This document shows, piece after piece, positions 1 to 64,000 of a stretch of 64,000 nucleotides of DNA (position 1 is the first letter of the stretch; each line of letters starts with the position of its first letter). The stretch covers positions 1,600,001-1,664,000 of the forward strand of contig CP170459.1 in assembly GCA_047947115.1 (NCBI GenBank), in the 5' to 3' direction. The notes beneath the pieces were generated by a model. That model did no database searches and was not told the DNA's origin. It worked only from the letters and a program-made list of their open reading frames with translations. The translations under genes and the position numbers were made by a program. This stretch comes from Verrucomicrobiota bacterium. GTDB taxonomy: Bacteria; Verrucomicrobiota; Verrucomicrobiia; Limisphaerales; AAA164-E04.

Positions 1-483
1 GAGTGTGATCCATGCGTTTCCCTGATCATCGAATTGAGGGCCATACGCATATTCATGGTAGTTGCCGGTGACGCCCCAACCTTTCGCAATCGTCCAATAC
101 TCGTCAGCGAAACCGTCCTCGTCCGTGTCACGGATACGGGTGAGTTCAGTGCGTTGGACCGTATAAAGAGCGCCGTCCCGATACGCCAGCCCGAGTGGTT
201 CGTGCAGACCTGATGCATACTTTCTGTAACGGGTGGATGCCGGATTATTCGTTTGACTTGCGATCCAGATCTCTCCTTTGCGTATGGCGATGGCCATGCT
301 GCCATCCGGTAACAAAGCGAGACCGCTCACCTCAAGTTTTAGCGATTCAGGAATCGTGAAGGTCTCCAAGGTATACGGTGAATCGTTTGAGATCGCATCA
401 CCCTGCACTTTGGGGATTGTTGGAAGAGAAAGTAGCGCCATGACGCCCGCAAAGAGTCCGGCTTGCCATTGAATGAGTCTCAT
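1..483 (-). CDS. Secreted beta-propeller protein of the PVC-type glucose/sorbosone dehydrogenase-like class (partial, runs off the window)
   Basis: Manual translation from ATG at 483: MRLIQWQAGLFAGVMALLS...LEVSGLALLPDG...GLHEPLGL...DTDEDGFADEY...GNYHEYAYGP. Signal peptide present; lies 14 bp downstream of the cytochrome gene on the same strand. Confidence 0.7.
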   Translation of the reverse strand, partial: MRLIQWQAGLFAGVMALLSLPTIPKVQGDAISNDSPYTLETFTIPESLKLEVSGLALLPDGSMAIAIRKGEIWIASQTNNPASTRYRKYASGLHEPLGLAYRDGALYTVQRTELTRIRDTDEDGFADEYWTIAKGWGVTGNYHEYAYGPQFDDQGNAWITL

Positions 484-497
484 CGCAATGGTTCTAT

Positions 498-2792
498 TCA
501 TGATCCGGGTTCCTTCATTCGATATCCCATTCGGTGAAAGCCATCTTCCTGGACGGGCTTGAGCCACAATTCTGATTGATTTGAGCTTGTGCGCCATTCG
601 GGTATGCCTTGGATGATTTCAATATCCAGTGAATCAGTGATGCGAAAACACTCATCCGTGAGTTCTTCATAAGAGCTATTGGAACTGATCAGAAGTTGCA
701 GGCCTGCCTCATCTGAGGGCCATTGCAGTTGACGTGTGATCCCATGTTGCTCGGCGTGGATGCGATCTTGTATCGTGATGGATTTCCCTACTTGATAGAT
801 GAAAGTCGGTATACCCTCCGCATCCAATTGATATCCACGGAAGAGGTTTTGATGCTTAAGCATGAAGTCATTATTATCTCCTACGGCCCACACTCCTTTG
901 GTGTCTGGAAACCATGCCCGTTTTCTTCCTAATGGAGAGGCGAGAGGAGTGAACCGGTCATCCCATGTGGATTCGGCGCTTAGAAAATCTCCTTTCCAGG
1001 CCAGTGACCATTGACATTTTTTTGCGTCGAAAGCCACATGAAATGATTCGGGGAATCCCACCGCGATGGCATGCAGTCCCGCTTGCTGCATGAATGTTCG
1101 AAACACGATGGGTTTGTCCTGCGGGATTAATTTGAAGTCATCCTTCTGTTCCATACCTTCCGGCAGTCGGGATTGATCCAGTTCGTTCAGATAGGCCCAG
1201 ATGCTGTCGATCTGTCTTTCCGCTGATCCACCGTGTCCATTGATGCTGGGGTTGCCGTTTGGCCAAAACGCCGGCATGCGGGTGCCAGGGCGGAAGGCCG
1301 ACGGATCAAGCAGGTAATCTCTAAACCAAGGGGCGCGCAGTCTTTCAGCCGCATGCTTCAAGTCCATGGCTTGAATCCCCAGCGAACGATTTCCGTTGAG
1401 TGGATGGCATTGGATGCAACCAAGGCCGTTGATTCCTGCGAGCGCCCGTCCCCACATGTTGCGGCCGACCTGATTTTCCTGGCCGTTTCTGGGGGTGGAT
1501 TGTTCTCTGGGATCAGCATCGATCCTGGCAAATGAGTTGGCCAGGAAATGCGCATGGGATTCCCCAAAATCCGGCATGCGGGTGTTCATGTAAGGCCGTG
1601 CGGGGAGACTGCCTTGAATCGTTTTCAGCAAGGCCTCGAGCTTCATTTTTCTGCCCACTCCATTGAGGTGAGGCGGAAATCTTCCTTCGTCTTCCAAGTC
1701 GTCGCCTGTGGTGGTGAAATAATCCCGTTGTGCTTCATCAGGTCCTACCAAGGTTCCGCGGGCATGACATGCGTCACACCGCAGGGTTTCCATGTATGCT
1801 TCGACACCCAATGTTGGAATGCTGTTTTCACTGGGTGTTGAGTGATTTAATGCTTTTCGAATCTGTTGGCGTTGTCCGGGGTTCAGCGCATACCAAGGCA
1901 CACCTGATTGAGGGGCTTCAGCCAGACATCCTGAATCAAGTCTGCATTCCGAAAGATTGGATTGATTGGGAACCGCCACTTTCATGTTCTCTCCCAATGT
2001 ATGGCATTGGCCGCATTGTAATTGTTGGAACCATTGACGTCCCGATTCGATGGAGTCGGAGCTGTCCGAGAGCAAACTTTGAGAACGAAGCGTATTGGTC
2101 ATGAGGTAGGAGGTGAGATCCAGTGCTTCCTTGGTTGAAAGATGAAAGTTGGGCATGCGAAAGGAGGGGCGGGTTTCCTGTGGGTTGCGCAGGAATGAGA
2201 ACAATCCGCTTGTCACATACTTTTTATTCACATGCCTCAGTGAATGCTTGTCCGATTCAGTGTCGTCCAGCAGGGCGTGACATGCCACGCAACCCAGGGA
2301 TTTGAAACGTTCTTCACCTTCGATGGCATTGCCGGAAGGGTCGGTTTCTTGCTCACGGTGGAGGTGGGTTGGTTGCCAAAGGAAGTCGGTCAATGCTTGC
2401 GTTATTTCAGAAAGTTGTGGTGCGGGAATGCCGTGTAGCAAAGAGGGCATGCGTGTTCCGGGTTGTTCTGCATGAGGATGTTCTAGCCACTCGTTGATGT
2501 AGGCTCTCTTCAAACGGAATCGAGCGCGTTCGAGCCTGGGTGCGTCAAAGGCAGGCAACTCGTTTAATATCAAGGGTTTTCCCTTATGGCATTGATAACA
2601 CCCCAGCTCATTGATCAATATCCAGCCTTTCGTTACTTCAGAATGAAAGGAAGCCGCCCCTGGCTCATTGGATGGGGGAGGGGAAGGTGTCGCGCCGAAG
2701 ATGTGACTTGCCAACAGGCAGCCAATCAACCAAAAGCGCCCCGTTAACGGAGTCAAATGATCTGGCGCATTGGGTCGTCTGGAACGTTTCAT
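498..2792 (-). CDS. Secreted multiheme c-type cytochrome (5 CxxCH)
   Basis: CYQCH, CVACH, CGQCH, CDACH and CIQCH motifs; recurring RMP distal-Met segments; N-terminal signal-like hydrophobic stretch. Confidence 0.85.
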   Translation of the reverse strand: MKRSRRPNAPDHLTPLTGRFWLIGCLLASHIFGATPSPPPSNEPGAASFHSEVTKGWILINELGCYQCHKGKPLILNELPAFDAPRLERARFRLKRAYINEWLEHPHAEQPGTRMPSLLHGIPAPQLSEITQALTDFLWQPTHLHREQETDPSGNAIEGEERFKSLGCVACHALLDDTESDKHSLRHVNKKYVTSGLFSFLRNPQETRPSFRMPNFHLSTKEALDLTSYLMTNTLRSQSLLSDSSDSIESGRQWFQQLQCGQCHTLGENMKVAVPNQSNLSECRLDSGCLAEAPQSGVPWYALNPGQRQQIRKALNHSTPSENSIPTLGVEAYMETLRCDACHARGTLVGPDEAQRDYFTTTGDDLEDEGRFPPHLNGVGRKMKLEALLKTIQGSLPARPYMNTRMPDFGESHAHFLANSFARIDADPREQSTPRNGQENQVGRNMWGRALAGINGLGCIQCHPLNGNRSLGIQAMDLKHAAERLRAPWFRDYLLDPSAFRPGTRMPAFWPNGNPSINGHGGSAERQIDSIWAYLNELDQSRLPEGMEQKDDFKLIPQDKPIVFRTFMQQAGLHAIAVGFPESFHVAFDAKKCQWSLAWKGDFLSAESTWDDRFTPLASPLGRKRAWFPDTKGVWAVGDNNDFMLKHQNLFRGYQLDAEGIPTFIYQVGKSITIQDRIHAEQHGITRQLQWPSDEAGLQLLISSNSSYEELTDECFRITDSLDIEIIQGIPEWRTSSNQSELWLKPVQEDGFHRMGYRMKEPGS

Positions 2793-2942
2793 GGTCGGGC
2801 GCCACTATAAGCGACCCGACATTTGAAGTCGAATGTTCAATCCAGAAAAACCGGTGGTTGTTCCCATAAATTCGTGATAGACTAAACGATCCACGACCGA
2901 TCTTCAAGCGGTGGGATAGATGAGAAGTCATTGTTGAGTCGT

Positions 2943-3680
2943 ATGAAATTTGTCGTTCTATGGGTGCTGGTTGGTTGTTTTTACGGCATCGTTTCCCTAG
3001 CGAACTCGCCGGATGCGGAGTCTATCAAAATGGCATCTGAAAAATTGTATGATGCCGCCCTGATTCGGTTTCAATCGGAAGCATTCTCCGCTGAGGATGC
3101 CTGGAAACTGGCGCGTGTTGCATTTGATTTTGCTGAACACCTGGATCCTTCCGATCGCAAGGAATCCGTGGCGAGGCAAGGTATCGCCGCTGCCCGCGCT
3201 TGCGTTCAACAATCCTCCCAAATGGCCGAAGGATATTATTATCTGGCATTGAATCTTGGACAACTGGCTCGTTGCCGCAGATTGGGCGCTTTGAAGCTGG
3301 TTCGCGAAATGGAAAAAGCTTTCTTGAAAGCGCGTGAGCTGAACGCCAGCCTGGACTTTGCAGGACCGGATCGTTGTTTGGGGAGACTCTATTTACAAGC
3401 GCCCGGATGGCCCGCCAGTGTTGGAAGTTCCCGGAAAGCGATGGAACACTTGACTGAAGCGATGCTTATCCATCCCGAATATCCGGGGAATGTGCTCCAA
3501 CTGGTGCATGCATGTCAGGAATTGAACCGTCCAGGAGAGGCCAGTCGCTACTTTCGAATGACCCATCAAATAACTCAACAAATGAATCAAAACTGGGCTG
3601 ATCGGCTGCCTCCCATCGTCCTGGTGAAGTGGCGTGCATTATTGAAGGACATTCAGACCACGATGTCTGAGGAATCCTGA
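2943..3680 (+). CDS. Secreted TPR-like helical protein (TatT-like)
   Basis: Signal peptide; TPR-like helices AEGYYYLALNLG and LGRLYLQAPGWP. Confidence 0.6.
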   Translation: MKFVVLWVLVGCFYGIVSLANSPDAESIKMASEKLYDAALIRFQSEAFSAEDAWKLARVAFDFAEHLDPSDRKESVARQGIAAARACVQQSSQMAEGYYYLALNLGQLARCRRLGALKLVREMEKAFLKARELNASLDFAGPDRCLGRLYLQAPGWPASVGSSRKAMEHLTEAMLIHPEYPGNVLQLVHACQELNRPGEASRYFRMTHQITQQMNQNWADRLPPIVLVKWRALLKDIQTTMSEES

Positions 3681-3697
3681 GGTAGAGCTGCATTTTG

Positions 3698-3978
3698 TTA
3701 GGGACGCGCTGCTGTGCGTCCGCTGTGGCGCCCGACTACGCCATCAACATTCCCACACCCCCAGCGTGCTCGCCGCCCCGCGGCAGCGGGGCCCTACCGG
3801 AGGCGTTAGCTTCTGGGTGGGTAGGGACGTGCTGCTGCGCGTCCGCTGCGGCACCCGACTACGCCATAGACATCCCCACACCCCCAGCGCGTTCGCGGCC
3901 CCGCGGCAGCGGGGCCCTACCGGAGGCGTTAGCTTCTGGGTGGGTGGGGACGTGCTGCTGCGCGTCCGCTGCGGCACC
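3698..3978. repeat. REP/BIME-like tandem array, period 123 bp, about 2.3 units
   Basis: Units start at 3698, 3821 and 3944. Each has (G)TAG-GGACG[C/T]GC-TGC(TGC)-GCGTCC and, in inverted orientation, GGCCCCGC-GGCA-GCGGGGCC-CTAC. Confidence 0.85.
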
Positions 3979-4059
3979 GATTGAATGATTCAGCTGAAAT
4001 ACAGCTGAATCGACCTTGGCTTGCCTGATTTGAGCGGGTGGGGTAAAGGTGCAGTGCGG

Positions 4060-4890
4060 ATGCGAAACGTTCAGATTCAATGCATGGTATGTTTTTGTGG
4101 TGTGCTGCTGTTTGCAGTGAGCATGATTGTATCCTTGTCTGCAGATGATGTGAAGGTTGGGGCAAATAAGGCGCTATCGGCCGAGGAGATTTTGGAGCAG
4201 GTGCGCCTGATCTTGAAGGAGCCTCGAAAAGATCTTCCAGTCATTACCTACCTGAGGCGTTCGGTCATCACAGAATTGGACGCAGAAGGTAAACATCAAA
4301 AGGTCACACAAAAAACACATCGAGCCTACTCGGACGAGAGAGATCAGCTGCTTCTGGAAGTTGATGGACGACCTGCCACTCAAAAGGAAATCGACAAGGA
4401 CCGTGCTCACAATCTTGATCGCCAGCAGAAGTTTCTCCACCGACAGGCTGATAAGGACAGCGATCACAATGAGGATCTGATGGTGAAAAACATGGATCTC
4501 TTCCGAAAGAAGTTTTCGTTTCTACTGGACGGAGAGGAACGCATTCAGGAGCGTGAGTGTTACGTCCTGCGGTTTATCCCCGATCCGGAATTTTCCCTGG
4601 ACAATCGGTTTGTAGATCGCCTGATGAATGCCGTGCGCCCCAAAGTATGGGTGGATAAGAAAGCCTTTCGCATCGTTCGTATTGAAACCAAATTGGTTGA
4701 ATCCGTGTCCTTTCTGGGGGGTCTCGCAGGCGTGCTCCGTGACATTGAAATCAATGTGGATCAAAGGGAGCATTTGCCCGATGTTTGGGTGGATGATACC
4801 GTCTCGGCGTTCTTTGACGTGCGTGTGTTTTTTAAGACTTATCGGTTTCGGCTTAAAAGCAAATCTTCTGAGTTTGAAATATTACAATAA
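4060..4890 (+). CDS. Secreted hypothetical protein, LolA/MucB-like outer-membrane sorting fold suspected
   Basis: Signal peptide; the segment GEERIQERECYVLRFIP...KVWVDKKAFRIVRIE is typical of LolA-like folds. Start chosen at ATG 4060. Confidence 0.55.
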   Translation: MRNVQIQCMVCFCGVLLFAVSMIVSLSADDVKVGANKALSAEEILEQVRLILKEPRKDLPVITYLRRSVITELDAEGKHQKVTQKTHRAYSDERDQLLLEVDGRPATQKEIDKDRAHNLDRQQKFLHRQADKDSDHNEDLMVKNMDLFRKKFSFLLDGEERIQERECYVLRFIPDPEFSLDNRFVDRLMNAVRPKVWVDKKAFRIVRIETKLVESVSFLGGLAGVLRDIEINVDQREHLPDVWVDDTVSAFFDVRVFFKTYRFRLKSKSSEFEILQ

Positions 4891-4908
4891 TCCGGGCCTG
4901 ATATGTTC

Positions 4909-5643
4909 TCAGTCAGTCTCCCATATGTTTTCTTCGATCAATTTTTTTGTGACCTTTCCTTTCCAGTCCTTGTTGGCAGCCGGGCTTGCGGGGCTGGGGT
5001 GGAGGATTTCCGTTGTTTCGATGCCCATGGGATCAGCCGCTTCGACGGCGCGTTGATACGCAAAACGGCCCACACCGATAACTTTTTCGGGTTTCAGGAT
5101 TTCGAGCACCTTGCAGAGATGGACGGTGCAGGCATCGAAGAGGGATTGCCTGAGTTTGGCCGGGAGTTTGTCAGGCGTTAGGTTGCGTCCGGACTCCTCC
5201 AAAAACGCCAAAGGACAGTAGTTGGCGACGAAGTGATCCTTGAAAAAGGACTCCGCTTCACCAAATCGATCTTGAAACAAACCCCATAACCTTTTTCCAC
5301 TGACTTCCGAACGCGGGCAGGCGAATCCCTGAATCGGGCGTTTGGGGTGAGTGTTCTTTGGACCGGTTTTGATTTCCTGAATCCCCATCCAGTCCCTGAC
5401 AAAGCTGATTTCGCCGAAAGGCACTGCTGTTTGCACCATGCCGAAGGGGCCGGGGTTCATGCCCAGAAAAATGAATCGTTTGCGATTGGCGGCAAAGTGT
5501 TTAAGGTAATCCTCGTGTGCGGAACGTCCGTATTGGATAGGGTTGTAGACCCACGCGACGGGAGGCGGGAACAACAGTTTCTCCAAGTCCTCACACAAGG
5601 TTCGGGCCGCCAGGATCATTTTTTTCGCACTTGCGGTAGTCAT
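4909..5643 (-). CDS. SMUG1-type (family 3) uracil-DNA glycosylase
   Basis: Motifs GMNPGPFGM, EVSGKRLWG, NYCPL and HPSPASP; likely start MTTAS at 5643. Confidence 0.92.
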   Translation of the reverse strand: MTTASAKKMILAARTLCEDLEKLLFPPPVAWVYNPIQYGRSAHEDYLKHFAANRKRFIFLGMNPGPFGMVQTAVPFGEISFVRDWMGIQEIKTGPKNTHPKRPIQGFACPRSEVSGKRLWGLFQDRFGEAESFFKDHFVANYCPLAFLEESGRNLTPDKLPAKLRQSLFDACTVHLCKVLEILKPEKVIGVGRFAYQRAVEAADPMGIETTEILHPSPASPAANKDWKGKVTKKLIEENIWETD

Positions 5644-5690
5644 GATATTTTCAAACCGCGGCAGCATAGGAAACTGAGCAGAGAAAACCA

Positions 5691-6374
5691 ATGAAGATTC
5701 TTTTGACGAATGATGACGGGATCGACGCTGAAGGTTTGGAGTGCCTTCAGCAGTCTGTAGGGGGAGAGCTGTACGTAGTGGCTCCCGCGGATCATGTTTC
5801 GGAGTGTGGGCATCGCATCACCACGCGGACATCGCTCAAATTGGAGCAAAGAGGTGAACGTAGGTGGGCCGTGCACGGTTCGCCGGCTGATTGTGTGCGG
5901 GTGGCTGTGAAGCATCTATATTCTTCCATTACCTTTGACTGGGTGTTGTCCGGTGTGAATCAGGGGGGGAATCTTGGTATAGACCTTTACTATTCCGGCA
6001 CTGCGGCAGCGGCTCGCGAAGCGGCCATTTTCGGAATTCGATCCATCGCTTTCTCGCACTATATTAGACGGGAAATCGACTTGGACTGGCAACATGCGGG
6101 GCGACGTGTGCAACGTGTTTGGAAGGCGCTGGGAGAGATACTTCTTGAGCCCGGTCGATTTTGGAATGTCAACCTGCCGCATCTGGAGGCAGGCATCCCA
6201 GAGCCGGAGTTGCGGTTTTGTGAACCGTGCAAACACCCTTTGCCGGTAGTCTATACAGGTGATGAGGGAGAAGCTGTTTATTCCGGACGATATCCTGATC
6301 GTCAGAAGACCAAAGGCAGTGACACGGATCTTTGCTTTGGTGGGGCCATTACGGTTTCACAAATTTCGATATAA
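5691..6374 (+). CDS. surE: 5'/3'-nucleotidase SurE
   Basis: MKILLTNDDG, GSPADCV, SGVNQGGNLG, YSGT. Confidence 0.95.
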   Translation: MKILLTNDDGIDAEGLECLQQSVGGELYVVAPADHVSECGHRITTRTSLKLEQRGERRWAVHGSPADCVRVAVKHLYSSITFDWVLSGVNQGGNLGIDLYYSGTAAAAREAAIFGIRSIAFSHYIRREIDLDWQHAGRRVQRVWKALGEILLEPGRFWNVNLPHLEAGIPEPELRFCEPCKHPLPVVYTGDEGEAVYSGRYPDRQKTKGSDTDLCFGGAITVSQISI

Positions 6375-6405
6375 AAAAAAGGACGGTCTGGAGACCGTCC
6401 TTTTT
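6373..6405. terminator. Bidirectional intrinsic terminator
   Basis: A-run, GGACGGTCT-GG-AGACCGTCC, T-run between convergent genes. Confidence 0.85.
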
Positions 6406-6432
6406 GCAATAGATGTTCGCTGGTGGACTGGA

Positions 6433-7512
6433 TCAGCCTTCTGTTTTTTCGGCAAGCAGGGCTTCGATCTTGTCTTTGAGAAGATGTCTTTCGGTATGTT
6501 CGATGGCTTCCACCAGCTCCCCTTTTTTATTGACCAGCCACATGGTGGGGACGGCTGTGATACCAAAGCGCTGTCCAAAGGCATTTTGCCATCCTTGACC
6601 ATCAAAATACTGGGGCCAGGGCATGTTTTCCTTTTTCGTAAAACTCGTCAGTTTACCTTCTGATTGATCGAAGCTGATGCCAATAATCTCGAATCCCTTC
6701 GGATGGAGGCTTTCATAGGCAGCCTTGACGTTGGGTAATTCCTGGATGCAGGGACCGCACCAGGTTGCCCAGAAATCGATCAGAACGACCTTGCCGTTCA
6801 TCTTTTGTAAGTCGACCTCCCGGCCGTCCACCGCGGTGAATTTCAAATCCAGTTTGGAACCCCACATGCCCAATCGCTCGGCCAGACCTCGGGCAGCGGC
6901 TTTGATTTGTTCGTTTTTGGCGTTTTCACTGACTTCCTTGGCTATTTCGATGCCTTTTTTTCCGCCCAGTTGTTCGGCGATATACATCAACATTTGAGGG
7001 ATTTCTTCATTATCGGGAAACTCCTTGGTCAGCTCACGCACTCCTTTTTCAAATTCCAACAACACTGCTTCCCGACCTTCGGCTTGTTTGGCCATGGCCT
7101 GGTTCTGGATCATGATGCTTCGGACCTGAAATTTTTCAGCTACGGGCAAATCGAGTTTAAGTAACTCGGGAGCTGCTTCGACATATCCATACTCCTGAAG
7201 AGCCTTCTGCAGGTGTTCTTTCTCTGATGTCCTGGCCTCTTCTGCTTTGGCGTGATCTGGGTGCTTGGTGTAAAACTCCTTGGCAAGTTTGGCTGCTTTA
7301 AAGGCTTGCGCTCCGTTTTCTTCGATAAATTTCTCAACTTCTTCCTGACTGGGGCGATTGGTCTGCCAGTCGGCAGGTGCTGTTTTGAGTTGTCCGGCTT
7401 CTTCAACTTGCTTCCACAAAACGTCCGCTTCATCCGATACGGCACATGATGGCATGGCCAGCAATCCGCATATGGCGCTCATTGTCAGGTATTTCTTGAT
7501 CGTGTTTTTCAT
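6433..7512 (-). CDS. TlpA-family thiol-disulfide oxidoreductase, exported or lipoprotein
   Basis: DFWATWCGPC active site in a C-terminal thioredoxin fold; N-terminal signal ending AMPSC. Confidence 0.9.
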   Translation of the reverse strand: MKNTIKKYLTMSAICGLLAMPSCAVSDEADVLWKQVEEAGQLKTAPADWQTNRPSQEEVEKFIEENGAQAFKAAKLAKEFYTKHPDHAKAEEARTSEKEHLQKALQEYGYVEAAPELLKLDLPVAEKFQVRSIMIQNQAMAKQAEGREAVLLEFEKGVRELTKEFPDNEEIPQMLMYIAEQLGGKKGIEIAKEVSENAKNEQIKAAARGLAERLGMWGSKLDLKFTAVDGREVDLQKMNGKVVLIDFWATWCGPCIQELPNVKAAYESLHPKGFEIIGISFDQSEGKLTSFTKKENMPWPQYFDGQGWQNAFGQRFGITAVPTMWLVNKKGELVEAIEHTERHLLKDKIEALLAEKTEG

Positions 7513-7637
7513 GTTCTAGATGATTAAAGCTGCTTAAAGCCTATCTTATTCGTCAGGAAATGCACCATGTTTTTCTGTCACAGATTTTTTGCAATCTCCT
7601 GCTTTGCATCAAGGCCCTGGCCGGTTATAAGGTTCTC

Positions 7638-8921
7638 ATGCATTCATTTTTCTCGTTTCGGATATTCACTGGAGTGATTCTTTTCCTTTCTATATCAATG
7701 CTTCGTGCCGGAGAACGTTCCGAGCCAACTTGGTGGAAAGGCAATCTGCACACTCACTCTTTGTGGAGTGATGGAGATGATTATCCTGAAATGATCATGG
7801 ATTGGTACAAATCCAATGGTTATGATTTCGCGGTTTTGTCCGATCACAATGTGATCCAAATTGGTGAGCGATGGTCGAATGTTGCTGCCAACAAGGGAGG
7901 AACCACCGCCTACGAGAAATATGTGGAACGTTTCGGTGCCGAATGGGTTGATTCACGTATTCAGGAGGGCAAGGTGCAGGTGCGCTTAAAGCCTCTAAGT
8001 GAATACCGACCGTTGTTCGATGAGCCGGGAAAATTCCTGATCATCCAAAGCCAGGAACTTACGGACCGGTATCTGACAGCGCCCATTCACATCAATGTGA
8101 CCCATATCCGTGAGCCCATCCAACCGCAGGGTGGTGGTTCAGTGCTCGAAGTCATGCAAAACAATATCAACGCCATCTTGGCTCAGCGTGAATCCACCGG
8201 GCAGCCGTTGATGTCGCACATCAATCATCCCAATTTTGGTTGGGCCATCACTGCCGAGGAGTTCATGCAGTTGAGAGGGGAAAAGTTTTTCGAAGTCTAC
8301 AACGGGCATCCTTCCGTGCATAACGAAGGCGATAAAACTCATGCCAGTATGGAACGTTTTTGGGATATCGTACTGACTTGGCGGTTGGCCGTGCTGGATT
8401 TGCCGATCATGTATGGGATCGCCACAGATGATGCCCACAACTACCATGAGCAACGGGTCGGTCTGAGCAATGCCGGACGTGGATGGGTGATGGTCCGTTC
8501 GAGAAATTTGACGCCTGACCATTTGGTTCGCGCAATGGAGGTTGGTGATTTTTATGCTTCATCCGGCGTGAGCCTGAGCTCGATCCATCATGATTCAAAT
8601 GGTCTCAAGCTCCGGATTCGGCAAGAACCCGATGTTTCTTACACGACCTATTTCATTGGAACAAAACAGGATTTTGACACCTCGCATGAACCACTGCGTG
8701 CCGGGGATGGCAATCCGGTCAGGGTGACACATCAGTATCATGAGTCAGTGGGACAGGTTCTGGCTCAGGTCGATGGGATTGCTCCATCATATACTTTCAA
8801 GGGTGATGAAATCTATGTGCGTGCCAAGATTGTTTCCAGCAAGCCAATGAGCAATCCGTACAAGGCTGGCGAAACCGAATGTGCCTGGGTGCAGCCCGTT
8901 GTGGTCAATTCTGGGAAATAA
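7638..8921 (+). CDS. Secreted PHP-domain metallohydrolase
   Basis: KGNLHTHS, SDHN, NHP, FEVYNGH and TDDAH motifs; signal peptide from ATG 7638. Confidence 0.85.
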   Translation: MHSFFSFRIFTGVILFLSISMLRAGERSEPTWWKGNLHTHSLWSDGDDYPEMIMDWYKSNGYDFAVLSDHNVIQIGERWSNVAANKGGTTAYEKYVERFGAEWVDSRIQEGKVQVRLKPLSEYRPLFDEPGKFLIIQSQELTDRYLTAPIHINVTHIREPIQPQGGGSVLEVMQNNINAILAQRESTGQPLMSHINHPNFGWAITAEEFMQLRGEKFFEVYNGHPSVHNEGDKTHASMERFWDIVLTWRLAVLDLPIMYGIATDDAHNYHEQRVGLSNAGRGWVMVRSRNLTPDHLVRAMEVGDFYASSGVSLSSIHHDSNGLKLRIRQEPDVSYTTYFIGTKQDFDTSHEPLRAGDGNPVRVTHQYHESVGQVLAQVDGIAPSYTFKGDEIYVRAKIVSSKPMSNPYKAGETECAWVQPVVVNSGK

Positions 8922-8932
8922 GGTTTTCAATG

Positions 8933-8962
8933 AAAAAGGCCTTCCGTTTTGGAAGGCCTTTT
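8933..8962. terminator. Bidirectional intrinsic terminator
   Basis: AAAAGGCCTTCC-loop-GGAAGGCCTTTT between convergent genes. Confidence 0.85.
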
Positions 8963-8988
8963 GAAATTACTTTGAAGTGAGATTGGTG

Positions 8989-9498
8989 TTACTGCCCCTT
9001 CAATTGGTTGATGGCAAAGACGACCGCTCCGATCAGGATGACAATGGCGACGGCGCCGATCAGAATGAAGATCTTGTTTACCTTATTGCTTTTCTTGGCA
9101 AAGGTCTTGTCATCTTTGGAAACACCTTTGGAACCTTGTTCCAGATCGTTCAGTTTAACGCCGCCTTGAGGCAGTGTTACGGTCTTGGTTGCGACCGCGC
9201 TGGAACCACCTTCATCGCCCGCAAATCGCAGTTCGATGGAACCCAGTCGAAGCACTTGGCCCTTGGTCAGAGTCCCTTCGGTGATTTTTTTATCATCGAT
9301 GAATGTTCCATTGGTCGATCCGAGATCTTTCACCTGAACGGCGTCACCCTTGAGTGACAGCTCGCAGTGATGACTCGACACCGAGCCCTCAGGGATTTGA
9401 AAAGAATTATCTTCCGAACGGCCAATAATGATTTTGTCCGCCTTCAATTCCACTGTTTTCCCCGTAAATCCTTCGCTTATAACGACAAGTTTGGCCAT
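8989..9498 (-). CDS. FHA-domain protein with C-terminal membrane anchor
   Basis: IGR...VSSHHC...DLGSTNGTF FHA signature; C-terminal TM helix; start MAKLVV. Confidence 0.9.
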   Translation of the reverse strand: MAKLVVISEGFTGKTVELKADKIIIGRSEDNSFQIPEGSVSSHHCELSLKGDAVQVKDLGSTNGTFIDDKKITEGTLTKGQVLRLGSIELRFAGDEGGSSAVATKTVTLPQGGVKLNDLEQGSKGVSKDDKTFAKKSNKVNKIFILIGAVAIVILIGAVVFAINQLKGQ

Positions 9499-9577
9499 AT
9501 CGGTGTGGTTAACGCAGTTATTATCCTGAGGAAATGACACAAGTCAAACCGTTTTCTGGTTTATCTATTCTTTAACG

Positions 9578-10744
9578 TTAGCTTCCCTGGGTGCCGATCA
9601 AGTCTCTAAATCTTTGAAACAACGGCGTTGAATCATGTGGCCCCGGTGAAGCTTCCGGGTGATATTGAACGCTGAACATGGGCTTGGTGCGGTGCCGCAA
9701 CCCTTCCACAGTCTGGTCGTTCAGGTTAATGCGATCCACTTCCACATCAGTGGATAGCGTATCAGAATCCAATGCGAATCCATGGTTCTGGGAGGTGATT
9801 TCCACCACCCCTGTATCCAGGTCCTTGACGGGTTGGTTTCCGCCTCTGTGTCCAAATTTCATTTTGAACGTCTTGCCGCCCATGGCCTGCCCAAGGATCT
9901 GGTGTCCCAGGCAGATGCCAAACATCGGGTAACCGTGATCCATCAAGTCCTTGACCGTCTGAACTGCGTATCCCACTGCCGAAGGATCTCCCGGGCCGTT
10001 GGATAAAAACACACCCTGCGGATTAAGGGCTTTGACTTGGTCGGCGGTTGCGTTGGCTGGTAAAACGTGCACACGAAATCCGTGTTGTCGCAGCCGTCGA
10101 AGAATGTTGTATTTCATCCCGAAGTCCAGCGCGACAATGTTCAAGTCTGCCTCAGGCAGGGGGTGAAAGGATTTTCTTGGATCCGATTGTTCCAGCCCTT
10201 GAATCAGGCGGAAATCGCGACTCAGTTCGTCCTTCTCATCCCATATGAAGGGCTCGGGGTGGGTGACTTCCTTGACATAATCCACACCCAGTAACCCTTC
10301 CCAGCTCTTCGCTTTTGCGATCGCGTCCTCATCGGAAATTTCTTCGGTCGACAAAAAGCCGTTCATCGATCCCTCCACACGCAAGCGTTTGGTCAAAGCC
10401 CGAGTGTCGATGCCCTGAATGCCGGGGATACCGTTTTCTTTGAGATAGGTGTCCAAGTCGGTATCGGCACGCCAGTTGCTCACAACTGGCGACAGCTCGC
10501 GGACAACAAATCCGGACAGGTGGGGCTTATAGGACTCCACATCGGCGGTGTTTACACCGTAGTTTCCGATGAGGGGGTAGGTCATGGTCACGATCTGGGC
10601 TTTGTAGGAAGGATCCGTCAAAATCTCCTGGTAGCCGGTCATCGATGTGTTGAAGCATACCTCGCCGCAAAGTGATGTTTTGGCGCCAAATGCTTTTCCT
10701 CGGAAAATTGTTCCGTCCTGTAATGTTAAAACCGCATCCATCAT
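9578..10744 (-). CDS. carA: Carbamoyl-phosphate synthase small subunit
   Basis: GEVCFNTSMTGYQE, SNGPGDP, GICLGHQ, QYHPEASPGPHD. Confidence 0.97.
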   Translation of the reverse strand: MMDAVLTLQDGTIFRGKAFGAKTSLCGEVCFNTSMTGYQEILTDPSYKAQIVTMTYPLIGNYGVNTADVESYKPHLSGFVVRELSPVVSNWRADTDLDTYLKENGIPGIQGIDTRALTKRLRVEGSMNGFLSTEEISDEDAIAKAKSWEGLLGVDYVKEVTHPEPFIWDEKDELSRDFRLIQGLEQSDPRKSFHPLPEADLNIVALDFGMKYNILRRLRQHGFRVHVLPANATADQVKALNPQGVFLSNGPGDPSAVGYAVQTVKDLMDHGYPMFGICLGHQILGQAMGGKTFKMKFGHRGGNQPVKDLDTGVVEITSQNHGFALDSDTLSTDVEVDRINLNDQTVEGLRHRTKPMFSVQYHPEASPGPHDSTPLFQRFRDLIGTQGS

Positions 10745-10924
10745 TCAAATATCCGAGGCCTCATGCTAGAATGCCCGATTGCTGGGTCAAGTTATAATAT
10801 CCAGACAACCCCTATCGCCACGCGATTCTTGGGAATATGACAACTTGATTCGACCTTTTGCTCAATAAAAAGTGACCCGGTTCTCGGATTGCCAAATGGT
10901 TCCCGTTCGGGCAGCATGAAGTCC

Positions 10925-11920
10925 ATGAAACGCGTCGTGATAACGGATTACCTGGAACCGCCTGCAAGCATCGAAACGCAAGTGCTCGAAGGTGTGGCCA
11001 ATGTGGAATGTCTTCTTGCCAAAAATACTCAGGAATTGATGGGGGAACTGACGGATGCAGATGGCATCATTCTTTGTCACGAGGTTTCCATTACCCGGGA
11101 AGTTGTTGAGGAATTACATCAGTGCAAGGCGGTTGTAAGATGTGGGGTTGGGTTTGACAACATTGACCGCAAGGCAGCCGGTGAGCGTGGTATTTATGTG
11201 TGCAATGTTCCCGATTACGGTGTGGATGAAGTGGCGGATCACGCCATAGCCATGGCATTGGCATGTAATCGAGGTTTGATCAAAGCCGAACGAACCCTGC
11301 GAAAGGGCTTGCAGCCTTGGGATATGCGATCCATTCAACCTATTTTCCGCGTTGCCGGTGCGACCATGGGAATCATTGGCCTGGGTCGTATTGGGGGCGC
11401 GACTGCGTTGCGTGCAAAAGGATTGCGGATGAATGTTCAGGCTTATGATCCTTACGTGCGGGCTGGAACTGACAAGTTGTTGGGGGTTCCTTTGGTTGGG
11501 CTTGAAGAACTGCTTAAAACCAGTGACATCGTCTCAGTGCATACTCCTTTGACCGAGGAAACCCGAAAACTGATCGATGCTTCCGCCTTGTCCCTCATGA
11601 AATCCACCGCTATCCTGGTCAATACGGCACGCGGAGCTGTGGTGGACACCGACGCTTTGGCTGCGGCGCTCAAAGAAGGGCAGATCGCAGGAGCCGGAAT
11701 CGACGTGCTGCCCGATGAACCCGCCACCTCTGATATGCCCCTGATTCAACTGTGGCAGCAAGACCGGCAACCCCCGGTCAATCTGATGATCACCCCTCAC
11801 ACAGCTTTCTATTCTGATGCCGGCTTGGTGGAAATGCGCGAGAAGGCGGCCCAGGAAATCCGGCGTGTCCTGTCCGGGGAGATGCCCAAGAACTGCGTCA
11901 ATAGAGAATTCCTTCAGTAA
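10925..11920 (+). CDS. D-isomer-specific 2-hydroxyacid dehydrogenase (CtBP-like)
   Basis: GVGFDNID, GLGRIG, NTARGAVVD, TPHTAFYS. Confidence 0.92.
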   Translation: MKRVVITDYLEPPASIETQVLEGVANVECLLAKNTQELMGELTDADGIILCHEVSITREVVEELHQCKAVVRCGVGFDNIDRKAAGERGIYVCNVPDYGVDEVADHAIAMALACNRGLIKAERTLRKGLQPWDMRSIQPIFRVAGATMGIIGLGRIGGATALRAKGLRMNVQAYDPYVRAGTDKLLGVPLVGLEELLKTSDIVSVHTPLTEETRKLIDASALSLMKSTAILVNTARGAVVDTDALAAALKEGQIAGAGIDVLPDEPATSDMPLIQLWQQDRQPPVNLMITPHTAFYSDAGLVEMREKAAQEIRRVLSGEMPKNCVNREFLQ

Positions 11921-11929
11921 GATGGATTT

Positions 11930-12694
11930 TCAACCTTCCTTCTCGGTGGTGGTACTATTTTGGTAGGTGGAAAGATGAGGCGGTACCAAGTCCTGACGCT
12001 CCAGAAGGGACAGGGCTTGGGTTAACACATCTCGTTGCCCTGCTGGGTCCAGAGGCTTCCCTAGTGCAAACCCATGCGGGAAAGGAACGAGGAGCCCCCG
12101 GGGTGGGCCAACCTTGATGGCGACATCTTTCAGAAACTGGAGAACGACGGTGGTAATCCCTCGTTGTTCCAGGGCTGCTGCTGCCAGACTCACGGTCTGG
12201 TTACACATGGGTCAGACCGGCACCAACAGCACAGCGTCCACACCATCGTCCGCCAGGGCCTCGGAGAATTCCGGCGCTGATCGGGAGGTAAACCGTCCGG
12301 GAGCTGTGATGGATCCCATGAAGGAAAGAAGACGATGATTCAACGCACCAATCCTGCCTTCCGCTTCAAAGGTTCTGAAGTGGTCCAGTGGAAATCCCAG
12401 GTTAGGATCCTGTTCCAGACCGGAATGGTCAAAGGATTGGGAACGATGGGTTTCGATCAGGCTGCCCACATCGCTATCAGTGGGTATCCATCGATAAGAG
12501 GGGTCTCCGCCTTTGACATGGTCATCAAAAGGTTCTTGGTTGGGGAGCACAAAGCCAGCGCTGGAGGCCAAGGCGAACCGGCACTCTGAAAGAGGTTTTT
12601 GCAAAGGGCTCCAAGGGGTTGGGTTGATTTTTCTCCAGGGATAAGCCTTGAGAAAAAGTCGCACACTGAGGGAAAGTTCGCTGGTTTTTGCCAT
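11930..12694 (-). CDS. Selenoprotein of the glycine/betaine/sarcosine/D-proline reductase selenoprotein B (GrdB/PrdB-like) family, 254 aa, Sec at residue 161
   Basis: ORFs 12212-12694 and 11930-12208 are in the same frame, joined as GTC-TGA-CCC-ATG-TGT (V-U-P-M-C); GDPSYRWIP, DPNLGFPLD and DGVDAVLLVPV motifs; SECIS-like hairpin follows the UGA. Confidence 0.88.
12184..12200 (-). promoter_or_regulatory. Putative bacterial SECIS element
   Basis: Minus strand reads UGA, 11 nt, then CCAGAC-CGUGA-GUCUGG: a 6-bp stem with G at the second loop position. Confidence 0.7.
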
Positions 12695-12777
12695 TTTTAG
12701 GAGTTGTAACGTCTTCGATCCATGATAATCTGGATCTCCGCCATTGGTAAGGCAAAGGAAATTTTCACGAAAATTCC

Positions 12778-12805
12778 TTTACAGGTCGGCCGCGCACACT
12801 ACACT
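12778..12805 (+). promoter_or_regulatory. Putative sigma70 promoter of rpsO
   Basis: TTTACA-16 nt-TACACT about 40 nt upstream of the rpsO start. Confidence 0.45.
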
Positions 12806-12846
12806 GCGCTGCTTGTTATTTTAGAGGCATTTGCCAAAGAAGTTGT

Positions 12847-13104
12847 ATGGAAGCAAAATCAAAGACAATCGAAACCTATCGTAGACACGACAAGGACACA
12901 GGTTCCGCAGACGTTCAGGTAGCTATTTTGACCAAGAAAATCCTCTCGTTGACCGAGCATTTGAAGATCAACAAGAAAGATTTCAGCAGCCGACGCGGTT
13001 TGCTGATGATGGTCTCCAAACGCCGTCGTTTGCTGGATTACATTAATCGCACCGACCATAAGCGTTATGTTGCACTGACTCAGTCACTTAACCTGCGTCG
13101 CTAA
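12847..13104 (+). CDS. rpsO: 30S ribosomal protein S15
   Basis: DTGSADVQVAILT...SRRGLLMMVSKRRRLLDY; conserved position upstream of pnp. Confidence 0.97.
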   Translation: MEAKSKTIETYRRHDKDTGSADVQVAILTKKILSLTEHLKINKKDFSSRRGLLMMVSKRRRLLDYINRTDHKRYVALTQSLNLRR

Positions 13105-13158
13105 GCGCAAGCACTCCGGCCGGACTTCACGGCTGGCGGTTACCATTTTAATTGTGTC

Positions 13159-13339
13159 GACAGGCAGGGAAATATATACCTGCCTGTCCTGATTTGTGGA
13201 AGGGGCGTGCACGAATCAGGTTATGGCACACAGTCACGCTCCGGAAACACCGAAACCAGACCCGTTGGACCAGGGAAATTTCTTTCAGGAGCCGACATTT
13301 TTCTGTGGATGTTGAAAGAAGTTCCTCAGGGCCAACGGG
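13159..13339 (+). promoter_or_regulatory. Structured rpsO-pnp intergenic RNA (three hairpins, one about 79 nt)
   Basis: GACAGGCAGG/CCTGCCTGTC (13159-13188); CCTGATTTGTG/CACGAATCAGG (13188-13220); CCCGTTGG..TTTCTTTCA/TGAAAGAAG..CCAACGGG (13261-13339). Confidence 0.6.
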
Positions 13340-13387
13340 CATCAATGAAATGACAGCGTCATGATGGCGTTGGATTTTCCTATTGTT

Positions 13388-15562
13388 ATGTCTGAAAAAA
13401 CTACGATCAAAGTCGGGGACAAGGAAATCATCCTTGAAACCGGAAAAATGGCCCGTCAAGCAGATGGAGCCGTCACCGTCCAAATGGGCGAAACAATCAT
13501 TCTTGTTGCAGCTGTGGCTGCTTCCGAAGCGCGAGAAGGTCAGGACTTTTTCCCGCTCACCGTTGATTACAGAGAAAAGGCATCCGCAGCCGGTAAATTT
13601 CCCGGCGGTTACTTCAAGCGAGAAGGACGCCCAAGCGAAAAAGAAATCCTCACTTGCCGTCTGACCGACCGCCCCATCCGGCCTCTGTTTCCAAAAGGCT
13701 GGTTCAACGAAGTTCAGGTTCAAACGCTCCTGCTCAGTGCCGACGGCGAAAATGACCCGGACATCATGAGCATCTTGGGAGCATCGGTTGCTCTGACTGT
13801 CAGTGATATCCCATGGGCCGGGCCTCTTGGTGCCGTGCGTGTGGGGCGTATTGATGGTGAGTTCGTCGCCAACCCAACACATACCGAGCGCGAAGAGAGC
13901 GATCTGGACCTGATCTACGTGGGCAATAAAACCGATGTCGTGATGTATGAAGGCAGCGCCAACGAAATCACTGAAGAGGATTTCATGGCTGCTCTTCGAT
14001 TTGGCCAGGAAGCCTGTCAGCCCATGATTGAGGCACAGGAAAAATGGCGCGCAGCCATCGGCAAACCCAAGCGTGAAGTCGTCACGCTGCAAGTGCCCGA
14101 CGAAATCACCGCTGAAGCTCGCAGCCTGATCGCCGACAAAGTCATTCCCACCTTGCTGATCGAATCCAAGAAAGAGCGGGAAGCAGGATGGAATGCCGTC
14201 AAATCTGAAGCCGGTGCAAAGCTGAAGGAAAAATTCGGTGAAGACGCCGTTAGCGGACAGATGCTTGGTGAGATTTTCTACAAAATCCAGAAAGAAGCCG
14301 TTCGCAAGTTAATTCTGGACGATTCCAAGCGCTTGGACGGCCGAGGATTCTCCGACCTGCGCCCCATTAATTCCGAAGTAGGCCTTTTGCCTCGTGCACA
14401 CGGCTCCGCACTCTTTACTCGAGGAGAAACCCAGGCATTGACTTCCGTTACGCTGGGAACTTTGGACGACTCTCAGACTTTCGATGCCTATGCCGGTGGT
14501 GAAACCGAGAAGCAATTCCTGTTGCACTATAACTTCCCGAATTTCTCAGTTGGCGAAACCGGTCGTATTTCCGGCCCTGGTCGCCGCGAAATCGGACATG
14601 GAGCATTGGCCGAACGTTCCATCACCCCGATGTTCCCGTTTGAATCGTTTCCTTATGCCGTTCGCATCGTCAGTGAGATCATGGAATCCAACGGTTCCTC
14701 CTCCATGGCGACTGTTTGCGGAGGTTCTCTGGCATTGATGGATGCGGGTGTGCCGTTGAAGGCCCCTGTCGCCGGTATCAGTATCGGGATCTGCACGGAA
14801 ACGGATGACGATGACAACATTGATCGCTATCAAGTTCTGACCGACATCATCGGTTGGGAAGACGCCTTTTGCGACATGGACTGCAAAATCGCGGGCACTT
14901 CCAATGGAATCACTGGATTCCAGCTGGATTTGAAACTCAAGGGATTGCCCTTGGGAATTATGGAAGAAGCCCTCCAGGCATCCAAGGAAGCTCGTAAGGA
15001 TATTCTTGAGCAGATGGCCGCAACGATTGCCGAGCCTCGCAAGGAATTTAGCAAGTATGCGCCTCGCATCACCACCATCCGTATCAACCCCGACAAGATC
15101 GGCGCTCTGATCGGACCTGGCGGCAAAAACATCAAACGCATCGTTGAAGAATCCGGATGTGAGATCAACATCGAGGACGATGGTTCGGTCAAGGTTTACT
15201 CCGTCTCTGAAGAAGGGCTCAATATTGCCATGCAGGAAATCGACGGGATCACCGCTGAAATCGAAGTGGGCAAGACCTATCGGGGCAAAGTTGTTTCCAT
15301 CAAGGAATTTGGTTGTTTTGTGGAAGTCCTCCCCGGACAGGATGGGCTGTGTCACATCAGTGAACTGGCCAATTTCCGAGTCAAACGCACCGAAGACATC
15401 GTTCAGATGGGCGATGAAATCTGGGTCAAGGTCATCGGTATTGACGACAAAGGACGCGTCAAGCTTTCCCGCAAAGTCGCCATGGAAGAACGCGACAAGC
15501 TGATGGAAGAAAAAGAGTCGGGTGATGCCGGTTCTGAAGATGCATCCGGCGAAGAAGAATGA
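13388..15562 (+). CDS. pnp: Polyribonucleotide nucleotidyltransferase (PNPase)
   Basis: FFPLTVDYREK, RREIGHGALAER, ESNGSSSMA, KH and S1 domains; start MSEKTT. Confidence 0.98.
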   Translation: MSEKTTIKVGDKEIILETGKMARQADGAVTVQMGETIILVAAVAASEAREGQDFFPLTVDYREKASAAGKFPGGYFKREGRPSEKEILTCRLTDRPIRPLFPKGWFNEVQVQTLLLSADGENDPDIMSILGASVALTVSDIPWAGPLGAVRVGRIDGEFVANPTHTEREESDLDLIYVGNKTDVVMYEGSANEITEEDFMAALRFGQEACQPMIEAQEKWRAAIGKPKREVVTLQVPDEITAEARSLIADKVIPTLLIESKKEREAGWNAVKSEAGAKLKEKFGEDAVSGQMLGEIFYKIQKEAVRKLILDDSKRLDGRGFSDLRPINSEVGLLPRAHGSALFTRGETQALTSVTLGTLDDSQTFDAYAGGETEKQFLLHYNFPNFSVGETGRISGPGRREIGHGALAERSITPMFPFESFPYAVRIVSEIMESNGSSSMATVCGGSLALMDAGVPLKAPVAGISIGICTETDDDDNIDRYQVLTDIIGWEDAFCDMDCKIAGTSNGITGFQLDLKLKGLPLGIMEEALQASKEARKDILEQMAATIAEPRKEFSKYAPRITTIRINPDKIGALIGPGGKNIKRIVEESGCEINIEDDGSVKVYSVSEEGLNIAMQEIDGITAEIEVGKTYRGKVVSIKEFGCFVEVLPGQDGLCHISELANFRVKRTEDIVQMGDEIWVKVIGIDDKGRVKLSRKVAMEERDKLMEEKESGDAGSEDASGEEE

Positions 15563-15605
15563 TTTCACTTGGGTGCCTGAAAGCGCCCAAGCTTTGAATT
15601 AAAAC

Positions 15606-15633
15606 AAAAAGGCGGACGTTTTGTCCGCCTTTT
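15606..15633 (+). terminator. Intrinsic terminator after pnp
   Basis: AAAAAGGCGGAC-GTTTT-GTCCGCCTTTT. Confidence 0.8.
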
Positions 15634-15751
15634 ATTTGTAATAATTGGAATTCAAGATCGCTGCCGATTTGAGTTTTAACCACAATGGGGATGGAAGGGC
15701 GAGAGTCAGAGATGGTAACTCGGCTTGCGCTATCGGTTTCTGGATTGTTAA

Positions 15752-17125
15752 ATGAAGAACGTGCAACAACAACAAACACTCAGCGAAATGGTCGAATTTG
15801 CAGGCACCGGCTTGCATAGTGGCAACAAGGTGACCGCAAAATTCCTGCCAGCGCCTGCCAACACAGGGATTGTGTTTCGCCGGGTGGATCTGGAAGGTAA
15901 GCCCGAGATTGAGGCCCGCGTGGACAACGTAAGCGACACAACCCGCTCCACCACCTTGTCCAAAGGCAACATCAAATTGCACACGGTCGAGCATATCCTG
16001 TCCACTTTCTCCGGTATGGGCGTGGACAATGCCATCGTTGAACTGGATGCCAATGAACCTCCGATAGGTGACGGTAGTGCCCGGGATTTTTGCGAAGCGG
16101 TGCGCAAGGCTGGATTATCCCTTCAAGCGGAAAACCGCGAGCCGCTCAAGATCACCGAACCCATGGGGGTTCAGGTAGGGGATTCCATACTGTCTGTTTT
16201 CCCATACGACGGGTTCAAAATCAGTTGCACGAGCTCGGATGCCAAAGGCCAGTTTACCCAGTATTACTCCACCGAAATCGATCCCGAGACATGGGAGGTT
16301 GAAATCTCCAAAGCTCGCACCTTTTGTTTTTACGAAGAAATCGAGTTCCTCATCAAAAACGGACTTATCAAAGGAGGCAGCCTGGAAAATGCGGTCATCA
16401 TTCGTGATGACGTGGTGTTGACCAATGAGCCCCTTCGATATCCGGATGAATTCGTGCGGCACAAGATTCTGGATATCATAGGTGATCTCTATTTGATCGG
16501 GCGGCCCGTCCAGGCGCACATCATTGCCATACGGCCCAGCCATAAGATCAACTGTGAACTTGCGCGACAGTTCGCTGCGATCGCCAACAAACCCAAAGTG
16601 CCCACCCAAACCTTTGCACCGCCTGCAGAGGAATCGAAATCCAAGGCTATGGTTGAACCGGAAAAGGAATTGCCACCTCCCATTCCGCAGGATGCCACAT
16701 CGTTGGACGTGAACATGGTCATGAAGATCCTGCCCCATCGTTATCCTTTCCTGATGGTGGATCGAGTGACAAAAATCGATGGGAATAAAATCCAGGCGAT
16801 CAAAAACGTTTCGATCAATGAGCCCTTCTTCGAAGGTCATTTTCCAGGACACCCCATCATGCCGGGCGTGCTTCAGCTTGAAGCCATTGCCCAGGTGGCG
16901 GGTATCTTAACGCTCAACAATCCCGAGAACTGGGGCAAGATCGCATACTTCCTGGCAGCAGATACCGTCAAATGGCGCAAACCTGTGTTACCAGGTGACA
17001 CTTTGGTGATCGATGTGGAGGTCATGAAAAGCAGGGGGAAAATCGGCAAGGCCAAAGGAGTTTGTTCGGTCAACGGCAACACCGTGAGCGAGGCTGTGGT
17101 GACCTTTATGATGGCCAAAGCGTGA
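15752..17125 (+). CDS. lpxC/fabZ: Bifunctional LpxC / FabZ
   Basis: LpxC motifs GTGLHSG, TVEH and RHKILD fused to FabZ motifs LPHRYPFLMVD and GHFPGHPIMPGV. Confidence 0.96.
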   Translation: MKNVQQQQTLSEMVEFAGTGLHSGNKVTAKFLPAPANTGIVFRRVDLEGKPEIEARVDNVSDTTRSTTLSKGNIKLHTVEHILSTFSGMGVDNAIVELDANEPPIGDGSARDFCEAVRKAGLSLQAENREPLKITEPMGVQVGDSILSVFPYDGFKISCTSSDAKGQFTQYYSTEIDPETWEVEISKARTFCFYEEIEFLIKNGLIKGGSLENAVIIRDDVVLTNEPLRYPDEFVRHKILDIIGDLYLIGRPVQAHIIAIRPSHKINCELARQFAAIANKPKVPTQTFAPPAEESKSKAMVEPEKELPPPIPQDATSLDVNMVMKILPHRYPFLMVDRVTKIDGNKIQAIKNVSINEPFFEGHFPGHPIMPGVLQLEAIAQVAGILTLNNPENWGKIAYFLAADTVKWRKPVLPGDTLVIDVEVMKSRGKIGKAKGVCSVNGNTVSEAVVTFMMAKA

Positions 17126-17146
17126 GGCGGCGGATTACTCATCGTC

Positions 17147-17911
17147 ATGATACATCCTACTGCCATTATTCATCCTTCTGCGGAAATTGGTCCTGATTGC
17201 GAGATCGGTCCATTTTGTGTGATCGGAGAAAACGTTCGGTTGGGACGCGGCAATCGCCTGCATTCCCATGTGGTGATTGATGGATTCACCTCGCTTGGCG
17301 AAGAAAACGAAATCTTCCCCTTTGCCGCTATTGGAACCCGCACTCAGGATTTGAAGTGGAAGGGAGGGGTGACGCACACCGAGATCGGCAACCGCAACAC
17401 GATCCGCGAAAACGTCACCATCCACAGCGCCACGAGTGATGGAGATAAAACCGTGATCGGTTCCAATAACCACCTTCTTGCTTACGTGCACATCGCACAT
17501 GACGTGCAGTTGGGGAATCACATCATCATGTCCAATGTAGCCACCTTGGCTGGCCACATCGTGGTTGAGGATCACGTCGTGATCGGAGGCCTGGGGGCGG
17601 TGCATCAGTTCTGTCGAATCGGGCGTTATGCCATTATCGGCGGTTGTTCCAAGGTGGTTCAGGATGTGCCTCCGTTCATGCTGGCCGATGGAAATCCAGC
17701 CCGTAGCCGCACGGTCAACAAAGTCGGACTCGAGCGCAACGGATTTTCCGATGAGGTCCAGCAGTCTCTCAAAAAAGCCTACAAGATCCTCTTCAGATCC
17801 GGTTTGACCACAAAAAATGCAGTGGACCAAATCGAAAAGGAACTGCCTGACAATGCCGAAATTCAACATCTGGTTGAGTTCATGAGGGCCAGTCAGCGTG
17901 GAGTGGCTTAG
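17147..17911 (+). CDS. lpxA: UDP-N-acetylglucosamine acyltransferase
   Basis: Hexapeptide repeats, QDLKW, HIAHD, VHQFCRIG, QDVPPF. Confidence 0.96.
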   Translation: MIHPTAIIHPSAEIGPDCEIGPFCVIGENVRLGRGNRLHSHVVIDGFTSLGEENEIFPFAAIGTRTQDLKWKGGVTHTEIGNRNTIRENVTIHSATSDGDKTVIGSNNHLLAYVHIAHDVQLGNHIIMSNVATLAGHIVVEDHVVIGGLGAVHQFCRIGRYAIIGGCSKVVQDVPPFMLADGNPARSRTVNKVGLERNGFSDEVQQSLKKAYKILFRSGLTTKNAVDQIEKELPDNAEIQHLVEFMRASQRGVA

Positions 17912-18110
17912 CCTGAAATTCCTTGAGAGCTCGAATTGATCTGATGCTGGATCTCGAGGGGCTTGGAAATTGGAAAATATTGCAGGCCAATAAATTTTCT
18001 TGATAGCGAATGTAATTGGCGTAACTTCGTACTCAATTCCCGAAATTCAAATGGTTCCCGCTTTAGGGAGAAATCGGGTTTGTTTCCAATTACATCGTAA
18101 TCTTTAAATC

Positions 18111-20186
18111 ATGAAACGTTTCTTCTTATTAAGCCTCATGTTGGCACTCAGTTTGTCTGTGCAGGGGCAGGCTTTTTTCACCTGGACGGCCGCTGATGGT
18201 GACTTTTACACGGGTTCCAATTGGGATCAAAATCGCATTCCGGGTGTGAACGATGTCGTCATCATCAACAACGGAGGAACAGCCACGATCGCCGCCAACG
18301 CAGGCAATCGGGAGTTGAGTAGCTTCGAACTGGGTGAGTTGGAGGACAGCGATGACTCGGGTCATATCATCATGAACGGTGGATTCTTCCGCATAGGTGA
18401 AAGTCCTGGCGACTCCAAGATCCACATCGGTGAAGGAAACATCCAGTCCACATTCGTCATGAATGGCGGAACCATCTTATTTGATGGTCCCGATGACCCA
18501 ACTCTTGCGGGGTCACGCAGCAGCGCCGGTGTGAACGAAAACGACTGGGAAGTCGGTGAGCATGGTGTCGGACGCTTTGAAATGCACGGTGATTCGGTTT
18601 TCCGTGCAGGCGATGACTTGAAAATCTCCGAAAATGCCGCGGGCACGGGTTCTGTATTGATTGATGGAAACGCCAGGCTTTCTGTGGGGAGTGGTATCGC
18701 CGTGTCCAGCGGCGGCACAAGCGTTCAGGAACTGATCATCGGTGGTAACGCTGTTGTTGATTCCGGAAACAGCATGGGCGCAGGTAGTCCGGATGGTCAT
18801 ACCGATGAAGGATACCTGACACTTGCCATCGGCGGAGGTAACGCCAAAGTGGTTGTGCAGGACAGCGGAACGTTGAACTTTCGGGTGCTGTCCTCCCGTC
18901 AAGGTGTCACAGAATTCACGGTCAAAGACAACGGACAAGTCCACATCTTTGACGTGATGGCCGGTGCCGGTGGCAGCGCGGAAGAACGTCCCGTTCAGGA
19001 AGGCGGTTTCCGCAGTTCGCTCTCCTCGGGTCCGGAAACCGAAAGCACTCTGTTGCTTCAAGACAATGCTGTCATGACCGTGAACGCCGAAAACGGCATT
19101 GGCATTAGCGGTCCTCGTGGAGCTGCCGACGCGGGAGGTCAGGCGATTATGATCGTGCGTGACTCTGCCTCCTTCCGGGTGGAACAGTATTTTGCACTGG
19201 GAACAGGCACCCAGTCGGAAACCTCTGACGGCACCTTGGAACTCCGTGGCCCTGATGCCTCCGTTTACATCGGAGAAAACTTCAACATGGCCGTGGACCC
19301 CGAGGGTGTCATTCCGACCACCGACGCCGCCAATGAGGACGGAACTCCGGTTCCTGCCAAATCCACGCTCAGCGCTGTGATTACCAGCTCCGCCCATGGG
19401 ACAGTGGAAGTCGGCGGCATCGCCCGCATCGCACAAGGTATATTGAAAGTCAGCCTGGACGGTTATACTCCAAGAGGCGGCGAGACTTACACGCTGATTC
19501 AAGGTGGCACCGTTGAGGGCGAATTCCGTGAGCTGGATTTTTCAGGCGCTGAACTTGCCGAAGGGCTTTCCTGGGAAGTGCAATATGCAGCCGATAAAGT
19601 CACTTTGCTTGTGGATGGGCAGTCCTCCGTGGGCGGCACGACTACTTTGTCGATCGATGCAGACGGAGATCAGTTGACCCTTTCATGGGAAGATGGCGGA
19701 ACCCTTCATGGAGCATCCTCCATTAAAGGCCCATGGACTGCCATTGATGGCGCTACCAGCCCACATTCTATTACCACCGGCAATGCCTCAGGTTTCTATC
19801 GAGTGGGGCAGGGTGGCCAGACAGTGTCCGTTGTCTTGAGCGGCGCACAGGAAGTTCCAGCTGTAGCATCTGGTGGCACAGGCTCGGGAACACTCACAGT
19901 GAATGGAACCACACTGAGTATCCATATCAAATACTCGGGATTGGGATCGAACTTTGCGGCGGCACACATCCATGGCCCTGCTGAACGGGGAGCCAACGCC
20001 GGAGTGCTCGTTCCTTTGAGCACCCCTGAATTGCACACCGCAGACGGAAACACAGCCGGAACATTTTCAGGAACTGTGGAGATATCCGCCGAAACAGCAG
20101 CCGCCATTTTGGAAGGCCGCGCGTATCTGAACATTCACACCTCAGGGAATGGCACCGGTGAAATACGTGGCCAAACGATGCCTTGA
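18111..20186 (+). CDS. Secreted beta-strand-repeat (passenger-like) protein with an FYRV module and a C-terminal CHRD domain
   Basis: Signal peptide; Gly-rich beta repeats; LSGAQEVP...AAHIHGPA...YLNIHT...GEIRGQ is the CHRD signature. Confidence 0.8.
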   Translation: MKRFFLLSLMLALSLSVQGQAFFTWTAADGDFYTGSNWDQNRIPGVNDVVIINNGGTATIAANAGNRELSSFELGELEDSDDSGHIIMNGGFFRIGESPGDSKIHIGEGNIQSTFVMNGGTILFDGPDDPTLAGSRSSAGVNENDWEVGEHGVGRFEMHGDSVFRAGDDLKISENAAGTGSVLIDGNARLSVGSGIAVSSGGTSVQELIIGGNAVVDSGNSMGAGSPDGHTDEGYLTLAIGGGNAKVVVQDSGTLNFRVLSSRQGVTEFTVKDNGQVHIFDVMAGAGGSAEERPVQEGGFRSSLSSGPETESTLLLQDNAVMTVNAENGIGISGPRGAADAGGQAIMIVRDSASFRVEQYFALGTGTQSETSDGTLELRGPDASVYIGENFNMAVDPEGVIPTTDAANEDGTPVPAKSTLSAVITSSAHGTVEVGGIARIAQGILKVSLDGYTPRGGETYTLIQGGTVEGEFRELDFSGAELAEGLSWEVQYAADKVTLLVDGQSSVGGTTTLSIDADGDQLTLSWEDGGTLHGASSIKGPWTAIDGATSPHSITTGNASGFYRVGQGGQTVSVVLSGAQEVPAVASGGTGSGTLTVNGTTLSIHIKYSGLGSNFAAAHIHGPAERGANAGVLVPLSTPELHTADGNTAGTFSGTVEISAETAAAILEGRAYLNIHTSGNGTGEIRGQTMP

Positions 20187-20211
20187 GCAAACGATTCCAA
20201 TAACGATGACC

Positions 20212-20245
20212 AAAGCGCTTCACCTTCACTGGTGAAGCGCTTTTT
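20212..20245 (+). terminator. Intrinsic terminator
   Basis: AAAGCGCTTCACC-loop-GGTGAAGCGCTTTTT. Confidence 0.85.
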
Positions 20246-20254
20246 CATTTTAGA

Positions 20255-20685
20255 TCACGAGGGTTTATAAGATGTTGAAGTTTTTCTTTCATTTTTACTA
20301 TGGAGAGGGATTCCGCCCATTGATTGAGTGGATAGGATTGTGAGCCGGGATGGACGATAAACACATGTTTTAATTTCAAGTCCTCCTTGGCCCCGTTTAG
20401 TGACTTTGTCACGCTGGGGGGCGTCGGTGTATTTGAATTCCAGCCCGTAGCGATTTCCGTTGATGAAGAGCATCAGGTCCAGTTTCGCGCCGTCATGGGG
20501 TCTTCGAGGCGTCTGAAGTCGGCTGGTGATTCCAGGTCAAAGTATTCTGCGTTGCGTCCTTTGACGAATTGCCAGGCAAGTGTTGTCTTGCCACACTGAC
20601 ATGGGCCAAGAAGCAGCAACACCGGATTCGTCCGAAAACGGGATTGAATTCGATCCGACAGTTCGGGACGATCGATTAGCTTCAT
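20255..20685 (-). pseudogene. Remnant of an AAA+ ATPase with DUF4143-type C-terminus
   Basis: N-terminus with Walker A (LLGPCQCGKTTLA...FDLESP) jumps by frameshift into C-terminal KLDLML...GLEFK.TDAP; second frameshift in a C6 run; the central region is missing. Confidence 0.75.
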
Positions 20686-20791
20686 TCTTGCAAACAGAAC
20701 AAGCAATGTTCCATTTGCAAGGAATAATCGTTAGCTCTATTTGGGAGATTAAAGCAGATTGTTATTGTAATAGGCACATAATAAATGTGTT

Positions 20792-21601
20792 TTAGATAGA
20801 GCAAAGCTCTTTCATCCGCTCCAACCCAACTTTGATGACTTCCTTGGGATCTTTTGCCCAAAGGTCCTGGTTGAAGAGTTCGAGGCTCATGGCTCCCTGG
20901 TAGCCTTTTTCCCGGAGGATTTGGATTTCGGCTTTGAGGTCGATGACGCCGTCGCCGATCATGACGCGGTCCGGATCGGTCTGGGTGAGGGAGGGTTTGT
21001 CGGGATGGGCATCGTCGATGTGGTAGTGGCTGATTTTTTCCACCGGGATCGCTCTAAGTTCATCCATGGTGGAACCGCTGTTCCAGTTGTGAAAAGCATC
21101 AAGAATCAGGGTCGCATCCGGATGGTTTGTCTTTTGGACGATGTCCCAAGCTTGGGAGAGTTTGTGAATGGATTTGAAAAAGCTGATGTATTCGAAGGTT
21201 GGTTTGATGCCTGTTTGGCGTCCAATTTCAAGTAGGTCGGCATATCTTTCGGGCAACCTGGAAACGTCGCAAGGTTCGATGGGGGGGGTGGCCACGATGT
21301 AGGGGGCTCCGATGCGGGCGCCGAGTTCGAAGCGGCGTTTGGCTTCGTCGAGCACGAGTTTGTATTCCCATCCCTCCATTTCGCCCCATTGACGAATGGC
21401 TATGCAACTGGGGACAATAAGACCGTAATCTTTCAAGGCTTTTTCGACATCGGAAATCTCACCGCCCTGGCCAACGTGTTCGTAGAGATCATTGATCCAT
21501 AGTTCGACGCCATCATAGCCAACTTCACCGGCGAGTTGGATTTTCTTGAGCAAGGGTTGGGGTTTGATCGTGCTGGTGTTGAGACAAAGTTTTGGGTTCA
21601 T
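20792..21601 (-). CDS. Sugar phosphate isomerase/epimerase (xylose isomerase-like TIM barrel)
   Basis: GYDGVELW, LILDAFH, HYHIDD, GDGVID, SLELF. Confidence 0.85.
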   Translation of the reverse strand: MNPKLCLNTSTIKPQPLLKKIQLAGEVGYDGVELWINDLYEHVGQGGEISDVEKALKDYGLIVPSCIAIRQWGEMEGWEYKLVLDEAKRRFELGARIGAPYIVATPPIEPCDVSRLPERYADLLEIGRQTGIKPTFEYISFFKSIHKLSQAWDIVQKTNHPDATLILDAFHNWNSGSTMDELRAIPVEKISHYHIDDAHPDKPSLTQTDPDRVMIGDGVIDLKAEIQILREKGYQGAMSLELFNQDLWAKDPKEVIKVGLERMKELCSI

Positions 21602-21637
21602 GAGTTTTTGGTATTTATTTGAAAATAGGATTGCCAG

Positions 21638-21871
21638 GTAGGGTCTCCCGACAAGTCGGGACTGCGGGGCCGAGAGCGCGTTGGAAATGTGTGGAAGCCT
21701 GCTGCGAGTGCGGACACGTCGGCAGACGCGCGGCAGCGCATCCCTACCAAGCCAGGGGCTGTCGCCTCCGGTAGGGCCCCGCTGCTGCGGGGCCGAGAGC
21801 GCGTTGGAAATGTGGGGAAGTCTGCTGCGAGTGCGGACACGTCGGCGGACGCGCGGCAGCGCGTCCCTACC
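21638..21871. repeat. Second REP/BIME-like array, same family, opposite orientation, period 123 bp
   Basis: GTAG-GGCCCCGC-TGCT-GCGGGGCC and GGACGCGC-GGCA-GCGCGTCC-CTAC; identical segments recur at 21662 and 21785. Confidence 0.85.
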
Positions 21872-21928
21872 ATGCGAGAGTGTTGATCAGTGAGGATATT
21901 GATTTTTCCTAAAATCATTTCAACACGA

Positions 21929-23347
21929 TCAAAACGGCCCCAACCGTGGCGGCATGGGGTCCATGGTGAAAACGCTGGTGTCGAAGCACCATTGGAGCAG
22001 GCGCATCTTGCGGTCCTTTTCATCCGGGCGATCCCACAGGTTTTCGAATTCATCGGGATCGTTTTCCAGGTTATAAATTTCTCCCTCATTGGTCCCGTGA
22101 TATACCACGATCTTTTCTGTTTTGGAACGTAGCATGGTGCCATAGGCATGACGATGGGTCCAGGCGTTGTAGTATTCACTGAATACGAAGTCACGATGAT
22201 GGTCGGGATCTGATTCACCGCGGCAGATGCTGGTCAGGCTTTTTCCCTGGAATCCTTCGTAAACTGGAATGCCCGCCGCTTCGCAAAAAGTGGGGGCAAG
22301 ATCCAGCAGTTCGATCAGTCCGCCGCATCGAATGCCGGACTTGTACCCTTCCGGCCAATGGAGCACGAGAGGGACTCGCAGTGCTTCTTCATAAAAATGC
22401 GGTCCTTTCAGGTAAAGGCCATGGTCGCCCAGCATTTCACCATGATCGGACATGAAAATCAGCAGCGTGTTCGCCAGTTGACCGGTCGTTTCCAGAGCTT
22501 CGATGATGCGGCCGAGTTGGTCGTCGATCAAGGTCACCATGGCGTAATAAGCCGCAGTGACCTGTCGCCGGTCGTCATCGGTCATGGCTTCGAGATCAAA
22601 ATATCCTGGTTCGTTGTGGGCCCATCGGTGGTCGAGTTTTTGGTAAGTGGATTTGTTGTTCCACTCTCCTTCCTTGATCTTGGGCAAGAGCATGTCGGCC
22701 GGATTGTAGCGTTTCATGTAATCCGCCGGAGGATCGAAGGGGTGGTGCGGATCAAAACAGTTGAAGCTGAAAAACCACGGCTCGTCCTGATGGTTCTGAA
22801 TGAACTCGATGGTTTTTTCAGCGCACCAAGTTGTCTGGTGAAACTCAGCAGGGACACCCTCTTTGACGTAAGGAGTCCCCGGACCTTGATAAAGCGCATC
22901 CCAAGTTTTCCCCTTTGAGGTCAGCCACTGAGTGTAGGCGTTTTCGGGCCAATCCGGTTGGGGGTGGTGCGACCAGTCGAAGACGGTATAACCGTCATCG
23001 ATTCGCTGCTCAACACGTCCTTTGGCGCAACTGGAAAGGTGCAGTTTACCTGCCAAACCGCAGGTGTAACCGTGATCTGCGAAGATGCGGCTCAGTAAGC
23101 GTTCGTCCTTGGGGATTTGTTGTCCGTTTTGTCGGCAGCGTGTCGTGCGTGCGTAACGTCCGGTTAGGAATGAAGCACGGCTGGGCGTGCAGACCGGGCT
23201 TTGGCAGTAGGCGCGTGTAAATGCGACTCCGTCTCGAATCAATCGATCAGTGTGCGGCGTGTGGATACGGTGGTTGCCGAGTGCACGCACCGTGTCGTAA
23301 CGCTGCTGGTCGGTGCAGATCCAGAGGATATTTGGACGTTCCGCCAT
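21929..23347 (-). CDS. Formylglycine-dependent sulfatase (cytoplasmic)
   Basis: PNILWICTDQQR, CTPSRAS (CxPxR), GKLH, SDHGEMLGDHG; no signal peptide. Confidence 0.93.
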   Translation of the reverse strand: MAERPNILWICTDQQRYDTVRALGNHRIHTPHTDRLIRDGVAFTRAYCQSPVCTPSRASFLTGRYARTTRCRQNGQQIPKDERLLSRIFADHGYTCGLAGKLHLSSCAKGRVEQRIDDGYTVFDWSHHPQPDWPENAYTQWLTSKGKTWDALYQGPGTPYVKEGVPAEFHQTTWCAEKTIEFIQNHQDEPWFFSFNCFDPHHPFDPPADYMKRYNPADMLLPKIKEGEWNNKSTYQKLDHRWAHNEPGYFDLEAMTDDDRRQVTAAYYAMVTLIDDQLGRIIEALETTGQLANTLLIFMSDHGEMLGDHGLYLKGPHFYEEALRVPLVLHWPEGYKSGIRCGGLIELLDLAPTFCEAAGIPVYEGFQGKSLTSICRGESDPDHHRDFVFSEYYNAWTHRHAYGTMLRSKTEKIVVYHGTNEGEIYNLENDPDEFENLWDRPDEKDRKMRLLQWCFDTSVFTMDPMPPRLGPF

Positions 23348-23362
23348 ATTGAGAGAACCGTC

Positions 23363-24343
23363 TTAAGAATTTGGGAAACTAACCATTCGAATCTCATGCG
23401 CACCGTCGGCCCGCGCGTATTCGTAATAATACCTCAGTTCGTTTTCAAGTTGCAGCGGGTGCAGGTATCGGAGTGATCCACTAGCGTGCGGTGAAGTTAG
23501 ATAAGGTCCGTCAGGTGTGATACGATGCCATTGCTTGAGGTCGAGGCTAATGGCCAGCCCGGTTTTTTCTTCATAGTTTTCCGTGTGGCTGGGGCCACCG
23601 TCGTAGAAGCCCAGATACACAGGCGGGAGTACCTGAACAGATCCCAGGCGTGCGGCGTGACAATCCCATCCGGATTCACGCGGGGCGAAAACGTCACCCA
23701 ACCATTCGAAATGGACACCGTCATCACTCACGGCCAAGGCGGACGAAGATTTGGAAAGGCCGGTGTTGTAGATGTCGGATGTTGCGTGCATTTGCTGACG
23801 TTCTTCCTCATTGACAGAAGTGTTGCCGGGGGCGTAGCTGAGGAACATATAGATTTTGCCGTCAACTTCCATTACGAAAGGGTCCTTGACGCCTTCGCAC
23901 TGGGTTTGTTCGGCGGTCAGGATCGGTATGCGTTGGTTGATGTCAAAGTTGGAAGGATGATCCGCTTCGAGTAAATCGACCCGCCAGCGTTGGTCTGCCG
24001 GATCGACGTAGCTGAGATACATGCGCCAACGTCCGTCCTTGGTTTTGAACAGGCTGGCCTTTTCGATGGAATCGGTATTGAGTTCGTCTTTGGTGGTTTT
24101 CCAGATCGTTTCGAACTGAATGCCATCCTTGCTTTGGGCGACGAAACATTTGCCGCCGCGAATGGGGCGTGGTTCACGCGCTCGGTAGTAGAGGTAGTAG
24201 GTTTGATCCGATGGATCGAACACCACGCTGCAAGCTCCCACCCAGAAACCTTCGCCTTCACCCAGCGGTTCCACGACGACTGTTCCCCGTTCGGGATCGA
24301 ACGGCTTCAGGCCTTCCCAATAATTCAACGATTGTAAGCTCAT
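23363..24343 (-). CDS. Five-bladed beta-propeller glycoside hydrolase-like protein
   Basis: Repeated S.DG..F/W Asp-box-like turns, GVKDP, TGLAIS.DL..W; likely start MSLQSL at 24343. Confidence 0.65.
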   Translation of the reverse strand: MSLQSLNYWEGLKPFDPERGTVVVEPLGEGEGFWVGACSVVFDPSDQTYYLYYRAREPRPIRGGKCFVAQSKDGIQFETIWKTTKDELNTDSIEKASLFKTKDGRWRMYLSYVDPADQRWRVDLLEADHPSNFDINQRIPILTAEQTQCEGVKDPFVMEVDGKIYMFLSYAPGNTSVNEEERQQMHATSDIYNTGLSKSSSALAVSDDGVHFEWLGDVFAPRESGWDCHAARLGSVQVLPPVYLGFYDGGPSHTENYEEKTGLAISLDLKQWHRITPDGPYLTSPHASGSLRYLHPLQLENELRYYYEYARADGAHEIRMVSFPNS

Positions 24344-24852
24344 AGGATGTGTCTTTTTAAGCCCAATCGACAATGATTCCAATGGAAAAAGAAGTAGGTG
24401 AATCAGGGAGGGGAGATGTGGTTCGCAGGTAGATCGGATCGATCCGTCCGTAATCGATGGTGATGCGGGGTGTGGGGTGTGGGGTGCCGTGAGGTTTTCC
24501 ATTGAACGTAGAAATGCAAGGGAGTTGAGCCACAAGGCTTGCGCACCGGTGACGACACGCAATAAATCATGTAGGTGGCGGATGGGTTCTTCCATCCGGC
24601 CGTTTTGAGCCAGTTCGATGATGATTTGAGCGCTCTTTTGGGTATTGGGATTGGTGTGCTTTATGTGCGCAAGTCGGGTTCAAAAACTAACTATACCCCC
24701 ATACGTATCCAAGAGGTGCAATAGGGTGGGTTGAGGCGTAATGGCATTCGAATATCCAAACGTTTCCCTTCCGTATCCAGAGTGGTAACGACTTACCGCA
24801 GTCCGGATTTGCGCTAGATTCAGGCTGAGGTTTCTGAACTCCAGAATGGTTT

Positions 24853-27144
24853 CTACCGTTTCTGATGTTTTTCTGCTTTGGAAAGTGCCTGCGAGAACCA
24901 GTCGTTTCCGATGGCTTGATTTTGCATTGGCCGGGGAGGTGCCGTTTCGCGTCCTTGTGGTTTTCTGTCCGAGGGACGTGAGGAGCGCGATGTGGAAACC
25001 ATTTCCGGATTGGATTTCATGGAGAGGGCGATGCGTTTGCGGGCCAGATCGACTTCGAGGACGGTGACGTTGACCTTTTGGGCGACTTTGACCACGTCAG
25101 CGGGATCTTTGACAAATTGATCCGACAAATGGCTGATGTGTACGAGTCCGTCCTGGTGCACGCCGACATCCACGAAGGCGCCAAAAGCAGTCACATTCGT
25201 GACGATGCCGGGAAGTTTCATACCGGGTTTGAGGTCTTCGGGTTTTTCGATGCCATCCTGGAATTCGACTGCTTCGAACTGGCTGCGTGGGTCGCGTCCG
25301 GGCTTGGCGAGTTCCTGCATGATGTCGGTCAACGTGGGCATGCCGACGTCTTCGGTCTGGTATTGTTCCAGTCGAATTTGCTGGCGCAGCATGGGATCTT
25401 TCATCAGGTCGTTGACCGTGCATTTCAAGTCGCCGGCCATGGCTTTAACGACGTCGTATCGTTCCGGGTGAACGGAACTGGCATCGAGCGGGTTTTTGGC
25501 GTCTCGGATGCGGAGGAATCCGGCGGATTGTTCGAATGCTTTGGGACCAAGGCGCGCTACTTTTTTCAGTTCGGCACGTGATTTAAAGGGACCGTTTTCG
25601 TCACGGTGTTTCACGATGTTTTCGGCCAACTGTGGTCCAAGACCTGAAACGTAACTCAGTAACTGCCGACTTGCGGTGTTCACTTCGACGCCTACTTTGT
25701 TCACACAACTGAGCACCACATCGTCGAGCGAATGCCTCAAAGCGTTTTGGTCGACGTCGTGTTGGTATTGGCCGACGCCGATGGATTTGGGATCGATTTT
25801 GACCAATTCCGCCAGGGGATCCATCAGGCGGCGTCCGATGGAAACCGCTCCGCGCACGGTCAAATCATAATCCGCAAATTCTTCGCGAGCGGCAGCCGAA
25901 GCGCTGTAAACCGAGGCACCGCTTTCATTAACCATGACGATGGGGATGGTTTTGGGCAGTTGGAGTTGTTTGAAAAATTGTTCTGTTTCACGGCTGGCGG
26001 TTCCGTTCCCGATTGCGATGGCCTGGAGTTTGAATTCTTTGATCAGGACCATGACCTTGCGGACAGCGTCCATGCGTTCGCGTTCCGAGGCGGTCAGGTA
26101 GATGACGTCGTGATGGAGTAGTTTGCCTTGAGCGCTCAGTGCGACGGTCTTGCATCCAGTACGATAGCCGGGGTCAATCGCGAGCACGGCCCGTTCGCCC
26201 AGAGGGGAAGCCAGCAACAGTTCGCGTAAGTTTTCGGCAAAGACGGTGATGGCTTGTTCGTCGGCCAGTTTTTTGGATTCCAACCGCATTTCGGTTTCGA
26301 TGGAGGGTCCCAGCAGGCGCTTGTAGGCATCGTTTACCGCAGTTCGAACCTGTTCGCCGGCGGGGCTGTTATTTTGGACAAAATCCCGTTCCAGACGTTG
26401 AGTGGCTTCTTCCTCTTCCGGATGGATGCGCAGGATCAGGATGCCCTCGGTTTCGCCGCGGCGCATGGCGAGCAGGCGATGGGAAGGCACTTTCGAGAGA
26501 GGTTCGGTCCAGTCGAAGTAGTCGCGGTATTTCTGACCTTCCTCCTCTTTACCGGAAAGCACGCGGCATCGGACCAGGGCTTTGGATCGGTAAAGTTGTC
26601 GGGTTTGCTCGCGGGCGGTGGCGTCTTCGGAAACCCATTCTGCGATGATGTCGCGCGCTCCGGCCAGGGCTTTATCAGTGTCGGTGATTTCTTTTTCTGG
26701 ATTGATGAATTCTTTTGCAGCTTCAAACACATCAAAGGAACCCTGATCGAACAATTTGGTGGCCAACGGTTCGAGTCCGGCTTCGCGGGCGATGGTGGCA
26801 CGGGTGCGGCGTTTGGGGCGGTAGGGGAGGTAGAGATCCTCGAGTTTGCTGAGTGTTTCGGCTTTGAGGATGGACGACCTGAGCTCGTCGGTCAGCAGGT
26901 TGCGTTCATCCAGCGATTTGAGGATGGCGTCGCGTCTTTGATCGAGTTCGACCAATTGTTGCATGCGGTCGCGGATGTTGGTGACGGCTACTTCGTCCAG
27001 CATGCCGGTGGCTTCTTTGCGATATCGGGCGATGAAGGGTACGGTGGCGCCTTCGGAAATCAGTTTGGCCGTGGCGGATACCTGGGCGACGGTCAGGTTC
27101 AGTTCCTTGCTGATGGTTTCGATATAGTTTGTTGCGTTCGTCAT
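24853..27144 (-). CDS. tex: Tex-family RNA-binding transcription accessory protein
   Basis: GATVPFIARYRKEATG, IDPGYRTGCK, SIGVGQYQHDV, C-terminal S1 domain. Confidence 0.95.
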   Translation of the reverse strand: MTNATNYIETISKELNLTVAQVSATAKLISEGATVPFIARYRKEATGMLDEVAVTNIRDRMQQLVELDQRRDAILKSLDERNLLTDELRSSILKAETLSKLEDLYLPYRPKRRTRATIAREAGLEPLATKLFDQGSFDVFEAAKEFINPEKEITDTDKALAGARDIIAEWVSEDATAREQTRQLYRSKALVRCRVLSGKEEEGQKYRDYFDWTEPLSKVPSHRLLAMRRGETEGILILRIHPEEEEATQRLERDFVQNNSPAGEQVRTAVNDAYKRLLGPSIETEMRLESKKLADEQAITVFAENLRELLLASPLGERAVLAIDPGYRTGCKTVALSAQGKLLHHDVIYLTASERERMDAVRKVMVLIKEFKLQAIAIGNGTASRETEQFFKQLQLPKTIPIVMVNESGASVYSASAAAREEFADYDLTVRGAVSIGRRLMDPLAELVKIDPKSIGVGQYQHDVDQNALRHSLDDVVLSCVNKVGVEVNTASRQLLSYVSGLGPQLAENIVKHRDENGPFKSRAELKKVARLGPKAFEQSAGFLRIRDAKNPLDASSVHPERYDVVKAMAGDLKCTVNDLMKDPMLRQQIRLEQYQTEDVGMPTLTDIMQELAKPGRDPRSQFEAVEFQDGIEKPEDLKPGMKLPGIVTNVTAFGAFVDVGVHQDGLVHISHLSDQFVKDPADVVKVAQKVNVTVLEVDLARKRIALSMKSNPEMVSTSRSSRPSDRKPQGRETAPPRPMQNQAIGNDWFSQALSKAEKHQKR

Positions 27145-27380
27145 GTGCGAAAATCCTTCTTTGGCGAGGCAGGATGTAAATGGATTGTGCGGCGGGTGAC
27201 AATCACATTTCAGGTTTTTTTAGACAGTCACCGCCGTTGCGGGATCTGCGAGATATGCAGGATGGGTCCTGGTGTGCGCTGGTATTCTGGGTTCCTTGGA
27301 TGCTGTTTGAGGTTGGGTAGACTGAGTCATCAGGAAAAACTTTGTTTCGGGAGGTGTCCTGGCGTATACCTTCGTGCCGC

Positions 27381-28544
27381 ATGTTTGAATTGTTGAAGAC
27401 AGATACCACCAGTAAAGCGCGCCGAGGTCGTTTGACCACAGCGCATGGGGTGATCGAAACGCCGGTGTTCATGCCTGTGGGGACTCAGGCGAGTGTGAAG
27501 GCTTTGGATCCTCGGGAATTGCTTGAGATGGGGACTCAGATTCTGCTGGGTAATACCTATCACCTGGCCTTGCGTCCGGGCATGGACATCATGAATGAGG
27601 CCGGCGGCTTGCATCGGTTCATGAATTGGGATTTGCCGATTCTCACCGACAGCGGGGGGTTTCAGGTGTTCAGTCTTGCCAAAATTCGCAAAGTGCAACG
27701 CGACGGGGTGGAGTTTCGGTCTCATCTGGATGGTTCGCCGTTGTTCCTGGGTCCCAAAGAAGCCATGGCCATTCAACGACAGATCGGCTCGGACATTGCC
27801 ATGGTGTTTGATCAATGTCCGAACCACGATGCGCCTGAGGGCGAAATGAAGGAAGCGGTGGACCGGACCCTTCGTTGGGCGGAGCTATGTCGGGAGCAGC
27901 CTCGAGCGGAGGGGCAGCAGTATTTCGGGATCGTGCAGGGCGGGAGCAATGCCTCGATGCGCGAGTATTGTGCCAAGGAGTTGTGCAAAATGGATTTTGA
28001 CGGGTATGCCATCGGCGGGGTGAGTGTCGGCGAACCGGAACCCGAAATGATGAAAGCGGTGGAATACACCGAACCTTTCCTGCCTGCCAACAAGGCCCGT
28101 TACGCCATGGGGCTGGGAACGCCTGCCCAATTGGTGGAACTGGTGGCGCGTGGTGTGGATATGTTTGATTGCGTGTTGCCGACAAGGGTGGCTCGCAACG
28201 GAACTGCATTCACCAAGAAGGGAACGATCAGCATCAAGGCAGGGTATGCCAAACGTGACTGGAATCCGATCGAAGAGGATTGCGAGTGCTATGCCTGCCG
28301 TCATTTCACCAAGGCCTATTTACGGCATCTGCTCAATGTGAACGAGATTCTGGGACTGCGGATGCTCAGTGTGCACAACAGTCACATGTTTTTGGAACTG
28401 ATGCGTGATATTCGTTCACATCTGGACAACGGGACATTTGGCGAGTTCAGGAAGGAATTTATCGCCGGATACCAACCAACCCTGAAAGTGTTGGAGCAGC
28501 GGGCCAAACATGCTGCGGCACAGCAGGAATTTCTTTCAAATTAA
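27381..28544 (+). CDS. tgt: tRNA-guanine transglycosylase
   Basis: TPVFMPVGT, TDSGGFQVFSL, DMFDCVLPTR, Zn site CECYAC...H. Confidence 0.97.
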   Translation: MFELLKTDTTSKARRGRLTTAHGVIETPVFMPVGTQASVKALDPRELLEMGTQILLGNTYHLALRPGMDIMNEAGGLHRFMNWDLPILTDSGGFQVFSLAKIRKVQRDGVEFRSHLDGSPLFLGPKEAMAIQRQIGSDIAMVFDQCPNHDAPEGEMKEAVDRTLRWAELCREQPRAEGQQYFGIVQGGSNASMREYCAKELCKMDFDGYAIGGVSVGEPEPEMMKAVEYTEPFLPANKARYAMGLGTPAQLVELVARGVDMFDCVLPTRVARNGTAFTKKGTISIKAGYAKRDWNPIEEDCECYACRHFTKAYLRHLLNVNEILGLRMLSVHNSHMFLELMRDIRSHLDNGTFGEFRKEFIAGYQPTLKVLEQRAKHAAAQQEFLSN

Positions 28545-28608
28545 GCTGAATTAGAAGGTTTGCATCCCGCCAGGTTTAGGGTAGTTTAGCTCCAATTCAA
28601 ATAGCTTT

Positions 28609-31086
28609 ATGGAACTGCCCGGGCAAATAGTCGTATCTTACCCGCAGTGGCTGCCCGGCATTATGGGTGGCTTTGCGGTCTTTTTGTTGATCCTTGCCTG
28701 GACCTACCGTGGCACGGGAATGTCCTTGGGGCGGCGTTTATTCTGCATTCTGCTCAAGGGGGTTGCAGTGGCGCTTTTGTTACTTTGTCTGCTTGAACCC
28801 CAGCTTACCCGCCAGAAACCTGAAGCAGGTGCCAATTACTTCGCTGTGATGGCGGACAACAGCCAGAGCATGTCCATTTTTGATCCAGGCCTGAACCGTA
28901 CCCGGGCAGAGGCCGTCACGGGAATGTTGGTGACCGAGACTGGTCAATGGCGATCGAATTTGGAGGACATGTTTCAGGTGCGAAAATACGGGATGGATTC
29001 GCGTCTTCATGGATTGAGAGATTTTTCGGAACTGACTTTTGATGGTGGGGCCACCGGGCTTGGAGCGGCTTTGCGGCAGTTGGCATCCCGGTTTCAGGAT
29101 CAACCCCTGGCTGGTATGCTGCTGGTCAGTGACGGCAACGCCACGGATGGCAGCGATGCTTCTGCTTTGGATTTGAGCGGATTGCCTCCAGTCTATCCGG
29201 TGGTGGTGGGTTCTGATCAGACCTCCCGTGATGTGTCCATTCGAAACATGGCAGTCAATCAGACCGCCTTTGAGGATGCCCCTGTTACACTGCGTGCGGA
29301 TGTGGATGTGGTTGGATTCGGAGGTAAGGAAGTGGTGGCAAGGTTGTATGAAGCTGATTTTACGGCCAAACCTGATTCCATATCGACGCCCGATTCACTT
29401 CAAACGGACGCAGGTTCGCTCGAGCAAGAGCCTTTGGACAGCCAGTCACAGGGTGTTTCGAGTGATCAGACCACATTGACTTACAGATTTCAGTTTCGTC
29501 CCAGTCGCGCGGGTGTGTCCTTTTATCGGTTGGAAGTATCTGCGCTGGATGAAAGTTCGGGCCCGGGGCCCAGAGAGGAACTGGAAGAGGCCACCCTTGC
29601 CAATAATCAACGCCTGGCGGTGGTGGACCGGGACTCCGAACCTCATCGTGTTTTATACGTCTCCGGTCGTCCCAACTGGGAATATAAATTCTTGAATCGT
29701 TCCCTGGCCGAGGATGATCAGGTGCAGTTGGTCGGGTTGATTCGCATTGCCAAGAGCGCTCCGAAATTTGAATTCAAGGGCCGACGTGGAGAAACCAGCA
29801 ACCCGCTTTATCGTGGGTTTGACAAGAAAGATGAATTTACCGAGCAGTTGGATCAGGCGGTGTTCACTCGCATGAACATCAAGGACGAGTCCGAACTCGT
29901 GAGCGGATTTCCCAAGCGCGCCGAAGATCTATTCGGTTACACCGCCATCATTCTGGATGACTTGGAATCCGAATTCTTCACCAGGGACCAGATGAGCCTG
30001 TTGCAGAAATTTGTTTCCGAGCGCGGCGGGGGATTGATGATGCTTGGAGGTTACGAATCTCTGACACGCGGTGAATATGAGGATACACCCCTGGGACGTA
30101 TGCTGCCTGTTTATCTGGACTCAGGGCGAAACTTGCAGGGAGTGGAGAAGGTTTCGCTGGAGTTGACGCGTGAAGGGTGGTTGCAACCATGGATACGATT
30201 GCGTGCCACCGAATCTCTGGAGCAGGAACGACTTTCTTCCATGCCGGAATTCAAGGTCATCAACCTGGTCAAGGAAGTCAAACCCGGTGCCTCGGTCCTG
30301 ATGCAGGCCAAGGATCCGTATTCCGGAAATACTTATCCTGCATTGATCAGTCAAAGATATGGATCGGGCCGCACGATGGTCATGGCGGTGGGAGATCTCT
30401 GGCGTTGGCAGATGCATGACAAGACGGACAGTGGTGATCTGGGCAAAGCCTGGCGGCAGATGGTGAGAGGCTTGATTGCGGATGTTCCAGGCAGAATCAA
30501 AGTTGATCTCGAACGGGAGCACTCCGAGGCCGGAGCCGCCATGAAGGTGAACGTGGTGGTAAGGGATGAAAAATACTGGCCGATCGATAATGCGAATGTG
30601 CGTTTGACGGTCAAGACCTTGGCCTCAGACCCGAAGGAATCCGGTGGAGCAGATGAAGGTGCATCGGATGAATTGAATTCGGAAGTGGTCATCAACGCCG
30701 AACCCAGCATTCGTGAACCGGGCCTGTATGAGGCGACCTACATCCCGCGCATCTCCGGTGGTTATCATTTGGGGGTTGAGGTGACCGATGCAAACGGTCT
30801 GGTGATTGCCCGCGACGAAGCCGGGTGGACCAATGACCCGAGCGCTGAAGAGTTTCAATCCCTGGTGCCCAATCGGGCCTGGATGGATGCCGTGGCGCAG
30901 AAGACCGGAGGGCGTGTGTTGAAGCAAAGTGATCTCGACAGCTGGGCATCGGAACTTCAATTCGAAGCCGCCCCCATCATGGAAACCATTTCCACCCCGC
31001 TCTGGCATACGCCTTATCTGTTCGGAGCTGCCATGGTTTTGTTTGCGTTGGAATGGTACTTACGAAGAAAGAGAGGTTTGGCATGA
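28609..31086 (+). CDS. Membrane protein with vWA and glutamine amidotransferase-like domains
   Basis: N-terminal TMs; MIDAS-like DNSQS and SDG; GGGLMMLGG; C-terminal TM ending EWYLRRKRGLA. Confidence 0.75.
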   Translation: MELPGQIVVSYPQWLPGIMGGFAVFLLILAWTYRGTGMSLGRRLFCILLKGVAVALLLLCLLEPQLTRQKPEAGANYFAVMADNSQSMSIFDPGLNRTRAEAVTGMLVTETGQWRSNLEDMFQVRKYGMDSRLHGLRDFSELTFDGGATGLGAALRQLASRFQDQPLAGMLLVSDGNATDGSDASALDLSGLPPVYPVVVGSDQTSRDVSIRNMAVNQTAFEDAPVTLRADVDVVGFGGKEVVARLYEADFTAKPDSISTPDSLQTDAGSLEQEPLDSQSQGVSSDQTTLTYRFQFRPSRAGVSFYRLEVSALDESSGPGPREELEEATLANNQRLAVVDRDSEPHRVLYVSGRPNWEYKFLNRSLAEDDQVQLVGLIRIAKSAPKFEFKGRRGETSNPLYRGFDKKDEFTEQLDQAVFTRMNIKDESELVSGFPKRAEDLFGYTAIILDDLESEFFTRDQMSLLQKFVSERGGGLMMLGGYESLTRGEYEDTPLGRMLPVYLDSGRNLQGVEKVSLELTREGWLQPWIRLRATESLEQERLSSMPEFKVINLVKEVKPGASVLMQAKDPYSGNTYPALISQRYGSGRTMVMAVGDLWRWQMHDKTDSGDLGKAWRQMVRGLIADVPGRIKVDLEREHSEAGAAMKVNVVVRDEKYWPIDNANVRLTVKTLASDPKESGGADEGASDELNSEVVINAEPSIREPGLYEATYIPRISGGYHLGVEVTDANGLVIARDEAGWTNDPSAEEFQSLVPNRAWMDAVAQKTGGRVLKQSDLDSWASELQFEAAPIMETISTPLWHTPYLFGAAMVLFALEWYLRRKRGLA

Positions 31087-32156
31087 TCGTTTCCATGAAG
31101 AAGAAATGGATTCACACCGCGGTTGCCTGCGTGTTGATCCTGTTGATCAACCCTGGACTTGCGGCTGCCGAAAAAAGTGCCGAGGCTTCATTAGGCGGGG
31201 CCGGTAAGGCTGACTTGTTGATTGTAGTAGGAGCGGGCGGTCTCGAGCAGTATCAGGAATTGTTTTCCGAATGGACATCCATGCTTCGGAGTGTTGGTGC
31301 TCAAGCGCAGGCCAATGTCACGGTCGTCGGCCCCGAATTGCCGGAAGGAAGCACCGGGGATCTGAAGGACCAACTTCAGTCCACGATCGAATCCCTTTCC
31401 GCCGAAACGAGCGAACCGTTGTGGATTGCCATGATTGGTCACGGCACCTTTGATGGACGGACGGCAAAATTCAATATGGCCGGTCCCGATGTATCGAGTC
31501 AGGAATTGGCCGAGTGGTTGAAGCCGTTGAAACGACCGTTGGCGGTCATGAACACCGCATCCGCATCCGCTCCGTTTTTGAATGCCCTATCGGGTCCCAA
31601 CCGAGTGATTCTTACTGCCACCCGTGACGGATTCGAGCTCAACTTCGCGCGATTCGGTTCCTACCTGGTGAAGGCGTTGGGAAGTTCGACAGCCGATTTG
31701 GACAAGGATGGTCAAACGTCCCTGCTGGAAGCGTTTATCATGGCATCGCGCCAAGTGGACGAGTTCTACGAAGTGGAAGGGCGTTTGGCTTCAGAACATG
31801 CTTTGCTTGATGATACCGGTGATCAAAAGGGGATTGCTGCTGATTGGTTCAAGGGGGTGCGCCCCGTGAAACAACCCGAAGGCCAATCCAAACCGGACGG
31901 ACGCATTGCCAGTCAGTTTCACCTGCTTGAAAATACTCTGGAGAAACAAATGTCACCGGAAATCAAGCAGCGCCGTGATGAACTGGAACAGGCCATCTTC
32001 GAATTGCGGGATCACCGCACTGACATGGATGAGGCGGCCTATTTCGAAAGACTCGAGGCCTTGTTGATTCCGTTTGCGGAATTGTATGCCGAACTGGATC
32101 AAGCCACCGAATCAGAGGATTCCTCATCTCCTGAAGACGATCTGTATTTTGAGTAA
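31083..32156 (+). CDS. Secreted conserved hypothetical protein (caspase/C13-like fold suspected)
   Basis: ATGA overlap with the upstream gene; IGHGT motif; DLDKDGQTSLLEAF EF-hand-like motif. Confidence 0.55.
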   Translation: MIVSMKKKWIHTAVACVLILLINPGLAAAEKSAEASLGGAGKADLLIVVGAGGLEQYQELFSEWTSMLRSVGAQAQANVTVVGPELPEGSTGDLKDQLQSTIESLSAETSEPLWIAMIGHGTFDGRTAKFNMAGPDVSSQELAEWLKPLKRPLAVMNTASASAPFLNALSGPNRVILTATRDGFELNFARFGSYLVKALGSSTADLDKDGQTSLLEAFIMASRQVDEFYEVEGRLASEHALLDDTGDQKGIAADWFKGVRPVKQPEGQSKPDGRIASQFHLLENTLEKQMSPEIKQRRDELEQAIFELRDHRTDMDEAAYFERLEALLIPFAELYAELDQATESEDSSSPEDDLYFE

Positions 32157-32202
32157 TTAGTTGTTTTTAATCCGCACCACCGCAGTCTCGACGCCTTCGA
32201 TC

Positions 32203-33714
32203 TTACCATTTGATGTTGGTCAAATTGACCACTTCCAGTTTCCACTGCTCAAATTCAGCGCCCAGGTGCAAGATTCCAAAGGTGTCGAAATCGTATTTGT
32301 TCCCGGCACCGTAATAACTGTCCGGCGCCACATTGAAGGTGTAAACCGCTCCATCCACCAAAGGACGTTGATTCCCGGTTTCGAGCTTCAATCGGGACAA
32401 GGAAGACAACTGTTCGGATTGGGAAGGGGGGATGGATTCCTGCCAGTGTCGAAAGACTCCTTTGCTGTGCACCAATCGGCGCATCATGGGATTGGGCAGG
32501 CTGGAGTGTTGGTGAGCCCGCATGATAGCGCGAATTCGGTGTATGGAAGTGGATCCCTGCTTCAAGATCAGTTGTGTCAAACGGTCTCCATAAACCCATG
32601 CCCGACCCGGGTCGATGGCCAATTGGGCCTCGCCTTTGGTCAGGCTGAAATCATTCCACATGAAGCCCAGAACAGTTGGTGTGGACGGGCTCGTGGGAGT
32701 GTGGTCTTTGAAATTGGCATGGGCCAACTGAGCCCCGCTGCCCAGAACCGAGTCGATGCCGGGTGTTTCGGACAGGAAGGTTTGTTGCTTGATATCGCCG
32801 ATGAGTTGGTAGGCGATGTCGCTTCGATGATCGAGCAGTTCGGAAGGATTATATCCGGGTTCCACTCCGCCATGATTGCATTGTACGAAATTGGTCCGAT
32901 GTCCCAGGTAGATGGCGACCGGGAGGAAATCGTAGATGCGAGAGAGGGGTTTGATCGGGAATTCCGGGCCGTACTTGGCATTGACTTCCCTTATGAAACC
33001 ATATTCCAGGGTCAACCGGATGTCTTCGTGATTGCCACGCGCCATCCACACATTATCAGGGTTCTCGGCCCTGAGCCGCAGCAGCACATACATCACTTCG
33101 ACTCCGTAAGCGCCCCGGTCGGTATAATCCCCCAGGAACACCATGTGTGTGTCCGGCGATTGGATTTTAAAGCCGTTGAGCATGCCTTCATCGTTGAGTT
33201 GTTTCAGCCATGTATTCAATGAGTGAATATCCCCGTGCAGGTCTCCGTGCAGCAGGACCTTGGACTCCGCGCTGAGAAAAAGCTTCTGGGTAAAGGGCTG
33301 GAATGGAATGCCGCCACGTTCAAAATACACCCTGGAAGTGTCGTAAAATGTGGCGTCCGGTTTGTTTAAGTTCACCCAGTTGCCGGCATCAGACAACGGG
33401 CCGGTCAGTTGTAATTCAAAAAAGCGATCCAGAACCGCCCTGAATTCGTTGAGGTCCTGCATCGGCAGGAGGCTCTTGTCCGGCAATGCCATGCCGAGTT
33501 TGCGGTTGGGGGGCAGGGGATCACATTTCCTGATCCAATCCTCAAAGGAGATCCATGACTCGTCCTTGGATGTATCTGTGTTGGTGCTATTGTTGTCTGC
33601 CTTCTGTGTTTGAGCGGCTGGTGTCGTTTGCACGCTCTGTCCACACGAAAGATTCAGGCTGAGCATTACCAGTAGCCATCCGGATTGGAGTGTTTTGATG
33701 TTCAGTGGTCGCAT
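32203..33714 (-). CDS. PPP-family Ser/Thr phosphatase, predicted lipoprotein
   Basis: GDLHG, GDYTDRG, RGNHE, HGG, RAHQ; lipobox-like NLSC after the start at 33714. Confidence 0.85.
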   Translation of the reverse strand: MRPLNIKTLQSGWLLVMLSLNLSCGQSVQTTPAAQTQKADNNSTNTDTSKDESWISFEDWIRKCDPLPPNRKLGMALPDKSLLPMQDLNEFRAVLDRFFELQLTGPLSDAGNWVNLNKPDATFYDTSRVYFERGGIPFQPFTQKLFLSAESKVLLHGDLHGDIHSLNTWLKQLNDEGMLNGFKIQSPDTHMVFLGDYTDRGAYGVEVMYVLLRLRAENPDNVWMARGNHEDIRLTLEYGFIREVNAKYGPEFPIKPLSRIYDFLPVAIYLGHRTNFVQCNHGGVEPGYNPSELLDHRSDIAYQLIGDIKQQTFLSETPGIDSVLGSGAQLAHANFKDHTPTSPSTPTVLGFMWNDFSLTKGEAQLAIDPGRAWVYGDRLTQLILKQGSTSIHRIRAIMRAHQHSSLPNPMMRRLVHSKGVFRHWQESIPPSQSEQLSSLSRLKLETGNQRPLVDGAVYTFNVAPDSYYGAGNKYDFDTFGILHLGAEFEQWKLEVVNLTNIKW

Positions 33715-33888
33715 GATCGTTGAACAGGTTGCTGACTCTTGGGTGTTTTGAAAGCACGAAATTGATGGGTGCATCTGGTGTGGTTCAGTTTTGGTTGCCA
33801 ACTTGCAGGTCTGCTGCATGGCGTTGAATGGGGTAAATGTCAGAAAACAACTTGCGAAATGGCTGTTCAAGTCGTATGGAATGGCCCC

Positions 33889-34452
33889 ATGAACAACACT
33901 CCAACATCTCTTCAAGGTATGGTTCAGTATGCCATTCTGTTATGTGGTTTCTTAACATCGACCCTGGGCCACGCCGCCGATCCGATAAGTTTCACGGTCA
34001 GCGACGCCGCGTTTGAAGCTCCTGCGGATTGGAAGAAAGCTTCCTCCACGTCGCCTATGCGCAAGGCGCAGTTTGCTGTGGTGCGCGAAGGTATTCAGGA
34101 TGAAGGGGAAGTTGTTTTTTATCATTTTGGTCCAGGCGCAGCCGGGGGAACCCAGGCCAATGTGCAGCGTTGGTTGGGGCAGTTTAAGGAAACCGGAGAT
34201 CAATTGGGAGCCAAGACCGAAAAGAGCGAAATTGATTCCGTAGCACTTACTTTTGTGAAAGCTTATGGCACCTATATGAGTGGCGCTCCACTCGGTCCAA
34301 AGACTCCAAAAGCCGATTATGCGCTGCTTGGAGCAATCATTGAAGCGCCCAAGGGACACATCTTCATCAAATTCACCGGCCCGCGCGATTTGGTGGATGA
34401 CGCGGACAAAGCATTCCGGAAAATGGCTCAATCCGCTCGGATTTCACGTTAA
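33889..34452 (+). CDS. Secreted conserved hypothetical protein
   Basis: Signal peptide; SPMRKAQF, GG..ANV.RW..QF, FIKFTGP. Confidence 0.6.
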   Translation: MNNTPTSLQGMVQYAILLCGFLTSTLGHAADPISFTVSDAAFEAPADWKKASSTSPMRKAQFAVVREGIQDEGEVVFYHFGPGAAGGTQANVQRWLGQFKETGDQLGAKTEKSEIDSVALTFVKAYGTYMSGAPLGPKTPKADYALLGAIIEAPKGHIFIKFTGPRDLVDDADKAFRKMAQSARISR

Positions 34453-34536
34453 AATGGCTTTTTTTGGTCAAATGGGGCCGGATTGTCACATTTCGCACTT
34501 GCCTTTTTCTGCTGGATCTCAAAGATACCCGTCCTT

Positions 34537-35226
34537 ATGAGTTCAGAAACAGAATCAACCGGAATGATTGATCTTCTGGCTTGGTACGAGACCAACAAGC
34601 AGAAGGTGGCGGGAGCAGGCGTTGTACTCCTGGTCGTCGGTTTCGTTGGCTATTTTGCCAATTGGAAGACCACACAGACCGAGTTGAATGCATCCAACGA
34701 TCTTTTCCAGGTCCGTTTGGCCATTGGTAAAGAGGAAGCCGACATCGCCGATCCGACCAAGTTGTTGAAGGTTGCTTCGGACCATTCCGGAACAGCCGCC
34801 AGCGGGCGCGCCGTCCTGTTTGCCGCCAGCGCCTATTTCGAGAAAGGGCAATACGACGAAGCCCTGAAACAATTTGAAGCCTTCCTTGCCGGCAACGGGG
34901 ACAGTCCTCTGCGCGGTACGGCCATGTATTGCGCTGCTGCGTGTAAAGACGCTCTGGGGCAGACAACCGAAGCCATTGACGGGTATCGACGTGTCGCCAG
35001 CAGTTTTGCCAATTCTTACGTCGCCTTCCAAGCCAAATTGGCCATGGGGGGACTCTATGAGTCTCAGGGTGAAGCTTCCCAGGCGCTGGCTGTTTATGAT
35101 GAGCTTTCTCACACGACAGTCCCGGTGACCTACAGTAGCGAAGCCGGTTCACGTCGCGAATCGCTGTTGAAGAAACACCCCGAGCTGGCTCCTGCCGAAG
35201 AAGCTGTCGTTGAATCGGCTGAATAA
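34537..35226 (+). CDS. YfgM-like membrane-anchored TPR protein
   Basis: N-terminal W..NK plus TM helix, followed by TPR repeats. Confidence 0.75.
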   Translation: MSSETESTGMIDLLAWYETNKQKVAGAGVVLLVVGFVGYFANWKTTQTELNASNDLFQVRLAIGKEEADIADPTKLLKVASDHSGTAASGRAVLFAASAYFEKGQYDEALKQFEAFLAGNGDSPLRGTAMYCAAACKDALGQTTEAIDGYRRVASSFANSYVAFQAKLAMGGLYESQGEASQALAVYDELSHTTVPVTYSSEAGSRRESLLKKHPELAPAEEAVVESAE

Positions 35227-35263
35227 GGGGTTGTTTCACTGACATTTCAATGAGTTTTATACG

Positions 35264-35295
35264 CGGCGGCACTTTCGAGTGACCGCCGTTTTTTT
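35264..35295 (+). terminator. Terminator-like hairpin directly before mutT
   Basis: CGGCGG-CAC-loop-GTG-A-CCGCCG followed by T7. Confidence 0.6.
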
Positions 35296-35703
35296 ATGAA
35301 TCAACCGTTCATCGAAGTTGCTGCAGCATTGATCTTCCGCGACTCAAAACTTCTCATCGCCCAACGGCCTCCCGGCGTCCACCTCGCCGGATTATGGGAA
35401 TTCCCGGGCGGCAAACGGGAATCCGGTGAGACCTTCGAAACCTGCCTTCTGCGCGAGATCCGCGAGGAACTGGATTGTGATATCCGCGTGGGCGATCTGG
35501 TGTTCCAGACAAAGCATGACTATCCTGGCAAATCCATTGACATTCGTTTTTATCAATGCCAACTACATCAAGGGGAGCCTAAACCGGTGGAATGTGCTGC
35601 AGTGGAATGGATCTCCGTAGCACAATTAAGAGATTTTGAGTTTCCCAAAGCCGATGAAAAACTGTTGTATCTCTTAACCAGCCGCACTGATCTTTGGAGT
35701 TGA
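35296..35703 (+). CDS. mutT: 8-oxo-dGTP diphosphatase (Nudix)
   Basis: WEFPGGK...E...CL.REI.EEL Nudix box; FPKAD. Confidence 0.88.
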   Translation: MNQPFIEVAAALIFRDSKLLIAQRPPGVHLAGLWEFPGGKRESGETFETCLLREIREELDCDIRVGDLVFQTKHDYPGKSIDIRFYQCQLHQGEPKPVECAAVEWISVAQLRDFEFPKADEKLLYLLTSRTDLWS

Positions 35704-35743
35704 AAAGTGAGGGAGCAAAACATGATTCGATCCCTCTCACGCT

Positions 35744-36568
35744 TTGGAAGAAAAATATGACGACAAGCTGTGTGTTTTAGAAAGGAAGAGGATTGTGAGT
35801 ATTGCTCGAATAAAAGCCGGATGGTTTTGTTTTTTTGTCATGGTGGCTATTGCTTTGACCTCCTGTCGTTCCCATTCTGATCTTTCTTCCAACCGATCAC
35901 ATGCCTTAAAAGACTTTAGAAAAGTTCGATTGGATCATGGAGTTGCCTTGTTGTTTGAGGATGAGGGCCATCTGGCTTCGCATCACCCGGTGATCGAACA
36001 GGAAGTTCGCCGCACTATTGAAGTTGTTGCCGCGAAATGGGTCATTGGGCGACTTTCCATCCGGGTCTTCGCCAGTCAAACCAACGTGATTCCTGAAATT
36101 GGATTGAACGGATACACGCCATCGGCGACCGAAATCCGATTGTTCGTTCATCCCACGTTTCAATCATTGGATGATTCGATCGAGACCCATTTGTTCCCCC
36201 TGTTGGCTCATGAAATGCACCATGCACGACGTACCCGCTTGGTGGGTTACGGTTCTACTCTGCTTGAAGCGGTTGTTTCCGAAGGCTTGGCGGACCATTT
36301 TTCGATGGAAGTTGCCGGCGTCGAACCTCCCGTCTGGTCGGTCTCGGTTCAGGGAGAAACATTGGATCACTGGATATTCAAAGCCTCCGAGGCCTGGCTG
36401 GAACCGGGCTATCGCCATGCCGAGTGGTTCTACGGTACTCACCCCGATATTCCGCGCTGGACTGGTTACTCCAGAGGGTTCGCACTGGTGGACCGATAAC
36501 TTCAGACGCATCCGCATCAAAGCGCTTCACAGCTGGTTGGGGCATTCGCCAGTGCCTTTGTGTCTTAA
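35744..36568 (+). pseudogene. DUF2268-like Zn-dependent protease lipoprotein, probably truncated by a premature TAA
   Basis: HEMHH, SEGLADHF, PRWTGY; TAA at 36497-36499 is followed in frame by 22 protein-like codons (LQTHPHQSASQLV...). Start uncertain. Confidence 0.6.
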
Positions 36569-36679
36569 GATCGGCTGGTCCATGAAGGTGACGTTTTGGT
36601 GTAAACCCGATTTTTGCAACTTATGCCCCAAAACAAGCATGAGCGTGTGGCGTCACCACCAGCGACTGGTTGAAGCATA

Positions 36680-36964
36680 TCAGCGATAATTTTTGAGGTC
36701 GCGGTAGTAATTTTCGTGGGATCCGAAGGTGAGTAATACAATCTCATTCTCCAGCTCCTCAAAGCCCAATAGAATTTGCTGCTTGTTCATCGTAAATTTG
36801 TAAATGCGAACCCCTTTTAAATCGCCCACCTTGGCTTGTTCTGCTTCAGGATTCTCCCAAATAAACCGGACTGCTTCGTCCAGAGTTTTCTTTTCTGTTT
36901 TGTTAAGTTTTTTGGCTTTTCGGCGAAATAGAGGTGATGTCGTTAAATTTTTACCCGAAGACAT
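36680..36964 (-). CDS. RelE/ParE-like toxin
   Basis: F.RKAKKL...K.GDLKGVRIYKF...GSHENYYRDLK; overlaps the antitoxin; start uncertain. Confidence 0.8.
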   Translation of the reverse strand: MSSGKNLTTSPLFRRKAKKLNKTEKKTLDEAVRFIWENPEAEQAKVGDLKGVRIYKFTMNKQQILLGFEELENEIVLLTFGSHENYYRDLKNYR

Positions 36965-37166
36965 ATTCCTCCTTATCCATCTTGGCTTCTTCACGCGCCA
37001 ATAGGAGCTCTCTTATGAAAGAATAGGTCAAATCAGGGTTTTCTTCCGCGATTCGTCCGATCCGAGCCCAGTATTCAACTTGGCCGGTCAGGGAGCGCTT
37101 TTCTACTTTACTGCGTGACTTCGCTTCCATCGCCAGTTCCTTGGAAATTCTAATGACAGAACTCAT
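36951..37166 (-). CDS. ParD-like (RHH) antitoxin
   Basis: RSLTGQVEYWARIGRIAEENPDL. Confidence 0.85.
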   Translation of the reverse strand: MSSVIRISKELAMEAKSRSKVEKRSLTGQVEYWARIGRIAEENPDLTYSFIRELLLAREEAKMDKEEYVFG

Positions 37167-37173
37167 GCTTCAA

Positions 37174-37201
37174 AAAGTAGTGTTTAGCTACACATTGTCA
37201 A
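37174..37201 (-). promoter_or_regulatory. Sigma70 promoter of the TA operon
   Basis: Minus strand TTGACA-16 nt-TACTTT, 7 nt before the antitoxin ATG. Confidence 0.6.
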
Positions 37202-37437
37202 TATTCGCTTCAAAGCTTTTAATCAGCGGATCCTAATGCCTTAAGCACCGGCTTGGTGATGCTCCCGCATTCCAGAGGCGCGTTTGCTTCGTGTGGATCT
37301 TTCCGGGGTGAGGTTGTTGTCGGCTTTGGTAGTGATCTTGTTGGATTTGCGTTGCTTTTTGGGTGGGGTTGTGATCTGGTTTGTTTATATCTAATTCCAG
37401 TTCAACCACAAATAGACCGTTGCATAGGTCTTCTTGA

Positions 37438-38571
37438 GTGATGCCAAAGAGTCCCTGTCATATTTGTAATCAACCGTTGGAGTATCCCGAGGAACTTGCG
37501 GGGCAGCAGGTGGAGTGTCCTCATTGCGGGACGCAGACCAAGTTGCCGGTCATGTCCGATATTCTGGTGCGTATTCCTTCAGCGGTAGATGAGAGCATTC
37601 GGCAAAGTGCCGAATCTCCCATCGCCAGCGTCGCTCAGAAGGTGCTTTCCAATATGGGTAAAGTGGTCGTAGGGAAGGAAGAGACCATGGCGTTGGCTTT
37701 GACCGCGTGTCTGGCCGATGGTCATGTTTTGTTTGAGGATGTGCCGGGTGTCGCTAAAACCATGTTGGCGCGCGCCATGGCAATCAGTATGGGGTGTCCG
37801 TTCAAACGGATCCAATGTACGCCCGATCTATTGCCGAGTGATATTTCCGGTTCCTCGGTTTTTAATCCAAAGACCACGGATTTCGAATTTCGTGCCGGTC
37901 CGCTTTTCACGCAGGTGTTGTTGGCGGATGAAATCAATCGTGCCACGCCGCGCGCCCAGTCCGCCTTGTTGGAGGCGATGGCGGAACGTAAGGTGACGGT
38001 GGATGGAAAAACGCATGCATTGGAAGCGCCCTTCTTTTTGATTGCCACTCAAAATCCCATTGATCATGAGGGCACCTTTCCGCTGCCGGAAGCGCAGTTG
38101 GATCGTTTTTTGATGCGTCTGCAGTTGGGGTATCCCGGTACGGATCTGGAGATTCAGATGCTTCAGAACAATCAGTTGCAACATCCTATTGAAACATTGG
38201 AAGCTGTCACAGATTCCAGTGAAGTTTTGGAATGCCAAACCGCCGTGCGAAACATCAAGGTGCATCCCAAAGTGGCGGGTTATATTGTGGATATCGTGGA
38301 AGCTTCCAGGGGCCACGATGATATCCAGCTTGGTGCGAGTCCTCGAGCTTCTTTGGCCTTGTTTCGTTGTGCACAAGCTTACGCAGGAATTCATGGCTAT
38401 GATTTTGTGACTCCCGACGATGTCAAATATCTGGCTCCGTTCATCATGATGCATCGCCTGTTGTTGAAACCGGAAACCCGCCTGAGGAAGCGATCCTCCA
38501 AAGACATCATGCGCGACATCCTCAACTCCATTACCGTTCCTCAAATTCGGACCGAAGATTTGAACGCATGA
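37438..38571 (+). CDS. MoxR-family AAA+ ATPase with N-terminal zinc ribbon
   Basis: EDVPGVAKT, RIQCTPDLLPSD, LADEINRA, ATQNP; N-terminal CHIC...CPHC. Confidence 0.92.
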   Translation: MMPKSPCHICNQPLEYPEELAGQQVECPHCGTQTKLPVMSDILVRIPSAVDESIRQSAESPIASVAQKVLSNMGKVVVGKEETMALALTACLADGHVLFEDVPGVAKTMLARAMAISMGCPFKRIQCTPDLLPSDISGSSVFNPKTTDFEFRAGPLFTQVLLADEINRATPRAQSALLEAMAERKVTVDGKTHALEAPFFLIATQNPIDHEGTFPLPEAQLDRFLMRLQLGYPGTDLEIQMLQNNQLQHPIETLEAVTDSSEVLECQTAVRNIKVHPKVAGYIVDIVEASRGHDDIQLGASPRASLALFRCAQAYAGIHGYDFVTPDDVKYLAPFIMMHRLLLKPETRLRKRSSKDIMRDILNSITVPQIRTEDLNA

Positions 38572-39887
38572 AATGGATTGTCGGCACTCTCATTCTGCTG
38601 CTGATCGGTTTTGTTCTTCAGCTCAGCTTGCTGGTTTATTCCATGTATGTATTGGGTGGGATTCTGTTTGTGACACGAACCTTGTCCGCCATTTGGATCA
38701 AAGGACTGCAATGCTCCCGACACATTCATCAGACGGAGGCGGAGATAGGGGACATCGTCAAAATATCCGTCAAACTGAAGAACATTCATCCCTTTAACAT
38801 TCCCTGGGTTTTGTTCGAAGAAGAAGGTCCGAAAGATGACCTTATCTGCACACCGGTCAAGCTTCAGCTTAAGGGACCGCGGCTGGGGATCGAACGTTTC
38901 AAATCCGGGGCGATCAAGTTTTGGACCTATGAAGCAACCATGAAGGCTCGCGGGTATTATGTTTTTGGTCCGGCGCAGGTGGAAACGGGGGATGTGTTCG
39001 GGTTGCATCGAAAGCACCGGACCTTTGGGAAGCGGGATGGGGTTTTGGTGTTGCCAAAGGTGTTGCCTATTTTGCGCAATCAGTGGGCTTCCAACCGTGC
39101 GTTGGGAGAAACCCGGATCACGCACCGATTGTTTGAAGACCCCGCGAGATTTTCAGGGATTCGTCCCTATCAGGCGGGTGATCCGTTGAACCGGATTCAT
39201 TGGCGTGCCACGGCGAGGGCAGGGGAATTGCAGACACGCATGTTTGATCCATCCTGTATCCAGGGAGCCACGCTGATGGTTGATTTCCATGCATCCTCTT
39301 TTGGGGGAGGGAAGGATCATGGGGAAGCCGAGTTGCTGGTGACCACGACGGCGTCGTTGGCACATGCATTTGATGAGGCTGGTGAGCAGATTGGTCTGGT
39401 GGCATTGGCCGGAAACAAGGCCGAGCGGATTCAGCAGGAGGACAGGGAGGCGTTGAAACGATTGTATCGGCCATGGTTTTCTTCACAACCTCGCGAGAAA
39501 CGGCAACTCGAGCAATCCATCATCGTACCCACCCGGAAAGGAGGGGGGCAGCTACAGGTCATCAAGGAAGCGCTTGCCAAAATGGAGTTCGCCGGTGACG
39601 CGCTGTTTGATGAATGGATCATTGAATACAAAAACTGGCTGCCCCGGGATGCATCGGTCATTGTGCTGGCTCACGAACTGACTTCCGCTTTGATTCAAGG
39701 GATCGTGACACTCAAGGCATCCGGTTATCGGGTTTCCATGGTGCAGGTCAATTGGCAGAGTGAACTCAAACCCGACTGGGCTGCTCCATCTGAAGAACGT
39801 GCGGAGTTGGCTGCCACCGGGGTTCCGTGTTTCCATGTCAGGCAGGAGGAAGACATCGCCTGGCTTGGGAGTGATTTGTTGATTTAG
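38568..39887 (+). CDS. DUF58-family protein
   Basis: GIRPYQAGDPLNRIHWRATAR; ATGA-coupled to MoxR. Confidence 0.88.
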   Translation: MKWIVGTLILLLIGFVLQLSLLVYSMYVLGGILFVTRTLSAIWIKGLQCSRHIHQTEAEIGDIVKISVKLKNIHPFNIPWVLFEEEGPKDDLICTPVKLQLKGPRLGIERFKSGAIKFWTYEATMKARGYYVFGPAQVETGDVFGLHRKHRTFGKRDGVLVLPKVLPILRNQWASNRALGETRITHRLFEDPARFSGIRPYQAGDPLNRIHWRATARAGELQTRMFDPSCIQGATLMVDFHASSFGGGKDHGEAELLVTTTASLAHAFDEAGEQIGLVALAGNKAERIQQEDREALKRLYRPWFSSQPREKRQLEQSIIVPTRKGGGQLQVIKEALAKMEFAGDALFDEWIIEYKNWLPRDASVIVLAHELTSALIQGIVTLKASGYRVSMVQVNWQSELKPDWAAPSEERAELAATGVPCFHVRQEEDIAWLGSDLLI

Positions 39888-40250
39888 ATCCTGTGAGCAA
39901 TAAAAAGTCCGAAGCAAGATTCTCTCATGTTGATAACGACGCTACTGGAATTGTTGACCAGTGGAGAATGCGGATCCCCCTATTCGTTTTCTCGCAAAGG
40001 CGCAAAGGGCGCAGAGTTTTTTAGACAACGGAGGGATGATTCCGCATGCGGGGCTCACCTCCAAATTTCCCCCTCGAAAACGTCTCGGGGCATATGAGAT
40101 GGAACGCGGGGGGCTGAGGTTAATCGAAGGACTGTGGCGATTCCATTGCAGCGTAAAAATGGTTCCATAGTTCTGAGGAATGAAGTGGGTGTAAGGCGGC
40201 GCTTACCCCTCCGGTCGTGGGGATGTATTTTGGCCTGTGCCTGATGCGGA

Positions 40251-41003
40251 TCAGGGGAGGAGAATCTCTTTTCGGAGGCGTGCGAGTTTGGCTTCGGGCA
40301 ATCTTGTGTCTCTGCTTCCGGGGGATGGGTTTTCTGTTGCCACATGGCCGTCGCAAAATGCGACCACTGCTCGTTCATCATGCCGAAAATGTCCGTTTGC
40401 GTAGGCGCCCGGGCCATCGTTGATATAGTAGAATTCTTCGACCATCGGATGATCCGGTGAAGCGGGTGCTTGAAAGTCGTTGATTTGGGCGGCATCGGCA
40501 AACAGGGAAGTTCCGGAAGGATTGGATAATTGCGGAATGATCATCCCTCCTTGTTTGCTGCTGGGAGATGGAGTTCCATTCACGGCGAGATGAAGGTTGT
40601 AGCCGTAACCGAAAGAAGCTCCCAGTGCTTTGGGTTTGTAAAGTGGATCATGGAATCGAAAGGACGGGCAGATACCTACACCCTTGCCGCCCAGGTAAGG
40701 CCAGAGAACCCCTTTGCTATGGTCGATCTTGCGCTCCCCTTCCGGACCTTTCCCAAGCCATCCAAACCAGTAGATCATGCCATTGTCGATGGATTGCCCT
40801 GAATAAGACCAGGCTCGCTGATCCTGATCGTTCCAATACATTTGTCCCGCCAGTCCCAGTTGTTTTTGATTGGAAGTGCACTGGATCTGACGGGCTCGTG
40901 CTTTGGCGGATGCGAGTGCCGCAGTGAGCAGGGACGCAAGGATGCCGATGATGGCGATCACCACCATCAGCTCGATCAGCGTGAATCCCTGTCGTTTGCT
41001 CAT
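40251..41003 (-). CDS. Type IV pilin-like protein (prepilin N-methylation motif plus H-X9-DG domain)
   Basis: [16 protein letters not shown]-terminal [14 protein letters not shown]; 4-bp overlap with the upstream gene. Confidence 0.9.
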
Positions 41004-42742
41004 GGTTTCGGATGGCTTCGGACGCGATAGAATCCGGCGGTTTGCTCTGGGCCCAGGTCCTTGATCGACAGGGCACCATTCGCATCAGGTGAAGCGTAGC
41101 CTCGCGTTTCCCAGTCAGTGAAATTGTCGGTGCTTTCCAGCCAGTATTCCCATCCTGCGCGTGCCTGAGTCTTGATCCTGATGGATAATTCATCCCGCTC
41201 GATGCCTTCAATGTGGAGGGCGGTATGACGTTGAATGGACACGTTGTCCACCCAACCGTTGGCCAGGATGGAGCCATCCCATTCCGGTGATGGTTGTTGA
41301 GCATCGCTGTAATTGATCAGGGCAAAGGCATCCACATTGATTTCGGTGAAACCTCCCGCCGGACCTCCGAAGACGGTTCCCAGGTTTGCGTCTTTGATGG
41401 GGCCGAAGGGGGATCCGTCTTCGGTCATGGTTGTTCGCAGGGTTTGATCAGCGGCGGTGTAGTTTAGTTCCACTTCGTAGACGGATCCGGTTTGCAGTTC
41501 CAGTGGAAAGGTGTTTTCCACCGACCACTGATTGTCCTGGGAAATGAGGCCGGAGGAAATGGTGGCCCCAAATCCGGAATCCGGATGATAGCTCCATTCC
41601 ACCAATCCTCGAGGTCCATAATCAGCGTGAATACCCGACCCCCGGTAGAATTTGTCCCGGAAGGCTTCCCTGGTTTGGATCAGGCCGATGGCCAGGGGAA
41701 AGGTGAAACTCTTTTCAGGATCAATGCCCAGTTCGATGTGGTCGAGTAGAAGTGTGAAAGAGACACTGAAATCCTCATGGCGGGTAATCCTGGAGCCAAA
41801 CGGGAGGTAAAAGTAACTGTTGGGCTTTCGCGAATCCCAGGTGACTGAGAGTCGTTCATGCTCTGAATCCCAAGCAAACAAACTGGAATCACCGAAGGCG
41901 CGCCAGCCGGATGGCTCCGTGGGGTTTGTTGAAAAATCTTCTTCGTGATGGTTTGAATAGCTGGTTGCAGCGGGGCCCACAATGGAAGCGGCGTCCAGTT
42001 CGATTTTTCCGGAGGTGACTTCGATTTTTACATATCTTGCGGCAAAGTCTTCCGGGCTGCCCATGGCCCAGTCAAGATCGAAACCCGTTCCCCCTCCGGA
42101 GCCTTGGTAGAGGTCGCGGATGGCATTGTGTCCTGCCTGATCGAAATCAGCCCGCCCCAACATCGGATTGACCGGAATATGGAAATGACCGGATCCATCC
42201 GTAGGAAAATAGGCATCCAATTTGGGTGTTTTTACAGAATTCAATGAATAGAATACCACGTTGTCCTCACTCACACTGATGGACACTTCCGCCGTATCGT
42301 TTCCGAATAGGGAACCATCGGTGATCCCTCCACCTGAGTAATCGCCATTAATGATGTTGAAGCCGGTATGGCCAAACAGGATGAAATCCAGGCCGTAAGG
42401 ATTGTCGGGATGATTAAAAATTGGCGTGTCGAACGAAAGGATCACAGAACCTCCTTCACCGACTGAAAGCAATTGTTCGGAGAGGTAAGGCGGTGAAAAT
42501 GGATCAACAGGGCCCCCGAACGGTCCAGGAGTGATGCGTGATGGTTCACCCAGCACGGCCAGCGTGTTGGTGTAGCCTAAGCCGGAACCGAACTCCACGG
42601 CAAATCCAGTTCCGGGGGTGTATGCAATCACTTCTGTAGCATAAGAGGAGGCATTGGAACGGGTGAATGAACTGAGCGAACCCAAAGTGAACAAAAGTAA
42701 AATGAGAGACTTTGAATTGATGGGGATGTGATGATGTTTCAT
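41000..42742 (-). CDS. Secreted or surface protein, putative cobalamin-binding, with C-terminal FYRV module
   Basis: Start at MKHHH (42742), downstream of the riboswitch terminator; signal peptide; motifs [24 protein letters not shown] and GFDLDWA..YVKI recall Bacteroides B12-locus surface proteins (BtuH-like) from memory only. Confidence 0.65.
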
Positions 42743-42813
42743 GGATACTGGTCTTTCTAATGATTCCTGAACGGAATGGATTTGGGCTGTTGAAGACCAG
42801 GTGGAGGGGACAC

Positions 42814-42853
42814 AAAAAAAACCTTCAGTCCCACCACTTAGAGAATGAAGGTT
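42814..42853 (-). terminator. Riboswitch attenuator (intrinsic terminator)
   Basis: Minus strand AACCTTCA...TGAAGGTT followed by a T-run, between the aptamer and the start codon. Confidence 0.75.
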
Positions 42854-42955
42854 GTCGAAAGGCAACACGAACGCTACCCGAACACGCACTCGCGAGTCGG
42901 CTGGTCTCATCCTTCTCATTGACGGAGAAGCGGGCCCTATGGGGCCCAGACGAGA

Positions 42956-43100
42956 GCGAAACAACCGGTATCCTGACTTAGAGTTCCAAACCTTGTTTCC
43001 GCCTTCCCAGCATGTTGCCAGTGGCCTATTGGAAACTTGTCACTCCTCACAGTGGCGCAACCGTCCCCGACTTGCACGGGGTTCCCTGCCATTGATTCGC
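42956..43100 (-). promoter_or_regulatory. Cobalamin (B12) riboswitch
   Basis: Minus strand AGGGAA-CCCCG-TGCAAGT-CGGGG-ACGGTTGCGCCACTGTGA...GCCACTG...GGGAAGGC...AAGTCAGGATACCGG (B12 box). Confidence 0.93.
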
Positions 43101-43509
43101 TTTCTATGACCCGGCCACGACGACCGGGGATATGTATCAAAGAACGTGGTCGCATAGTAGGATGGGTGGCGCTGGTGTCAAGTTATCCTGTTCACCACTT
43201 GCCTCAGCATCGACAACACCGCTTTATTATGGCACTTGTTGCCATGCTTGCAGGCTTCAGAAGCAAGGCAAATTTTATGCTCCACTTCAGACATATCCCT
43301 TTTCACAAACCAATCTGTTAAAATCGAGCGGTTCAGCCTTAAACGGGTTGGTTTTGAAGTTTATACTGATTGCTAAAAGTATTTGTGCATAAAGGGCTCG
43401 CTGATGCTTCTTATCCTCACGCCCTCCCGCATTCGCGGGATAGGGACGCAGTGATGCAGAGTTTTTCTGAAATTAATTTTGGCAAACGTTATATTTGTGT
43501 CGGTGAAAT

Positions 43510-43541
43510 AAAAAAGCCCGCTGCGTAAACAGCGGGCTTTT
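43510..43541 (-). terminator. Intrinsic terminator
   Basis: AAAAGCCCGCTG-loop-CAGCGGGCTTTT downstream of the pilin-like gene. Confidence 0.85.
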
Positions 43542-43568
43542 GGAAAATGATTATGGGTCAAGTCGAGC

Positions 43569-44456
43569 TTAGAACTGGCTACGAATCCACTGCTCGGTAA
43601 TGTTGTCCTTACGTTGCGTGCGAAGCGACCACCAAAGAGCATCAGCATCCGCTTTGCAGTAGGCACGAATTGCGCCAAGACTTCCTGTGCCGGCGGGTGT
43701 GATGACGAAAGGAGCCGTTGAAAGGCCGCCTGTCCAGCGGTGGACTTCGGAATGTCCGTCTGCGAAGGCGATACCGGCAGCACCGTTGTGATAGTTGGCG
43801 GGCACGTCGACCCAGCCGTTGCCACCTGGTTCGTAGGTGAAATTACCCACATCGTTGATGCTGTCAGGATGCTCGTCCATGTAAACCCAGGTTTCGGAAG
43901 GACCAGGGCTGGTCAGTCCGGAAGTTTTGGCAGTGAACCGTGGAAATGCCGCGGTATCCCAAGCGTTGGAATCGTCACCGATACGAATGTTTCCAGAGAT
44001 GCTACGTACCCGCTCTGTATATCCTGCGCGGCGTTGGGCTGCACTCAGGAAGTGATCCGAAGGGCACTTGAAGATGTTCTTAGCGCCGGAGAAGTAAGAA
44101 GCCAGTTTGGAGTATCTTGGATCCAACAGGTACTGGACGTTGGTGTTGGCTTCGTAAACGGTCCAGGTCATCGAGCCGGTCACCCAAGAGCCCTGATTGA
44201 TCTCCGATCCACCACCGTGTCTGGTTTTAGGAAAGCTTTCATCATTGTCACCTGTATACATGTGACAGGCGAGCATGAGCTGCTTGGTGTTGTTCATGCA
44301 GAGAATGCCCTTGGCCTTGTCTTTGGCTTTGCTGAGAGCCGGAAGGAGCATGCCTGCGAGAATCGCGATAATGGCAATAACAACGAGCAGCTCGATCAGT
44401 GTAAATCCACTTCGAACCGTCTTGCCCCGGTTTGCTTGTGTGTACGCTAGTTTCAT
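43569..44456 (-). CDS. Type IV pilin-like protein (prepilin plus H-X9-DG)
   Basis: [49 protein letters not shown]. Confidence 0.92.
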
Positions 44457-44581
44457 ATCGTTTGTTTTTAATTGAAAACAGTCCTTTACGGGTTCGGCCG
44501 GTTTTTATACCGAAAGCCCATTCAGGTGGCAAGTATCTAATTTGAGTAGCAGGTATTTAAAAAATGGGGCGGGGTAAGTTG

Positions 44582-45598
44582 TCAGATTGATGGTTTTCGC
44601 GCCACAATCCACATGTGTGAGGATAGAAGGTTCTCAGCCAGAAAGTTCTGGAATTTTTCTCCCAGCTGTTCCCACTCATCAATCAACACCTTTTTCAGAA
44701 ACGGATGGCTCTCCAGACTGAATTTTCCTGCCATCGTTTTTTTTCTGACAATGTCCGCATCCAGTCGTCCAGGTGTGAGTAACTCAATCACTTCCAGATT
44801 GTTGGATTCGAAAAGAAGTTTCAGGGATTTCGGGTTGAAGAGGTTCAGGTGCTCCGGTGTGACTGTGTCGGCAACGGTGCGCAACAGGCTGACGTCAAAG
44901 CCCTTGGCACTTGGGTACGTCACTACAAGCATGCCGCCCGGGGCCAGGAGTCGAATACAATGTTCCAGGTAGGTTTTCGGAGAAAAAAGGTGCTCCAATA
45001 CCTCAAATGACACGATGAGCTGAGCGTTCCCTTTGTCGGCTGGGACGGTTTCAATCGGCTGTCTCAGCACTTCCAGACCGCGCTTTTCGCAGCTGTCAGC
45101 CGATGACGGGGTCGGTTCGATGGCCACGATTTCCTCAAAGGAGCCGGATTGTTTCATCATTTCGCAGAACTGCCCGGTTCCTGCGCCTACCTCGATCATG
45201 CGCCGTTTTGGAATGCCATGTTGTTCCACAAAACCAAGGATACGTTCCACGCGCGGTTTCACAATTCGCTCACGACGCGCTTCTTCCGATGAGGGGTAAA
45301 TATATTTGTTCCAATAAGCGTAATAAGTCGCCTCCCGGTAATATTGTGCCAATCTTTCCGGCTTGGGACGTGGTGATCCGTAGACAGTTTCGCATTGATG
45401 ACATTCCAGAAAGGTCATACCTCGTTTGGTGCCATAAGAACTGGCCTCCACATGACCGCATGCAGGACATGTCACTGAGACAAACTCATCCTTGTCTTGC
45501 ATCAATCGTCGGGTGTCTTCCTCCAGTAGTTCGAAGGATCGGGCCATCAGATGATCGGGGCGGATGGCGTTTTCGTTCAGGGTGGATGATTTGGTCAT
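44582..45598 (-). CDS. Class I SAM methyltransferase with N-terminal zinc ribbon
   Basis: CPAC...CHQC; EVGAGTG; FEVLEHL. Confidence 0.85.
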   Translation of the reverse strand: MTKSSTLNENAIRPDHLMARSFELLEEDTRRLMQDKDEFVSVTCPACGHVEASSYGTKRGMTFLECHQCETVYGSPRPKPERLAQYYREATYYAYWNKYIYPSSEEARRERIVKPRVERILGFVEQHGIPKRRMIEVGAGTGQFCEMMKQSGSFEEIVAIEPTPSSADSCEKRGLEVLRQPIETVPADKGNAQLIVSFEVLEHLFSPKTYLEHCIRLLAPGGMLVVTYPSAKGFDVSLLRTVADTVTPEHLNLFNPKSLKLLFESNNLEVIELLTPGRLDADIVRKKTMAGKFSLESHPFLKKVLIDEWEQLGEKFQNFLAENLLSSHMWIVARKPSI

Positions 45599-45606
45599 GG
45601 CGTATT

Positions 45607-46887
45607 TCAGGCAATCCTTAATGTTCTTTCGGCGGACCCGCAGCGGTTTCCCAGATCATTTCGGCAACCTGTGGAACGGCCTGGGTTTTTATATTTTTCA
45701 TGCAAAGATTCAGGCAGGTGCACCGGGCCATATGCTGACCGGTTGCCCCAGATATTTTCTTTGACCCACTGACCATCTTCAATGGCCCAAACTCGAGGAT
45801 CTCGAAAAGTGTCGGCCGTCTGGTCGAATTCCGATTCATCCATCCCCACGTAGTTCAACCAGCGATCAAGGTCTTTGCGGGGTTTGACATGATCATATTT
45901 CCGCACCATTTCGATGCCTTCATCCCGTGTCAAAGCACCTTCACGAATGTCGTGACACGAATGATCGGATCCCCTGCCATAGCCAAATTTGATGAACTTA
46001 AGATAATCATGGATGCCGATATCGTGCATGTCATCCAGACTTGAAAAGCGGCGGTAGGTCCGTTCGAGCGGGTCCTTGCACGGGGTCCAGCCGTATTCGT
46101 TCATGACGAGTTTGACGTGCGAGTTGGAGTCCCACCTGACAAAGTTGCTGGTATAGATGCCGCGAACCCCGACGTCGTCCAAGTCCTCATCGCCGGGGTA
46201 TTGCGCCCATTTGAGGTCTTTGGCGGTCAGGCCTTCTTTGAGTTCCGGCTTTCCGAGTCGTTCCAGCCCTTCATCGGTGAAATCATGCCAGTCATAACCT
46301 CTCATGGCGTGTTCCAGTCGGAACTTGGCGGTGAATTCGATGAAGTCATTGTAGGAATACATGCCCGCCAGATCCATGTAACCCTGCTCACCCCACAGGA
46401 TCAGGGGAATGTTGTAACGCACAGCAATCTGGATGGGGACCGTGAAGATGCCGCAGTGACTGTGCCAGTTCATGTCCCCCTGCAAACGAAATCCAAGTCG
46501 GTTCATTTTCACCAACATGTCTCGATCCGGACGCAGGATCAGGTGGTCGCATTTGAACACATCCCTCATACGTTGCAGGTTTTGTTCTCCTTCCGGCATG
46601 AAATTATTGGCATGATAGGTGACCAGCAGGGGTTTGAGACCCAACACTTTTGTTGCCAGATGGACCTGAAAGTAACTGTCCTTTCCACCGCTTACCGGAA
46701 TAAGGATGTCATAGTCCTCGTCCGATCCGTATTCATGAAGGATGCGGCGGAACATGGTCATCCGTTCGTCCCAATTGATGGTGGATCTTTGGTCAGAGAC
46801 CCTGCAGCCGGAACAGACGCCATGGTCGTCAAATGCGAGAGGCATGGCAGATGCGGATGGATAAACGCAGCGTGTACAATATTTCAT
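45607..46887 (-). CDS. N-acetyl sugar amidotransferase (WbuX/WbpG/PseA-like)
   Basis: CTRC...CSGC, PP-loop SGGKDS, ILWGE, KFGYGR. Confidence 0.9.
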   Translation of the reverse strand: MKYCTRCVYPSASAMPLAFDDHGVCSGCRVSDQRSTINWDERMTMFRRILHEYGSDEDYDILIPVSGGKDSYFQVHLATKVLGLKPLLVTYHANNFMPEGEQNLQRMRDVFKCDHLILRPDRDMLVKMNRLGFRLQGDMNWHSHCGIFTVPIQIAVRYNIPLILWGEQGYMDLAGMYSYNDFIEFTAKFRLEHAMRGYDWHDFTDEGLERLGKPELKEGLTAKDLKWAQYPGDEDLDDVGVRGIYTSNFVRWDSNSHVKLVMNEYGWTPCKDPLERTYRRFSSLDDMHDIGIHDYLKFIKFGYGRGSDHSCHDIREGALTRDEGIEMVRKYDHVKPRKDLDRWLNYVGMDESEFDQTADTFRDPRVWAIEDGQWVKENIWGNRSAYGPVHLPESLHEKYKNPGRSTGCRNDLGNRCGSAERTLRIA

Positions 46888-47570
46888 GCTAATATGGTTT
46901 CTTGTTTAAAATCGATGGGTGATGACTGCCTTTTCGGTCGTGCCTGGCGTCGTCGTTTAGGTCTGGAATCTGTTGAAAAAGGCAGACGAACGTTGATGCC
47001 TGCCTCATGGAGTGCGCGTTTTCCCTGGCGATCGCTGAGTTCCTTGAAGTGCCAGATGTTGGCCGCCGCAACCGCCGAGGCTCCAGCGCGTATGCCAGCC
47101 GCATAATCCGTGAATTGCCCGACGCCGCTGCAGGCGATCACAGGAATGTTGACAGCTCGGGTCACTTTTTGGATCAGGTCCGTATCGTACCCCAGTCCTA
47201 TGCCGTCTCGTTCAATGCGCTGAAGGAGGATTTCTCCCACGCCCAGTTTTTCGGCATTTTGAGCCCATTGGACAGGATCCAAGCCGGTCGGTTCCCGGCC
47301 GCAGGCGATGCAGACTTGTTCACTTCCATTCACACATTTCACATCCATACCCAGCACCACTGCCTGGCGTCCGAACACCGAGGCCGCCTTTTCAAGTATG
47401 GAGGGAGTCCGGACTGCCTGTGTGTTGACGATTACCTTGTCCGCTCCCCTGAGGAATCGTTCCCGCATGTCCTGGATCGATCTGATGCGACCTCCGCAAG
47501 TCAGCGGCATGAAGCATTTGAGCGAAAGGTTTTCCAGGATATCGAGGAAGTTCGTTGAGTTGTGGTGCTT
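46884..47570 (-). pseudogene. HisF-like (WbuZ-type) cyclase, 5'-truncated
   Basis: FMPLTCGG, GADKVIVNT, GVGEILL...DG.G.GYD, PVIACSG; the HisF N-terminal strands are absent and the ORF's first about 40 codons are antisense to the opposite gene. Confidence 0.7.
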
Positions 47571-48824
47571 CACCTCACCTGCGAGTTTGATCAACATCAG
47601 TTTATTGAAGCGCTTCAGACTTTGCCGGATTCCATGGGGCCCGTGCGGGTGTGTTTGTATTGGCGCGATGTGCAGTTGAAACGCCACTTAAAATATCTCC
47701 AAGCTGGCTTCGAATGTGTGACTGCGGGTCATATGTTTGATCCGGATTTTTGTTTTCGAATATTGAAAATTTTTTCCCAATCGAAGTTTGCGATCACCAA
47801 CAAGATGGGTAGTTCGGCTTTGTTGGCTGCCAGCCTGGGGTTGGAAGTGGCTTATATCGACCAGACGACTCGGATTCGTGGCACCAATGAGAAATTCGAG
47901 GGAGAGGCGGCACCCACCGTTGATCAACCCAGCGCGATGGCATTGTTTGAATCCATGAAGATTCCTCTGGGGCATTCCCGGCCGAATCAACGGAATTGGG
48001 GCGATATTGCCACGGGACGCGCATTTGTGCGATCTCCAGAGCAACTGAGGGAAATGATGGTGGAGCACGCTATATCCATGATCGAAAAACCGGCAATCAA
48101 ACCTTCGCTGCGTACGTGGGATCAGGAAATGGGACGGATCAAACAGGCTGCCAATACCAGTCTGCATCGGACCGACGGCACCCTGTTACCTGATGGAAAT
48201 GTGTTTCATTTCATGAACCAACATCGCCTGTTGGAAGACCATGAAATCTGGGGGATCGAGGGACTTTGTCCCACCTTCAATGCTGATGACGCACCGGTGA
48301 TTGTGGACTGCGGATCGGACACCGGCTATACCATTATTCGCATGGCTCAGGCCTGGCCCAAGGCGCAGATATACGGATTTGAGGCCAACCCTCTCAAAAC
48401 AAAAATGCTTTATCGGAATCTGGATGCCATGGGGCTGCGTCATGTTTCCGTTGGAGGGAAGGCGGTATGGATTGAATTCGGCAAGGTTGCCTTTGAAACC
48501 AGTGAACCTGGTTTGGATTCCCAGGTATGCCAAATCGGTTGTATCCGACTGAAAGATTTTCTGCAGCAGACCAGCGTGGGATTGCTGCGTTTGAACATTG
48601 CCAACGCAATTTTACCGGTGGTTCAGGATTGCGGAGAAGTGTTGAGGCAAGCGCGTCACATAGTGCTGAACTATCCCAGTGAGTCATCGAACCGGGATGA
48701 GTTGATTGCCCTCATGGCTGAACTCTCCGCTCTAGGATATCAATTGCAGATCAAACAGGCCCGGCCTCTGGACGGTTCGGAATCAAATCTTCGTATTGTT
48801 ATGACTGCAACAATACTTCGGTGA
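47562..48824 (+). pseudogene. Glycan-modification protein with FkbM-like methyltransferase domain, probably 5'-truncated
   Basis: Begins at ...HLTCEFD..PVRVCLYWRD..CVTAGH with no room for a promoter or RBS; C-terminal IVDCGSDTG...FEANP is FkbM-like. Confidence 0.55.
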
Positions 48825-48962
48825 GATGGATTGATGAAAAAAAGGACCCATCGATTGCGTCTGGCGGGCGGGGTGTTTGCTTGCCAGCCGGGAGCCTTCC
48901 TCAAGCGGAAGCAGTTGAATGCAAAGCCATCCATCACGGATGCTGAGCCGAATCGTTGTGGC

Positions 48963-49931
48963 TCAGACTTCAATCACATCTTTTGATTGGATCAGGCTGT
49001 CTTCAACCCGCCAGTCCCAGTTGGCGGGAATCGAATTGGATTCGCACAGTTGGTAACTCTTGCATACCTTTTGGTATAGGTCTTTGACCAGTTCGAAGAG
49101 TACTTCAAACCATCGTTTCGAACTTGGTTTGAGTCGTTCAATGACGCTTGGATCGATCATGTATCCGCAGTTGGATGCCTCGGGATCCTGAGACAAAAAA
49201 TCCGCCATTCGATAGCACACATGCGTGACATCGCTCGTCACGTTTTTCACGATGTTGGGATCGTGTTGAAAACTGATACCCACGGTAATCTCGAATGGAA
49301 GTCCCCAGTTCTGGGCTATGATACCGCCGATTTCGCCGTAGTGGACGTGTAAGATTTCCATTTCGGCCTCCACTTGATTCTTTCCTGACAATTTACAGAC
49401 AGAAAGATACTCCTGAATTTCTGCGTTCATGAATCGGGACATGACCACTTTTCCAACGTTGTGGAGCAGCGCAGAGGTGGTTGAAACCTGCGGGGCATGC
49501 ACTCGAAACACTTTGGAACATTGTTCGGCAGTGATGGAAGCCAACACTGAATCGCGCCAAAGCTGGTTTTCAAGGAGGTTGTAAACCGCCAGTTTGAGAG
49601 AACGAAGTTGGGTGCCAACGGTGCAGGAAAGGAGAAGGTTCAAGGTTTTGAACTCGCCCAAAAAGGAGATGGCTTCCTGAACGGAAGTGACCCGCATGGC
49701 CCGGCCAACATAAGCCGAATTGGCCGCTTTCAGCAACTCCACGGTCAACGCCTGGTCATAGGAGATCAGAGTGCTCATTTCGTCTGTCCCCACATTGGGA
49801 TCGACGATCATGGAACTTAACTTGATGACTGTTGGGTTTAATGGAGGGAATTGCTTCGCTGCATCGATAATCTCGTCGAGATTGGCGATACTGGGTGGGA
49901 GCCTGCTCCACTCTGGTTTTATTTCCCCCAT
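48963..49931 (-). CDS. HDOD-domain signalling protein
   Basis: DQALTVELLKAANSA, EAISFLG, ALLHNVGK, IAQNWGLP. Confidence 0.88.
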   Translation of the reverse strand: MGEIKPEWSRLPPSIANLDEIIDAAKQFPPLNPTVIKLSSMIVDPNVGTDEMSTLISYDQALTVELLKAANSAYVGRAMRVTSVQEAISFLGEFKTLNLLLSCTVGTQLRSLKLAVYNLLENQLWRDSVLASITAEQCSKVFRVHAPQVSTTSALLHNVGKVVMSRFMNAEIQEYLSVCKLSGKNQVEAEMEILHVHYGEIGGIIAQNWGLPFEITVGISFQHDPNIVKNVTSDVTHVCYRMADFLSQDPEASNCGYMIDPSVIERLKPSSKRWFEVLFELVKDLYQKVCKSYQLCESNSIPANWDWRVEDSLIQSKDVIEV

Positions 49932-50059
49932 AGCTTAAAGAATTCCTCGGTTGACCGATCTTGATCCGAACCCGCTTCGCGCGAAGTTCACGTCCTCTCG
50001 TCAGAGCTATCGGAGGCTTGAGGGTAAACTTTAGGGGAAGATGACTTGAATTTTACCCT

Positions 50060-51238
50060 TCAGGATTTCCCAAAACGAATGTGGTCGGCCATGCTCTTTG
50101 CGGATTCAGCGGTCTGGGAGAGATTCTCTCCGATCAGGGTGAGGTGCCCCATCTTGCGTCCTTTTCGACTCTCTTGTTTGCCGTAGATGTGGAGGTGTGC
50201 ATCGGGATCCTGCAATGCTTCGCGGATGCCACTGGGCAGGGCGGGACCATCGGAAGCGCCCAGAAGATTGATCATGACGGCCGCTGGTTTGACCAGAGTG
50301 GTGTCACCCAGGGGCCAGCCCAGGATGGAGCGGATATGGTTTTCAAATTGAGAGCAACGACAGGCTTCGATGGTGTAATGTCCGGAGTTATGCACCCTTG
50401 GAGCCAATTCGTTGACCAGAATGGTTCCATCCTTCGTCAGGAACATCTCCACACCAAAGCATCCCAATCCGTCGACTGCTTCGATGGCCTTTCGCGCGAT
50501 TTCGGAAGCCTTGTCACGAATGGCTGGTTCGATCAACGCGGGAGCTGTGACCACGTGGCAGATGTGATCCTTTTGAACAGTCTCCACCACGGGGTATTCC
50601 GCATGCGAACCATCCACCGACCTCACCACCATGACCGCCAACTCCTTTACAAAAGGGCAAAAGGCTTCCACAAACAAGGGACATGTCCCGCCGCCTAACG
50701 CGTCCCAACCCGCTTGAATGCCATCGGGGTTTTCGATGGTGGCGTTGCCTTTGCCATCGTAGCCTTGTTTACGCTTTTTAAGCACTAACGGCCATCCGAA
50801 GGATTCACCTATCCGGCGAATATCATCGGTGGACTCGACTGATTCAAATGCCGGAACAGGCAAACCGCGTTCCCGCAATCTTGTTTTTTGAAGCAACTTG
50901 TCCTGTACAATAGCCATAGTGCCGGCTCCCGGAATGACTGTGTGTCCGGCTTCCTCCAGGGCTCTCAATGTCTCCGCCTCAACAAATTCGTTTTCCAAAG
51001 TGATCAGATCGCACCCCTTCGCCCAGGAGATCAAGACCGCCGGATCATTCCAATCACCTACCTGGTGATCGTGCACCACACTGGCAGCAGGGCAGTGGGC
51101 GGATTTTTCGATGGTACGAACCTGACACCCAAGCCGGCTGGCGGCTTGAGCCTGCATCCGTGCCAATTGGCCCCCTCCGATGATACCGATCAGAGGCAGC
51201 CGTCCTTCATTTTCAAATGAGCGCGAAAGAAAAGTCAT
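50060..51238 (-). CDS. purK: N5-carboxyaminoimidazole ribonucleotide synthase
   Basis: GGGQLARM, GYDGKG, NELAPRVHNSGH, RKMGH. Confidence 0.95.
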   Translation of the reverse strand: MTFLSRSFENEGRLPLIGIIGGGQLARMQAQAASRLGCQVRTIEKSAHCPAASVVHDHQVGDWNDPAVLISWAKGCDLITLENEFVEAETLRALEEAGHTVIPGAGTMAIVQDKLLQKTRLRERGLPVPAFESVESTDDIRRIGESFGWPLVLKKRKQGYDGKGNATIENPDGIQAGWDALGGGTCPLFVEAFCPFVKELAVMVVRSVDGSHAEYPVVETVQKDHICHVVTAPALIEPAIRDKASEIARKAIEAVDGLGCFGVEMFLTKDGTILVNELAPRVHNSGHYTIEACRCSQFENHIRSILGWPLGDTTLVKPAAVMINLLGASDGPALPSGIREALQDPDAHLHIYGKQESRKGRKMGHLTLIGENLSQTAESAKSMADHIRFGKS

Positions 51239-51541
51239 GTTTTTGCCAGCCAGAACCTAAGAGCAGCCCAGCCAGTGGGTCAAGCGAATCAAGAGATGAT
51301 AGGTAGCTGGAATTGCGGTTGTTCAGCGTTCTGTATTGCTGCCCGAAACAGGATTCAATCATTCAATGGTTGGTTCCAAACGGATTATCGTTGCCAAATG
51401 TTTTCTCAGAAATGCTGACTTGGCTATTCCTGAACCCGGCTAAGAGGAGGGGAAAACAATTGACTGTGAATCCGTCAAAGCGGTTGTGTTCAGAACCCAC
51501 GGATATCTTTGCTTTCTGCCGAAGTTTCTTTGCCAGTTTGT

Positions 51542-52222
51542 TTAGGGAGCGCTAAGTGATTGGCCGTTGTCTTTTGTACCGAGTTGGAGGAGGAAAGGGA
51601 CGGCTTTTTGGGCCCAGGTTTCGGCGGTTTCAAATTGGGAGGCTCCTGTTCCCAAGCAGCTTTGGAGCATCTCGGTGTTGATGATACCCGGGTTCAAGGG
51701 GATGGCGGCAAGTCCGGCAGGCAGTTCTTGTGCCAATGCCTGTGTAAGCCCTTCGATGGCCCATTTGGTGGCACAGTACGGGGCGACTTCCGGGCTGGTG
51801 GAACGTCCCCAGCCGGAACTGAAATTCACCAGGACACCGCTGCCTTTTCGAATCATGAGGGGGATGACATGCCTGATCACGTTTTGAACACCTTTGATGT
51901 TGATGTCGATCACATGATCAAATTCATCTGAATCGATTTCCCATAAGGGCGCATTGTGGTTGATGATGGCTGCATTGTTCAGGACGAGATCGGGTACGCC
52001 GATATCTTTCGTCACGCTTTGGATCCAGCGGGCTACTTCCTGGTCGTTGCTCACATCGACCGGAGCAAAACGATGTGGAGTTCCCAATGCTGAACTCAAC
52101 GATTGAAGGGATCCTGCGTTTCGACCGCATCCCGCAACAGTATGGCCTTCCCGTGCGAAACCTTTCGCCATGGCGCAGCCGAGTCCTTTGGATACGCCTG
52201 TGATTAAAATGATTTTGCTCAT
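51542..52222 (-). CDS. Short-chain dehydrogenase/reductase
   Basis: TGVSKGLG, NNAA, YCATK; coupled to the upstream gene by a 4-bp overlap. Confidence 0.9.
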   Translation of the reverse strand: MSKIILITGVSKGLGCAMAKGFAREGHTVAGCGRNAGSLQSLSSALGTPHRFAPVDVSNDQEVARWIQSVTKDIGVPDLVLNNAAIINHNAPLWEIDSDEFDHVIDINIKGVQNVIRHVIPLMIRKGSGVLVNFSSGWGRSTSPEVAPYCATKWAIEGLTQALAQELPAGLAAIPLNPGIINTEMLQSCLGTGASQFETAETWAQKAVPFLLQLGTKDNGQSLSAP

Positions 52223-53184
52223 GGTTGCACCTTTTTGCGTCGTTCCATGAGTTCCTTCCAAGTTGTGAGGATGATTCCTTCGGATTCGATGGTCTGTTTG
52301 ACCAAAGGACTGGTCAGGGCGTTGAGATCGCCTTTTCGTGACTCGCTGGAGCCGGTTACGAGTGGGAATATGTCACTTGGGTCCGAGGCGTGGAACAGGA
52401 TTTCGGTGATTCCCGGCTTGAGGGCTTTCAGGAGTGTGGCCAGTCGTTCGGGCTTCTCATCCGCCGGCCAGCCGTAGGTGTTGGTGTGGAGGTCGTCAAT
52501 GACGGGGAGTCCTGCTCCCCACACTTTAGCCACGTAGGGCTTCAATGCTTCAACCGCATCTCCGTTCTCCTGTTTCGCGTAAGTGAGATGTCCGCCGGCG
52601 ATCAAGATGGGGATCTGCTCTTCGATCCCTACCTTCACGTAGCGTTCGAAGTAAGCCGGATGGGCAAAAAGGGTTCCCATATGGCTGTCCAGGTGAGTGA
52701 TAGGGATGTTCAGTGTTTTGGCTCGATCGATTTGAGCGCGGATTTCGAGTTCGATTTCATCCGCGGTGGCACTGGCCAATACCTGGGGGACGCTGCGCCA
52801 GAGGCATCCTTCGTTGTCTACCAGGCCGGGGACGGCAGCTTTGCCGGCAAGGGGGCCCCATCGATAAGATTTCCATTCCGAAGTCAGGGTCAGGTGTAAT
52901 CCACTGTCCACATGGGGGTGATCAAGAAGATAGTGACCGATCTCAGAAACCCAGGAGCAGGGCATCATGACCGCCCATGAAGTGGCGACACCTTTTTCGA
53001 CGGATTGAATAGCTCCCTGGTTCGAGGAGTGGGACATGCCGACATCATCGACATGGAGGATGACCACCACGTCATTGGCATTCCAGCCCAGACGCTCAGC
53101 AAAGGATTCGGCGTAACCTCCTTCATGACACATGATGTAGCCTATTACCGCCCATAAAGGGGTCAATTTTTTGAAATGGTTCAT
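52219..53184 (-). CDS. YdjC/ChbG-family carbohydrate deacetylase, secreted
   Basis: HVDDVG, GLHLTL, THLDSHM; signal peptide from 53184. Confidence 0.85.
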   Translation of the reverse strand: MNHFKKLTPLWAVIGYIMCHEGGYAESFAERLGWNANDVVVILHVDDVGMSHSSNQGAIQSVEKGVATSWAVMMPCSWVSEIGHYLLDHPHVDSGLHLTLTSEWKSYRWGPLAGKAAVPGLVDNEGCLWRSVPQVLASATADEIELEIRAQIDRAKTLNIPITHLDSHMGTLFAHPAYFERYVKVGIEEQIPILIAGGHLTYAKQENGDAVEALKPYVAKVWGAGLPVIDDLHTNTYGWPADEKPERLATLLKALKPGITEILFHASDPSDIFPLVTGSSESRKGDLNALTSPLVKQTIESEGIILTTWKELMERRKKVQP

Positions 53185-53340
53185 ATTCAACATACATATC
53201 CAATGCATAAAGTAGACTAACTCATCACATGTGACATTCAACCATCAACTGATGGTATCGGCTCGGAGAGGAGGACGCGTCGGGGCGCTTCGTGGTGAAG
53301 TCGCCGGGTGGAAACCCAGTTGGCGATGGGTAAAGAGAGA

Positions 53341-53416
53341 TGGTGGGCGAAGAGGGACTCGAACCCCCGACCTACTGTGTGTAAGACAGCTGCGCTAGCC
53401 ACTGCGCCATTCGCCC
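53341..53416 (-). tRNA. tRNA-Val(TAC)
   Basis: Cloverleaf GGGCGAA...TTCGCCC-ACCA; anticodon loop CT-TAC-AC; TTCGA T-loop; 76 nt. Confidence 0.96.
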
Positions 53417-53604
53417 CACCGGAACACTGCTCCGAGCGGATCAGCGCAAAGACGATAGGGGGATGCTTGGGATCAATCAAGTGCCAAATAGGATAAAATC
53501 CGGATTTTTGTTGGGCAAATCCGAAGTGAGTTTTGAACCATTGCATTGACCGAGGGTCGAAATTCCACTATAGGTAATGTACCAACAAGAAAGTGCATAA
53601 AACG

Positions 53605-54732
53605 ATGAAACGTTTGAATTACATTGCGAGTTTGGGCTTGCTGGGAGCTGTAGCGTTCTCTGTCAGTGCCGGTGAGCCCATTATTTTTGATCATTCAGCA
53701 AGAACTCAGACGCCTAAGTTTGAGTTTGGAGCGGAGAAAAAACTGGACGACGGCACGCAATTTCCGGATCGGAAGGGCAGCTCGGTTGAGGCTGTCGTGG
53801 CTCCCTGGCAGAACCCCATGAATTCGGGAAAGCTTGATGCCAAGCAGCGCAAGGCACTGATGGAGGCTTTGGACAAGAAGCAAAACTGGGCTTTTCAATC
53901 AGGGGAAGATTATCTTGGAACAGCCGATCTGGATGGGGTGGATACAGATGAAGATTCCTTTCCTTCATCCGACTTGGAGTCTAAATCCGCATCGCTCAAG
54001 CTTGCGGAACGCGTTTATTATGGTGATAAGAACAAAAAAGAATCCCTTAACAAACGAGAGCGCACCAAGCGGGAAAATCGTTTTAAGGACGACAAGGATA
54101 ACCTTTCCACGGACAACAAAAAAAATATGACTGGTGAGGAGTTGTTGGCTCAAAGTGGCGGCGTCGCAACACCTTCCTTCTACCAACAACAGTTCGACAG
54201 CCTTTTTCAATCGGGGCAGGGATTGAACAACAATACCAGCAAAGATTCGCTGGGTACCATGTCTCAAAGAGAGGTGACGGCTGCTAGCATGTTGGGCATG
54301 GGAAATTTGGTTCCAGAGCAGTATAAGCAAGGCAATCCCAGCTCCGGGCGTTCGCAGAGTTTCCAAAACCTCATGGATTCCAATTTCACGGGTTTATCAA
54401 CCAAAACCTCACAGAACACTTTGGGAAATCTTTCCCAAAACGGCTTGGGGGGCTCGGAAACAAGCGGATTGCTGGGTAACTTATCTGGTGTGAGCAGTAA
54501 CATAGTGCCCGGTAGGGAATTATCAGGAGGTTTGTCGAGCGGTTCCTTGAATTCCAGTCTCAATTCATTCAATTCCTCAAGAGCCTTGGGTGGGACACCC
54601 CTGGATCTGGGAAACAGTGGTTTTGCTCCATCCGGTCTTGGAGGGGGAGGTTTTAGTCCGCTTGCCAGTCCGAGTGCTGCTCCATCGGTGCAGCGTCCTA
54701 TTTTCTTCGAAATACCCAGAAGGGCCTTCTGA
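53605..54732 (+). CDS. Secreted hypothetical protein with low-complexity G/S/N/L C-terminal half
   Basis: Signal peptide; long ORF; ends in FFEIPRRAF. Confidence 0.6.
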   Translation: MKRLNYIASLGLLGAVAFSVSAGEPIIFDHSARTQTPKFEFGAEKKLDDGTQFPDRKGSSVEAVVAPWQNPMNSGKLDAKQRKALMEALDKKQNWAFQSGEDYLGTADLDGVDTDEDSFPSSDLESKSASLKLAERVYYGDKNKKESLNKRERTKRENRFKDDKDNLSTDNKKNMTGEELLAQSGGVATPSFYQQQFDSLFQSGQGLNNNTSKDSLGTMSQREVTAASMLGMGNLVPEQYKQGNPSSGRSQSFQNLMDSNFTGLSTKTSQNTLGNLSQNGLGGSETSGLLGNLSGVSSNIVPGRELSGGLSSGSLNSSLNSFNSSRALGGTPLDLGNSGFAPSGLGGGGFSPLASPSAAPSVQRPIFFEIPRRAF

Positions 54733-54734
54733 GA

Positions 54735-55967
54735 TCAAGGCATCGTAGGCCAGAGCAGGAGAGGCACTTCCGAACCGGCCTCCAGCTCGGAGGATTCCGG
54801 GACGGCCACCAGCCCTGAGGATGCTGCCAATGATCCCAGGGCATGAGATGCCTGGTTGGCTCCGGATTTGGTCAATCTGCCTCCGGCGTCGTGGTGCATT
54901 CTGAGATAAAGCCTGCGATCCCCAGGATTTTCCAGTTTTTCAGCTAGTAATCCTTGCGTGTAGGTATGTGAAAATGCCTTTTCCCCACCCAGTTTTACCA
55001 GCGCCGGATGCACCAGTAGAGTGAAGGTGACGGTGGCAGATACGGGGTTGCCAGGGAGTCCGAAGAGTGGCTTGGATTGGACATTGCCGAACACCAGCGG
55101 TTTGCCTGGCTTGATGCGGATACGCCAGAAATCGATGGTTCCTCCAAGGGATTCAATAGCCGGCTTGATAAAATCATAATCACCAACCGAAACCCCTCCG
55201 CTGGTTACGATGGCATCGCATTCATCGGCTGCTTTGGACAGGGATGAGCAGGTGGCTTCCAGACTGTCTTCCACAATAGGGTAGACGATTGGGTCGCATC
55301 CCGCCCGTTTGACCAGAGATTGGATCAAAACTCGATTGCTTTCATAGATACCTCCATCGGTGAGTGTCGTGCCCGGTTCGCAAAGTTCCGTGCCTGTTGC
55401 CAGGATGCCTACTTTGGGTCGACGATGGACCTGACATCGATGTGTTCCTGTTGCCGCAGCCAGAGCGACCTGAAAAGGGGAAAGTCGAATGCCCGGTTCA
55501 CAAATAAGGGTGCCTTCTTTGATGTCCTCGCCCCGAAACCGAACATTTTCAAAAGGTCGGACCGGATCCAGAACATGAATGGATTCGGGATGTTCATCAT
55601 CTTGGGCGGTATCCTCTTGCATGACCACGGCGTCAGCTCCGTCCGGCATGGGGGACCCGGTGAAGATGCGAATACAGGTGCCCGAGGTTACCCGGATTTT
55701 TGGTGTTGATCCGGCTGGGATTTCACCCAAACATTTTAATTTGATCGGGTTGGATATGGAAGAAGATTTAACATCGGCGGCCTGCAAAGCGTATCCATCC
55801 ATGGCCGAATTATCCCACACCGGCAGCGAAATGCCTGCCTTGAGTGCCGAGGAGATGATTCTTCCATCTGCTTCGTTGATGGATATTTCTTCCATTTCCA
55901 ACGGATTCATTTTGGTCATCATGCGTTCAAGCGCTTCTTCCAGTGTCAGCATCATGGGTGAAATCAT
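54735..55967 (-). CDS. moeA: Molybdopterin molybdotransferase
   Basis: SAMDGYA, GADAVVMQE, TSGGVSVGDYD, KPGKP, GLPGNPVS. Confidence 0.95.
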   Translation of the reverse strand: MISPMMLTLEEALERMMTKMNPLEMEEISINEADGRIISSALKAGISLPVWDNSAMDGYALQAADVKSSSISNPIKLKCLGEIPAGSTPKIRVTSGTCIRIFTGSPMPDGADAVVMQEDTAQDDEHPESIHVLDPVRPFENVRFRGEDIKEGTLICEPGIRLSPFQVALAAATGTHRCQVHRRPKVGILATGTELCEPGTTLTDGGIYESNRVLIQSLVKRAGCDPIVYPIVEDSLEATCSSLSKAADECDAIVTSGGVSVGDYDFIKPAIESLGGTIDFWRIRIKPGKPLVFGNVQSKPLFGLPGNPVSATVTFTLLVHPALVKLGGEKAFSHTYTQGLLAEKLENPGDRRLYLRMHHDAGGRLTKSGANQASHALGSLAASSGLVAVPESSELEAGSEVPLLLWPTMP

Positions 55968-56075
55968 AAAGCAGTATCTGGAGGGATGGAAATCCCGAAT
56001 CAGATTCCAATGACTAAAAAACGGAATTTAATTTGCAAAATGAGCGTTCATGACGGCAGGTTGGTGTGGTTTAAA

Positions 56076-56834
56076 ATGGTGGAAACGCAAGTTCAGCAGA
56101 ATGCTTATTATGATCCCGGCAATCAACGGGCACAGCGTGTATGTGACCTGTTCGATCGCATAGCGCGGCGTTACGATTTGATCAATGACGTGCAGAGCGC
56201 CGGGTTGCATCGTTTGTGGAAGCGTCGGGTGGTTCAAGAAGCGGGGATTTCCAATGGACAAACCGCTCTCGATGTGTGCTGCGGCACGGGGGATCTGGCC
56301 TTTTCCATGGCCCGCAAAGGAGCTCAGGTGACCGGCCTGGATTTCAGTCGGCAGATGTTGAACGTTGCCCGGCAGCGGGGTGCTTTTGTTAACAGGGATC
56401 GGTTGGAACATTCCTTTTCTACACCTACATTTGTCGAAGGGGACGCCATGCAGCTACCCTTCGAGGATGCTTCCTTTGATGTGTTGACCATGGCCTACGG
56501 GTTGAGGAATTTGAGTGATTGGAGAAAGGGGTTGTCAGAATGTCATCGAGTGCTTCGACCCGGCGGGCGGATGGTGATCCTCGATTTCGGAAAACCACCG
56601 AATCCCACCTGGCGTTCCCTGTATTTCAGTTACCTGCGTCTAATTGTGCCGGTCATGGGGTGGAGCCTGGTTGGTGATGCCGAGGCTTATCGTTATATTT
56701 TGACATCCCTGCAGCATTTTCCAGCCCAACGTGGCATTGAATCCGAGATGGTCCGGTTGGGTTGCCGACACGTCCGCACACACCTTTTTCTGGGTGGCGT
56801 GATGAGTTTGAATATGGCTTCCAAGCGCGGGTAA
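56076..56834 (+). CDS. ubiE: UbiE/MenG demethylmenaquinone methyltransferase
   Basis: FDRIARRYDLIND...GLHRLWK, DVCCGTGD, YGLRN, RVLRPGG. Confidence 0.88.
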   Translation: MVETQVQQNAYYDPGNQRAQRVCDLFDRIARRYDLINDVQSAGLHRLWKRRVVQEAGISNGQTALDVCCGTGDLAFSMARKGAQVTGLDFSRQMLNVARQRGAFVNRDRLEHSFSTPTFVEGDAMQLPFEDASFDVLTMAYGLRNLSDWRKGLSECHRVLRPGGRMVILDFGKPPNPTWRSLYFSYLRLIVPVMGWSLVGDAEAYRYILTSLQHFPAQRGIESEMVRLGCRHVRTHLFLGGVMSLNMASKRG

Positions 56835-56855
56835 TGCATGCTCTCTCAGCGCCTC

Positions 56856-57695
56856 TCAATCCACAATACGTTTGGTGTGTGTGTAGGCATTGAATCGCTC
56901 CTCCCTCAGAAAACCGATGAGTGTTTGTCCATTGGCTTGCGCAAATTCGATGGCCAGGCTTGATGGCGCCGATGCAAATGCAACAGTTGGAATGCCCGCC
57001 GCCAGGGCCTTTTGAACGATTTCAAAGGAGGCTCGACTGGTGACAAGAAGGATGGTGTCTTGTAGACGCAATCCTCCCCGAAGCAAGCGGCCTCCGATGA
57101 CTTTATCCACGGCGTTGTGCCTTCCTACATCTTCCTTGATATCGATCAAGTGACCTTCAGCATTGAACAATGCCGCGGCATGAAGCCCTCCGGTAGTTTC
57201 GAAGCCGTGCTGTTTTCCATTGAATGATTGAAACAGCTGCAGGATGACGGAGGAACGGATGCTTGATGCGGTTTGGATGGGAGGGAATTTTGAACGTATG
57301 GCATCCACGGCGGATTTCCCGCACAGACCGCATCCTGAGGCGGCATAGCTAAACCTGCCCATCAGGTCTTCATCGAGTTTGATTTCCGGATGGAGAAAGA
57401 CATTCAGGACGTTTTCATTCAACTGGCTGCCTTGCTGGCAGTGTTCCAGATCGAGAATGTGTTCCGGTTTGCTGATCACTCCTTCACTCCAAAGATAGCC
57501 TGCCGCCAGACTTTTGTCATGGCCAGGGGTGCGCATGGTGACCAGAAGAGGTTTGCCTTGAATGCGGATCTCCAGAGGTTCCTCAACGGCTACTTCATCC
57601 TCCAGAGAGGTGGGGGCGGAGTGTGCCTGATAACGCACGACGATTTGCCGTCTGGTCTGCGATATGGTTGTCGCTTGAAACGAAAAACTTTTCAT
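56856..57695 (-). CDS. fdhD: Formate dehydrogenase accessory sulfurtransferase
   Basis: VEEPLEI, MRTPG, CGLCG, TGGLHAA, EDVGRHNAVDK. Confidence 0.95.
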   Translation of the reverse strand: MKSFSFQATTISQTRRQIVVRYQAHSAPTSLEDEVAVEEPLEIRIQGKPLLVTMRTPGHDKSLAAGYLWSEGVISKPEHILDLEHCQQGSQLNENVLNVFLHPEIKLDEDLMGRFSYAASGCGLCGKSAVDAIRSKFPPIQTASSIRSSVILQLFQSFNGKQHGFETTGGLHAAALFNAEGHLIDIKEDVGRHNAVDKVIGGRLLRGGLRLQDTILLVTSRASFEIVQKALAAGIPTVAFASAPSSLAIEFAQANGQTLIGFLREERFNAYTHTKRIVD

Positions 57696-58576
57696 TCAGC
57701 CGAGCCATTGTCGTCCCACAGCCACTTCAGGGTTTCGGGAAGAATGGCCCCACCGTGTTGTCCGCTATGGCTGCCTTCTCCCATGATGAAACGATAGTCG
57801 TATCCCATGAACTGGAGCGCCGCCGCCATTTCCTGATTGGCCAGCGGCCAATGGCCGTGCAGATTGTCGAGGTCGTTGGCGCCTTCTTGAAGGAAGATTT
57901 TCAGTGGTTTCTTTTCCGTTTTCCGAATCAAAAAGGGATATACATGGCCTCCGCGAATATTTACGAAGCTTCCAATGTGACTAATAACCTTGCCAAAGGC
58001 CTCGGGTCGTTCCCAGGCAACCGTAAATGCCGCTATGCCTCCGGAACTGATGCCGCAGATAGCGCGTTGTTTTGGGTCTTTGGAGATGTTGTATTGTAAC
58101 TCAATATGCGGAAGCAGTTCTTCCAGAAGAAAACGTGCATAGCGGTCCCCGAGCGAATCATATTCAAAACTCCTGTTCTGGCGTGGGGCCTGTCCGCTTT
58201 CAGAAGATGGGATGATGCCGGGATTGACGAACACACCGATCGTGACGGGCATCTCTCCACGGTGAATCAGGTTGTCGAACACGACAGGGGTTCTGAAACT
58301 TCCTGTCTCGCTGACATAGCTGCGGCCGTCGTTGAACACCGTCAGGCAGGCGGCGTTCTCCTTGTTGTATTGCGACGGCACATAGATCCAGTAGTCCCTT
58401 TTCGTCCCCGGAAAAATGTCGCTATGCCACACATCGTGATGAATGGTGCCTTTTGGGACGTTCGGCTGCGGTTGTGAATCCGGTCCCAATTTGTACTCGG
58501 CAGCCCCGGTGGTCAATCCGTACAGAGCAAGCAGGAGAACACATCCTCGTGTCATCATTGTCCAATGGTGTCTCAT
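57692..58576 (-). CDS. Secreted Fes-like alpha/beta-fold esterase
   Basis: GISSGG nucleophile elbow; NRSFEYD; signal peptide. Confidence 0.85.
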   Translation of the reverse strand: MRHHWTMMTRGCVLLLALYGLTTGAAEYKLGPDSQPQPNVPKGTIHHDVWHSDIFPGTKRDYWIYVPSQYNKENAACLTVFNDGRSYVSETGSFRTPVVFDNLIHRGEMPVTIGVFVNPGIIPSSESGQAPRQNRSFEYDSLGDRYARFLLEELLPHIELQYNISKDPKQRAICGISSGGIAAFTVAWERPEAFGKVISHIGSFVNIRGGHVYPFLIRKTEKKPLKIFLQEGANDLDNLHGHWPLANQEMAAALQFMGYDYRFIMGEGSHSGQHGGAILPETLKWLWDDNGSAE

Positions 58577-58696
58577 GGTATCTGCATGATGTTAGTTTGC
58601 CCTGTGGCAGGTCGCCAGCAGAAAAAAGGGACAAACATTTGAAGGATTGTAACCCTGACATTCGGCCTCATTCCTGCTACCATAGGGGCACTAGTT

Positions 58697-61600
58697 ATGC
58701 GCATCTTCAGAGAAAAACATTCGTTGAACCGTAATTATTCCGTGTATTTGAGTATGATTCTGCTTTCCATGGGCTTCTGCATTGGTGCAGGTACGCTCTT
58801 CGGGCAGTCTGTCGAAATCTCCGAATGGATGGCTTCGAATGACAATATTCTTATCGATGATGACGATGATCGGTCGGATTGGGTTGAGATCCATAACAAC
58901 AGTTTTACCGCCATTGACTTGAAAGGGTGGGTATTGACGGATGACCCGGAGCATCTGGATGTCTGGGAGTTTCCGTCCATCACCCTTTTTCCCAACGGAT
59001 ACATGGTTGTTTTTGCATCCGGTAAAGACCGCAAATCTCCCGGTGCACCGCTCCATACGCACTTCATTCTGGCTCGAGAGGGGGAATACCTGGCATTGCT
59101 TGACCCCTCCGGACAGGTTGCGACGGAGTTCGCTCCGAAGTATCCGGAGCAATTCAGTGATGTATCCTTTGGCTCCGGTGTCAGCCGGGCGGAGGAATTG
59201 GTGCTTTTGTCCGAACCGGCGCCCGCCCGCGCTCTGATTCCTACAGACGGCAGTTTGGGGACAACTTGGACCCAGGTTGATTTTGATGACAGCTCATGGC
59301 TGGCAGGGCGAACGGGAGTCGGATATGATTATGGCGGGCTTATCAACCTGGATGTAAGCCAGATGCGGGGCGCCAACACGACAGTCTATGCCCGTATTCC
59401 TTTTGACCTGGAGGAAATTCCCGCTCTGGATGCATTGCTGTTGCGCATACGGTATGAAGACGGGTATGTGGCCTATCTGAATGGAACAGAAATCGCCGCA
59501 GATAATGAACCTCCAGGTCTGGATTGGAGTTCGGGGTCCACTTCGGATCGTCCGGACAGCGAAGCGACGCAGGCCGTGGATGTGGATATTTCTTCTGCCA
59601 TAGATCTGTTGGTTGCAGGGAAAAACGTGTTAGCCATTCATGGTTTAAATCGGGCTTCAACCAGTTCCGACATCCTGATCTTGCCTGAAATCATTGGGCA
59701 GAAGAAAACCCAAGACGGTGCTTCGACTGGTTTCATGATGGCTCCATCCCCGGGGATGGCCAACTTTGATTCCGTGAGGGGTGTGGTTCCACCGGTGGAG
59801 TTTTCCGTGCCCAGTCAGGTCTTCGAAGGAAATCTTAACTTGATCCTGGCATTGCCGGAAGGATCGGATGAGGCACTTGAAATACGTTTTACCAGCGATG
59901 GTTCGCGGCCTTCCCCCAGCTCGACGCTTTATGATGCTCCAATATCCATCAGCGAAACGGTGCAGGTGCGGGCCATCGCCGTTTTGCCGGGGATGGGGCA
60001 AAGCATGATTCGTAGCGAGAGTTACATTGAAGTGAGCGGGCAAACACGGGATTTCAGTTCAAACCTACCGATTGTTGTTTTGGAAAACTATCGATCCGGA
60101 CGTCCCCCGCAGAATGCCAAGCAGGCCTCCTTCATGATGTTGTTTGAACCGGGTGAATCACGCTCCGGATTCGGCAAAGCCCCCACGCTGGCGACCCGCA
60201 GCGGCATCAAGGTGCGGGGTTCGAGTACCGCGGGTCGACCGAAACCTTCTCTGAGTCTGGAAGCCTGGAACGAGTATGATCAGAACAAGAACATCGCGCC
60301 CCTTGGCATGCCGTCCGAATCGGATTGGGTGTTGTGGGGGCCGTATAACTTCGACCTGACCTTGATGCATAATCCGTTTATTTACCAACTGAGCAACCAG
60401 ATTGGACGCTATGCGGTGAGGACCCGGTTCGTGGAGGTGTTTCTTAATGTCGATGGGGGGGCTTTGACGAATAACGACTATTATGGTGTGTACGCATTGA
60501 TGGAAAAAATCAGTCGTGACGAAGATCGGGTGGATGTGGAACGCATTTTTCCCGAGCACGACCGTGACCCCGGAGTGAGCGGCGGTTATATCTTTAAGAT
60601 CGATCGACCTGATCCGGGTGATTCGGGTTTTTCGGGAGCCGGGCAAAATGTTCGATATGTTTATCCCAAGGAGGTGGACATCGAGAGACCGGAGCGAGAT
60701 GCGCAAGAGGCATATCTAAGGCAGTTTTTTGGTGGCATGGGAACCGCTCTGGGCAGAACGAGCCTCGCTGATGGGGAGGATGGATACTCCGGCTTCATCG
60801 ATATTGACGCGGCGATTGATCATCATCTGTTGAATGTGTTGGCGTTCAATGTCGATGCCCTGCGTTTAAGCGGGTATTTCCACAAACATCGCAATGGGAA
60901 ATTGGTCTTTGGCCCGATATGGGATTTTGATCGCGCCTTGGGATCCACCGACGGGCGGGACTCCAATCCTCGCGTGTGGCGCAGTGCGAGTGGTGACCGG
61001 GGGACAGACTTTTTCAATTATCCATGGTGGAGTGATATGTTCAGGGATCTGGACTTCTGGCAGCGATATATTGATCGGTATCAGGAACTGCGTCGAGCTG
61101 AATTCGGCGTGGATCACATTCACGGCATCATCGATTCGATGGCGGATGAACTGCGTGAAGCCCAGCCAAGAAATGTGGAACGCTGGGGAACATCTCCCAG
61201 GGGAGGATCCTATCAGAATGAAATCAATCGCATGAAAAACTGGTTGGCGGACCGCATTGATTTCATGGACAGTCAGTTCGTTCAACCCGCGGAAATCACG
61301 ATAACCGGAACGGGGCAAAATCGCCGGGCTACCATGAACCCTGGTGGTGAAGGTGTGATTTATTACACACTGGATGGAACGGATCCCCGATCCATGGGAG
61401 GGAATCCTTCTCCGCAAGCCAGGATCTATGGTGAGCCCATTTCACTGACGGACAGCGCCGTCATCATTGCCCGAGTGCTCCATTCGGGGCATCGAAGCCT
61501 GACCGGCGCCAATAACCCGCCTTTGACGAGCAAGTGGTCCGGCATGACGCAGCAACTGGTTTCACTGGCTGCGCCTGCGGTGCCGGGTGATTTGGTGGTG

Positions 61601-62335
61601 ACCGAAATACATTTTAATCCCTCATCACCCAGTGCGGAAGAGCTGCAGATCGATTCTTCCTTCCGTAATGAGGATTTTGAATTTGTTGAAATACGAAGCC
61701 TCGCGTCGCATGCCATTGAACTTGCCGGGCTTCGTATCATTGACGGGATTCGCTATGCGTTTCCCGTCCATACATCAATGGTGTTGAAGCCCGGATCCTA
61801 CGCTGTCTTGGCCAAAAACCTGAAAGCATTCAGAGTGCGCTATCCTGAAGTTCAAGTGCCTGTTGTGGGGGGGTATGATGGGAACCTGTCCAACGGGGGA
61901 GAATTGCTGGCCATTGAATTTGTGAATAATGGTGGACTTTACGCGCTTGCTTTTGACGACGATTGGTATGCCAAAACCGATGGTGAAGGGTATTCGCTGG
62001 TGCTCAAAGACGAGCGGGTATTGCCGGACATTGGTTCTTCATTGGAAGTTTGGCGCGAGAGCAGCGTCCTGCATGGATCTCCGGGTATGGTTGACCCTGG
62101 ATTGGTTCAACTGCGCATCGCGTCGATTGAAGCCCCCAGTGGTTCGGTCGTCATCGAATGGCCAGGGCAAGCTGGAGTGACTTATGTGGTCGAGTACACC
62201 GATTCCCTAGAGAACCCAGATTGGCGCATGTTGAGATTGGTGCCCCCGTTAGTCGAGAACGGGGATCTTTCCATAACGGATGGTGAACCGGGTAATGATA
62301 CGCGCTTTTACCGGCTCCGGGTTCCGTCCCTTTGA
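58697..62335 (+). CDS. Secreted CotH-family kinase with lamin-tail and Fn3-associated domains and C-terminal FYRL module
   Basis: LTD (ISEWMASN...DWVEIHN; TEIHFNP...EFVEI); RGSS, YGVY.LMEKI, GPIWDFD; YYTLDGTDP. Confidence 0.88.
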   Translation: MRIFREKHSLNRNYSVYLSMILLSMGFCIGAGTLFGQSVEISEWMASNDNILIDDDDDRSDWVEIHNNSFTAIDLKGWVLTDDPEHLDVWEFPSITLFPNGYMVVFASGKDRKSPGAPLHTHFILAREGEYLALLDPSGQVATEFAPKYPEQFSDVSFGSGVSRAEELVLLSEPAPARALIPTDGSLGTTWTQVDFDDSSWLAGRTGVGYDYGGLINLDVSQMRGANTTVYARIPFDLEEIPALDALLLRIRYEDGYVAYLNGTEIAADNEPPGLDWSSGSTSDRPDSEATQAVDVDISSAIDLLVAGKNVLAIHGLNRASTSSDILILPEIIGQKKTQDGASTGFMMAPSPGMANFDSVRGVVPPVEFSVPSQVFEGNLNLILALPEGSDEALEIRFTSDGSRPSPSSTLYDAPISISETVQVRAIAVLPGMGQSMIRSESYIEVSGQTRDFSSNLPIVVLENYRSGRPPQNAKQASFMMLFEPGESRSGFGKAPTLATRSGIKVRGSSTAGRPKPSLSLEAWNEYDQNKNIAPLGMPSESDWVLWGPYNFDLTLMHNPFIYQLSNQIGRYAVRTRFVEVFLNVDGGALTNNDYYGVYALMEKISRDEDRVDVERIFPEHDRDPGVSGGYIFKIDRPDPGDSGFSGAGQNVRYVYPKEVDIERPERDAQEAYLRQFFGGMGTALGRTSLADGEDGYSGFIDIDAAIDHHLLNVLAFNVDALRLSGYFHKHRNGKLVFGPIWDFDRALGSTDGRDSNPRVWRSASGDRGTDFFNYPWWSDMFRDLDFWQRYIDRYQELRRAEFGVDHIHGIIDSMADELREAQPRNVERWGTSPRGGSYQNEINRMKNWLADRIDFMDSQFVQPAEITITGTGQNRRATMNPGGEGVIYYTLDGTDPRSMGGNPSPQARIYGEPISLTDSAVIIARVLHSGHRSLTGANNPPLTSKWSGMTQQLVSLAAPAVPGDLVVTEIHFNPSSPSAEELQIDSSFRNEDFEFVEIRSLASHAIELAGLRIIDGIRYAFPVHTSMVLKPGSYAVLAKNLKAFRVRYPEVQVPVVGGYDGNLSNGGELLAIEFVNNGGLYALAFDDDWYAKTDGEGYSLVLKDERVLPDIGSSLEVWRESSVLHGSPGMVDPGLVQLRIASIEAPSGSVVIEWPGQAGVTYVVEYTDSLENPDWRMLRLVPPLVENGDLSITDGEPGNDTRFYRLRVPSL

Positions 62336-62372
62336 AGCCGTTTGCCAGATGGGTGACCCTTCAGGGGCGTGG

Positions 62373-62579
62373 TTATTTCCTGCCGGACCTGACATTCATG
62401 GAAAGGATGCTGGCGCCATGCGTCACCAATCCTGATCCGCCCACGATGATCCGCTTGCAGGGGAGGCCTGTTTCCGGATCGTGGGTCAGCGCGTCTTCGC
62501 TCATTTTTTGTTCTATTTCAAACCGCCTTGGCTTTTGCCCTTTCTTTTGCGGAATGGTTTCGTAAACATAAATCGCCAT
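62373..62579 (-). CDS. FmdB-family small protein lacking most Zn-ribbon cysteines
   Basis: MAIYVYE...FEIEQKMSEDALTHDPETG.PCKRII matches the FmdB pattern. Confidence 0.65.
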   Translation of the reverse strand: MAIYVYETIPQKKGQKPRRFEIEQKMSEDALTHDPETGLPCKRIIVGGSGLVTHGASILSMNVRSGRK

Positions 62580-62695
62580 ATGAGTATCAATCGTTTGAAT
62601 GTCTTCCTTTTTTCATTCCAACAGGAGGTTGGAATGTCAAGGCTGTAACCTGCAGGTATTTCTTGGTCGTGGTTGAATTAATCCTTAAATGCCTC

Positions 62696-63799
62696 ATGAG
62701 ATCCTGCTCCGGCATGCTTCTTCATGCGTCTGGTAAGCGCGTCCGAGAGGTGTCGCTCTGGGTGCTGATGGGATGTCTGGCCGGAGTCTCAAGCGGATGT
62801 CGATCCGTTGCTTACTATCATCAGGCCGCCCTTGGGCAATGGCACATCGAACGTTCCAAAGAGTCTATCCATCAGCTTTTGGGCGACCCGGAAACACCTG
62901 AAGAACTGAAAGCCAAGTTCCGTTTGATTCGAGAATTGCGTCAATTTGCCTATTGGTCGCTCAAGCTGCCCTCCGAGCACGCATACGACTCATACGTGGC
63001 CCTTCATCGGGATTATGTGGTATGGAATGTAACGGCATGTCCTGAATATTCCATGGAACCCCGGCGATGGTGGTATCCTTTTTTGGGCAGATTGAAGTAT
63101 CGAGGGTATTTTGACCCGGATGATGCGCATGCTTATGCGCGTGAATTGAAAACCGATGGTCAGGATGTGACCGTTGAGGGGGTGGTGGCTTATTCGACCC
63201 TCGGGTGGTTTAATGATCCCGTTTTTGACACTTACCTGGATTGGAAGGATGTGGCGATTGCCGAATTGTTGTTTCACGAGCTTTCGCATCAAAAGGTGTT
63301 CCTCTCCGGGGAAACCGATTGGAATGAGGCTTTTGCCGTGGTGACCGCCCGCGCCGGTGTGCGTGCATGGCTGAGCACCCAGTCCCGATGGGATGATTTG
63401 CGAGAGTATGAGGAAGATATCGATCTGGAGGATTTGTTCATCGGCATGATTCTGGAGACCAAGGCGGATCTGGAATCATTATATGCCTTCTTTCAATTGC
63501 CCGATGCGGCGGGTTTGACCGATGTGGAAAAGGCTCGGCAGAAACAGGCCGTGTATGATGGTTTTCGTGAGCGCTTCGCGCAGGCCCAATCAAAGCATGA
63601 AAGATTGAATGCTTATGCGGCCTGGGTGGGTCAACCCTTGAATAATGCCAGGCTCAGTGCAGTGGATACCTACTATCAGTGGGTTCCCATGTTCGAAAAA
63701 ATGCTGGCCGATGCCGAGGGTGATTGGGAGGCTTATTACGGGTCTGTCAAATCATTGGACGACGCTGGGTCACGGCCTGGGCTGGCGGATGATTTATGA
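62696..63799 (+). CDS. Putative zinc aminopeptidase lipoprotein (DUF2265-like)
   Basis: Lipobox VSSGC, YRGYF, AYSTLGWFNDP, HELSH, LNNARL. Confidence 0.85.
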   Translation: MRSCSGMLLHASGKRVREVSLWVLMGCLAGVSSGCRSVAYYHQAALGQWHIERSKESIHQLLGDPETPEELKAKFRLIRELRQFAYWSLKLPSEHAYDSYVALHRDYVVWNVTACPEYSMEPRRWWYPFLGRLKYRGYFDPDDAHAYARELKTDGQDVTVEGVVAYSTLGWFNDPVFDTYLDWKDVAIAELLFHELSHQKVFLSGETDWNEAFAVVTARAGVRAWLSTQSRWDDLREYEEDIDLEDLFIGMILETKADLESLYAFFQLPDAAGLTDVEKARQKQAVYDGFRERFAQAQSKHERLNAYAAWVGQPLNNARLSAVDTYYQWVPMFEKMLADAEGDWEAYYGSVKSLDDAGSRPGLADDL

Positions 63800-64000
63800 A
63801 AAGAACTCCTTCCATGCGTCAATTGATACACGAGGCGGGTGAACGTCTGGCCGAAAAGGGGGTTGAATCCCCTGAATTAAACGCTCGTCTGTTGCTGGCC
63901 CACGTTCTGGGTGTGATGGAGTGGAAATTGAGTGTTTATCGTTCACCGGTAACAAGCGACCAGGTGAGCCGGTTTCAAGCCCTGGTGGATCGACGTGCCC
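63796..64000 (+). CDS. prmC: Release factor glutamine methyltransferase (partial)
   Basis: ATGA overlap at 63796; L..KGVESPELNARLLLAHVLG...F..LV.RRA is the PrmC N-terminal domain. Confidence 0.75.
   Translation, partial: MKRTPSMRQLIHEAGERLAEKGVESPELNARLLLAHVLGVMEWKLSVYRSPVTSDQVSRFQALVDRRA

Follow-up and report, generated by a model that had tools for sequence, protein, structure and literature searches.

Described Relatives of the Gene

Selenoproteins resembling subunit PrdB of D-proline reductase are frequent in marine sequence surveys. The Sargasso Sea survey of 2005 lists 42 'Proline reductase PrdB' selenoproteins with a UxxC motif, against one GrdA and one GrdB (PMC1088965), and the GOS survey of 2008 places 235 sequences under pfam07355 (PMC2398784). 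Both give the family a proline reductase role, and the available parts of the two reports do not discuss the missing PrdA (PMC1088965, PMC2398784). 'Proline reductase' selenoproteins were also reported from Anaeromyxobacter and Geobacter in a survey of 2006, in the part of that report at hand (PMC1794560), and two reviews, in their accessible sections, mention the family in connection with its role in clostridia (PMC13188914, PMC9312934). For the partner-less branch described below, no dedicated paper was found in a search that covered mainly the openly accessible literature; the supplements of the surveys may list members.

The gene presented here has its Pfam family, its UxxC motif and an aquatic setting in common with the 'PrdB' selenoproteins of the Sargasso and GOS surveys, as far as the available parts of those reports describe them. 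Its revised reading is a correct annotation fix within a family published as selenoprotein since 2005.

One Gene in Place of Two Open Reading Frames

The window, i.e., the whole stretch of 64,000 nucleotides that was analysed, belongs to a genome of 6.08 Mb in one contig, 95.8% complete. On its minus strand, the ORF caller gave two frames, 12212..12694 (160 aa) and 11930..12208 (92 aa), with TGA-CCC between them. The original prediction took these as one reading frame of 254 residues, and the translation agrees: from 12694 to 11930 on the minus strand, the sole breaks are the TGA at codon 161 (12214-12212) and the terminal TGA, and the sequence around the former reads LLVPV-U-PMCNQTVSL. The full gene (11930..12694, minus strand; 254 codons and a stop), whose extent is supported by full-length homologs, is predicted to encode a stand-alone PrdB/GrdB-like (PF07355) selenoprotein. 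The in-frame TGA (12212..12214, minus strand), found in the relatives as well, would encode selenocysteine. Cys164 of the U-P-M-C motif (12203..12205, minus strand), the predicted resolving cysteine, is invariant in the homolog alignment, with TGA at this position in 1 of 80 loci. The two called frames form a single gene, in which the internal UGA very likely stands for selenocysteine.

The UGA codon is crossed by contigs from two RNA-library runs, in which no alternative letter appears; TGA161 is therefore not a sequencing error. Part of a stretch with rpsO in it is present in 20 RNA runs, and none of the contigs shown (four runs) covers 12692-12756. Upstream of the gene, a weak sigma-70-like promoter match, TTACCA-17-TATCAT (9/12), is located at 12722..12750 on the minus strand; three promoter-like sites were counted in the region, compared with 0.6 +/- 0.7 in shuffled sequences.

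Conservation of the UGA Codon and the Selenocysteine Machinery

The gene is present in 11 of 40 related genomes, always with 86-94 open codons after the TGA. A contig scan confirmed 296 relatives, the best 80 of which were analysed (one locus contains a further, partial copy, and two were re-examined). The alignment of homologs at residue 161 that had been proposed as a check came out in favour of the prediction: UGA occupies this column in 11/11 of the relatives and in 79 of the best 80 of 296 loci, the remaining one (L072) having TGC, and Cys is found in 16 of 18 full-length close homologs. The last two, with W or G at 161, retain Val168 and are probably TGA genes called under another code. 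Past the TGA, the reading frame continues for 81-131 codons in every one of the 77 TGA loci that were counted. Amino-acid identity to the window's protein in these 77 loci is 0.60 past the TGA versus 0.64 ahead of it, and the differences by codon position (0.27/0.24/0.70) fall mostly on third positions. The closest named loci are Verrucomicrobiota assemblies, with 87-69% identity. Among the 120 best database homologs, 102 have the short form, all of them ending at V/I/L-P-V/I, the residue before the TGA. Altogether 1,666 homologs were found, so the label 'orphan' given to the gene applies to its partners, none of which was found, and not to its relatives.

The search for selA, selB, selC and selD suggested in the original prediction was likewise positive: selA, selB and selD score above the model cut-offs in the host genome, and a tRNA with anticodon TCA is present. 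The genes selA and selB are adjacent, and selD carries an in-frame TGA of its own. A selA gene was detected in 9/9 tested non-kin carriers of the TGA form; among the kin carriers (n = 11), it was over the cut-off in nine, present as a fragment in one and missing from one, a genome 52% complete. The sole TGC locus, L072, is without the hairpin described below, and its genome has no selA match. By genus, the gene occurs in 9 of 10 genomes of g1 and g2 and in 0 of 11 of g3, of which 10 have selA.

Some loci deviate in other respects. A homolog from a soil Verrucomicrobia (L102:1890-2010, plus strand) reads P-V-TGA-P-M-TGA-N-Q, an arrangement found in 1 of the 80 loci; this double TGA may represent a UxxU form, a sequencing mistake or a broken gene. 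Two records that contain the gene are labelled Bifidobacterium/Bifidobacteriaceae (L054 and L072), and the label of L072 looks doubtful, as its genome measures ~7 Mb. An apparent N-terminal fusion in L032 was rejected, being merely a long open frame upstream of the usual start.

Other UGA-containing genes were seen in the host genome. In two peroxiredoxin-like genes (family assigned by eye), at C1:25240 on the plus strand and C1:3793083 on the minus strand, a TGA lies within Y/N-W-U-P-F-C and a hairpin follows; from their sequences, both are likely further selenoproteins of the known peroxiredoxin-like kind. A thioredoxin-like gene with C-I-P-U-T-A-C is located at C1:3457302 on the minus strand.

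The Predicted SECIS Hairpin

In bacterial SECIS elements, a G is placed early in the apical loop. Here, by our own pair counts, a stem-loop with such a G lies just 3' of the UGA. The hairpin CCAGAC-CGUGA-GUCUGG was found as claimed, starting 11 nt 3' of TGA161: the upper stem-loop covers 12184..12200 on the minus strand (12200-12184 in reading direction), with the loop G at 12193, and forms the core of the predicted minimum-energy fold. Covariation points to the same stem. The whole predicted hairpin, with a weaker lower stem, extends over 12176..12207 on the minus strand.

The folding energy of this hairpin is ordinary (z = -1.14; 32/200 shuffles fold equally well) and was rejected as proof of a SECIS element. 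Counted over all six genomic frames, 39,873 of 251,619 TGA triplets (16%) are followed by a hairpin that satisfies a loose rule. By itself, the hairpin is not above chance, and the case for a selenoprotein hence rests on comparison. A genome-wide scan for UGA, hairpin and motif returned 502 candidates, mostly noise, and served for the chance rate and three leads; the Rfam search gave three chance-level matches, none near the gathering score.

For the comparison, the window gene was aligned with 69 TGA loci (n = 70), and pairs were counted by ourselves. The stem positions pair in 93% of cases, versus 17-46% for slid partners. Two-sided changes occur in the stem: C15-G31 becomes U-A in 17/70 and A19-U27 becomes G-C in 24/70. 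In the lower stem, the pairs 11-35 and 12-34 are kept in 67 and 65 of the 70 sequences, and pair 10-36 in just 42. Three pairs are changed on both sides, a number matched by 169/500 shuffles in a control that ignores kinship, which inflates such controls.

The loop G (12193) doubles as the first base in the codon for Val168. All 72 of 72 distinct TGA sequences have this G, and Val168 is absent from 16/16 full-length Cys homologs, which have M, S or A instead. As far as sequences can tell, this link between Val168 and the loop G is a second, independent sign of UGA decoding. In its in-frame UGA, its 3' stem-loop and its machinery, the gene is like the bacterial genes with a SECIS inside the ORF and SelA/SelB/SelC/SelD, as summarized in the available part of a review (PMC9312934). 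It does not differ from them in type; its loop G imposes a Val codon, so that the Sec and Cys forms can be told apart at the protein level. The selenoprotein call of the original prediction was thus borne out by the Sec machinery, the conserved UGA, the stem covariation and the Val/G link.

Relation to PrdB and GrdB

The gene had been placed among the GrdB/PrdB-type enzymes with a UxxC motif, which was confirmed: Pfam GRDB (PF07355) scores 44.1 bits against a gathering cut-off of 22, the match spanning model positions 203-345 of 347, i.e., the C-terminal part, and two proteins annotated as PrdB in plasmid records are 30% identical to it over 210-223 residues. The best NCBIfam model is TIGR04483 (PrdB), with 121.7 bits and E = 3e-35, below its equivalog cut-off of 300. 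The GrdB models reach 44-55 bits against cut-offs of 65-800. As in PrdB, the UxxC motif is part of a chain of ~26 kDa.

The protein is like PrdB (TIGR04483; clostridia, enterococci) in its length of ~240-250 aa class, the position of its UxxC and the shared core motifs. It is unlike PrdB in that its branch has an N-terminal helix of its own and in that it comes without prdA, prdH or a prd operon. With GrdB/GrdF/GrdH (PF07355, TIGR01918), it shares the PF07355 match, 44 bits over a cut-off of 22. However, the window protein (254 aa versus ~430) is without the N-terminal 200 residues of GrdB, its UPMCNQT lacks the third Cys of UxxCxxC, and no grdA or grdE accompanies it. The motif is U-P-M-C-N-Q here, U/C-G-T-C-H-R in PrdB and U-G-x-x-T-R-C in two GrdB rows; the residue after the selenocysteine is thus Pro here and Gly in annotated PrdB and GrdB. 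In a quick tree of 111 rows, with a midpoint root and near rows picked by similarity to the window's protein, the latter falls in a 42-row branch (SH-aLRT 98) that contains neither the two PrdB nor the two GrdB rows.

A profile search extended the family to 2,854 clusters at 50% identity. From the best 150, 62 were picked as spanning the motif, which leaves out truncated UGA forms. Among these 62 distant homologs, Cys161 is present in 44, Pro162 in 39 and Cys164 in 51; 18 are without Cys161 and 11 without Cys164. Residues D64, R68, D96, N98, P102, E176, T182 and R199 are conserved family-wide, including PrdB. One branch of Cys homologs of 380-420 aa (P0130, P0131, P0147, P0158, P0159, P0164, P0167, P0178, P0186 and others) has a C-terminal domain of ~150 aa, which has no Pfam match; its fold might hint at the substrate of the family.

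Partners and Genomic Neighbourhood

In the 95.8% complete host genome, PF09338 (PrdA/GrdE type), PF04723 (GrdA) and TIGR04480 have no match. Tblastn of the genome with an annotated PrdA, a PrdD-type protein and a CBO2463-type gene taken as PrdH returned nothing, nor did two GrdE and a GrdB fragment. With PrdB, tblastn finds the window gene; with PrdC, it finds just an RnfC-like gene. This single PrdC candidate was rejected, as it stands in an operon of its own. That Rnf-type operon (C1:4696764-4706000, minus strand) comprises the RnfC-like gene and membrane subunits, recognized by eye, behind a large oxidoreductase gene. The UGSC family, considered as a partner, has no match in the host genome; its controls were silent as well, so that this result is uninformative. 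Eleven fusion tails of distant homologs had no Pfam match and found nothing in the host genome.

In 57 other carrier genomes, many of them incomplete assemblies, PF09338 was detected in three and GrdA in two, which indicates that both models work; the other 54 gave no PrdA/GrdE match. Two of the three PF09338 hits adjoin a separate, ordinary grdB. On a Peptoclostridium acidaminophilum plasmid, an annotated prdB (L117:5980-6693, plus strand) has no annotated prdA within 6 kb to the left or right, in a gene table that is incomplete.

The original statement that no grdA, grdE, prdA or trx lies nearby holds for the Stickland partners, none of which was found in the genome, but not for trx, as a thioredoxin-family gene is found ~4.4 kb away. 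This redoxin/TlpA-type gene (6433-7512, minus strand) has a W-C-G-P-C motif and, by eye, a likely export signal. It recurs near the selenoprotein gene in four close relatives only.

The gene does lie beside rpsO, as had been noted: rpsO (S15; 12847..13104, plus strand) is the divergent neighbour, followed by the PNPase gene. On the other side, a convergent gene of the D-isomer 2-hydroxyacid dehydrogenase family (10889..11920, plus strand) is common to close relatives only. This order, rpsO-pnp, gene, dehydrogenase, is kept just within the same family. Among the best 80 of 296 loci, each neighbour family is confined to 13 at most (the gene itself and its shadow frames aside), most are restricted to a single lineage, and none is common across phyla. 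A hydrolase-OsmC gene lies directly downstream in six Desulfobacterales loci.

Predicted Structure

A structure model was computed from 17 sequences with Cys in place of Sec (pLDDT 87.5, pTM 0.88). The predicted fold is an alpha/beta/alpha sandwich, in which residue 161 would sit at the start of helix 162-177, just past strand 154-158. The PDB gave no match by sequence at E <= 1, and Foldseek none at E <= 0.001. A wide fold search returned generic alpha/beta sandwiches only (best Z 9.4, rmsd 4.9, 140 aligned residues), from which no function follows. No thioredoxin-fold entries are among the fold matches listed, and Thioredoxin_3 scores 14.2 bits against a cut-off of 24.8.

Proposed Mechanism and Alternatives

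At codon 161, SelB would bind the hairpin and bring in Sec-tRNA; that SelB and the hairpin deliver it there is strongly inferred and almost certain. The 254-residue protein would then act alone in the cytoplasm as a selenol/thiol reductase, much as the original prediction proposed a stand-alone thiol/selenol redox role. The selenolate of Sec161 would attack oxidised sulfur, in a disulfide or an S-O bond, on a protein or small-molecule substrate. Cys164 would free the product, leaving Se and S bridged, and the enzyme would be reset by a general thiol system of the cell whose genes lie elsewhere. Taken whole, from decoding through a stand-alone cytoplasmic reductase with Cys164 resolving and a thiol-system reset, the mechanism is a tentative one, slightly short of probable; the decoding step by itself is far more certain. 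A stand-alone reductase is favoured because no pyruvoyl partner was found, Sec is followed by Pro and an OsmC gene is the neighbour in one lineage. On the side of thiol chemistry, U-P-x-C also occurs in the two peroxiredoxin-like UGA genes of this genome (W-U-P-F-C), and its Pro in 39 of the 62 distant homologs. Against it stand the restriction of the OsmC link to one lineage, the incompleteness of most carrier genomes and the fact that an unrelated partner is undetectable by the searches used. Furthermore, the residues conserved family-wide, PrdB included, may reflect a shared small-molecule chemistry and not disulfide exchange. The host was predicted to respire, which three matches to the COX1 family in its genome fit and bear out. 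Carriers of the gene include strict anaerobes, and oxygen stress alone hence does not explain it.

Two readings would take the gene at the value of its database entries. If the TGA were a real stop, the locus would be a pseudogene or encode two small proteins; 102 of the 120 best homologs do appear in the databases as the 160-aa form, an ATG lies two codons past the TGA, and the folding energy of the hairpin is not unusual. Yet the last residue in each of these 102 entries is the one that precedes the TGA, a stop would split a UxxC motif that the Cys homologs keep in one chain, and the stem covariation, the Val/G link and the selA that accompanies the TGA form speak for decoding, so that a real stop is next to impossible. 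The label that JGI gives to many homologs would make the protein a true D-proline reductase PrdB, or else the B subunit of a glycine/sarcosine/betaine reductase. Its best NCBIfam model, TIGR04483, its size and UxxC and its 30% identity to two annotated PrdB proteins agree with this, but the scores fall short (121.7 versus 300 bits for TIGR04483; 44-55 versus 602-800 for the GrdB models). The N-terminal 200 residues of GrdB are absent, PrdA, PrdH, GrdE and GrdA are without a match in the host genome and the quick tree sets the protein on a separate branch, all of which makes either identity very improbable.

The remaining alternatives keep the gene and its decoding and differ from the stand-alone reductase in what follows. 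Sec161 could attack the carbon of an already activated small molecule, breaking a C-N, C-S or C-halogen bond with Cys164 resolving and no pyruvoyl subunit. For D-proline reductase, the available part of the source states that the substrate's alpha-carbon is attacked by the Sec of PrdB, that the U151C variant is inactive and that substrate binding by PrdB needs the pyruvoyl group of PrdA (PMC11229817); the first two points favour such chemistry here, and the third counts against it. Homology over residues 23-233, with polar core residues common to PrdB and GrdB, favours it, and the retention of Sec in 79 of the 80 loci fits a step that needs a strong nucleophile. On the other hand, Cys forms exist, Sec is followed here by Pro and, at the fifth position, by Gln, where the two PrdB and two GrdB sequences aligned have Gly and Arg, and no transporter or catabolic gene is common across phyla in the best 80 of 296 loci; carbon chemistry is thus credible though unlikely. 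Alternatively, the protein could be the Sec-bearing member of a complex, with a partner encoded elsewhere that is unrelated to PrdA/GrdE or too diverged to be detected. All characterised family members work in complexes, as described in the accessible parts of two sources (PMC13188914, PMC11229817). At least 11 distant homologs (356-419 aa) have a C-terminal extension that could be a fused partner, and the RnfC-like gene of the Rnf-type operon has 31% identity to PrdC. The genes of obligate subunits, however, usually stand in one operon, and no common operon emerges in the best 80 of 296 loci; the 11 tested fusion tails have no match in the host genome, and the RnfC-like gene belongs to a separate membrane-complex operon ~3.1 Mb off. 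A hidden partner of this kind appears rather improbable.

Significance of the Family

As a correction of annotation, the result is modest. The UGA truncates 102 of the 120 best database homologs, and many bear the label D-proline reductase although its partner subunit was not found. Metabolic reconstructions that read such genes as Stickland proline reduction in aerobic marine and soil bacteria are probably wrong. Should an activity be found, a function could be assigned to one of the selenoprotein families met most often in ocean surveys. As a test system the family is simple, with a single gene, Cys forms that occur naturally and a structure model of high confidence that has no close solved counterpart. 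A broader and rather speculative idea, on balance doubtful, is that the abundant environmental 'PrdB' selenoproteins are no proline reductase subunits but a one-gene family in at least eight phyla that would cleave a carbon-heteroatom bond of a common small metabolite with Sec only and without a pyruvoyl group, the Stickland PrdB and GrdB being its specialised offshoots.

Elsewhere in the host genome, at C1:3169333-3175606, a 369-base unit is repeated in at least 18 tandem copies; it is probably part of a repeat-protein gene.

Follow-up and report, generated by a model that had tools for sequence, protein, structure and literature searches.

A riboswitch-led pilin unit as a candidate B12 uptake route in place of BtuB in Verrucomicrobiota

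Introduction

Active uptake of vitamin B12 across the outer membrane is carried out by BtuB and TonB. Another transport across this membrane is that of competence type IV pili, in which a dedicated pilin binds DNA as cargo and filament dynamics move the cargo through a secretin. For filament assembly, the cleavage site and residue E5 of prepilins are required.

In the auxotrophic Bacteroides thetaiotaomicron, BtuB and the B12-binding surface proteins BtuG, BtuH and BtuJ are under cobalamin-riboswitch control (PMC8941943; 10.1101/2025.08.21.671476). BtuH binds B12 via a domain of known structure (7BIZ, 8BLW), according to PMC8941943. The accessible text of the DUF4465 study reports B12 binding in seven members, one of them from Coraliomargarita, and makes no mention of pilins (10.1101/2025.08.21.671476). 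The H-X9-DG/DUF1559 (SBP_bac_10) pilins of the PVC bacteria (TIGR04294, PF07596) are an expanded family for which the available text of PMC8567305 gives no function; few unexplained protein families in Verrucomicrobiota and Planctomycetota are as large. For Akkermansiaceae, a role of pilin-like MUL proteins in glycan acquisition is described in PMC13174399.

Here, a two-gene unit is described which was found in the window, i.e. the whole analysed stretch of 64,000 nucleotides from a Verrucomicrobiota bacterium (contig CP170459.1, positions 1,600,001 to 1,664,000). With the B. thetaiotaomicron system it shares cobalamin-riboswitch control and an auxotrophic host, and the exported B12-capture proteins of that relay have counterparts in a BtuH fold here and in DUF4465 in relatives. 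In contrast to B. thetaiotaomicron, there is no TonB receptor in the unit and no BtuB-clade receptor was found in the host genome; a prepilin, P0002, stands in its place. Partners in pilin units bear PEP-CTERM motifs or a tail, whereas those of B. thetaiotaomicron are lipoproteins, and the second domain of the surface protein P0001 is without counterpart in that relay, as far as the cited texts describe it. P0002 has the class III signal, the length of about 250 aa and the C-terminal H-X9-DG of the PVC pilins (PMC8567305) and, like them, belongs to dozens of paralogues per genome. It differs from the family at large in that its orthologues form a single-copy lineage linked to B12 riboswitches. 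Compared with competence pili, its cargo would be a 1.3-kDa cofactor and its control that of a metabolite riboswitch, with a mechanism that we infer. The mucin utilisation loci MUL1 and MUL2 of Akkermansia muciniphila likewise implicate pilin-like proteins in verrucomicrobial nutrient acquisition; MUL2A is set apart by its description as archaeal-type-pilin-like, with PilM in the locus, a glycan substrate and no riboswitch (PMC13174399).

Structure of the riboswitch-led unit

All features of the unit are listed in Table 1. The aptamer matches the full RF00174 model far above the gathering score of 31.5 (E 7.7e-19) and is the only cobalamin riboswitch found in the host genome; a sequence-only reading of this DNA had placed it at 42956-43100, within the match. 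The terminator proposed in the same reading is borne out by its fold. The hairpin (42853-42820) is followed by U8 down to 42814 and reaches -15.5 kcal/mol (z -2.46; equalled by 3 of 200 shuffles); it is absent from the output of a simple terminator scan. The hairpin is likely the expression platform of the riboswitch. Promoter sites of the kind found upstream of the aptamer occur three times in the region, with 3.2 expected, so that the position of this candidate is its sole support.

Table 1. Features of the unit (positions in the window).
Feature	Position	Strand	Basis
Candidate sigma-70 promoter, TTGACA-16-TACTAT	43154..43181	(-)	upstream of aptamer, 10/12 consensus matches
Cobalamin riboswitch aptamer	42946..43111	(-)	Rfam RF00174, 82.6 bits
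Intrinsic-terminator-like hairpin + U8	42814..42853	(-)	folding energy vs shuffles
P0001, 580-aa secreted fusion: signal peptide, domain A, domain B, C-terminal tail	41000..42742	(-)	ORF
Domain A, residues 31-258, BtuH fold	41969..42652	(-)	predicted structure, pLDDT 92.8
Domain B, residues 262-508, legume-lectin/ConA-like beta-sandwich	41219..41959	(-)	predicted structure, pLDDT 94.4
C-terminal tail, ~70 aa	41003..41215	(-)	profile matches in other large proteins
P0002, 250-aa prepilin, class III signal G/FTLIE (slash, cleavage site), C-terminal H-X9-DG; B12-linked 'type I' pilin	40251..41003	(-)	ORF + models

The ORF of P0001 runs from ATG at 42742 to TGA at 41000, which agrees with the 580-aa secreted protein claimed before; the signal peptide was called by eye. 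A longer P0001 of 654 aa from a TTG at 42964 was rejected, since this start lies within the aptamer and 5' of the terminator. The stop codon overlaps the start codon of P0002 as ATGA (41000-41003). An upstream pilin gene (43569-44456) was ruled out as a member, because it has its own terminator (43512-43541) and is located 5' of the riboswitch promoter. The next gene downstream of P0002 is on the opposite strand, hence the unit consists of two genes only and contains no btuB, btuFCD or B12-enzyme gene, as had been stated from the sequence. Metatranscriptome contigs from four RNA runs cover the unit and one of them, X1, spans 40112-42936. The flanks show similar RNA depth and, thus, these data inform neither on co-transcription nor on regulation.

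Domain architecture of P0001

Searches with P0001 gave no match in Pfam (E 0.1), including PF14717 (DUF4465/BtuJ), or in NCBIfam. A single-sequence search of the PDB returned antibody-chain noise alone (E ≥ 0.1) and the ESM Atlas unnamed clusters only, with the LIC_13355 family and DUF6645 as leads. Of the 101 genomes analysed from the order, 78 encode homologues, which match residues ~30-258 (domain A) and 262-580 (domain B plus tail); the two domains are either fused or, in many relatives, encoded by separate adjacent genes.

The model of domain A was compared with 48,161 chains. The best two matches are BtuH domains, namely 7biz_B (Z 12.4, rmsd 3.5, 152 aligned, 24% identity) and 8blw_B (Z 12.3), followed by CBM32 domains (Z 9.6). 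Weak agreement with the BtuH fold comes from Foldseek and from the sequence profile (E 8.5e-4 to 8BLW_B, 0.033 to 7BIZ), and structures of BtuG and BtuJ were not among the listed fold matches of domain A or domain B. The resemblance to BtuH-like proteins which the sequence-only reading had noted for P0001 is backed by the predicted fold and confined to residues 31-258. Among the residues by which BtuH2 contacts B12 (Gln333, Asn399, Phe401, His476, Tyr510, Trp511, Trp577 and Leu578), the region of Asn399 alone was alignable to P0001, with an inferred numbering offset. The phosphate-contacting Asn399 apparently aligns to a His, which counts against a simple transfer of BtuH function to domain A. 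Of the 88 homologues that were parsed (109 matches, minus 14 unparsed and 7 duplicates), 44 have Asn at this position, and the partners of type II pilins have GN here in 7/7 parsed cases. A PEP-CTERM-type motif ends 67 of 72 standalone domain A proteins. P0001 is unlike BtuH, a lipoprotein with PKD repeats encoded beside btuB, as its N-terminal region contains no Cys; a PKD match was not obtained either.

The model of domain B is a sandwich of the legume-lectin type, which matches peanut lectin (Z 15.2, rmsd 3.5, 208 aligned, 12% identity) and is also recovered by Foldseek (E 2e-8). We know of no B12 precedent for this glycan-binding-type fold. The architectures behind 108 riboswitches comprise 20 AB-pilin, 17 A-B-pilin, 12 B-pilin and 2 A-pilin loci. 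Domain B occurs in nearly all of these, so that B, not the BtuH-like domain A, is the constant partner of the pilin. When domain B plus tail and the pilin head were modelled as a complex from 76-row alignments, the score was 0.00, which gave no answer. The profile of the tail matches 26 ORFs of the host genome and the match is C-terminal in 25, which suggests that the tail is likely a surface-sorting domain.

P0002 and its orthologues

P0002 is recognised by both prepilin models above cut-off (PF07963, 39.2 bits against 21.2; TIGR02532, 36.5 bits against 16.3), and an intact G/F cleavage site, E5 and a hydrophobic helix are all present; E5 is nearly invariant. The H-X9-DG motif was seen by eye and is conserved; the scores of the family models are below cut-off (TIGR04294, 17.1 against 19; PF07596, 22.6 against 23.3). 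With the ATGA overlap, the earlier claim of an overlapping prepilin/H-X9-DG gene stands, its second half by eye. The host genome contains 82 ORFs with prepilin motif and the body of P0002 matches only itself among them.

A search of the order yielded 70 matches in 69 of the 101 genomes, all with E < 1e-24; between this value and 1e-8, there is no further match. Their identity to P0002 is 44-60%, the closest relative excepted. A riboswitch is found ≤ 6 kb upstream in 54 of the 70 orthologues and domain A or B ≤ 4 kb upstream in 61; for comparison, a random point of the host genome has a same-strand prepilin ORF ≤ 4 kb downstream 2.6% of the time. Of the 16 orthologues for which none was seen in this range, many lie next to a contig end, and the riboswitch of G022 was found as RF01482; the single-contig genomes G011 and G014 have none within 6 kb. 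When loci were collected from GTDB via domain A, a set which overlaps the order survey, 70 of 80 contained the pilin; of the 10 without it, most are truncated by the end of a contig. These loci are mostly from Verrucomicrobiota, several from Limisphaerales/Pedosphaera.

In a FastTree phylogeny, the pilins that form a group with P0002 are B12-linked ones of other classes (support 0.93-0.95) and not the 70 H-X9-DG paralogues of its own genome. The B12-linked pilins are paraphyletic to these paralogues in this tree, which holds no pilins of other classes other than B12-linked ones.

Distribution of pilins and TonB receptors

The type I pilin is present in 69, the type II pilin in 10 and the riboswitch-led TonB receptor in 17 of the 101 genomes. 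Pilin and receptor occur together in a single genome (G018; expected, 13.3), which has a size of 10.6 Mb and carries btuB with a cobalamin-salvage cluster; when each family is represented by one genome (80 in total), none has both. Six genomes have neither pilin type nor receptor, two of which show a riboswitch-A(-B) arrangement at a contig end. In the order, 45 riboswitches do not head a type I unit; 43 were read and 2 are at contig ends. Ten lead a larger BtuH-like protein plus a type II pilin. An intact TonB receptor, always of the same clade, follows 16 riboswitches, and a further one (G073) is followed by a broken copy. The remaining ones precede cobN, a SusC-like receptor or a ribonucleotide reductase of class I, which was checked against Pfam in 3 cases. 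With a profile of the 16 receptors, left-out members reached 563-749 bits, and no non-member in the 101 genomes scored above 252. On an rpoB tree of 56 genomes, whose deep support is low, at least five switches between receptor and pilin are found; with 5 changes of state compared with 12.5 in shuffled data, the distribution is clustered and kin are not independent. The near-complete mutual exclusion with riboswitch-led BtuB is the strongest evidence, by genome comparison, for a putative uptake module.

In 150 genomes of other Verrucomicrobiota, 84 riboswitches scored above threshold and 60 of them were read: 22 precede an H-X9-DG-type pilin and 16 a TonB receptor, with no genome in both groups. 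Further loci contain one atypical prepilin and one candidate pilin. DUF4465 is the partner in 8 of the 22 pilin loci, and type I pilins have DUF4465-PEP-CTERM partners in L102, L103 and L105; in L120, DUF4465 precedes a TonB receptor and a pilin is missing. As the partner of type I pilins is domain B or DUF4465 depending on the family, domain B is suggested to be interchangeable with a proven B12 binder.

A second phylum, probably Planctomycetota, was also examined (centre G251; 60 of 72 eligible single-riboswitch genomes read). Eight of the 60 loci are led by a pilin, 19 have a TonB receptor, none both and 33 neither. The operon in L274 has the order pilin, BtuF-like, BtuC-like, ABC ATPase, cobQ, cobA; the pilin, being first in a btuF-C-D-like operon, occupies exactly the slot of btuB. 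DUF6580 membrane genes follow the pilin in L217, L239, L288, L289 and L290, mostly with PF01497 genes (both downstream of the pilin in L288, L289 and L239). Across all loci read, pilin and BtuF-like gene share one operon in L036, L239, L274 and L288, and L217, L239 and L274 are pilin-led operons without a large surface partner. The synteny of riboswitch, surface protein and pilin, set beforehand as a refuting test, is thus conserved in the order, in the phylum and in a second phylum.

B12 requirement and transport genes of the host

The host genome (G000) is a single contig of 6.08 Mb and 95.8% complete. Its only PF02867 match is the B12-dependent reductase NrdJ (TIGR02504, 541 against 400), and no match to PF00268 (class I small subunit) or PF13597 (NrdD) was obtained. 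MetH is present, besides two short MetE-like proteins below cut-off. CobS was found in 2 of the 101 genomes of the order and not in the host.

A BtuB-clade gene was not found in the host genome, where the clade profile scored at best 105 bits (563-749 for left-out receptors). The best TIGR01779 score is 93 against a cut-off of 599.7, which the BtuBs of B. thetaiotaomicron miss likewise. Four TonB-receptor loci exist, none with a riboswitch or within the riboswitch-led clade; one receptor (718 aa; best match heme-type, under cut-off) is convergent with metH. An unregulated TonB receptor could carry B12 instead. No BtuF-type protein (PF01497) exceeds the cut-off. Filament genes are represented by 8 secretin loci, 10 PF00437 ATPases above cut-off, one of them a confirmed PilT, and several T2SS-like clusters; no filament-machinery gene is linked to the two-gene unit. 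A DUF6580 gene is present and unlinked.

Discussion

The sequence-only reading had proposed a candidate non-BtuB cobalamin capture module, and the conserved synteny and the BtuH-like predicted fold support this. Judged from gene content and gene order, the two-gene unit quite probably serves B12 uptake in place of BtuB. Uptake through a type IV filament and secretin is a narrower proposal, to which we give an even chance. The best explanation overall is a B12-repressed module in which a dedicated pilin may take over the outer-membrane step of BtuB; its likelihood is also rated as evenly balanced. Points against it are the His at the Asn399 position, the glycan-binding-type fold of domain B, the TonB receptors outside riboswitch control, the orthologues with no riboswitch nearby, the higher share of PF01497 among receptor genomes, the unlinked machinery genes and the 33 loci of the second phylum with neither pilin nor receptor. 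The pilin excludes BtuB, coexists with BtuF-like genes and keeps cleavage site and E5, with the machinery encoded in the genome, which makes the outer-membrane step the simplest reading.

According to this proposal, low B12 would cause read-through of the terminator. P0001 would reach the surface through its tail, where domain A and/or domain B would concentrate the cobamide. P0002 would be processed by prepilin peptidase, become a subunit of a T4P/T2SS-like filament and pick up B12 or the loaded partner, which retraction through the secretin would bring to the periplasm. The inner membrane may then be crossed by means of the DUF6580 membrane protein, together with a BtuF-like protein where present.

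Two other roles of the pilin are each regarded as unlikely. It might be an export or display adaptor, i.e. a substrate-specific pseudopilin for its B12-binding partner, with B12 entering via an unregulated route such as a TonB receptor. The type of pilin indeed follows that of the partner, as domain B goes with type I and the larger BtuH-like protein with type II, and the host encodes other TonB receptors, including the one beside metH, as well as several T2SS-like clusters. However, DUF4465-PEP-CTERM proteins are partners of type I pilins as well, some pilin-led operons have no large surface partner at all, the partners bear PEP-CTERM or tail signals of their own, DUF4465 manages without a pilin in L120, and the loss of BtuB is left unexplained. 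Alternatively, the pilin might form no filament and be a BtuF-like periplasmic B12 trap whose N-terminal helix anchors it to the inner membrane, driving entry via a porin or open secretin. PF01497 is missing above cut-off from the host and from 54 of 79 pilin genomes; it accompanies the receptor in 12 of 17 genomes and the pilins in only 25 of 79, so that a periplasmic role of the pilin also fits. Furthermore, the related DUF1559 family is named SBP_bac_10 by Pfam, and planctomycete proteins combining N_methyl with SBP_bac_10 are reported from detergent-soluble fractions in PMC8567305. Against such a trap, the pilin shares operons with BtuF-like genes and not with BtuB, and it retains the cleavage site and E5 needed for filament assembly.

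A role in adhesion under B12 starvation, by which lectin-fold domain and pilin would attach the cell to B12 producers or particles without any part in transport, is considered very unlikely. It would agree with the similarity of domain B to L-type lectins and with the attachment function proposed for Akkermansia MUL2 pilin-like proteins (PMC13174399), but explains neither the exclusion with BtuB nor the DUF4465- and BtuH-type partners nor the btuF-C-D and DUF6580 neighbours.

As an extension of the preferred outer-membrane role, the H-X9-DG/DUF1559 pilins of PVC bacteria might serve as exchangeable heads, each specific for its substrate, of an importer which is built on a type IV filament and replaces TonB-dependent receptors. 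This is offered tentatively and is more doubtful than the B12 case; the 82 prepilin-motif ORFs against 4 TonB-receptor loci in the host are put forward in its support.

In the open-access literature, no riboswitch-controlled pilin in B12 uptake, no paper on DUF1559 with cobalamin and none on DUF6580 was found. Supplements of riboswitch-regulon surveys could contain these genes. Within the literature searched, the pilin unit is likely an undescribed B12 uptake route. Besides the pilin, domain B with its lectin fold and the membrane proteins of the DUF6580 family are newly nominated as candidate B12 proteins.

Most genomes of a widespread auxotrophic order have the pilin in place of BtuB, and such swaps recur in evolution. 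If the pilin performs the step of BtuB, this would be a new class of outer-membrane nutrient import. The B12 pilin would then be the first H-X9-DG pilin whose cargo is assigned, as well as the first vitamin importer driven by a pilus, and the H-X9-DG family would gain its first substrate, its first regulator and a first selectable phenotype, NrdJ-dependent growth on limiting B12.

Other riboswitch-led architectures

The type II module was found at loci L036, L037, L038, L043, L047, L051, L053, L054, L057 and L059, and replaces type I in scattered lineages. Its large protein consists of an unannotated N-terminal domain, which also occurs as a standalone protein with PEP-CTERM, followed by a BtuH-like domain and a tail; the C-terminal end of its pilin is LYDLE. 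The prepilin at locus L100 differs from the three main types in being devoid of H-X9-DG. In four Verrucomicrobiota genomes, cobalamin riboswitches lead HlyD-type (RND-efflux-like) genes (L076, L078, L079, L080).

Two divergent riboswitches were present at L062 of G018, with btuB and salvage genes on one side and cobN on the other, in a gene order similar to that of G052 (L039). G018 is the one genome which, besides this btuB locus, also retains the type I pilin unit.

A related protein of 450-530 AA was encoded at 14 riboswitch loci of the second phylum (L223, L227, L229, L235, L243, L244, L247, L255, L257, L259, L264, L269, L272, L275), with beta-propeller matches in some members, and is followed by an FGE-sulfatase-domain protein at three of them. 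Neither a pilin nor a TonB receptor was found within 7 kb at these 14 loci, which possibly represent a further uptake type.

Features of the window

Coordinates of window features and of genes in compared loci
Feature	Position	Strand	Remarks
MoxR AAA ATPase (N-terminal zinc ribbon) and DUF58 gene	window 37438-39887	+	convergent with riboswitch-pilin unit
Short repeat-like element	window 43393-43493		between upstream pilin and riboswitch promoter
Second H-X9-DG-type prepilin, 295 AA	window 43569-44456	-	own terminator; just upstream of riboswitch
tRNA gene	window 53344-53416	-	
DUF6580 gene of source genome (G000)	L283:105-722		
Prepilin, 286 AA	L100:5269-6126	-	directly after riboswitch

RNA contig depth in three metatranscriptomes was 578-1183 for the upstream prepilin versus 4-64 for the flanking genes, although contig depth is no basis for ranking genes; this prepilin may be an abundant major subunit. 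Many metatranscriptome contigs leave the window with loose ends at the repeat-like element, a pattern as for a dispersed repeat. The MoxR/DUF58 pair are ordinary genes unrelated to the riboswitch-pilin unit.

Accessory genes of B12 operons

In B12 operons, genes of PF01902 (diphthamide-synthase-like ATP-binding) are located downstream of TonB receptors as well as of pilin units. Membership was Pfam-checked in L048, L239 and L290 and assigned from similar N-termini in L046, L063, L224 and L293. Operons led by a cobalamin riboswitch repeatedly encode DUF6580 membrane proteins (L288, L289, L290, L217, L239); the term DUF6580 was not found in the open-access papers searched. DUF6580 is a candidate for a new inner-membrane B12 transporter, and the PF01902 product could possibly be a corrinoid-processing enzyme.
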